Position numbers and translations under genes: made by a program. DNA of 63,957 nucleotides, counting the filler, from Collodictyon triciliatum (taxonomy: Eukaryota), in the NCBI GenBank assembly GCA_043381765.1. It is 15 parts of 15 records of this genome, joined end to end, with 100 filler letters (N's around TTAATTAATTAA, not from the genome) between each part and the next. Parts side by side here need not be neighbours in the genome. Positions count along the whole stretch, not along the records: positions 47,383 to 51,677 come from JBHJMP010006270.1; 14 more parts are not named here. The stretch is one strand, 5' to 3'. The notes below the pieces were generated by a model. The model saw only the letters and a program-made list of their open reading frames with translations. It was not told the origin of the DNA and ran no database searches. Positions 1-63,957 of the stretch are shown one piece after another; the first letter of the stretch is position 1; each line of letters opens with the position of its first letter.

Positions 1-17179: not shown

Positions 17180-17439
17180 GGCGCTTGCGTGTGGTTTGGC
17201 CTGGGCGGGGTTGTGTGTTTGTGAGTGGGGCCGATCGTTGATCGTTAGGTGGTGTTTTTTTCTTTTTGTTTGTTTGCGATGTTGTGTGATCGCCTTCTGT
17301 CATATATTCAATAATTTCTTTTTTATTTATTTATTTATTCGTGCATTATTCGTGAATTAATTGATTATTTTTTTGTTTATCTCTTTGGATACTTGATAAG
17401 TGGCTCTTTGAAGCCTGATGATTGCAAAAAAACAAGAGA

Positions 17440-17506
<67 letters not shown>

Positions 17507-18036
17507 NNNNNNNNNNNNNNNNNNNNNNNNNNNNNNNNNNNNNNNNNNNNTTAATTAATTAANNNNNNNNNNNNNNNNNNNNNNNNNNNNNNNNNNNNNN
17601 NNNNNNTTTTTTCCTGCCTCTCTTTCTTTTTTTTTTTTTTAATTTACATCTCACATTCTGAACCCCAATTTTTTTCTTTGGTTTTATTTGCTTTATACAC
17701 TTCGTCATACAAATAATAATCAATACCAACCCATTCCTAAGAACTGAAAAAACGAGACCTAAAGTTTTGTTGCCGATCGCAGCGCAAAGACTTAACGAGC
17801 TTTGATCGTTTATCCCCTCCCCCGCCCATTTAGTTTTTTTTATTTTTATTTATATTGTGAAAACAAAGAAAGAAAACAAAGAAAGAAAACAAAGAAAGAA
17901 AACAAAGAAAGAAAACAAAGCAAAACAAACGCCCTATTGCATTCTCTCTGTTCTCTGATCCTTCGCATTAACCCCTGATGTAGTGAAGAAGCCTTTGTCT
18001 GACGTCCTATCACCGTACGATTAGTGACAGTCCCAC

Positions 18037-19350
18037 ATGGATCCGAATCAGTGGGCTGCTTTCCAACAAACATGCCAAAACCTCTACGAGGCAGACAACG
18101 AAGTCCGTAAAGAGGCCGAGACGAAACTTAGCGTGTTTCAGGTATTTTTCTTTTTCTTTTCACTTTCGCTACTCATGAGCCCCAAAAACGCTGACAAGTA
18201 AGACCACTTAGAAATTGATGGTTTGGCGTGTATAAAACTGCAAATATCATACATATATGTCGATTTAACAAAACTTGTCTTGAGTGTTTAGAGGTATTCT
18301 GGTTTTTTTTTATCGGAATATACAAGCACACGTTTTATCCTTATAGTTTCGGAGGACATTGCATATATTACCGAATCCCAAATATTCACACTGCAATCTC
18401 CTTTCTCTCTCATACACAGACTTCGCCAGAGTCTATGGCCACCTTGCGTTTCGCCCTCGAGAATACTGAGTCACCTCAGGTCCTCATGTTTGTGTCTAGT
18501 TCGATCCTGCGATTGATCAGCAACCATTGGGGCTTTTACACCATTCCTCAGTTAGCCGAAATACGTTAGTATTTCAATCACGCCTTACGCATTATTACCA
18601 ATCATATTTTCAAAATGAAACCACTAGTACTTGGGTTTTATTATATCGAGGTCAATAAATGCCTAATTCATATATTAACGAAGAAATCTGATTTTTTTCT
18701 GTAGGCGTTTTTTTGCTCAGGTATATGATCAATCGCGGGGTGTCGATGGTTGGTTATATCCAAAATAACCTCCTGCAGGTGATATATATATACATAATCC
18801 AAAAACACACTTTCTGATCCTCATTAGAATCCTATTGCCATCTTTGATTAAAAACAGAAGAGTTCACTCTTTCTAACAACGTGGATTATCATGTTTTGGA
18901 CAGGCTATATGCAGAATCACAAAGTTTGGGTGGTTTGATGAACGTTCCTTTCAAAACGTTTTTTATGACGTCAAGGACTTCATGGCCGTAAGTTCCACTC
19001 TTGCCTGGCTCTCTCATATTTACCCTTTTTCTTTGATGTAATCTAGTCGGTGTGGATTTCGCTTTGATAAAATCACTTTGCTTTGGTTTTTAAGCTCAAA
19101 CACACAACAATACAGGCATCCATGGGCCACCACATAATGGCACTGAATGCTTATCACATTCTGTTGGGTGAGCTAAGCAGCACTAGCTCTCATAGAACAC
19201 TTACCCAAAACCGCCGTGTCGCTGTATCGTTTCGTGACTCTCATTTGCATGATGTGCTGCAAATAGCCCTGGTCACCCTTCGACAGGTGGTGAATCGTCA
19301 AGTTACCGCAGAGAGTAAGATATCTAATGGAACATGTGCTTGCTTTTATT

Positions 19351-19429
<79 letters not shown>

Positions 19430-21807
19430 GTTATTATTATTATTATTCTCGTTGCCCTCGACAATTTTAAGAACACTAATATGACACAGGCGTTAAATCT
19501 ATAACTGTAAACAACATACGCTATTTTGGTTCATATTTCAAGGCGATGCTAAGAAGACTTATAGTTTCCTGGAATATTTGATTTCATTACTTGCCATAGT
19601 CCCCATACTTGACCGTGCCATCGAAGCTAGCTTGAACGTTGTCATTTCAAGCCTGTCATTTGATTTTGTTGGAAGTTCATCCGAAGACCACGGGGATGAT
19701 ATTAGTGGAACCATTCAAATACCATCTTCATGGAGGGCGACGTTTGAGGATCAAGAATTGATACCACTTTTCGTGGAATTTTACTCCTCGTGTCAGCCTC
19801 CAAGATCCTCTCAGGTTTTTTTTCTTTCTTTGAGACTCTCATCAACTCTCTGTTGCACTTGTAGAATTTATATTACATAAAACAATGTTCATCAGTATTA
19901 GTGTCATCTTTCATATACAAAAAACGTTTCCCACTCTTCATTGTTGCGTAAAGGTACTGCAAGCACTGACCCTGGTTTCGTCTGTGCGTCGCTCTTTATT
20001 CTTGGATGAAGAGGAACGTAATGCACATTTACTGCGCATAGTGCGTGCGATGACACAGATTTTGACCACCAGAAGGGGTATGTAGCTGCTTGAATAGACA
20101 TTTATCCAATACAGCGACGCAGTTATCGTGCTCATATGTTTGGGGTATATGGTTACATCGCCGTATGACTTGACACTAAATTTATTTACAATAACCTATC
20201 AACGGTATGATAAAGGCCTCGACGATGCGGATAATTTCCACGAATTCTGTCGATTTTTGGCCAGAGTAAAATCTAACTTCCAATTGTCCGAAGTGGTATC
20301 ACTGGAAGGATTCCAAGAGTGGCTTCATCTCGTCTTTCAATTCACGATTTCTTCTTTGCAATATGATGAGGTCTCTATCATCTCTTAATGCATCTCTGCT
20401 GTACTTATGGATACCGGCATAAACTCTCCAGACTGGAATATTTTTTTTTTGAATTTGTTGCTAAATAGTAACCAAATTTTCTCAGGCACCCAACAGCAAG
20501 TATTACTTATTGGGGCTATGGTCTAGATTGGTTTCCGCTCTCATCTATCTGAGCAACGAAACACAATCTGGAATTGATGAATACGCGCCGCAGGTGAACA
20601 ATTTTTCAATTTAAAAATCCAGTAATTCAGCATATGGATACAAGCTGATGACATCTTTTTGTTTTAGTAAAATAACCAGTCATATTTTAGATTATCCAAT
20701 TATACATTAAGTCTAAATTCGCTTATGTGGAAAGTGAATATGCTACAAACCCTACAGATGGTATGAGTTGAATCTTGATTGTATGTAGCCTTAAAACACA
20801 TTGGTTGGAATTGACATGATACTGTTTTGAGGCACATCATACCATATTTTAAATTAAACACAATGAAAGAGAAGCTCTATCAAACTCTAACAGACCAAAA
20901 TACACCATCGTCTCTGGCACATGGTTGCCCTCCCTCATCCGATTGAATAGAACTTCTTGATGATGAGGAGATTTTAAGTGAACAACTGATCGCAATTCCA
21001 AATCTAGGCAGATGCAAGGTACTATAGTTTCCCCCCTTTTCTAATCATTTTATCAAGTAGGTATGCCTAATCCTGTTAATCCAACAGAGGGATATTTCTT
21101 TTCGAAGTAAAAAAAAAAAAAAAGAGGCTGATATATTTCTCCAAATGTTTAATTCAAGATTTGGATGTTTTTTTTTTTTTTTAGTACGCGCAAACTACAA
21201 ACTTCATCAAAGGGTTGATTGAACCCCTACTAGTCCAATATCAGGTAGTTTTCTTTTCTTTTCTTTTTTCATTAAAATTAAAAAAAGAACTTTTTTTTTT
21301 TGTAAAATTACTCGCCTCTATTTTTTTGACAAAAAATTAGACCTGGCGTTCTAACTTTTGTGTACTTTTATCTACTATAATTTAACCTGGTCAAAAGGTT
21401 TAAGATTACAGAGAATATCTCTGTGGAGTAATAATCCAGATTTATTGTTAAATGTGCATTCAGGAATACCATCAAATGCCTCCAAAATCCCAATTGAGCC
21501 CGCAGATGCAGGTCCAAGCTAATGTATTGGAGGGTATAAATGATTCAGTTGGAAGATATTTGCTTTTACTTAACCAATCGTGTTATATTCATCCTTTTTT
21601 TTTTTAAATTCGGTGTGTCCCTAAATTCCTGCGTAAATTTTTTTAACTCCACACACAGGCAAACTTATTTGGTTGGTTTTCATAATCGGATGCATGGTCG
21701 GTGGCCGAGAGACAACATCCATCAACGATGAAGATGATGTTATGGACGGCATTTTGATAGCTCCTGTCCTGCAGCTGCGCCAGTTGTATGACCTTCGTTT
21801 GAACATG
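18037..21807 (+). CDS. XPO7: Exportin-7 / RanBP16, N-terminal half (multi-exon, 3' truncated)
   Basis: Motifs CRITKFGWFD, HRTLTQNRRVAVSFRDSHL, LSFDFVGSSSEDHGDDISGTIQIPSSWR, DNFHEFCRFLARVKSNFQLSEVV, YYLLGLWSRLV and WLVFIIGCMVGGR..DVMDG are characteristic of XPO7/RanBP17. Confidence 0.92.
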
Positions 21808-22007
21808 GTATTACTATTACTATTACTATTACTATTACTATTACTATTACTATTACTATTACTATTACTATTACTATTACTATTACTATTATTATTATTA
21901 TTATTATNNNNNNNNNNNNNNNNNNNNNNNNNNNNNNNNNNNNNNNNNNNNTTAATTAATTAANNNNNNNNNNNNNNNNNNNNNNNNNNNNNNNNNNNNN
22001 NNNNNNN

Positions 22008-22235
22008 CATCAGGGCCTGCAGCTTGGGGTTGGCCTCCAGCTTGTCCTTGATGGCCTTGCGGATCAGCGTGTTCTTGCCCATGAGGACAACGGCCTTGCC
22101 GCGGAGGGCCACACGGATGCGCTGGAACTGGCGCGAGCCGACATTGTCTGCCTCCACGATGAAGACGCGAGAGTATTCGTCTAGCAGGCGGTGCAGGCGT
22201 TCAAAGTATTCTTCTTTGCGAGCGTCAACGGGCAT
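22008..22235 (-). CDS. RPLP0: 60S acidic ribosomal protein P0 (uL10), N-terminal fragment
   Basis: [52 protein letters not shown]; truncated by the contig end. Confidence 0.97.
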
Positions 22236-23450
22236 GATGGCTTCTTGCTTGTAGTTTGGGGTGGGTTGGTGGGTTGGTTTTGCTGCGTTAGAGTGTTGGG
22301 GCGGAACTTGTGATAGACACCGTGAACCAGTTTAAAAGGCTGCGAGAGGGTAGTGTCAGTAAGTCCCACCGGCTTTCTCGTCGCAAATGCACAAAACTCT
22401 GAGACAGTGATGATTAATTCATGGTACAGGTTATTTGAGGGATGGGGTACATAGTAACTTACTGGAACCTTGGGAACAGAGGGATGTCTAGATCAGCCAC
22501 AGCAACAAAGGGAGAAGGGTATAGCCAGGGAAGAGAGATAGGTGTGAGTTAGTTCACTGACAGCATAGAGTTTGTCAAGTTATTTCGAGCCATGTAGAGG
22601 AGTGGATGTGTGATTGGGTCAGGCGGCCAGAATGTCCTGAAACTTAGGGCTTGTATTCCTGAAGTGGACACGATAGATCCTTGGGTATCGTGCTCATACC
22701 GTGGCGTTTTCGTGTGTGGTGGGAGGCTAGTCGTTTAGGGATTCTGGCTCTTGGTGGTTACCTGTCTTGTCGCGAAGTACTACACTCGGGGTGCTTGGAG
22801 CGAAGTCCTTGGGCAGGCCGTGATCGCTCGGATTTCTCTGGGGGTTGGAAGAACGTGTCTCTGTAATTACATATGCTTGCAGAACGCATGATTATATTAC
22901 CTGGCTTGTATTTGTAGGATTTACGAAACTTTATAATGCATGTTACAATTAGAACGAGAAAATATATATTATTAATGATTTGATGTGGATACATAAGTAT
23001 AAATTCATCATAAGAAGTAAATTCCACGTTTGTGAGGCAGTGCACCCGAAATTATGGACACCGTTTCTTGCTGTTGTGGTTGCAGTTGTACGAGTTTTGG
23101 AAACCCGGCGCGGATGTGTGGCAAGGGAAACAACTATTTGGCACACACACGTTGCTTTGAGTAAAGCTCGGTTCTGCGACGAGAATCTGCAAGAAGTCTC
23201 GCACGTGGTGGGGCCCTCTCGTCTCTGTCACAGACCAAACCGAACGTGTTTGCCAATTTTGCCTTCTTGGCCTCTGATCACCAAACATCAACTTCGCTCG
23301 CGATGCGCTTATTTATGCATTCAATAAGCGACGTGTTTTTTTTTTTTTTAATTTTTAACTAGGGGTACACAAGGACTTCACTGCCCCACAGGACTTTCTC
23401 TGCGGAGTCAAAGCTTGAGAGACACTGCCTTTGCTTCGAGTCGGGCCAGG

Positions 23451-25380
23451 ATGGATGTGCCAGAGGAGGATGCTCGCGCAAATCATTATTCAGAGGCCGA
23501 GGAGGACATACCGTTGGAGGCAGAAACGTTGACTGGAAGAGACAAGTTGCAGGGTAGGAAAGTAATAGGACGCTTGACTCGCAGAGGAAAGTTGGCAAAG
23601 TGGGACGAATTGCAGACACGCAAGCTTGTAGCTGTCATCCTCAGCGTCTTTCCAGGGGTATGTCGCTCTTGTTGTGAGGTGTCTTATGATGCATTTTCCT
23701 TGTGGGGTTCTTACTAATAAAAGACCCTTTTCTGTTGCAGTACTATGGCAATAGTAAGCTGGATGATTTGCTTGAGAATTACAAAAGCGTCTTTTGGGAA
23801 CGTGTCTTGCATGTTATGAAGCGAAATGGTGTCAACAAATCGGGTCATTCATGTCTACATAAGTATGACGAGTTGCTTCGCAATGGTGTTGTATGTTGCA
23901 ATTCTACATATCTCTTCTTATGCACTTGAATTACTCTAAAACACTGAAGAATACTCACTTTCATATCCTACTTCGATATATATATATATATTATACACAT
24001 ACTTCTTGGAAGAAAAAATAAAAAAAATGTATCCCTTATGTCTACATAATATCTTCAAGTGTTCATTAATCAATACCACATCCTAGATCAAAATAGAACA
24101 TGACGGGACGTTGAGCACATCATCCGACCTTTCTGACATTCAGCTAACATCTGGGATGAACTCGCAAGTCTCTGAATCAGAGTCTGAATCCGAAACAGCT
24201 TCTACCCAAAGCAACCCTGCATCTCGTTTGTGATCTATTTTGAATGTGTCAATTACATCCTTTCATAATAAAGGGGTCCTTCTTTTTTTCTTTTCCTTCC
24301 TTTATTATTCATGAGATATCGTAGAATAGAACCACTTCCCCACATTCTCAATCATGTCCCATTCATTATATGATGTTTTATTAAGTTTGGATTTTTTTTC
24401 AAACTATAGGAAATGCAGAGAGTAAACAGGATGGGCCACCGAAACGAAAAAGTCAACTTTCATCAAAAATTAACGGGAGAAATACAAAAAATGTCAGCAT
24501 TGTGGTTGGGAAAAGACAATACCGCCGAAGGCTTGCGTCCCTTCCTGCGCATAAAGGAGTGTCAAAGCATCGCGGACCACACAGGAAGATGGAAAAGTCT
24601 GCACATGAAACTGTAATTGTTTCAGAAAAACCCAGGGAAGGTGAAGAAGCAAATCAAAGTGTGGAATATAGCAAACGCAAAGGGGCTCAAAACACCCGCT
24701 CTCCTGATAAAAGCCGTGGAGACGATAAAGACATCTCGACAATACGAAAGAAGAGAATCGTTTCTGGGATGGGGACAGTTGCTGGTGACTCATCCGATTC
24801 ATCAGACTCGTCCTCCCGATCCTCCGGGTCTAGCTCTAAATCACCCTCACATTCTTCCGGAAAGGCCGCAGCTGAAAAGCCAGTCGAGAAAATGGCATCT
24901 ACGACCAAGTTTCCCCAGAAGCGTAAATACGTTCGAAGAAATCCACCAGCAACAGTGCATGAGCTTAATGAATTGGGGCTCAAGATGATGCTGGACAGGG
25001 AGGCCCAGCAGCAAACCAAGTTACTTAACCAAACTCATAAAGCCGGAGAGACAAACACCATAGATACAGCGCAATCTGCCTTTCATAACCCAAACCAAAA
25101 AAGCCACGGAGAACCGTCAAGTACAGAGGGGATGAGCGGAAACAAAAGGAAAGACCCCACCGCCCACAACGTCTCGCAAGATGCTACTGCTTTCTTTTCT
25201 CATTTGTCTGGTTCAATAACAGACCCAGCACTTGTTTCTGATGACCATGCATTTTATGAGACACTTAGCGCCATCAAGTACTCAATCAACTGTATCTTAC
25301 AACTTTACAAAAGCCGCCTTGAATCACGTGCAGGGAACCCCTCTGAGCAAGGCGATGAAGACCCACGTGATTCTTCATGA
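23451..25380 (+). CDS. Myb/SANT-like (trihelix) DNA-binding domain protein with a long Ser/charged disordered tail; 4 exons (~23451-23657, 23741-23890, 24088-24226, 24410-25380)
   Basis: KWDELQTRKLV..FWERVLHVMKRNGVNKSGHSCLHKYDELLR fits the W..ET..L / W..V...M...G..KS...C..KY..L trihelix pattern; the spliced frame is open to TGA at 25380. Confidence 0.7.
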
Positions 25381-25484
25381 CTTGGCACCCATGACCATCA
25401 TTTTTTTAAATAAAGAATATGATATAGAAAATAAAAAAATAAAGGAAAGGTAAGGCGAGAGACATAGATCTTCTCTAAACTAAA

Positions 25485-26180
25485 AATTGGCAGGGTTCGT
25501 TCGTTCGTTCGTTCGTTTGTTTGTTTGTTTGTTTGTTTGTTTGTTTGTTTGTTTGTTTGTTTGTTTGTTTGTTTGTTTGTTTGTTTGTTTGTTTGTTTGT
25601 TTGTTCGTTTGTTTGTTTGTTTGTTTGTTTGTTTATTTATTTATTTATTTGTTTGTTTGTTTGTTTGTTTGTTTGTTCGTTTGTTTGTTCGTTTGTGTGG
25701 ATAAGAATTTCAAAAGAACGATCTATTCCATACCTTACAATGTGGATAAATGTGGTGATCAATAATGAGAGACAGACTCTAGAGGAACTTGAAAAAAAAA
25801 ACACACCGAGGAGAGAAAAAGACACAATCTGAAAAATAATATTGCCACACTGGCGTTCTTTCCTTCTTCTCCCAACCCAACCCGCTGCGTTCAGAAGCCG
25901 GAAAAAAATAAGCAAGCGATCAGGAAGGGTGATCCTGAGAAGGACGAGAGCGCCCACCAGGAGACTGGCGCCACAGCCCTACCCCATGGAACACCTACTG
26001 ATCGTACGCAAAACGAGGAGGCCGATGCAGCCAACACGGAGAGCTGAAAGGTCACTTGACCACATCCCTTACAACATAGGTTATGCACCGAGACACACCG
26101 ACGACCAAGACGCCAGTTGCCATTGACCCGTGAGTGCAACAATCCATGAATAAGATAAAGCGAGCTCTTTGAGATAATAA
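25485..26180 (+). mobile_element. Dispersed repeat, copy 3: fragment of the partner-gene region of the Fanzor-associated element
   Basis: Aligns by eye with the reverse complement of 31850-32490 (shared CACTGGCGTTC..CCTTCTTCTCCCAACCCA, GCCACAGCCCT.CCCCATGGAA, TCACTTGACCACATC, GACCCGTGAGT, CGAGCTCTTTGA). Confidence 0.8.
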
Positions 26181-26407
26181 AAAATGAAATAACGAAATAA
26201 CGAAATAATAATAACAATAATAATAACAATAATAATAACAATAATAATAACAATAATAATAACAATAATAATAACAATAATAATAACAATAATAATAACA
26301 ATAATAANNNNNNNNNNNNNNNNNNNNNNNNNNNNNNNNNNNNNNNNNNNNTTAATTAATTAANNNNNNNNNNNNNNNNNNNNNNNNNNNNNNNNNNNNN
26401 NNNNNNN

Positions 26408-28474
26408 CTGTTCTTTCTGGCGACGAAATACGCAAGGCCATCGAAGCAGGGTTTTTGATTTTCTTCGCCATCGCCGTTCTCTCTCTCTCTTTTTTTTCTT
26501 TTTTTTTTTTAGTTATCATTTGTGTTTCTTGCTTAGTTTTTTTTTTTTTTTTTGTTTTTTTCTTAAAAAAAAAAAAAAAAAGAAAGGTGAACCTTTCCCT
26601 TCGATATTACTTATCTGTTACTTTATTTGCAAGATTTAATATGTGAAAATGTAGGCTAGCCAGATGAATAATATCTATTTGTCCTCATTGCTAAATAAGG
26701 CTGGGTCCTTCCCAAATATTGACCCTATCATTAAAATACTTGAAGGTACGAACTCCTGACAGAGAGCCTAAATTTTTTTCTTTCTTTCTTTGATGCCAAT
26801 ATAAGTCTTTATCATTCAGCTGCATAAACTATCACTCATACATATTACAAATCCTGTTACAGAAAAAGGCCCTAGGCATGACCAGCAGACGAAAGCAATA
26901 TGCGCTTTGCTTCGAATAATAGCCGGAAACATGAATAGCATCATAGAGTTGAAATTTGCTTAAATCGTTGTCAAATAATATTGTTACAGACTATGAGGTG
27001 CCACTCGCCCATAGAAAATTTAGAGTTGCATGTGTGTTTAAACTAATAAAAAAAAAATGACAATAGGGACTTTCCTTCCCTGGATTGGAGAGAGGTATTT
27101 GCGCTGGTTTTTCGATATGGTGTCCCACAAGAGGAGGACCTCACGAAAGGATTTCAGATATTAGAGGGACTATTGAAATATAGCAACTGCGATGAGCGAT
27201 TTTTAACGGTGTGATGAACCCTCCTTTTGAATACATATTTAAATAGTTCAAATCTTGCAAGCCTGAGACAACTTTCGAAGAAAAAAACACATTAATACAG
27301 CATAAATTATTATTATCATAGTGCTTCAATCAAGCTCTAATATTATTGCTTCATTTTATCTCCTACTTCAGGAATGCAGTCTCTACATCGAACTATATAA
27401 AGCGATAAGTGATGAGGCATACGACCCTGACCTTTTGGTACTCGAGCGCTACTGTAAGTCTCTAGAGCAGTGTCATTCAGAAGCGAACGTACTAATTCTA
27501 TCTTCTCTGAAGATTAAATAAACACGCCTTGTTTCTTATCTTCTCTGAAGATTAAATAAACACGCCTTGTTTCTAGTTTTCATTCTGGACATATTCGCCC
27601 AGATGACATTTCTTTTTTTAAAAAAACAACAACAGATAAAAAAATTCCATACTCAATAATACAGCTCCTGTCAGGGAAAAATCTTATGTCGAACGCAACC
27701 CAGTGTTCTCGTGGCAAATGTCAAATATTTTTGTATGGCTGCGCAGGAGGGATCAGAAGCTTAGGAAATCTCTTCCCTCATATATTCGTGAGGGGTTCTT
27801 TATCTAATTTTTTTTATTCATGTTTTCTTGGCCCTTGAATATCACCGAATTTTGGAGTATTCTTAACCGCTTAAATGTTTAAACTAGGCATTCAATTGGA
27901 TTATTTGGACTTACTCTTGCGCGAAAAGAGATATCTTCCCTCTGCTTCCCTTCTCAATAGCATCGCATCCCAGTAAAAACATATGATGCGGCTTTTGATT
28001 TATCTGCTTACATAATTTACCAACTCGGTTAATCAAAATCGCTTGAAATGAACATAATTTTCCATTTTTATGACTCTTTTGTCAATCCAGTTCAATAAAG
28101 CTTGTGCATCCGTTAATCGAAGGAGTTCTCAAAATCATAATTGGGAGAATGTTGTATGTATTCTCAATCTTGTTATTTTTTTCTCACAATAACTTTATGT
28201 AAATACGAATCAAGAGTTGACAATCCAAAAAGAAACAACTTTTTTTTGGGGTGTTAATCTCTGGCTTCCACAAAGACAAATATCACTTTGGGTACCCTTA
28301 TCGAAGCAATAACTTGCTTATGCAAAAAAAAAAAAAAAATATTCAAAGATACGAAGCCTCAATCAAGGGTGAACACTTGCACCCAGAGACAGAGACATTG
28401 ACTTATGAGTGTGGAATTAGTCTTGCCGACGAACAAGTAAGATTTCACTAAGAATTACTGATGTTATTTTTTTG

Positions 28475-28516
<42 letters not shown>

Positions 28517-29979
28517 TGTCGTGCATGCGATTGTGTACGATTGTATGCTATTCACCTGATAGTAGGTGCGAGGCACTTTAGTTTATTAGCAAGAACCTAG
28601 CCTATATACTGAACTACATTCGCCATTTTGAACATTCCTCCGCAGTTACAACTTTATGACTACAAGTTTGATCGATTGGCTGTCATCTTGGGACTTGAAG
28701 AAATGTTGCCAACGGAAGAGTCTGATAAAGTTGACAGCTTGGTCACAAAATGGGTTCGCTATGTCCGCCAATCAGTCTGTGACCGCCTATTCTTTAGTGC
28801 TCCATCCGCAACCCTAAGTACATTATTTCTCGGGCGAATAATCGACAAATGGATCGCTGATTAACTCTTATTTCAATCATCTACATTATATTTTAATCAT
28901 ATTATCCTAATGCACGACAACTGAAAATCAGAACGCTTTTCCTACATGATATTTTTTTAAATATATACGGCATTGCTAATTGGTTTTATTATAAATTTAC
29001 GCGAATGATGGGTACACAGAAAATCCGTTCGCTCGGGCTTCGGACGCCCTGGACCCCATTAGATGGAGTGACCGCATTCTGCCGATGGCAATCTATCACA
29101 AGGATTCTTATTACGAAGGGACACCGATATATGCCGGATATGCATGCGTAATTCTTCTTTCCTTGCACGAAATTCCTTTGATAAGACATACTAGGATAGG
29201 AAAAGTGCACATCTATGGGAGTTTATCTCTCTCTTATCCAGAAAATCAACGCCAAACACAGGAATTTATAACCCCAGAAAATGAAAAGAAGCTGATTATA
29301 CTTTAATTCTTGATAAGCATTTGTCCAACAAGCTTCTGATAAATAAAATACTTCATCTTTATGCAGGGCCAATATGTTCATGATACACACGAAAAGATTA
29401 TACCAGACTCCGATATTGTTTCCCGAATCTCGTCTGTGGAGAAGCAACTTCAAGTCTACTGTGAAGACAAGTCCACAGTCCACCACCCACACGAAAGACT
29501 TTTGGCTGTCCACCAGTCTGTTCCTTATTACTTCATTCTTATATTTAAAGAAAGAAAAAAGCAAAATCTAATCTAGGGATAAATCAAATCAATCATCTCC
29601 CACTTGCGACTTATTTCTTAAACCTATTTATACAATCCAACTCATTTCGGTATAAATAAGTGCCATGATTCATAAACACGCGCACAAACAACCCTGTAGG
29701 GAGATGCGCACATTCATCCAGACGCACTTTGCCTCCCACCTAAGAAAGAAGATGACCTCGCGCCAGTACGCGGATGTAAGTGTTGGAGATACAGACACTG
29801 TGCTTATACAAAATCAATTACATTACGTTAGAGAAAGAAAGAAAAAGAAACAGGCCGCCATCCCGAATGATTCAAAGCACCTAACCCTGATGGTCTAGAT
29901 CATGCTCAACCAAACGGCTCTGCCCACCGACAAGGAGTCCATCTTCACCCAGGCGTCAAAGTCGATAGGCATGAACTAG
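26408..29979 (+). CDS. Probable divergent nucleoporin Nup96 (C-terminal part of Nup98-96), multi-exon, 5' truncated
   Basis: ICALLRIIAGN, SLDWREVFALVFRYGVP (cf. LDWKRAFGLxLWY), FSWQMS, YEGTPIYAGY (cf. WExGGxIYxDY) and terminal ALPTD occur in Nup96 order; similarity is weak. Confidence 0.5.
27499..27574. repeat. Perfect 38-bp tandem duplication in an intron
   Basis: TATCTTCTCTGAAGATTAAATAAACACGCCTTGTTTCT occurs at 27499-27536 and 27537-27574. Confidence 0.92.
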
Positions 29980-30806
29980 CCTGCAACGAGCCGGCCAGAA
30001 ATAAATGGTTTCCAGAAAAGGATGATCTATATCCATTGCTGGAATGTGCAGCAGAAATACTTTTCCCTTTCGCCTTTGGTTCGCCCAACATTCGCGCATT
30101 CTCGAACCCGATTCCCATTTCCCACACCCGCGTCCAACCGAATAATACCAACCAGTCGATAAAGCACGGCTCTGTTTACTGACGAGCAGAATCAGAGTCA
30201 GAGTCAGAGTCAGAGTCAGAGTCAGAGTCAGAGTCGCAAAGGCCACCAGTTTGCTTGTTTGGTTCGTTGTTTCCTTTTGTATTCGATGGACTCGAGTGTC
30301 TGTGCGTTTTCTGCCGTGGCGAAGCCGAAGCCACTTCAGCCGTGGGAGACTTTGTATCGACCCGCGTGGAGAGCCTTCTGGAGGGCGTCCTTTCCTGTTT
30401 GTCTATTTTCTGTTATTGCACTTTATTTTGTTTTCTTTCTTTCTTTTTCTTACAATTCTTTCTTTCTTTTTTTCTTTCTATTTTCTTTCTATTTTCTTTC
30501 TATTTTCTTTCTATTTTCTTTCTTTTTTCTTTCTTTCTTTTTTTCTTTCTTTTTTTCTTTCTTTTTTTCTTTCTTTTTTTCTTTCTTTTTTCTTTTTTCC
30601 TTTTTTCCTTTTTTCTTTTTTCTTTCTTTTTTCTTTCTTTTTTCTTTCTTTTTTCTTTCTTTTTTCTTTCTTTTTTCTTTCTTTTTTCTTTCTTTTTTCT
30701 TTCTTTNNNNNNNNNNNNNNNNNNNNNNNNNNNNNNNNNNNNNNNNNNNNTTAATTAATTAANNNNNNNNNNNNNNNNNNNNNNNNNNNNNNNNNNNNNN
30801 NNNNNN

Positions 30807-30875
<69 letters not shown>

Positions 30876-30999
30876 CTCTTTTTTTTTTTCCGTGATTGAT
30901 CGAGCTGAGACGGGGATTAGTATTCTGCCATAATCGCACCAAGTTGCCACCCCACTCGGAGCCCGGACAGTAAAACCATAACATAGTTAAATTATCACT

Positions 31000-32490
31000 T
31001 ACTAGATGGGCTACAACCCAGTCTTTCGATTGGTAAACTTGGTGCGCTAGTATCCAAGGTCTCACCACTTTTTTCACAAAGGTCATGTGGTGCTGGAGGC
31101 TGCCAGGAAAGACCCAACAGCCTGTTTTTTTAGAGAAAGGTGTATGCATATTTTGAAGGATTGAAAGAACTTTGTTGAGTATATCATTAGCGCTGTTAAA
31201 GTTCCTTATCAAGAATACAGTTTGTTCGCTTTCTGAGCGATTACATTCTTTACATATGACACATCTATACACCTTTTTTTTTTTATGTTTGCTTTCAATA
31301 TTATATATTCCAGTTCTTTTTCGCAGTTGCAGCACTTCTTAGAGGTTCTAAATTCATCTACACGAACTGTTTCAAAACGTTTGGTTAGTATTTTTTGTAA
31401 TCCTCTTCCGATTGTTGGCTTAGAATGTTTCATCTGAGATTTTCTGCTCCAGTCTCCATACGTCACTACAACATCCTTGCCAAATGTCTTTTCGATTCGG
31501 TCCATAAAGAATTCTTCGCTTCTTTTTGTATTAACATAATGTCTCCATCTCATCTTTCGAAAACTTACGTGTTCATAAAATCTGGATAAATCTATCTGGT
31601 ATATTGATTTCATAGATACATATTTTCGATTTTTTTTTTTCATAAACGACCGTGCATGAATTATGTTTACTCAGTTCTGTCTCTAAATCGATTAAAGATA
31701 CTCTTGATGTCTCAAACTGCTGATTCCCTTCAAAAGTCATGTGATCAAAAGAAATAGCTCTTTGTAAATCTGTTGCCGTGAATATCTTCCTACATGCGAG
31801 TCGATAGCTAGAGCTCGTTCTGTCTACTTTTTTCTTTCCCTTTATTATTTGTTTCAAAGAGCTCGTTCCGCTTTATTATTAGGTTGTTGTACTCACGGGT
31901 CGGTGGCAGCTGGCGCCTTGATCGTCAGTGTGTCTCTGTGCATAACCTGTGTGGTTAAGTGATGTGGTCAAGTGATCTTTTCGCTCTCTGCGTTGGCTGC
32001 GTCGGCCTTCCCGGTTTGCGTACGGTCAGTGAGCATTCCATGGGGCAGGGCTGTGGCGTCGGCATTCTGGTAGACGGTCTCCTCCTTCTCAGGTTCGCTC
32101 TTTCCGATCGCTTGCGTGTTTTTTTTTTTTGTTTTCTTTTCCGGCTTCAGAACTGGTGGGTTGGGAGAAGAAGGAGGGAACGCCAGTGGAGTAGTATTAT
32201 ACTCTGTAGGATGTGTCCTTTTTTTTCTCTCTCAGTGTGTGTATTGTTTCTCTGCAATGAAGATATCTTGTTTGTTTGGTTTTTTTTTTATTGTTCCTCT
32301 CAAGTCTGTCTCTCTCAGTCCGATCACAACATTTATTCACACTATGGAGCCTAAAAAATTATGGAATCAATAACTATATAATATAGAGTTAAAGATTCCA
32401 CAAAAATATATCAAAAGTTTTGGCTTGGATCTGAACGTGTTGTTATAACCACAAATTATTAACAATCAAACAAACCCTGCAAATTAAAAA
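31000..32490 (-). mobile_element. Fanzor-associated element, copy 1 (internally deleted, non-autonomous)
   Basis: 31022-31786 is homologous to 47849-48607. From 31783 the homology switches to 50607 onward, and 31850-32490 matches 25485-26180. Confidence 0.8.
31130..31786 (-). pseudogene. Fanzor1 (TnpB-like RNA-guided endonuclease), C-terminal fragment, frameshifted
   Basis: FRKMRWRHYVNTKRSE..TYGDWSRKSQMKH.KPTIGRGL..VDEFRTSKKCCNC..VYRCVICKEC..RNFNSANDIL, i.e. RuvC-II Glu motif, Zn finger and RuvC-III region; frameshifts fall in poly-A runs. Confidence 0.9.
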
Positions 32491-33624
32491 ATGAGCTGTA
32501 AAAAACAAAATATAGTAATATATTAATATAGGCGTAAATATATATATTATATTATTATCCACATTAAGATATAGTTTGGAATTTGAAAATTCGATTATTC
32601 GAACTTTTTTTTTTTATGCTCGAGTATTGTTGCAGTTTTGTGTGGCGCAACAGTTCGGTAGCTGCACCCTAAACAAAAAGTAAAAACAAAGTAAAAAAAA
32701 AAGTTAAAAAAAGTAAAAAAANNNNNNNNNNNNNNNNNNNNNNNNNNNNNNNNNNNNNNNNNNNNNNNNNNNNNNNNNNNNNNNNNNNNNNNNNNNNNNN
32801 NNNNNNNNNNNNNNNNNNNNNNNNNNNNNNNNNNNNNNNNNNNNNNNNNNNNNNNNNNNNNNNNNNNNNNNNNNNNNNNNNNNNNNNNNNNNNNNNNNNN
32901 NNNNNNNNNNNNNNNNNNNNNNNNNNNNNNNNNNNNNNNNNNNNNNNNNNNNNNNNNNNNNNNNNNNNNNNNNNNNNNNNNNNNNNNNNNNNNNNNNNTA
33001 ATTAAAAACGGAAAAAAAAGAGAAAAAAGAGAAAAAAGAGAAAAAAGAGAAAAAAGAGAAAAAAGAGAAAAAAGAGAAAAAAGAGAAAAAAAGCGAGAAA
33101 GAGAAAAAAGAGAAAAAAGAGAAAAAAGAGAAAAAAGAGAAAAAGAGAAAAAAGAGAAAAAAGAGAAAAAAGAGAAAAAAGAGAAAAAAGCGAGAAAGAG
33201 AGAAAGATAGAGAAAGATAGAGAAAGATAGAGAAAGATAGAGGAAGATAGAGAAAGATAGAGAAAGATAGAGAAAGATAGAGAAAGATAGAGAAAGATAG
33301 AGAAAGATAGAGAAAGATAGAGAAAGATAGAGAAAGAGAAAAGAAAAAATGCTTGAGACTTATAGAGAGAAGAAAGAAAAAAACGGTCCTGGGGCAACTC
33401 CGTCATTTCGTTTTTTTTTTCAAGGAACTCTTGCCATTTTACTCTCATTTATTTCATAAGCCTTTACTTTTTGATTTGATTCGGTTTGTTTTGTTTTTGT
33501 TATATAGCAGTCGACTGTTCGAGTGAACAGACCTAAAACTACTACTAACAAGAGAACTGCCAATGTTCATGTGCTCTTGCGTAGGCATTAAAGAACAAAC
33601 ACATTGGAGATATTGTAGCGCAGG

Positions 33625-34771
33625 ATGACGGTCCGAATCATTTGTGGAACCTTTGAACAACAGCTTTTCGGACTTCTTTACAATCCGCAGGAGAAAACCG
33701 CCCGAACCGAATTTACTAGTGCAACGCACCTTGGGAGTGTCCTGTCACTTGCTGTTCGAGAAAATATTCTGGTGTCTGGAAGCGTGGGGAATAGCATAAA
33801 GTGCCTATTGCTATTGCCTCTTTTTGTTTTTTTCTTTTTCTTTTTGTTTTTCTTTTTGTTTTTGTTTTTGTTTTTGTTTTTGTTTTTCTTTTATTTTTAT
33901 TTTTTGTTCTGTTCTGTTCTGTTTTGTTTTGTTTTGTTTTGTTTTGTTTTGTTTTGTTTTGTTTTGTTTTGTTTTGTTTTGTTTTGTTTTGTTTTGTTTT
34001 GTTTTGTTTTGTTTTGTTTATTTTGTTTCAATTCACGCGAAATGACGTTTGACTAAATGCGACACATTCGCGGATAGGATATTGAATTTGAAAGATTTGA
34101 ATGAGTCTGGGTTTTTGAACTGCCACGAAGGTAAATGATATAATTGTCCTTTATCTACGTATGTTTCCGTCAATTCATTTATTTTCTTATTTATTTAATG
34201 ATAGGATCGATAACCTGCGTGCAGTTTCATGCAAAATCTCATCTTATTTGTGGCTCATCTGACTCAAAAATATCGTTCTGGAGAACAAAAGATTGGGGGA
34301 ACTTACTCACTGTGCGAGCCCATAAGTAATTAATTAAGATGCAATCATATGTATTTTGCATTGATTTAATATATTAAGCATACCAATGATACGATTGTGT
34401 AAATGGAAACGTGAAAGGTCCAAATCTTTCCATTTGTCCAAAGTCTATTCCAAACCACCGAATGATACAACTACAAAATTGCCTTGTTTATGGCCAAAAC
34501 CTACGTCGAATTATTGAAAAGAAAAGAAAAGAAAAGAAAAGAAAAGAAAAGAAAAGAAAAGAAAAGAAAAGAAAAGAGAGAGAAAATAAACCAAAACAAT
34601 TAATATAAAAATTACTGGTTTCTTTTTAGGGATGGAGTGAACAGTGTCGCTATCCATCCTAGTGGCAGAATTGCTGTCTCGACAGGACGCGATAGTTTCA
34701 TTCGACTATGGGATTTGATGTCTGGTCGACTCGCGCAGGCGATGAAACTTCCGAAAGGTGCGTTCACGGAG

Positions 34772-34846
<75 letters not shown>

Positions 34847-35011
34847 GTTATTGTTATTTTTGCAAGTATAAGTTGAATTGGTATCTTCCGATGGAATTAT
34901 TCGCATTTCCTCACCACAGAATTTATAGAATCTGAGTTTGTAGCTTGGTCGCCTAGTGGAGATACCTATGCTTACATAATGGGCTCTAATATTTGTGTGC
35001 AGCGCGCCTCT
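33625..35011 (+). CDS. PAK1IP1: WD40 ribosome-biogenesis factor PAK1IP1/Mak11, N-terminal part
   Basis: MTVRIICGTFEQQLFG, HLGSVLSLAV..LVSGS, HEGSITCVQF..HLICGSSDSKISFWRTKDW, AHKDGVNSVAIHPSGRIAVSTGRDSFIRLWDLMSGR. Confidence 0.85.
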
Positions 35012-36106
35012 GTATTTATTTAAATAGAATCCTACATGTCATCTTATGGATATCAAAAAAACTATATAAGAAAATGTAATAATATAAACAACAATAACAA
35101 TACTAACAATACTAACAGTAATAACAGTAATAACAGTAATAACAGTAATAACAGTAATAACAGTAATAACAGTAATAACAGTAATAACAATAATAACAAT
35201 AACAATAATAATAACAATAATAATAACAATAATAATAACAATAATAATAACAATAATAATAACAATAATAATAACAATAACAGACTTTCACGTCTCCATC
35301 ACAANNNNNNNNNNNNNNNNNNNNNNNNNNNNNNNNNNNNNNNNNNNNNNNNNNNNNNNNNNNNNNNNNNNNNNNNNNNNNNNNNNNNNNNNNNNNNNNN
35401 NNNNNNNNNNNNNNNNNNNNNNNNNNNNNNNNNNNNNNNNNNNNNNNNNNNNNNNNNNNNNNNNNNNNNNNNNNNNNNNNNNNNNNNNNNNNNNNNNNNN
35501 NNNNNNNNNNNNNNNNNNNNNNNNNNNNNNNNNNNNNNNNNNNNNNNNNNNNNNNNNNNNNNNNNNNNNNNNNNNNNNNNNNNNNNNNNNNNNNNNNNNN
35601 NNNNNNNNNNNNNNNNNNNNNNNNNNNNNNNNNNNNNNNNNNNNNNNNNNNNNNNNNNNNNNNNNNNNNNNNNNNNNNNNNNNNNNNNNNNNNNNNNNNN
35701 NNNNNNNNNNNNNNNNNNNNNNNNNNNNNNNNNNNNNNNNNNNNNNNNNNNNNNNNNNNNNNNNNNNNNNNNNNNNNNNNNNNNNNNNNNNNNNNNNNNN
35801 NNNNNNNNNNNNNNNNNNNNNNNNNNNNNTTTTGGGCACTGTTTTCTCCAATTTTTTTTTTTGCTATTTTCTCCAATTTTTTCTACATTCAATGTGAGGT
35901 CTGCGATGTGGTGATAATTATGAAGCATATTATAAGAAATAAGGTTAATGATTAGTGGAAAATAATCCTTAGTAAAGCAATTCAGACGATGCTCATAACC
36001 GATTTCTCCCATCTTAAGTCTCTTGTGCTTCTGTTGAGCATCCTATTCTTATTTATCAGTACAATACTTTACAAATTTATTAGCCTTTTATATACCTCCT
36101 TTTAGA

Positions 36107-37190
36107 GACTTTATCGGCATCTCTCGAAGGAGGTTTTCCGGATGAACCTTGATGATGGTGATTTTGACCAAGAGGTCTCTCGGGTCAACACACAAAAGCG
36201 TTAGTATTTCCTCAAAGACTTTTCCTTATCAATGCGATGTGCTTATCCTCGGCCTTTTCGTAGGTTCTCCTCTCTCGTATCTGTACACTCACCACTGCTT
36301 AATTAGTTACCACAGGAGCCGTCCATCATGTGGAGTTTCGACTGCCGCGTGGTTCTGGAGCCGTATCAAAAAAAAAGGCGCTTCCCTCGCCTTCTGAGTT
36401 ATTCACTCCGTCGCCTGATGTAACCAAAATTCTTGTTTTCCTCTGAATAATTGAATCTTGTGCAAAATTTCAGATAACTAGTCCATTATAAAATGCAATT
36501 TGTTCGTACTTCCAATTTCAAGTGAGAACTCCGATTCTCTTAACCCATATGCATTCTTTAGATGATTGGAGGATCTGACACCCAGTTTCTTGGTAGTCTT
36601 GGTGCAAGACCGCTTAGTCATAAACTAAAATCCATCTCTCCCATGGAGAGGAGCTTCTCGCGCTCGTCCGACTTACCCAGTTATGTTCCATCGTCTAAGC
36701 GCCAAGATATGGTCCCTCCTGCTACAATAGAGGATATTTCTGTAACCCCCTTGCCACCGTCGCGCCCACAAAGCCGAGAAGAAGCACTCCGCGAATGGCA
36801 GATGATCAATGAGGAAAGGTACTGTTTTGCTTCCTTTTCATTCACCGGGAATACCACGAAACAAAATGTATTTTGTTCATCTGGGCTGTTGAGAATGTAT
36901 TTATATCTGAGGCTCCCAGCTTCAATTTGAAATTTCAAAAATAGGATGCACACAGTGTACATTTTTTCTCTTTATTCGATAGGATGCACACAATTGATAA
37001 ATAACAAAGACTCATTTATCCATCGACCAAGACGAAGATGTACAGACACACAATCAAGACATTCATCACTAAACTGATTACCACAAATGAAATCGATAGA
37101 AACTCTACCTACCAAAGAGCTATGATTGCAGCATTCAATAGCATATCTCGCCAGCGACTACCATCTCCATCACTTGGAAGCAGATGTCTT
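36107..37190 (+). CDS. Internal exons of an unidentified protein
   Basis: GT-AG bounded open exons, e.g. 36562-36818 MIGGSDTQFLGSLGARP..SREEALREWQMINEER; no family recognised. Confidence 0.35.
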
Positions 37191-37955
37191 TTTTTTTTTA
37201 AAATAATAATCACAATAATAATCATAATAATAATCATAATAATAATCATAATAATAATCATAATAATAATCATAATAATAATCATAATAATAATCATNNN
37301 NNNNNNNNNNNNNNNNNNNNNNNNNNNNNNNNNNNNNNNNNTTAATTAATTAANNNNNNNNNNNNNNNNNNNNNNNNNNNNNNNNNNNNNNNNNNNNAGA
37401 TAATAAAAAAAGATAATAAAAAAAGATAATAAAAAAAGATAATAAAAAAAGATAATAAAAAAAGATAATAAAAAAAGATAATAAAAAAAGATAATAAAAA
37501 AAAGATAATAAAAAAAAGATAATAAAAAAAAGATAATAAAAAGATAATAAAAAAAGATAAAAAAAAAGATAAAAAAGATAAAAAAAAGATAAAAAAAAGA
37601 TAAAAAAAAAGATAATAAAAAAAAGATAACAAAAAAAGATAATAAAAAATATATGTGGAATTACAAGGTGACGACGATCGGAATTCATACCTAGGTTATT
37701 ACTGAGTATAGCAGATGAAGAGAAAGGAAAAAAATAATAAAAAGGAAATGAACCAAGAGGATGGCTTGAGTTTGAGGTGATTGAGTGTAATGAGCCAATC
37801 TGTTTATTTCATTTCTTTTTCCTTTATTTTAAAAAGAAAATAGAGGAAAAGAAGAAAAAAAGAGAAACAGAAAGAGGAAAGAATGCGATAGCAGAGGAGA
37901 AGAAGAGGTAGTTGAGGGTAGAGAATAAAGAAGAGAGAAAAAGAGAGAAATGTTG

Positions 37956-40335
37956 TCAAATCTGCTTCATGGGAGAGCCAGCAGTGTCTGAGGGTTGTGG
38001 GACTCTTCGTTTCTTGATAGCAACAAAGGAGGCGGCACCAATGGCTGAGGCACCGACGGCAATACCACCAGCGACGAGGCCGGTGTTGAGGGCGCTATCA
38101 AAGAAGGCTTCGGAGTCTGCAGCTGGGTCAGCGGGGGCTTGAGGGCTGAAGGGGCGTTGACTGGGGCCACCACCACCGCCGCTGCCGGAGGCCGGGAGAG
38201 GGGCCGGATTGACGATGCCGATGACGGCGGTTGCGGTGGGAGGGTAGAGGATGCCGTCCTTGACAGGATGGGCAGCGAGGAGACGGCCGAGCCAGTCGGT
38301 GAGGACAACGTTGGGGGCGGCCGGGTCGTCGGGGGCGGCGAGGAGGGGCCCGACAAGGAGGTCGATGCCGCCGTTGGAGTCTGCTTGGAAGAGGGAGCGC
38401 TCGGAGGCGGGGGGCGACGGAGACGGGCCCGGGTACGGGGGCGGGAAGGCGATTGTGCGGAGGAGGGCGTCGGGGGCGGCGTTTGCGGCGTCGAGGGTGC
38501 GGGTGCCGTGGGTGTAGACGCGGAACTGGTAGAGGGTGTCTGGGGCTGCGTCGACGAGGATGCGGGCAAAGAGGGCGCGGGTGGTGGTGTTTGTGACGAG
38601 GTGGACGGCGCCGGTGAGGGGCGGGGACGCGAGGGTGGGGCCGAAGACGGCGACGCCGTGGGTGGCGGAGGCGTTGCCCTGCGCGATGCGGGTGTTTGGG
38701 ACGGCGGCGGCGGCCTCTGCCGGGGTGCGGTAGTCGGAGCGGCCGATGACGCACTGGGCCAGGCGGGGGCCGGCGTTGCCTGCGGGCTGCGAGAGGCCGT
38801 CGTCCGGGTTGAGGTGGACGACAACGGCGCGGCCGAGCACGGAGGTGGGGCCGGAGAGGCGCAGGCGCGGGTTGTCGGAGACGACGGTGAGGCGGGCGGC
38901 GGTGGCGGCGGGGGCGTCGGGGCGCAGGTCGGGCAGGTCGCCGACGTGGCCGGGGGCGGGGTAGAGCGCGTGGGGGTGGGCGGCGGGGTCGTAGTGCAGG
39001 CCGGTGCGCTGGGCGGCGGCGGGGTCGAGCAGGTCGCCGTACGTGTGGACGTGGAAGCCGTGCGTGTGGTTGGGCGCGGCGCTGAGCCCGGTCACGTCCA
39101 CGGCGACGCTTGCGGCACAGTCGAACTCGTCGGTGGCGTTGAGCCAGACAGACCCGCGCACGGGCAGCGCCGCGGCGAGGCCGGCATCGGTCGGGGCCAG
39201 CAGGCAGTGCGCGCGCGGCGGGACGGAGCGGGGCTGCAGCACGCTGTGCGCCGCGTGGACCGCAGGGTCGACCAGCCCGACGACGCATGCGGCAAGCACC
39301 GTGTCAGCACCCGCGCCGGGGCCCGTGCGGTGGAGCGCAAGCGCCCGGCCCAGCAGCGCGTTGAGCGCAAAGACGCTGCCGTCCACCGCCCAGGCCTGGA
39401 CGCGTGCGCCGCGGCAGTTTGTGCGCAGCGAGGCCAGCGGGGCGGGCGTGGTTGCGTTGCCCAGCGCCGCGGCACTGGCCAGGTCGCCGTAGCGGTGCGG
39501 GCGCAGCACATAGTCGGCGTCGGCCGCAAGCCCCGAGACGCGCACGGCCACGTGCAGGCGCCCCAGCACGTCGTTGGCCAGCTGCACCGTCCCGTTGACG
39601 CGCGCCCCGGGCTCGGCCGGATCGTCCACGGGCGCGGCCCCTGCGAGCGGCTGCAGCTGGCACGGGCGCCGCCGCAGCGTCGTTGGGCACCCCCGCGGCC
39701 TCGGTGTTGGCCACGCCGATCACGCACTGCGCAAAGCGGCCCCCGGCGTTGCCCGTGTCTGTGGCCCGGTCGAACGTGTCCGGCAGCTGATGCACCACCG
39801 CCGCGCGCCCCACCACGCTGCCCACCGTCCCGTCCAGCGCCACGTAGCGGCTGCGCGACCCCTGCGACGGCCCCGCGTACTCCCCCGCCCCGTCCCCAGC
39901 CACGTTGCCCAGATCCCCGTTGTGCGGCCGCGGATTCTCGTCGTCCGGGCTGCCGTGCCGCGCCCCGTCGCTGCCCGCCCCCACCGCAAAGTGGCCCCGC
40001 GTAAACAGCCCTGCGTGCGTGTCCGTCACGTCCCCGTACTGGTGCACGTGCAGCCCCCGCTGCTGCCCCGCCCCCAGCCCCCGCAGCGCAAGCTCGATCC
40101 CCGTCGTGTTCGCCCCTCCGTCCTGCTCAAAGTACACCGTCCCGCTCACCGTCCCTTGGCTCCCCCCGACTCCACTCATGTGGCACACCCCCCGCCGCAC
40201 CACACCCCCCACCCCACCGCACGTCGCCCACACCAGAACCGCAACCATCCCCACGGTCGCCAGCGTGCGCCTCGCCTGGCTGCGCCTGGCCGCACCGCCC
40301 TTGCTCTTGGCCCTCAGCGTGTCCTCTCCTCTCAT
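37956..40335 (-). CDS. Intronless type-I membrane protein with four tandem Cu/Zn-superoxide-dismutase domains (apparent frameshift near 39660)
   Basis: Domain 1: GLHVHQYGD..GHF..RHG..PHNGDLGN..GRAAVVH..GNAGGRFAQCVIG. Domain 3: GFHVHTYGD..LHY..PHA..GHVGDL..GRAVVVH..GNAGPRLAQCVIG. Domains 2 and 4 are degenerate. N-terminal hydrophobic segment; C-terminal TM GLVAGGIAVGASAIGAASFVAI followed by KKRR. Confidence 0.85.
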
Positions 40336-40445
40336 TCCTGGCCGGCGTTTTCTTCCCCTTATCTTCTCTCTAGAGGTTTTTTTTTTCTATTTGATTTGAT
40401 TTGATTTGAATTGATTTTTTTTTTTTATTTTTAAAAAAAAAAAAG

Positions 40446-40489
<44 letters not shown>

Positions 40490-41058
40490 NNNNNNNNNNN
40501 NNNNNNNNNNNNNNNNNNNNNNNNNNNNNNNNNTTAATTAATTAANNNNNNNNNNNNNNNNNNNNNNNNNNNNNNNNNNNNNNNNNNNNGAGGTATACGG
40601 GCTTGCTTCCAGCTTTTGACTATCGGCGGGTCTATAATGCCTATAGTTTCGGCCCAACGACTCATCTTCTCCGGTTTGTAGGGATTCGGACTTATGATTG
40701 ACCTCCTAGTTATATGAATGAAATTCACTCTTCATTCCCACAACCAATATCAACTAAAGAAACTATTTACATGGATAATGAAACAATTAAGTATAGCAGT
40801 GAACAACTATGTCTTAATCCAAATCATGAGAGAGCTATGTTGCTTGATACAGGGGATGATTTGGGCACTTTCAAATTTATTGATTGCTACAATAACCCAA
40901 ATGTATCCAAATCATATTCCAAAAAGAAGCATTGGGAAGAAAAGAGATCATATTTGATGGGTTCGAGTAGGCAAGGAGATAGTTTGAAAAAGTCTCCCAA
41001 ATTTGTAATTAAGTTTGTCAGTGGAGAGACGAATTTAATGAAAAACTCATAGAAAAAA

Positions 41059-41847
41059 ATGGGCTATTCTCAGTCTGGAGGAATACTAATATCTGAAGTA
41101 TCTAATCTTGGAAGAAGCCATGATTTATCAATTTTGGGCTCCAAACCGAGTGCACAGATTGCAGTCATTGATTATACTAATAGTGGAGTCATGAGGGCGG
41201 ACCCTAAGGATACGATTTTCAACCTGGATAACGGTACTAATACATATATTTCTAATGTTTAAATGGCTTGTTATGATAGAACACACAAAATAATTCCTCA
41301 ATAAATTAATTTATGGGGGGTTTTCTGGTAACCTTTGTGGTGTGAAAAGGAATAATTATTACTGTAATTCTCATTGAAGAAAATAGACCAATCAATACCC
41401 ATATACATATATATTCATTTTGAAATGTATCTTCCTCCATTTTTTGTATATTTAGATCAAAAATTTTTCACTGGGTCCTCTATTATAAAGGCGAAACGTC
41501 GGCGCCCCATAAATGGGTTCATGGCCTTCGTTTCTCACTTCAGAAATGTAAAGCATCAAGAAGGACTGGAGTTCGATAACAAAGAATTTCTTAGGGAAAT
41601 GTCAAGGAAATGGAGAGAACTCCCGCTGGATATTCAACGCAAGTATCGCGACATTGGACAGACCCTAACCTTATCTAGAAATGAAGAAATCGAGCTTGGT
41701 AGAAAAGGATGTATGCCAACAAAAGCCCCCATCCAACTAGAGTATTGTATTGGATATGATAAAATTCCTAATGCGTTTGTTTGGTCACCTGCTAGACAAC
41801 CATTATTACCTGACTCTCAATTTGACGAGAAATCTCATCCTGGGTAG
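41059..41847 (+). CDS. Single HMG-box protein (sequence-specific SOX/MATA/MAT-alpha-like class); exons 41059-41233 and 41456-41847
   Basis: KRRRPINGFMAFVSHFR..DNKEFLREMSRKWRELPLDIQRKY; a phase-1 GT-AG intron joins the two ORFs in frame. Confidence 0.75.
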
Positions 41848-42521
41848 TAGTTTCCCCCAATTTTATGTTATGGATTCATCGGTCTAGTAAGAATATTCTC
41901 TAGGCTTCCCATAGTAAGGACAAAAAAGATCACGCATTTCAATCAAATTCACATAAATCAGATACGTGGATTACTCACACCAGGAAATAAAAACTAAAGT
42001 TGGGTCTCTCATTTAATAAATATTTCTATAGACTTTCCGACTCAATTAGGGGTGTGTTTTCCAGAGTTGCACTCATCCGGGGATTTTTTTTTCTATACCT
42101 AAATTTTGCTGAGTTTGCCTCTTTAGGATTATTCTTATATTTTGTCTTTTGCACACACGCTCCCCTATTTAACTCATGTTACATTTAAATTCAATATTAG
42201 CTTCATTTTTACAGCGTTATCATAGTTCTTTTATGGGGGTTGAGTTCGTTCAATGCTTCTTATTTGATATTCCATCATATAGTCTGTCAATAAGGTTGAA
42301 TTATATTGTCCTCTTCGATGCCTCTATCTCTATCTTTATCATCACCTTTTTGTACTATTGCTTTCTTAGAAATAAAAATCAAGGGAATAATAGTGTAGCA
42401 TGAAGGATAAAAACTTCGATTGTCTTTTTTAAACATCATGTGCTCAAAAATGAGCTGGAGACGACCAGAGACCAGTTAGACTTGAGGCTGTCTTCAAAAG
42501 TCACTTGGCGTATTTCCAAAC

Positions 42522-42611
<90 letters not shown>

Positions 42612-42987
42612 CATGAAAAGCTTATGTCTTAAAGAGAACAAGACATCGATAAAATGGACTGCATCTCTATGCAAAAACCTGGCGCCTGAAAGAACCAGTC
42701 GCTTCGTCTCAGCACATTGAAAATGTCGCAATAGAAACATATCCAAGGCTTCACTCCTCTCTTACTCCGCACAACAAGGTATCTTCAAGGTTGGATAGCA
42801 GAATTCTTTTTTTTTTATTTTGTCAAGAGTTTGAAAGCAGTCGGAAAGTCAACATGAGACCAGTCTTTAAGGATGAAAATGCGATGANNNNNNNNNNNNN
42901 NNNNNNNNNNNNNNNNNNNNNNNNNNNNNNNTTAATTAATTAANNNNNNNNNNNNNNNNNNNNNNNNNNNNNNNNNNNNNNNNNNNN

Positions 42988-45900
42988 TCTCAGTCTCAGT
43001 CTCAGTCTCAGTCTCAGTCTCAGTCTCAGTCTCAGTCTCAGTCTCAGTCTCAGTCTCAGTCTCAGTCTCAGTCTCAGTCTCAGTCTAAATCCCAATCTCC
43101 CCTGCAATGTCCACCTGGCCAGGAAAATAATCCATGCGGTGATTGCGGCCCCAGTGAGCCAGAAGTTGACATCGCCCTTGAATTCACTCCATTCGCTACC
43201 GGATACGCTCAGCTGCACACCCGAAAGTTTTCAAAATGGACATATTTGAGAAACTTGACCGGAATCACAGACGCAGTCCCAACAATAGACCTGCAGGCTT
43301 CAATCTCTGGTATTTCTTCTGCTTCTATGCAACTTTCGCCTTCTAAAGTTGAGCCCTTCTCTCCAACTGGGATTACACTGCCTACAAAGATATATAGCTC
43401 GTCGCCATCACTGAGCCTTCGTGTCTGGCTCACTGGACAAAATGGAGAGACTAACAACAAAGGCGGAACCATTACCATCAGCACAGTCGAGATACCGTCC
43501 TTGATGTCTTCATGCGTATACGATGGATTGAGCCCATGTTTGGCTACTCTTACAGTTCCGGCGTCGGCCTTCACAACCACAGATACCACTATCACCCCAG
43601 TAGCATCATTCGCCACAAAGATTGTCACATTGACACCCGCCACGCTCGTCGCCTTACCCAGCTATGGGTCCAATCCATCTGCAGGAATGAAATTGCAGCT
43701 GCCACAGAAACCCAACCTGCCTTCATCCGCGTTCACATCTTTGCTGACAGCGTACACAAATGGAAGAGTGCTCGAAGGCTTCAATGTTTTGATCAATATA
43801 CCATCATCTGTGGCGTCCATCGTGAGCATCAGCGGAGATGGCAAGTTCTCGGGTGCAACAAACATCCAACACAATAGTGCATCGATTGTGTGGACACGCC
43901 AAAGTGGCGCCAGCGACTCATCTGCCACAGGAGCGGTCAACGTTGCAACAATTACATGGAAGATGAACGATTCACCCACACAGATTAGGGGTGAAGTCAG
44001 CTTTATTATCAAACAGATGACAGACGTCCAGAACATACCGATAGTCAGCGAGTCAACAAACGGTATTGTGTTTGATATAATGCAGTCAAGCGAGACAGGA
44101 TATATTGTTGTCGCTCAGGATTCTATAAGAGGGTATTTCATCACTTCTCTTCAGCAGCAAATCGCCAACACAGCCGTAATCAACAAACGCAGTGTGACCG
44201 TACCACTCAAAGTATTAGAGTTCTACGAGTTTCAAACACCAAAAGATATTACGTCACAAGCATTATGCACCAGCTCCGACCCACAAGTCGCACCCGTACA
44301 AGGCTGTAATATTGTCATGACTGGGTGTGAGACATCCGGCTCAAACTTCGTGTCGCTCTCATACAAGTCCGCAACCACTGATGTCCGCGTGTGGTATCCA
44401 GCAGCTCCTATCCATATAAGCGCCCCCGACACGATACTCAATCGAATATCCAACTTGAAGACCGCTGATTGCTCTGGTTCCAGATATCAAAGCAGCAGAA
44501 TCACTGCGACTGTGTCATTTGTGAGTGGAAGTGACAGCTTCTTCGCCGATGTGTCCGAGTTGATTTCTCTAGAGGTATCTGACAGCAGCATCGTGAGCGT
44601 GAAAGATAAGACATTTATTGTCGGTATTGCTGCAGGAGTCGCTACAGTCAATGTCGCTGGATTCCCATCAAATACGCTTTCATTAATTGTGACTGACATC
44701 GAAGTCTCCGTGACGAAGCTGATGCCAATCGTGTTCACCGATGTATCGATAATTTCAGTGATGCCAAGCAGTGCATTGACACCCACATCTATCAGCAGCG
44801 TGAAGGCATCCGTGTCTCAAAATCTGGACTTTGAAGGCAAGGTGGGATATGTTGTAGTTTTTGCCTACTTTTCTGATGGCGCGCGAATGGAGATACAGGA
44901 GTCGGATGGTCTCACTATTACATCAACCAATCCTTCCATTTCGGTCATGAGCTCGCCTCCAAGAGTGATATCTGTCTCCAGCGGATGTGGATACTATGTC
45001 AATGTTCAGTGGAGCTCCTGTGGCAAGAGCCTTGGTGACGGACTCGGACTCGTCAACTTGAATCTACCCAAGATTACTCAAATAACAGTGACCGTCACAA
45101 ATACTAAAATCACGAGTGCCATTGACCCTTCTACGACCGTTGGCATACCCACGAAGAGCAATCTGAAGGTCATGTGCACGTTCGAGAATGGAAAGCAGAG
45201 TGACTACACAGTTGACTCCAGGACAAACTATGACGACATCACAGCTGATACAAGCAATATCATCCAAATTGAGACGGCAACAGTGCCATCCAGCGTCACA
45301 GAGGTCTATGTGGTTGCGACAGGCAATGGCTTCGGAACCGCGACGATAGTAGTGACAGTCAACGGCGCACCCAATTTACAGGAAAGCGTGGACATCACCG
45401 TGATTGGATTTGCGTCACTGAGTGTCTCATCCAGTCCATATCCTACATACACAGACTCCACCAAAGTGTTGCTGACTAAGCTGACTCGCTATGTATGCAC
45501 ACAGGTCTATCAAAGAGCGACGCTGGCAATGTCCATGAGACTAACTGACAACTCCGTTCATGACATCACGTCAAAACCACTGACTGTATTCTCTGTACCC
45601 ATAAGTCAGCAAAATATTTTGGCAATCAAAGATAAAACTATCCTTGAACCGACTGGCACAAACTTCGGAGCTGCTACTATCACAGCCTCTTATGGGAATG
45701 CGTTAGCTACAATAGACATCGTGGTCTCGGACGAAACAGTAAGTGCGACATCGTTGGCAACCTTATTTCCGTCAACATACACCGGTATCATCGGAACATC
45801 AACACAAAGCATCAAAGCGACTGCTATATTTCAAGACGGAACAAAACATCCAATCGCCCACACCATCACTGGGCTATTATCTTACACCAGCGATGACCCG

Positions 45901-47282
45901 GGATCAATAGCTATCGACACCGCAGGAACAGCGACCATACAAACGAATTCGATAAGTCAAGTAAAACTGACATCATCAACATGCTATGGAGTCGTAGGAA
46001 CGTCAAGCACCTATGCCAATCTGAGTCCGGATGTCGGTGATGTCGATATTGGAAGTACAAACGGCCTTGCATTGAGCAACATTGCAGTTGGGTCCAGCCT
46101 GACAGTTCCTGTTCGTGTCAACACGGGAACAAAGGCACTTGGAAGTATCGATACTAGTCTTATCTATGACGCAGACATATTCAATGTTACTTCATACTCC
46201 ACTGGAAGCGGCTGGCCAGGCGGACAACTAGAGATTACCTTGAACGACCCACCAGGGGTCATTCGTATTGTAGGCGCGACAAGTCCAACCAGCAACTCAA
46301 AGGGAACACTAGAGGTTGTCAAGCTAGTCATCAGAAGCAAACAGAATGGGCTATCATATTTTGCTGGCTTCATCACCAAGATGCTAGCTAACGATGCAAC
46401 GTCTTCATCTATTGGAAGCACACTTGTGCAAGGTCAGACAAGAGCGATAGTAGCTGGTAACGCCCCAGTAAAAAGCGGAACGGGAATCAATTTGAGAGGT
46501 TCTTCGAGGAAGGGAATGTATTTGGATGCGAGACAACAACATACTGCAGCCATACAACAAGCCGGTAGAACATCACAGACATGCAATCCAGCTAGTATTC
46601 TTGGAAATACGGACGGAGACTGCGAATTCTCAGTCGGCGATGTCCAGTTTACATTAAGGTATCTTGCTGTCCTAGTCACTGCATCATTACAGCCATACCA
46701 ACTGCAATACTTGGATGCGGACAGAAATGGAGAAATTCAAGTTCAAGACGCGATATACTTGATTAGAGTGTTGGCAAACAAATGGCGATTCTTCAATGTC
46801 CGCACCATTGAGCCGACCAGCTCCAGTTCCTATCTCCAAGTTTCTATAGACTCACAGACGGCTGATATGGCGTACTCGTCGGCAAAAACGTTATATGACA
46901 TACTTTTCCTGACAACATTGAACACAGATATGACCATTATATTTGGGACAAACAAACAAGCGTTTGCTGACGGATTTCAAGTATCAAGCAAAGACTTAAA
47001 CAATGGAACATTCACTGTCGTTGGAGACGTATACAACTCTGAACTAATTGGCATGTCGATCCATCTAAAGACATATGACAGCTTTGGGCAATCATCCAAC
47101 GACCGAGACGTGACATTCTATCAAGGAGTGGGAGGTACTTACATTAGTTTTGCAACAATAAACGCAAAGTTTGACTCCACTCCATCCAAATCTCAATCTC
47201 AGTCACAATCCCAATCCCAATCCCAATCCCAATCCCAATCCCAATCCCAATCCCAATCCCAATCCCAATCCCAATCCCAATC
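42988..47282 (+). CDS. Large intronless TMEM132-like extracellular protein: cohesin-like domain, tandem Ig-like (BIG) domains, second cohesin, dockerin; (SQ)n repeats at both contig ends; partial at both ends
   Basis: One open frame across the whole contig (>1400 codons). TMEM132-type motifs IANTAVINKRSVTVPLKV, DITSQALCTSSDPQV and VWYPAAPIHISAPDTILNRI..C..SRYQ; cohesin-like VGSSLTVPVRVNTGTKALGSIDTSLIYD (~46080-46395); dockerin-like GNTDGDCEFSVGDVQFTLRYL..DADRNGEIQVQDAIYLIRVL (~46597-46780). Confidence 0.8.
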
Positions 47283-47382
47283 NNNNNNNNNNNNNNNNNN
47301 NNNNNNNNNNNNNNNNNNNNNNNNNNTTAATTAATTAANNNNNNNNNNNNNNNNNNNNNNNNNNNNNNNNNNNNNNNNNNNN

Positions 47383-47447
<65 letters not shown>

Positions 47448-47848
47448 AAACAAATTAAAGGGGAGAATAAAATAAAAGAGAAATTAGATCTAGTTGTACC
47501 TGGGGTTTAAGGGGGAAAAAATGTACAAAAAGAAGGAAAGAAAGAATATGTGGGAATAGTTGTTTTGCTCGTGGCAGTTTGATGGATGGTCAACTTTTTT
47601 ATTCTTGGGTGAGTAGATCGAGAAGGAAAAGGTGCCAAACCTCAAAGACGTGAGAGGGTTTCTCGGTTGTGGTAGCATAACGGGGTTTCAAATAGACATG
47701 CACAACCGCTGATTGGATGGGCAATAAAGACTTATGGCTTTTTCATTTATTTAAAAATCCAGAAATGCAAAACAATTTGTGGAAAATATATTACACACAC
47801 TCGCATAATTTAATGATGTTTTATTTACTACAAGGATGAGTATACCAT

Positions 47849-47955
47849 TCTTTCGATTAGTAAACTGGTTCGCTAGTACCGAGGGTCTCATCACTTCTTT
47901 CACAAAGGCCGTGTAGTGGTGAAAGGTGTCAGGAAAGACCCAACGACCTGTTTTT
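47849..47955 (-). ncRNA. Candidate Fanzor omegaRNA (fRNA) scaffold; homolog at 31022-31130
   Basis: Sequence at and beyond the Fanzor 3' end is conserved between both copies, with nested inverted repeats GGGTCT(47883-88)/AGACCC(47936-41) and CTTTCAC(47897-903)/GTGAAAG(47919-25). The position matches known Fanzor omegaRNAs. Confidence 0.55.
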
Positions 47956-47959
47956 TTTT

Positions 47960-49840
47960 CTTTTAGGAATGGTGTACGCATATTTTGAAGGATTAAAAGA
48001 ACTTTTTTGAGTATATTATTAGCGCTGTTAAAGTCCCTTGTCAAGAATACACTTTGCTTTCTGAGCGATGACATTCTTTACATACGAGGCATCCATACTT
48101 TTTTTTTTTGAATTTCCTTTCAGTGTCATATGTTCCAGTTCTTTTTCGCAGCTACAGCTCATCTTGGAGGTTCTAAAGTCATCTACACTAGCTGCTTCAA
48201 AACGTTTGGATAGTATTTTTCGTAATCCTCTTCCGATTGTTGCCATAAAATGGTTCATCGGAGATTTTCTGCTCCAGCCTCCATACGCAAGTACAGCATC
48301 CTCGCCAAATGTCTTTTTGATTCGGTCCATAAACAACTGTCCACTTCTTATTGCATTAACATACTGTCTCCATCTCATCTTTCGAAAAGTTACTTGTTTA
48401 TAAAATCTGGATAGTTCTATCTGGTATCTTGATTTCATAGATACATATTCTCGAAATTTTTCATAATCGACTGTGCTTGAATTATGTTTACTCAGTTCTG
48501 TCTCTAAATCGATGAAAGATAATCTTGGTGTCTCAAACTGCTGATTCTCTTCAAAGGTTACATAACCAAAAGAAATAGCACTTTGTAAAACTGTTGACAT
48601 ACATATCCCTGAAAAATTGTACTTTTTTTCTCGCGCAAGAGCATTTTGTGATTTTTAAGAGATTTGCTAACATGTCTTCTTTGGTGTGCCGTGTAACGTA
48701 ATTTCTTACTGTCTCATCCACCATGTAAACCAAATTAAACTTGCCTGCGTCCACTCCAACTACTATTTTTTTCCGCTAATGAAGATATCTGCTCTTCTGA
48801 AAGTTCATCTATATAAACATATTCTGGAGTCTTTTAGTTATTTTTGGATTTCGAATTTGAAGTACCTTTCTTCTCAAACAATAATGACACTGCCAACCCG
48901 TCTGTTTGTATCATGTATTTAAAATTGTAGTCTGCTTGATGAAAGACCATCTTCTTCATTTCAAAGGAATCATCCCTTAGTGTCTCTTTGCATCCTGATA
49001 TATTATTCAGGAATGATATTTTTCCCAGTTGATACTAATAGATATATCAAACATGCAGTATCTTGAGTAACATGACATGGTATATTGGCAGTTCTTTTAG
49101 AGGTTGGTTGAAAAAGTGTGGCTCCAATGTCCTCAAAAATGGGATTCATGTAAATCAGACATGGAATGTAATTGTTTGAATTGACTTTGATGTCATATTC
49201 GATACCTTTTACAATATCGCTGGGAATGATACCATGCAAATGCGTTATAGTCCATCTTTATATTGCTATGGTATTTCGAGATTCTTGAAGATGGCTTTTT
49301 TTAACTTTCGTAACTCTGCCCTTTTGATGGCTTCCGCAAGCTTCTTCATCTTTAGGAACTGTTTGATTTATAAAGCGCAGTAACCTCTTTACAAAATGCT
49401 TCTTAATGTTATTATGATAAGCTGTTAACATTTGCTTCAACAAGTACAGTAGTACATGAGACAGTCTAACCAACGGAAAGCGTTCTTTTTAAGACAAAAG
49501 GAATCGAAAATCATTGAGATAAAAATTCATCATATCCTAACTCATATCTGGATGTTTTAAACTTGCGTGTCTATCTTGTGAACCTGCTCCGACTGTCTTC
49601 AAAGCGTACAAAAAAAAAATACATTTCATCGGTTGCTGGGAGTGATTGTGATTTCAATATGTAACATCTCGCAAACAGATAAGTGCCGGTAACCAAATTA
49701 TGACACAATAAAACCGTATCGTTGATTTTTTAATAGTCATCCGCATTCCTTATAATCGACTTTAGAGATGTTTCTACATTTTGATAGTCTGGTTTTACAG
49801 ATTTTAGATTCTCAGACTCAAGACGTTTTCTTTTCTTCAT
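47960..49840 (-). pseudogene. Full-length but decayed Fanzor1 gene (many stops and frameshifts)
   Basis: In order: MKKRKR..YQNVETSLKSIIR; QMLTAYHNNIKKHFVKRLLRFIN; YDIKVNSNNYIPCLIYMN..LFQP..RTANIPCHVTQDT; VVGVDAGKFNLVYMVD (RuvC-I Asp); FRKMRWRQYVN; AYGGWS; VDDFRTSKMSCSC; FLTRDFNSANNIL (RuvC-III Asp). Confidence 0.92.
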
Positions 49841-50559
49841 CTGAAAGTCTTTGTTTTATTTTTTGCTTCAGAAAACTGCCGAGTTTTCAATTTTAATAAA
49901 ACTTTAGTCCATCAAATAAAAAAAAAACTGCACAAAATCAATGAATGTAAAATTAAGCATCTGTCGAGACTCTCAAAATGTGCGCTTTGTGGCAAACAAA
50001 CACACAAATGTTTTTTATAAGTGATTTGAGAGAAAACGCTGAGCCGATTCGGCGAGTTCGAAAGGACGGCCGTACAGCCATGGCGACTAAAAGCCAACAT
50101 ATCGGCCCCAAACAAAATGGTCACCGCCGCAAGTATGGATAGTACGCTTTTTTGAAATGCATGTTTGGTGGCAGGTTTATAGGGCGGGTTCTGTCTGGGC
50201 CAAGGCAACAGCTTGTTTGTAATTTTGGATTTTAGTGACAATATTACATAATGGAAAATAAAATATAAATTAATTTAAAGAATAAAGTGAGATTTAACAT
50301 TTTTAACTTTAGTATATTACTAATAATACTATTATATTATTCAGGTTGTTTCTTGGATTCATCAAAGCTCCTGCTTTCGTCAACCCAGATTTTATTTAAT
50401 GGTTGTCTGTGCAATAAATTGCTATACATGGGTGCACTTTCGTTGTATAATGAGTGTTGTGCCTGGAAGGGACAAAACCAAGTTCGTCACAACCTTTGCA
50501 ATGAATTTTATCCATTTACAGGCTGAATGAGACCGAAGGAAAAAAAAGGAAAAAAGAAA

Positions 50560-51320
50560 CAGATGAACGAATCAGAGCAACCAATACTGAGTATCATATT
50601 CATACTTATCTTGCTACCCGTGAGTCGATAGCCAGAGCTTGAGGTCTTTTTAAACCCTCTCGTCAGTAGTTTCATGTTCTCTTCGATTCCTTGCGCGAAC
50701 AGCTGGGCCATTGAGCCTTTCATCTCTTTGCTGGAATATCTCCCATAGCCGTCTTTGTCTATCGTAAACCCGCATCTTTGCTAGTATGCCTCTTCTTTCT
50801 TCAGGGCGTTTGCTGCGTCGGCCTTCTCGGTTAGCCCCTTTAGATCGCTTGCTTGATTTTCCGGATTTGGATTTACAGATTTGGAATTTAGGTGTATTTG
50901 GATTTGGACTTTGGGCGTCGGCTGGGCTCGAACATCCTGATATAGAAACGAACAAACAAACAAACAAACAAAACAAACAAACAAACAAACAAACAAACAA
51001 ACAAACAAACAAACAAACAAACAAACAAACCCTCTGAATTTATGGTATGGAAAACCACCAAAGAATAATACGCCTCCAACTTCGGCGAAATGTACTTGTT
51101 GCGAGGAAATAACTTCGGTAAACGCTCGTTGGGACATTTGCCAACTCCAATCACGTTTTTTTTCTCTGAGCTCAGATTCAGTAATGATCATTGTCGCGGA
51201 CACAGAAAACATCGGACACGTCGACTTGCCGAAAGGACAGTGCGATCGAGTTCCCTCTTTTATTCAATTGTTTACTATGCTCAGCCCTTATTAGATTACC
51301 AGAAGTCTTGTCTGAAGCCC
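50560..51320 (-). pseudogene. Unidentified, intron-containing, degraded partner gene upstream of Fanzor (same orientation)
   Basis: AG acceptors near 51320 and 50938, and the peptide PENQASDLKGLTEKADAANALKKEEAY*..EMKGSMAQLFAQGIEENMKLL. The xADAAN motif recurs in copies 1 and 3. Confidence 0.45.
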
Positions 51321-51902
51321 CTAACAAAAAAACAAACAAAACTATGATGTGTGGTATTAATATCACATGATAATAATTAAAAAAATATTATTATGAGAAA
51401 GAGAGAAGAAAAAAATTAGTGACACTTCTCGTTTTTTATTTCTTTTGGATTCGATCCATAGTTTTGTTGATCATAGATGTTTGTGACACACTCATTCTTG
51501 AATAAAAAAATAATAATCTGTTATCCGCACATATGTATATACAATACCCTCAGCAAACTGATCTTTCTATTATATCCCATTTCCTCATTTATTTGTCAAA
51601 ACAACTTCTTTACTTTTTTTTTAAAAAAAAATTAGTCCTGGAACAAACAAACAAACACACACACACACACACACACANNNNNNNNNNNNNNNNNNNNNNN
51701 NNNNNNNNNNNNNNNNNNNNNTTAATTAATTAANNNNNNNNNNNNNNNNNNNNNNNNNNNNNNNNNNNNNNNNNNNNGTTTCTCAAAGTCCATTGTCAGG
51801 AGATCTGCGTAGTTGCCGCGGGCTAGGCGGCCGGTTGGGGCTGCGTAGATGCCCGACTGGATGTTGGGACTGGCTGCAACCTGCGTTGGTGGAGGGTTTG
51901 TG

Positions 51903-52675
51903 TCAGGTAAGTCTGTTAGTTTTTCTAGCTCCACTTGCGGTATCGACCTAAGGTTATGCGAATTGTGTCCTGTGTTGTGCATGTGGGGGTTGGGGGTGGA
52001 TGTGTGCTTACGGGGTCGTAGAGCTGCAGCTTTCTGAGGGCGTCGGCAAAGTTCAGTGTCATACCACCGAGTTTATCTGTGTTGTTCCAGCAGGGGAGAT
52101 TTGAGATGCCACGCGGGGCTCTCTTTATGGTTTGTGTGCCCTCCCATTCGATGAGTAGTCTTTTCAGATTTGTGAGGGCTGTGATCTGTGCTGGGAGCTC
52201 CTCCATCTGCGTGTATCGTTGTCAGTCACTTTTTTTTAAACATAAATAGTAATATAATATATGAATAAAATCATACCGGATTTCCGCATACAGAAAGTAC
52301 ACTGAGACCAGTCAAACACGATATTTGTGCAGGTAGTGATGACAACTGATTGCCACCAACAGAAAGTAATGTGAGACCAGTCAAACACGATATTTGTGCA
52401 GGTAGTGATGACAGCTTATTGGCATAAACATAAAGTACAATGAGGCCAGTCAAACACGATATTTGTGCAGGTAGTGATGACAGCTGATTGCGATCAAGAT
52501 CCAATCGTTTCAGACCAGTCAACAGAAAAACACCAGGCGGCACAGATGACAGACTCCTGTTATTGAGATTCAGATATGTGGATCCTTTCAGAGCGGCAAT
52601 ATCAGGTTTCCCAGAGAGAATCCGGACTTCTTCCATCAGTGCATCCACTTGGGCAGGTGTGAGATAGTCGGACAT
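51903..52675 (-). CDS. Short leucine-rich repeat protein (23-aa LRRs); exon limits at both ends uncertain
   Basis: Repeats LSSLPAQISCLTGLxxLxVxxNx on 69-nt units; a GT-AG intron 52276-52207 joins MEELPAQITALTNLKRL. Confidence 0.85.
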
Positions 52676-53458
52676 CTGGACAGATTCCGGCTGTATATAT
52701 GGATAGACTGGCTATGTGTCAATACAATACACATCATTTATTTGTTTTATGGGTGGACTTTACAATCACACAGGACAGAATCACTCGAGTCAGGACGGTA
52801 GGGTTGTGCACACGGAGATCAGAAAGTACTTTGTGAATAAAAAAAGAAAAAGCGAGGATTTCGACAAGACGACATTAAATATCCCGCAAAGGCCGGCGGA
52901 TTTTTCAGAGAAGACGACTTGTGCAGAACTTGTGTGCTTGTGCTTCCTTGGAAATTCACCGGTTCGGGGTTGGCCACAGCCAAGGTTGACCTCTTGCATC
53001 GAAAGTCTTGGGAATAGCCGGGTGCTTGTCGCGTGCGTCACCGGGCGTCACCAAACACCTGGGAATTGCCATATGGTTGGGAATACTGGGGGTGGCCACA
53101 TGAGTCGCGTTGGTGCGGAGGAGTTGCTGCATGTTCGTGGGTTTCCTGAATCACCTGCATGGATGCGTCTCTTTGTGCTAAGTCTGGCGTCGCTGCGGTT
53201 GGAGAGTGGCCGAAATTCTGCAATCAGAAACTGGAGAATGCACATTGGAAAATGGGTTGTCGAGAATTTATTATGGGTTCTTTGGTTATTGAAATGCTGA
53301 AAAAATGCTCAAGTGTTTCAAATTGTTGTAATGATAATGGAGAAAATAAGAGATTCTCTTAATGATAAAAAATGGTTGTTTATGGGATACTCACCTGAAG
53401 TTCTTCGCGTCTGCACGTGGACAGGAATATGTTGTGTCTCGTGTCCGCGATTCGACTT

Positions 53459-54027
53459 TGTTGCTCAATAAACAGGGAATTGGGCTTCGAATTTTCCCCA
53501 TAACTGACACATAATGCTATATTATGACAAGGAAAATTCAATTATTGTGCTTTATGCATGAATAAACCTTTCTTTGTGTATGAATTATAATAAAAAAAAA
53601 CATCGACTAATGTATAGAGGAAAAAAACAGAGTGCTCGAAGTAGAGAGATGATAAAAAAACATCTGATTGCTTAAGACTTACAGTTTTCGCATTCGGGCA
53701 TAGTGGAGAGCCTTGCTGACTTTGCGTGTGTGAAGCAGACTTCGTTGTTGCTCAATATAAAGGGCATTGGGCTTCGAATATTCCACATATCTGACACATA
53801 TCGCACTATTTACACAAGAAAAATTCAATTTTTATGCTCTATGCATGAATAAGCCTTCAATACGGATTATGACAAAAACAACATCGACTAATTGTATGCA
53901 AGTACAATGCAAGGTGCTCGAAGCGAAGATAAAAAAATAGAATAACTGATTGCTTAAGACTTACGGCTTTCGTATCCGGGCATAATGCAGAGCCTTGCGG
54001 GTCTTGCGTGTGTGAAGCAGACTTCGT
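53459..54027. repeat. Diverged ~290-bp tandem duplication
   Basis: TGTTGCTCAATA..ATTGGGCTTCGAAT..CTGACACATA..ATGCATGAATAA..AACATCGACTAAT..GTGCTCGAAG..CTGATTGCTTAAGACTTAC occurs twice, from ~53459 and from ~53746. Confidence 0.88.

Positions 54028-63957: not shown

Follow-up and report, generated by a model that had tools for sequence, protein, structure and literature searches.

Two broken copies of a Fanzor1 nuclease gene, each followed by a short tail that the copies share, lie in the window analysed here, a 63,957-nt stretch of Collodictyon triciliatum DNA in which small contigs are concatenated with N44-TTAATTAATTAA-N44 spacers as joins. Copy 1 is on the contig at 47383-51677 and copy 2 on a separate contig at 30807-37297, leaving 462 and 211 nt of 3' flank, respectively. 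A blastn comparison of the window with itself gave one repeat pair, both members on the minus strand (47845-48607 and 31018-31786; 84.8% identity over 776 columns), and nhmmer found no third copy of the repeat in the window. The copy 1 pseudogene (47967..49840, minus strand) begins with an ATG at 49840 and is collinear in tblastn with residues 2-615 of the 634-aa homologue P0002, through three frames and at least seven in-frame stops; its RuvC-III motif RDFNSANNI is kept, and frameshifts fall between RuvC-III and the zinc finger. Copy 2 holds the 3' third of the gene, with RuvC-II, zinc finger and RuvC-III (31134..31786, minus strand), carries frameshifts relative to copy 1 and has lost the RuvC-III aspartate to asparagine (RNFNSANDI). 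Neither copy retains an intact frame with the catalytic D/E/D, and the nuclease gene is dead in both; because both genes are broken, a working RNP from either locus is excluded.

The identity of the gene upstream of the tail was established through its homologues, of which phmmer returned 1481 at E<=1e-3. The full-length homologue P0002 aligns with SpuFz1 (8GKH) over residues 14-607 (E 9e-37), and the window ORF itself matches Parasitella Fanzor1 (PpFz1, 9CF0) at E 2.3e-10 and 8GKH at E 5e-4, its protein being only distantly related to SpuFz1. The Pfam family Cas12f1-like_TNB is reached by the relative P0018 (28.8 bits against a cutoff of 26.3) and by the window ORFs only below the cutoff (E 0.0056). 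Judged by homology, then, this is a Fanzor1 (TnpB-like) nuclease gene, whose TnpB-like RuvC-I/II/III and zinc-ribbon TNB domain align collinearly with the solved Fanzor1 proteins. Searches for protein homologues returned no match for a 208-aa ORF among longer proteins, nor for the C-terminal frame of copy 2 among near relatives.

Upstream of the ATG the repeat unit continues through 49841..50860 (minus strand), where related organisms show multiple copies as far as about 50.84 kb. Two 5' islands of copy 1 (50860-50806 and 50639-50607) are common to copy 2, where the corresponding stretch (31783..32123, minus strand, collinear with copy 1 50860-50607) joins directly to the 3' third; about 2.0 kb of interior is gone, deleted between GATA(A/T)GTATG microhomologies. 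Copy 2 is an internal-deletion derivative, a pattern typical of a mobile element whose ends matter. A poly-A run about 125 nt downstream of copy 2 and GT..CAG-like sequence at the deletion ends had raised the idea of a spliced or retro-copied form, which was rejected since the junction better fits a microhomology deletion; that many contigs in this assembly end in simple repeats was also counted against it.

Protein homology to relatives stops near ...TPF (47967), and we define the copy 1 tail, a candidate omegaRNA scaffold relic, as running from this last protein-homologous codon to the end of inter-copy similarity at ..AATCGAAAGAATGG (47845..47966, minus strand). Its counterpart in copy 2 (31018..31133, minus strand) is about 83% identical, ACC(A)AGTTT being the site of a 1-nt indel. 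The blastn pair and a MAFFT alignment of the tails bear out the original prediction that both copies share this segment, with the minus-strand core it quoted (TTGGGTCTTTCCTG .. CCTTTGTGAAA .. TGAGACC .. TACTAGCG .. GTTTAC. AATCGAAAGA) present in the two; its description of some 110 nt lying beyond the coding end holds for the sharing and fails for the coding end as a marked limit, there being no stop codon at that point and the frame staying open. Read as a sign of function, conservation of the tail does not survive comparison with the dead ORF. The copies have diverged neutrally, dN/dS between them being 1.25, 0.82 and 1.51 in three ORF blocks, and the tail (19/113 substitutions) is kept no better than the ORF (48/358, 19/142 and 8/82; 75/582 in total). 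With neutral drift between the copies and a tail diverged no less than the dead ORF, conservation gives no evidence of constraint; a 'conserved' tail means here only a tail inside the repeat unit.

The identity profile shows where that unit ends on the 3' side. Per 30-column step, identity through the tail is 0.83/0.73/0.83/0.80 and past 47842/31016 it is 0.53/0.50/0.37/0.37/0.30, so that it falls from about 0.8 to about 0.5 directly past ...AATCGAAAGA(A/C)TGG, in agreement with the drop after the core that had been noted earlier. Conservation thus stops sharply at the right end between these two copies, with the caveat of about 40 nt of marginal similarity beyond. Multi-copy depth was gauged by placing contigs of runs X1 and X6, from two related organisms, on the window at >=80% (474 and 467 contigs mapped, respectively). 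That these runs are RNA is a guess and they consist of contigs, so they carry no information on expression; of the sequencing runs listed as containing the stretch none is recorded as RNA, and the best share of words was 0.15. Depth is 3-6 in X1 and 0 in X6 over 47383-47814, 46 and 22 over 47815-47958, and 149 and 52 over 47959-48102; it then runs at about 100-480 up to 50550 and is 0 from 50839. The repeat unit is multi-copy, and because it is over about 47.85-50.8 kb that the contigs of these organisms accumulate, we conclude that it is a ~3-kb element ending in the tail; the pile-up ends in the 144-nt bin that holds the tail, where depth is below that of the element body. The Fanzor1 family is multi-copy in this eukaryote and its relatives. 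It is very improbable that the shared 776 nt belong instead to a larger repeat or segmental duplication, with 47845 an arbitrary breakpoint left by a deletion or insertion and no transposon end at all: two copies only in the window, the rearrangement of copy 2 by internal deletion, ends at which neither a TIR nor a TSD was definable and the little flank on each contig would all fit such an origin, but the contigs that stop in this one bin number in the hundreds and come from two related organisms, and the end falls as far from RuvC-III as a Fanzor1 right end should, as far as the available parts of the published accounts give it. A repeat search found no terminal repeat pair, and the 5' end of the element is only roughly placed; the best inverted match between tail and 5' region scored 16 in both copies, where shuffles averaged 17.3-17.5. 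By this search the right end does not match the SpuFz1 type, whose scaffold extends across a terminal inverted repeat or a right end paired with a left one.

The marginal similarity past the drop lies in the copy 1 flank (47789..47844, minus strand), which is flank on the guide side or else a continuation of the element that has diverged badly, and in its copy 2 counterpart (30970..31017, minus strand), recognised by the identity profile and the flank alignment. Local alignment of both flanks gave a match at equal offset of 32 columns with 21 identities and one 4-nt gap, which 31/1000 shuffles reached when the first 60 nt of each flank were used; the weak trace of another 40-50 nt in the original prediction is therefore present, but marginal. 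An unlikely reading, to which we nevertheless give some weight, takes element and scaffold a further 40-55 nt or so, to roughly 47804-47789 (copy 1) and 30983-30970 (copy 2), the drop at 47845 then being a short hypervariable patch and the guide starting only after ...TTATG or ...GTGTAATA. Besides the flank match and the higher identity of the first 60 columns (0.53/0.50, against 0.30-0.37 later), this would account for the resemblance by eye of copy 1 ATTAAAT..GTGTAATA to the relatives' terminal motif TTTAAAT..GGTGTAA[AT]A, which they carry about 200-265 nt after RuvC-III and copy 1 at about 250 nt, and for an X1 flank contig that stops at 47771. Against it, the match over the full flanks (145 against 137 nt) is reached by 304/1000 shuffles and is not significant, the stretch goes unscored by the relatives' 3'-domain profile and by their full-tail model, it has no fold (z -0.56, +0.66, -0.48, +0.38), and the copy 2 counterpart (GGTTTTAC) does not match the motif. 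We place the guide boundary at 47845/31018, with a less likely alternative about 40-55 nt on. The earlier placement of the element end and guide at about 47800-47850 and 30980-31022 stands as to the boundary, and for the guide start the likeliest scaffold/guide junctions are 47845/47844 in copy 1 and 31018/31017 in copy 2.

In predicted structure the copy 1 tail shows nested helices (47883..47941, minus strand), an outer GGGTCT/AGACCC around a 7-bp CTTTCAC/GTGAAAG, followed by a purine-rich linker of 8 nt. Both copies keep the outer stem, as had been proposed, pairing GGGTCT (47941-47936) with AGACCC (47888-47883) in copy 1 and GGGTCT (31115-31110) with AGACCT (31062-31057), including one G-U, in copy 2. 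The 7-bp inner stem (47925-47919 with 47903-47897) occurs in one copy only, again as proposed; it is that of the 47.9-kb copy, with 3/7 pairs left in the 31.1-kb copy. A possible, weak terminal stem-loop, AC(U/C)A-AUCGAAAGA(A/C)-UGG (47845..47864, minus strand), appears in the copy 1 MFE and the alignment; its U/C difference between copies still pairs with G, and it ends exactly where similarity ends. Overall, the tails fold no better than shuffles in either copy (z -1.09 and -1.41 for the 120/117-nt tails, -0.46 and -1.74 for the 76-nt cores), their MFE structures differ, and the plus strand of the tail has no fold (z +0.30, -0.39); intact relatives gave -5.14, -2.88 and -1.84. The two-copy RNAalifold consensus has 27 pairs with one compensatory change, and 6/6 variable paired columns keep pairing, one through a double change. 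As a check on covariation this has no power with two sequences, 249/500 shuffles reaching the observed score. Searches of Rfam with the tail returned nothing at E<=10 save two chance-level matches, and the whole window had no Rfam match at gathering score and no tRNAs.

The nearest relatives with DNA were giant-virus and freshwater-metagenome Fanzor1 loci (L001-L085), found by a locus scan for which an alignment of 22 proteins (A4) was too diverse and one of 8 (A5) worked. Attempts to find closer DNA gave 86 pattern matches and none confirmed in a single-protein scan of metagenome contigs, no match for two DNA patterns from the window among viral contigs, and five loci, none closer than 46%, in an alignment scan of viral contigs. 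The relatives' own tail RNA has a razor-sharp end in 64/80 loci and strong covariation, and in the four loci scanned it has no Rfam match. Among its near-invariant words are TTGATTTTAC and GGCGTTT[TG]AAATG..GGTGTAA[AT]A. From the relatives only, we built covariance models of the 5' domain (R1) and of the full tail (R2); a pre-terminal hairpin that was 44.9% paired as aligned was dropped from R2, and RNAalifold predicted no pairs in the 3' domain alone. None of the 32 R1 matches at E<=10 in the whole window lies on the tails, and restricting R1 to about 230 nt around each tail gave only 2.7-3.4 bits (E 0.5-0.8). R2 had no match on the tails at E<=10, the relatives' nhmmer profiles reached E 22 in the window with the 3'-domain profile giving nothing on the tails, and an HMM of the two tails found nothing in 80 relative loci (best E 2.2). 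Neither model, then, assigns the tail to the tail RNA of the giant-virus/metagenome clade, and the tail lacks that clade's near-invariant words. The likenesses to L001-L085, compared by eye, are of layout: the outer helix begins 97 nt after the RuvC-III codon here and about 86-100 nt after it there (a hand estimate), it encloses a roughly 7-bp hairpin as in copy 1, and a purine-rich 8-nt linker, AGAC-C.TCG and a GTTTAC-like word follow.

That neither fold nor model supports an RNA would suit a tail that is C-terminal coding sequence and/or 3' UTR and has no part in a guide RNA, which the family would then encode elsewhere or lack. The RuvC-III frame is indeed open through the tail in both copies: copy 1 reaches a stop at 47751, and copy 2 meets none up to the contig end. 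In relatives the C-terminal tail past RPxxF varies in length (3-40 aa), and tblastn extends weakly into the tail (KKTGRWVFP against RRTEGLTITP). We nevertheless find this improbable, as the 1-nt indel between copies shifts the frame within the tail, substitutions there fall 8/4/5 by codon position with no codon pattern, and about 40 codons without a stop are nothing unusual. Moreover, the equivalent region in relatives holds a covarying RNA that overlaps the ORF end wherever the stop codon falls, and in the available text of the published reports all characterised Fanzor1 systems encode their omegaRNA at this end (PMC10432273; PMC10530073; PMC11423790).

Taken together, 47845-47966 and its twin 31018-31133 are probably the 3' terminal segment of a ~3-kb Fanzor1 transposon family and the relic of its omegaRNA scaffold. 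Since both nuclease genes are dead and the copies drift neutrally, such a relic of the scaffold-coding region is most likely what the tail is, rather than a working gene. The scaffold interpretation in the original prediction gains from position, between the last homologous codons and the end of similarity, and finds weak evidence in structure and none in constraint or model match. The tail also starts at the 47967 codon, at the element's 3' end and on the minus strand, as the nuclease gene does. The coding of an omegaRNA by the ancestral tail and the point where its guide began are both inferred: the scaffold would be about 80-100 nt long, beginning at the nested helices near 47941. In active Fanzor1 elements this segment is expressed together with the 3' end of the nuclease gene or from it; its RNA forms the omegaRNA scaffold and continues into flanking DNA, the source of the guide, and the RNP then cuts sites matching that flank. 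A more doubtful idea is that the omegaRNA of this eukaryotic family kept only the nested-helix 5' module of its relatives, the 3' module (TTGATTTTAC ... GGTGTAAAA) having been replaced by a short terminal hairpin ending at 47845; if true, this would be a scaffold swap or shortening between the virus and cellular lineages of one nuclease clade. On this idea the ancestral protein, whose frame meets no stop ahead of the element's end, may have been translated across the entire scaffold and on into the flank. If the tail is a scaffold relic, it brings a further eukaryotic Fanzor1 family whose guide RNA is compact (about 80-100 nt), and as this is an old, high-copy family, its many diverged copies in related organisms could give a covariation-tested structure. 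The two dead loci by themselves add little past annotation; the more useful by-product is the bounded, covarying tail RNA of the relatives, a ready model for that clade's right ends and natural guides.

On the best reading, the tail is a new member of a type already known, the omegaRNA-coding ends of Fanzor1 genes, which in the available text of Saito 2023 (PMC10432273) and Jiang 2023 (PMC10530073) lie at the nuclease gene's 3' end. By analogy with the systems described there, the position and size of the tail are supported as matching published Fanzor1 omegaRNAs. ApmFNuc and the other fRNAs of Jiang et al. 2023 (PMC10530073) offer a parallel, in the portions available, in the conservation change-point 3' of the ORF, abutting the right end, that was taken as the guide-RNA gene; ApmFNuc itself belongs to Fanzor2 and sits in IS607, together with TnpA and conserved non-coding sequence of ~200 nt, whereas the window element is a solo Fanzor1 without a transposase. 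Three solved Fz1 RNPs have an SL1 of 7 bp in the accessible part of Xu et al. 2024 (PMC11423790), where the 7-bp first stem-loop of the PpFz1 and GtFz1 omegaRNAs is the conserved protein-binding element and the scaffold beyond it is free to vary. The inner stem of copy 1 is also 7 bp but is absent from copy 2, and the likeness is one of description. The GtFz1 omegaRNA, in the available text of Saito 2023 (PMC10432273), overlaps 17 codons, so that an omegaRNA reaching into C-terminal codons (17 aa) has a precedent. SpuFz1 (Spu-1) of Spizellomyces punctatus, as far as the available sections of PMC10432273 describe it, differs in having 30-nt inverted repeats spanned by its omegaRNA, with none found in the window element, and in having some intact copies and a sequenced RNA, while both window loci are dead and known from DNA alone. 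In the same sections it is otherwise alike: its multi-copy element is 2-3 kb long with one Fanzor1 ORF, there are deletion derivatives with their ends retained ('ghost' loci in Spizellomyces, copy 2 in the window), and there is a short conserved segment between the end of protein homology and the end of the element (about 75-80 nt, against about 80-115 here), followed by unrelated flank that in SpuFz1 is the 14-15-nt guide.

The tail that follows the last protein-homologous codons of the two minus-strand Fanzor1 copies, at 47845-47966 in the copy near 47.9 kb (copy 1) and 31018-31133 in the copy near 31.1 kb (copy 2), forms the 3' end of a multi-copy Fanzor1 element that has decayed, and with moderate confidence we regard it as most likely the relic of an omegaRNA scaffold whose scaffold/guide junction lies at 47845/31018. 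The 63,957 bases of the window are not a single locus but about 15 small contigs, each about 4.3 kb long, joined by N44-TTAATTAATTAA-N44 spacers (e.g. 4305-4404, 30707-30806 and 47283-47382), and adjacency across a spacer therefore carries no meaning. Most of these contigs have microsatellites at their ends, and 42988-47282 (plus strand) is spanned entirely by a 1464-aa open frame with (SQ)n-coding microsatellites at both sides. Two copies only are directly readable, copy 1 on contig 47383-51677 with a 3' flank of 462 nt and copy 2 on contig 30807-37297 with one of 211 nt.

Homology identifies the ORF fragments upstream of the tail as a Fanzor1 gene. With the 208-aa ORF (48028-48654, minus) as query, an exhaustive phmmer search returned 1481 proteins at E<=1e-3, and lengths of 590-790 aa are common among them. 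One of these, the 634-aa homologue P0002, aligns with the solved SpuFz1 (8GKH) from residue 14 to residue 607 (E 9e-37); the window ORF matches the Parasitella Fanzor1 at E 2.3e-10. The sole Pfam domain seen was the Cas12f1-like TNB zinc ribbon, which is at or above the cutoff in two relatives, while the window ORFs stay under it (E 0.0056). From an ATG at 49840, copy 1 runs collinear with residues 2-615 of P0002, with three frames needed and at least 7 in-frame stops, while copy 2 keeps its zinc finger and RuvC-III in frame, yet has RNFNSAN in place of RDFNSAN, and differs from copy 1 by indels of 4, 3, 4, 6 and 1 nt. A working nuclease is impossible from either copy. Copy 2 is, in addition, an internal-deletion derivative. 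Its two upstream islands (32123-31783) run collinear with 50860-50607 of copy 1 and adjoin the 3' third directly, and about 2.0 kb is absent from it between GATA(A/T)GTATG microhomologies. The two 5' islands (31783-32123 vs 50607-50860, minus) comprise 30 nt at 90% and 33 nt at 85% (E 4e-6 and 5e-5), separated by ~170 nt that are unalignable between the copies, yet similar in length, and may be left-end or promoter motifs. Some 125 nt downstream of copy 2, a poly-A run of >70 nt (30807-30893, minus) reaches the contig end, and the assembly probably broke there on a simple repeat; the retro-copy origin of copy 2 that this run prompted us to consider was judged unlikely.

Self-comparison of the window gave one minus-strand repeat pair, 47845-48607 vs 31018-31786 (84.8% identity, 776 columns), and a sensitive profile search found no third copy in the window. 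All of the shared blocks quoted in the original prediction are present in this alignment, and the drop in similarity that it placed after the shared core is confirmed, with identity per 30-column step running at 0.83, 0.73, 0.83 and 0.80 through the tail and falling to 0.53, 0.50, 0.37, 0.37 and 0.30 beyond ...AATCGAAAGA(A/C)TGG. The weak traces it described past the drop do exist as a 32-column match at equal offset in both flanks, but this is marginal because 31/1000 shuffles reach it in the first 60 nt and 304/1000 when whole flanks are compared. Such a match would suit the main alternative, a scaffold/guide junction ~40-55 nt further out than 47845/31018, which we hold to be possible though not probable; the tail extended to about 47785 has fold z-scores of -0.56 to +0.66.

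Contigs of the related-organism runs X1 (n=474) and X6 (n=467) and of the freshwater metagenomes X2 and X3 were mapped on 47383-51677 at >=80% likeness, most of them at <95%. Over 47383-47814 the summed contig depth was 3-6 for X1 and 0 for X6, then (X1/X6) 46/22 in the tail bin 47815-47958, 149/52 in 47959-48102 and about 100-480 up to 50550, followed by two bins of 37/76 and 33/16 and by 0 from 50839 onward. This profile therefore describes an element roughly 3 kb long that is old and present in many copies, and its 3' limit lies inside the bin holding the tail; the shallower depth there than in the body may come from edge effects or from greater variability of the tail. That the drop between the two copies is instead an arbitrary breakpoint is, beside a depth limit in the same bin, improbable. 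Part of the other copies carry a 4-nt insertion at 48052 relative to copy 1, and the frameshift of copy 1 there is therefore a derived deletion. A 151-nt lake-water contig of run X2 is identical to window 47800-47949, across the tail/flank junction, and thus the same or a very close organism is present in fresh water.

Between the two copies, dN/dS and substitution counts gave no evidence of constraint on the tail. The dN/dS values were 1.25 (48461-48104), 0.82 (48607-48466) and 1.51 (48047-47966), substitutions were spread evenly over codon positions (18/17/13), and 19 of the tail's 113 aligned bases are substituted, against 48/358, 19/142 and 8/82 in the ORF blocks. The two copies have diverged from their common ancestor by neutral drift, so the shared tail signifies only location inside the repeat unit. 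A purely coding or UTR role for the tail could draw on the reading frame being open through it in both copies, but a 1-nt indel shifts this frame and ~40 open codons are unremarkable, and we consider such a role unlikely. As for structure, the predicted outer stem is indeed kept in both copies as GGGTCT/AGACC(C/T), whereas the 7-bp inner stem CTTTCAC/GTGAAAG holds only in the 47.9-kb copy, the 31.1-kb copy retaining 3/7 pairs. Neither the tails (120/117 nt; z -1.09, -1.41) nor their 76-nt cores (z -0.46, -1.74) fold better than shuffles, and the MFE structures of the two tails are unlike each other. The RNAalifold consensus of the two tails has 27 pairs, with 5 changes that are compatible on one side and 1 that is compensatory; the covariation shuffle control, in which 249/500 reached the observed score, has no power with two sequences.

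The picture of a working tail in this clade is provided by relatives, namely 80 Fanzor1 loci from a profile-based scan of metagenome contigs (L001-L080; 39-55% identity in the matched segment), at least one located on a 254-kb giant-virus MAG in the viral-contig scan, and the viral contigs L081-L085. Common to 64/80 metagenome loci is a 130-190-nt 3' tail (e.g. L001:3072-3200, L019:3057-3201) with the near-invariant words TTGATTTTAC and GGCGTTT[TG]AAATG..GGTGTAA[AT]A, the latter forming a razor-sharp end with unrelated DNA beyond; the stop codon lies ahead of the tail RNA, within it or beyond it, depending on subfamily. Among 29 representatives (<92% identity) the outer helix and ~7-bp inner hairpin covary strongly, with compensatory changes in 9/10 RNAalifold pairs, 88.3% paired cells vs 72.3% in shuffles (0/500), 52 double-change cells vs 11.6 (0/500), and a covariation score of 0.407 vs 0.149 in shuffles and <=0.143 in slid controls. 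A 15-sequence subset supports an extra hairpin as well as a long-range TTTAC/GTAAA pairing, and relatives' tails fold well (z -5.14, -2.88, -1.84). No Rfam family was matched in the 4 loci scanned, and this tail appears to constitute a clearly delimited omegaRNA family whose natural guides can be read next to it.

By eye the window tail resembles it: its outer stem begins 97 nt past the RuvC-III codon, a distance estimated by hand at 86-100 nt for the relatives, and encloses a 7-bp hairpin, followed by a purine-rich 8-nt linker, AGACC.TCG, an optional small hairpin and a GTTTAC word, although the relatives' near-invariant 3' words are absent. The covariance model of the relatives' 5' domain (R1) gave 32 window matches at E<=10 with 0 on the tails, and 2.7-3.4 bits (E 0.5-0.8, expected part aligned) when limited to them; the whole-tail model (R2) gave no match on the tails at E<=10. 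Relatives' profile HMMs reached E 22 in the window and 0.11 on the two tails alone, their 3'-domain profile HMM gave no match, and neither did the two-copy tail HMM against the 80 loci. These searches therefore do not demonstrate that the tail and the relatives' RNA are homologous. The predicted omegaRNA scaffold is partly supported: the tail's location and length and copy 1's 7-bp stem agree with it, but the fold z-scores and the R1 and R2 models do not support it.

As described in Saito 2023 (PMC10432273), the SpuFz1 family includes deletion "ghost" elements that retain their ends, and the GtFz1 omegaRNA overlaps 17 codons; unlike SpuFz1 as portrayed there, the window tail is without a detectable inverted repeat to the 5' region, the 5' end of the element being only roughly placed. 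Jiang 2023 (PMC10530073) predicts fRNA from a conservation change-point, the logic used here. According to Xu 2024 (PMC11423790), the first stem-loop is 7 bp in three solved Fz1 complexes and the scaffold beyond it varies freely. The window tail agrees with the Fanzor1 omegaRNAs these sources describe in where it lies, in how long it is and in the 7-bp stem that copy 1 carries.

Follow-up and report, generated by a model that had tools for sequence, protein, structure and literature searches.

Decayed copies of a Fanzor1 nuclease family in the Collodictyon triciliatum genome assembly

The window, by which we mean the whole 63,957-nucleotide stretch of DNA analysed here (Collodictyon triciliatum, GCA_043381765.1), carries two related loci on its minus strand: copy 2, a full-length Fanzor1 pseudogene whose gene-equivalent lies at 47874–49840, and copy 1, a 5′-truncated Fanzor1 fragment at 31018–31786 that represents the last ~40% of the gene. 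The extent of copy 2 was defined by frameshift-aware alignment to the intact protein P0002 together with tblastn, and that of copy 1 by blastn to copy 2 and alignment to P0164. A first-pass annotation had pointed to both loci correctly, but its limits did not hold: copy 2, which it ended at 47960, continues ~90–115 bases further in the 3′ direction (the gene-equivalent to 47874, the similarity to 47845), and the span of copy 1 is not 31130–31786. Because the window is made up of ~15 individual contigs with N spacers between them, the occurrence of both copies “within 64 kb” does not mean that they are physically linked.

The closest full-length intact relative is P0002 (634 aa), a protein of a metagenomic Fanzor1 element represented by loci L001–L006. 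Its residues 1–634 are colinear with copy 2 (264/618 identical, 42.7%) in a frameshift-aware alignment that contains nine frameshifts and five in-frame stops, and the tblastn pieces of copy 2 fall in frames −3, −1, −2, −1, and −2. Four of the nine frameshifts lie within homopolymer runs of at least seven bases (T10, A7, A7, and A11), one of these sites being at 49610–49619, so assembly error is possible and the true number may be lower; the other five lie outside long runs, and one of them is a 4-base deletion relative to copy 1.

All the motifs that had been listed for this family were found in the ORF lists on the minus strand and in the stated order. In copy 2, the start codon and basic N-terminus, MKKRKR (49823–49840), align with the P0002 N-terminus (MKRKKADK); this segment is NLS-like, by analogy with what Jiang et al. 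2023 (PMC10530073) describe. It is followed by YHNNIKKHF (49419–49393), YMN..F.P..RT..IP (49152–49078), and the RuvC-I motif VGVDAGK (48740–48760, Asp codon 48751–48749), which stands in a separate frame with one frameshift on each side. Downstream are YGGWS (48285–48271), the RuvC-II motif VDDFRTSK (48163–48186), the zinc-ribbon (TNB) region (48071–48159), and the RuvC-III motif RDFNSANN (48015–48038, Asp kept at 48035–48033). Within the zinc ribbon, the first CxxC has decayed to SCSC (48159–48148) by replacement of its first Cys with Ser, with the loss of one ligand, and the second CxxC (CLVC, in CLVCKEC at 48091–48071) is intact; between them, an A11 run (48099–48109) is a frameshift site.

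Copy 1 is identical to P0164 at 140 of 223 residues, with three frameshifts near 31638, 31285 (at an A11 run, 31274–31284), and 31134. It contains YGDWS (31460–31446), a RuvC-II motif with the Glu kept (VDEFRTSK, 31361–31338), both CxxC pairs of the zinc ribbon with a frameshift between them (CCNC, 31334–31323; CVICKEC, 31263–31243), and a RuvC-III motif in which Asp has become Asn (RNFNSAN, 31206–31186), all on the minus strand. The segment corresponding to RuvC-I is missing through truncation.

The active-site residues were assigned by alignment to the solved site of SpuFz1. Profile A2, which comprises 70 full-length homologs, has six invariant columns, including D372 (RuvC-I), E530 (RuvC-II), and D581 (RuvC-III); these align to chain residues 777, 935, and 1000 of 8gkh, corresponding to SpuFz1 D383, E541, and D606, which are given as Mg ligands by Saito et al. 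2023 (PMC10432273). The RuvC-II column is Glu in 70 of 70 homologs, and copy 2 has Asp there (codon 48180–48178); the RuvC-III column is Asp in 70 of 70, and copy 1 has Asn. The three positions therefore read D/D/D in copy 2 and –/E/N in copy 1, and the catalytic damage is complementary between the copies, as had been proposed from the sequence.

Homology searches gave a consistent picture of the family. The 208-aa piece of copy 2 at 48031–48654 (−) matched 1481 proteins at E ≤ 1e−3 and 542 at E ≤ 1e−10 among 1.84 billion representatives, and the match of the motif array is far beyond chance. In tblastn searches, all eight full-length homologs used as queries matched both loci, colinearly with each, and no other locus in the window. 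Against the PDB, the same piece of copy 2 matched PpFz1 (2.3e−10), SpuFz1 (5e−4), and GtFz1 (0.08), with Fanzor1 proteins accounting for all three matches at E ≤ 10; the copy 1 piece matched PpFz1 (9.6e−12), SpuFz1 (5.4e−7), and GtFz1 (1e−5), which were three of its five matches, the other two (E 0.19) being unrelated. When profile A2 was searched against 177,635 distinct PDB sequences, it matched PpFz1 (5e−106), SpuFz1 (4e−101), and GtFz1 (1.8e−78), each over the whole length, and the next-best match was LaTranC (1.2e−3). None of the nine window pieces reached a Pfam cut-off, the best being PF07282 with the copy 1 piece (17.2 bits against a cut-off of 26.3); among the eight full-length homologs, PF07282 (TNB) was above the cut-off in two and sub-threshold in three more. 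A word-index search for longer homologous proteins found none, but the exhaustive protein search did find homologs. These comparisons support the placement of both loci in the Fanzor1 family, in agreement with the first-pass annotation. The Glu of a DExxTS motif before the zinc finger, which had been taken as a Fanzor1 hallmark, is less specific than supposed: a rearranged RuvC-II Glu is reported for all Fanzors and TnpB2 by Jiang et al. 2023 (PMC10530073) and is thus not a Fanzor1-specific mark.

Copies 1 and 2 (the latter at 47845–48607) share 84.8% DNA identity over 776 blastn columns, and their flanks are unrelated by blastn. This identity, together with the alignment to P0002, bears out the earlier description of one full-length decayed copy and a second copy. 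The dN/dS between them is 1.18 (115 codons), with 17, 16, and 13 differences at the three codon positions; the two copies have diverged neutrally since they split. Both loci are thus very probably pseudogenes of one Fanzor1 family that have drifted neutrally, and numerous diverged copies of the family very probably exist in the source organism or in close relatives of it. The two copies are probably ordinary transposon relics, and nuclease function is no longer possible for either. It had also been suggested that an active ancestor could be reconstructed from the two copies; they do not suffice by themselves, since they overlap over only ~770 bases and share the A11 frameshift, and the N-terminal 60% is present in copy 2 only, with seven of its nine frameshifts and all five of its stops.

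The shared lesion bears on how the copies arose. Both have A11 where 12 A would keep the frame (48099–48109 and 31274–31284), which would fit descent from an already broken master that was spread by the machinery of other elements. Long A tracts are prone to repeated slippage and to sequencing miscalls, however, and P0162, P0032, and P0164 read through the A-run site in frame, so that we regard such a master as rather unlikely; it would in any case be a variant of neutral decay in one Fanzor1 family and no true rival to it. Programmed frameshifting at the A11 run was considered separately and rejected, because these three related fragments stay in one frame there.

The guess that the family is present in high copy number proved sound. 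At ≥85% likeness, run X1 supplied 315 contigs and run X4 supplied 311 that lie on 47750–49860; at ≥99%, the numbers were 29 and 30, respectively. Contigs of these runs have a sense codon at three of the five stop positions of copy 2, and those three stops are therefore private mutations of copy 2. Five short public protein fragments are 73–82% identical, with three different ones on each of two regions, so that at least three further distinct fragments per region exist in public protein sets. The family is a multi-copy, dispersed repeat. The best share of words in the public runs was 0.12, and no listed run is recorded as RNA. The lake-water and freshwater metagenome runs X2 and X3 contributed a few 150-nt contigs with zero differences, from which no habitat claim is drawn. 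The summed contig depth on copy 2 drops toward its 3′ end (bins below 47962); since contig depth cannot rank parts of the stretch, this drop was not used to place the element end. Scans of metagenome and viral contigs gave no close relatives of the window piece, and no intact close copy of the family was found in these contigs or in public protein sets.

The closest intact relatives suggest a viral connection. These P0002-like proteins, 76–100% identical to P0002, occur in part on metagenome contigs of 254, 173, and 66 kb, where the neighbouring genes encode a ribonucleotide reductase small chain, a fused mRNA capping enzyme, MutS, and helicases, and which are giant-virus-like; several of the nearest Atlas clusters are mostly Nucleocytoviricota. 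One might accordingly read copies 1 and 2 as what is left of giant-virus DNA that entered the host genome and not as a host transposon family. However, the P0002-like relatives share only ~43% identity with copy 2, next to which no viral gene was detected, the flanks of the two copies are unrelated to each other, and the hundreds of diverged family contigs in two runs fit amplification within a cellular genome. A viral origin of the copies is therefore very unlikely.

A further alternative is that copy 2 is a live gene and that its lesions reflect homopolymer assembly errors, an alternative code in which TAA and TAG are sense, introns, or a combination of these. The four frameshifts in runs of 7–11 identical bases could be of the first kind, and eukaryotic Fanzor genes may hold introns, as noted by Jiang et al. 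2023 (PMC10530073). The stops of copy 2 are all TAA or TAG (5/5, with 0 TGA), a pattern also expected if the code read these codons as sense; from the stretch’s own trinucleotide counts, its probability is ~0.06. In contrast, the five frameshifts outside long runs, including the 4-base deletion, the Asp in place of the invariant catalytic Glu, the lost zinc ligand, the inter-copy dN/dS, and the sense codons at three of the five stops in other copies all argue against a live gene. An open frame of 1380 codons on a neighbouring contig contains 66 CAA/CAG and no TAA, TAG, or TGA, which argues for the standard code, with the reservation that the contigs are not proven to come from one organism. 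An alternative code was rejected as the explanation on account of this frame and because the nine frameshifts would remain. Taken together, a live copy 2 is highly improbable, and the pseudogene reading is retained. That the family is Fanzor2 or a prokaryotic TnpB (e.g., from a contaminant) is hardly conceivable: the PF07282 zinc ribbon and the rearranged Glu are common to Fanzor2 and TnpB2, but no Fanzor2 or TnpB chain matched A2 at E ≤ 1 among the 177,635 distinct PDB sequences, as against three full-length Fanzor1 matches, and in the family’s ~630-aa protein the N-terminal half is long and can be aligned to Fanzor1.

A live element of this family would be expected to encode a protein of ~630 aa that enters the nucleus by means of its basic N-terminus. 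The 3′ end of the gene and the right end of the transposon would serve as template for the guide RNA (omegaRNA/fRNA) that the nuclease binds, and the matching DNA would then be cut beside a short motif by the RuvC site, formed by the Asp of RuvC-I, the rearranged Glu of RuvC-II next to the zinc ribbon, and the Asp of RuvC-III. Work on SpuFz1 and other Fanzors has established RNA-guided cleavage; for the window family it is only inferred by homology, and it is not expected of the broken window copies.

Interest in Fanzor1 proteins, which are compact eukaryotic RNA-guided DNA cutters, comes from genome editing and from the role they may play for their transposons. The window adds one Fanzor1 lineage, which shares only ~43% identity with the nearest intact relative and has many copies in a eukaryote, although the organism might already be among the loci or species of published Fanzor surveys. 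The dead copies give no new mechanism, and the lineage would be useful only if a genome-wide survey turned up either members that are intact or a consensus that is open, together with element ends and a guide RNA. On host–virus traffic of these elements, the occurrence of related transposons on giant-virus-like contigs offers one minor further observation. As a tentative idea, the source organism (or the close kin represented in X1 and X4) may hold an unusually large and partly young Fanzor1 family, in which open active members or a consensus with its own guide RNA and target motif could exist, possibly with exchange with giant viruses.

The window copies were also compared with the P0002 element. 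This element is 3.3 kb long and is bounded by terminal inverted repeats of ~32 bases (L001, 174–205 and 3472–3503), whereas no such repeats were found in the window: the best score around copies 1 and 2 was 21, against 19.5 ± 2.5 for shuffles. It encodes, on the other strand, a 343–346-aa transposase with DDE_3 and HTH domains; in the window, the best match to a DDE transposase like those of the relatives had an E-value of 4.8, and Pfam searches of nine flanking ORFs gave one sub-threshold STPR match, the STPR-like ORF being at 50653–51039, and no transposase. A 160-nt 3′ stretch of the P0002 element is 90% conserved, and 8 of the 70 pairs predicted for its structured RNA carry compensatory changes; no such scaffold was found in the window. 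There, Rfam searches identified no families, the fold z-scores at the 3′ ends of the copies were −0.77 and −0.82, and none of 48 predicted pairs showed a compensatory change between the copies. With default filters, model R1, which represents the relatives’ scaffold, found L008 (3e−12) and had no match in the window; with filters off, its best match in each copy was at the homologous spot and was weak (3.0 and 4.1 bits, E 0.43 and 0.17). The window family further differs from P0002 by an insertion of ~25–30 residues after RuvC-I. A likeness is seen at the 3′ end: the ORF of the intact relatives ends 51 bases before the right end of the element, and ~30 bases separate the expected stop of copy 2 from the point where inter-copy blastn similarity ceases (47845, with 31018 in copy 1), so that 47845–47873 (−) is the probable right end of the element.

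Among the solved proteins, PpFz1 (Parasitella parasitica, 9cf0), SpuFz1 (Spizellomyces punctatus, 8gkh), and GtFz1 (Guillardia theta, 9cer) have the same D/E/D columns as the window family, and a basic N-terminus and a Glu that immediately precedes “TS” and the zinc ribbon are likewise common to them. Unlike these proteins, the window copies are pseudogenes; furthermore, SpuFz1 is described by Saito et al. 2023 (PMC10432273) as flanked by inverted repeats, and none were found at the window copies. Fanzor2 and TnpB proteins (e.g., ApmFz2 and ISDra2 TnpB) are alike in having the RuvC fold, a zinc ribbon, and a guide RNA from the 3′ end, but they are shorter than the ~630-aa proteins of the window family.

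Sequence comparison assigned both minus-strand loci of the window to Fanzor1, as the first-pass annotation had proposed. A profile (A2) of full-length homologs matched the three solved Fanzor1 structures, those of Parasitella parasitica (PpFz1, E-value 5e−106), Spizellomyces punctatus (SpuFz1, 4e−101), and Guillardia theta (GtFz1, 1.8e−78), over essentially their full length. The next-best PDB matches were LaTranC (1.2e−3 and 2.5e−3) and then a Cas12m (0.016), and no Fanzor2 or TnpB chain among all PDB sequences was matched at E ≤1. The profile was built from 70 of 72 proteins of 560–800 aa; P0151 and P0152 were left out because they fall in the 90% cluster of P0002, an intact 634-aa metagenomic homolog. 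Run exhaustively against 1.84 billion representatives, phmmer yielded 1481 proteins at E ≤1e−3, 542 at ≤1e−10, and 5 at ≤1e−30, many of the homologs being 590–790 aa long. When individual pieces were compared with all PDB sequences, copy 2 (48031–48654, minus strand) had only three matches, PpFz1 (2.3e−10), SpuFz1 (5e−4), and GtFz1 (0.08), and copy 1 matched the same proteins (9.6e−12, 5.4e−7, and 1e−5, respectively) together with two chance hits, both at E 0.19. None of nine window pieces reached a Pfam cut-off, the best being PF07282 (Cas12f1-like TNB) at 17.2 bits vs 26.3; among eight full-length homologs, this domain was at cut-off in two, sub-threshold in three, and absent in three. The closest ESM Atlas clusters, which serve as leads only, were eukaryotic (Zoopagomycota, Mucoromycota) or from Nucleocytoviricota, some with PF07282. 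The glutamate of the DExxTS motif had been taken as a Fanzor1 hallmark, which does not hold, because Jiang et al. (2023, PMC10530073) describe the Glu beside “TS” as the rearranged RuvC-II Glu of all Fanzors and TnpB2. The Fanzor1 assignment is therefore based on the profile result and not on the Glu-TS layout. On these sequence grounds, both loci are relics of one Fanzor1 family.

All the motifs listed earlier were found on the minus strand in the claimed order when the ORF lists and coordinates were checked. Copy 2 carries the basic N-terminus MKKRKR (49840–49823), YHNNIKKHF (49419–49393), YMN...IP (49152–49078), VGVDAGK of RuvC-I (48760–48740), YGGWS (48285–48271), VDDFRTSK of RuvC-II (48186–48163), SCSC (48159–48148), CLVCKEC (48091–48071), and RDFNSANN of RuvC-III (48038–48015). 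Copy 1 carries YGDWS (31460–31446), VDEFRTSK of RuvC-II (31361–31338), CCNC (31334–31323), CVICKEC (31263–31243), and RNFNSAN of RuvC-III (31206–31186). Three of the six invariant columns of A2, D372, E530, and D581 (P0002 numbering), align to residues 777, 935, and 1000 of chain 8gkh_P, which, minus the 394-residue fusion offset, are D383, E541, and D606 of SpuFz1; these three and N385 are given as the ligands of its two Mg ions by Saito et al. (2023, PMC10432273). At the catalytic positions, copy 2 reads Asp, Asp (replacing the Glu), and Asp, and copy 1 lacks RuvC-I, keeps the Glu, and has Asn in place of the RuvC-III Asp, so that the catalytic damage is indeed complementary. Full-length Fanzor1 homology, the three catalytic columns, the zinc ribbon, and the basic N-terminus were all observed here.

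A frameshift-aware alignment of 49900–47701 (minus strand) spanned residues 1–634 of P0002, showing that copy 2 is full length but decayed; between 49840 and 47874, 264 of 618 aligned residues were identical. This alignment contained nine frameshifts (near 49615, 49320, 49255, 49017, 48764, 48714, 48628, 48105, and 48054) and five in-frame stops on the minus strand, TAA at 49730–32, 49489–91, and 48834–36 and TAG at 49537–39 and 49266–68. Runs of T10, A7, A7, and A11 hold four of the frameshifts, some of which may stem from misassembly; the other five lie outside such runs. All five stops are TAA or TAG (chance about 0.06), as a variant code with these codons as sense would give, but a 1380-codon open frame on the contig next to that of copy 2 uses CAA/CAG 66 times and never TAA, TAG, or TGA, so there is no sign of such a code, and the frameshifts would remain in any case. 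Against P0164, a partial but intact relative, copy 1 had 140 of 223 residues identical with three frameshifts and no stops, and copy 2, over the same part, 129 of 221 with two frameshifts. Both copies have A11 instead of the frame-keeping A12 (48099–48109 in copy 2, 31274–31284 in copy 1), between the two halves of the zinc ribbon. A programmed shift is ruled out, since P0032, P0162, and P0164 cross this site in one frame; the A11 frameshift is a lesion shared by the copies, a recurrent lesion or slippage hot spot, or a homopolymer miscall. Copy 2 (47845–48607) and copy 1 (31018–31786) are 84.8% identical as DNA across 776 columns; aligned globally, they show 663 matches against 99 substitutions and 8 indels. 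Over 115 ungapped codons, dN/dS was 1.18, with 17, 16, and 13 differences by codon position; the two copies have drifted apart without selection on the protein. Neither copy can make a Fanzor1 protein.

The family was also described as high-copy on the grounds of two copies within 64 kb. Two copies are present, but their proximity is not physical linkage, because the window consists of about 15 unlinked contigs, mostly of about 4.3 kb, separated by spacers of 44 N, 12 bases, and 44 N, and copies 1 and 2 lie on different ones (30807–37297 and 47383–51677, respectively). The high copy number itself was confirmed in public sequencing runs, where 315 (X1), 311 (X4), 9 (X2), and 22 (X3) contigs matched 47750–49860 at ≥85% likeness; the RNA or DNA type of X1 and X4 is a guess only, and these counts say nothing on expression. 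By likeness (≥99, 95–99, 90–95, and <90%), the contigs numbered 29, 65, 123, and 98 in X1 and 30, 60, 121, and 100 in X4, with 10–16 distinct contigs per run overlapping at single positions. A word index of public runs gave a best share of the stretch's words of 0.12. At three of the five copy-2 stops, other copies have a sense codon: TAC at 49730 in all aligned contigs (X1, 10; X4, 15), CAA at 49491 in all aligned contigs (X1, 5; X4, 8), and GAG at 49539 in four of four X1 contigs and one X4 contig. Several of the frameshift sites also coincide with, or lie close to, indels of one or four bases in the aligned contigs (48708, 49345, 48052, and 49015–49026). Many lesions are therefore private to copy 2; the family formerly had open members and may still have them. 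In public protein sets, five short fragments from contigs of 513–631 bases (P0161, P0162, P0163, P0036, and P0037) were 73–82% identical to copy 2, and another (P0092) about 70%. Regions 48373–48633 and 48103–48438 were each covered by three different fragments, so each has at least three further copies, all fragments. The best longer relatives were P0164 (223 aa, 58% identity), in which a single frame contains the Glu, both CxxC pairs, and the Asp, and P0001 (209 aa, 49%); no full-length protein in the sets searched exceeded 58% identity. Multi-copy dispersal and neutral decay are thus observed features of this family.

The closest intact relatives were obtained from the 10 metagenome loci fetched with P0002. 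A 3.3-kb unit in L001 (174–3503) recurs at 73–80% identity in L003 (1637–4952) and in L005 and L006 (both 1631–4951). It has terminal inverted repeats of ~32 bases, a DDE_3 and HTH_28 transposase of 343–346 aa on the opposite strand (E 1.3e−13 and 1.5e−15), and a 634-aa Fanzor1 gene that stops 51 bases short of the right end; judged by sequence, these elements show the live-element layout of the lineage. For three of these loci, the contigs (254, 173, and 66 kb) resemble giant-virus genomes, with neighbours including a ribonucleotide reductase small chain, a 949-aa fused mRNA capping enzyme, MutS, and helicases. The last 160 bases (L001, 3345–3503, and the matching ends of L003–L006) are 90% conserved, vs 73–80% for the whole element, and RNAalifold predicted 70 pairs in hairpins, 8 with compensatory changes. 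This region is likely a guide-RNA scaffold overlapping the gene end, and its covariance model, R1, found the more distant L008 (4705–4869; 51% identical) at E 3e−12.

In contrast, no counterpart of these features was found beside the window copies: neither a transposase nor a terminal inverted repeat (best local score 21 vs 19.5 ± 2.5 in shuffles). Folding of the window tails was no more stable than that of shuffled sequences (z −0.77 and −0.82), and none of the 48 predicted pairs covaried between the copies. R1 gave no matches in the window with default filters; with filters off, its best match per copy was in the homologous position and on the correct strand, without reaching significance (3.0 and 4.1 bits, E 0.43 and 0.17, <1 kb searched). 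The element probably ends on the right near 47845, because inter-copy likeness stops there, about 30 bases beyond the site that is colinear with the stop of the relative; beyond the shared segment, only microsatellites are alike between the two contigs. Microsatellites or homopolymer runs occupy both ends of most window contigs, so the assembly breaks at simple repeats and statements on element ends are limited. Copy 1 is truncated at 31786, and a dispersed repeat lies 55 bases away (31841–32341, 75–81% like 25741–26184 in opposite orientation).

Elsewhere in the window, an ORF on the strand of copy 2 (50653–51039, minus), ~800 bases upstream of it, matches the DNA-binding repeat STPR below threshold (PF21107, E 2.5e−5, 25 bits, cut-off 27). 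Contig 42988–47282 (plus) is a single open frame of 1464 codons, including its microsatellite ends, with TMEM132-type Ig domains (PF16070, E 5.3e−10) and no stops of any kind. Contig 37398–40489 has 74.5% G+C, vs about 22–53% in the other 2-kb bins, and long frames with two Cu/Zn superoxide dismutase domains (E 1.4e−26 and 1.1e−22); its composition sets it apart, and it may derive from another organism in the assembly. At 53857–56138, several frames are open on both strands, and a short peptide-like unit recurs many times in a tandem DNA repeat of ~53% G+C.

From what is known of the family (Saito et al. 2023; Jiang et al. 2023), a live member would enter the nucleus, would bind RNA derived from its own 3′ end and from the transposon's right end, and would cut guide-matching DNA beside a short motif. 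Mechanistically, the window copies offer nothing new and are relics of an already known kind of nuclease. Decayed Fanzor1 copies are common: S. punctatus alone is reported to have full-length and partial Fanzor genes plus 134 “ghost” loci (Saito et al. 2023, PMC10432273).
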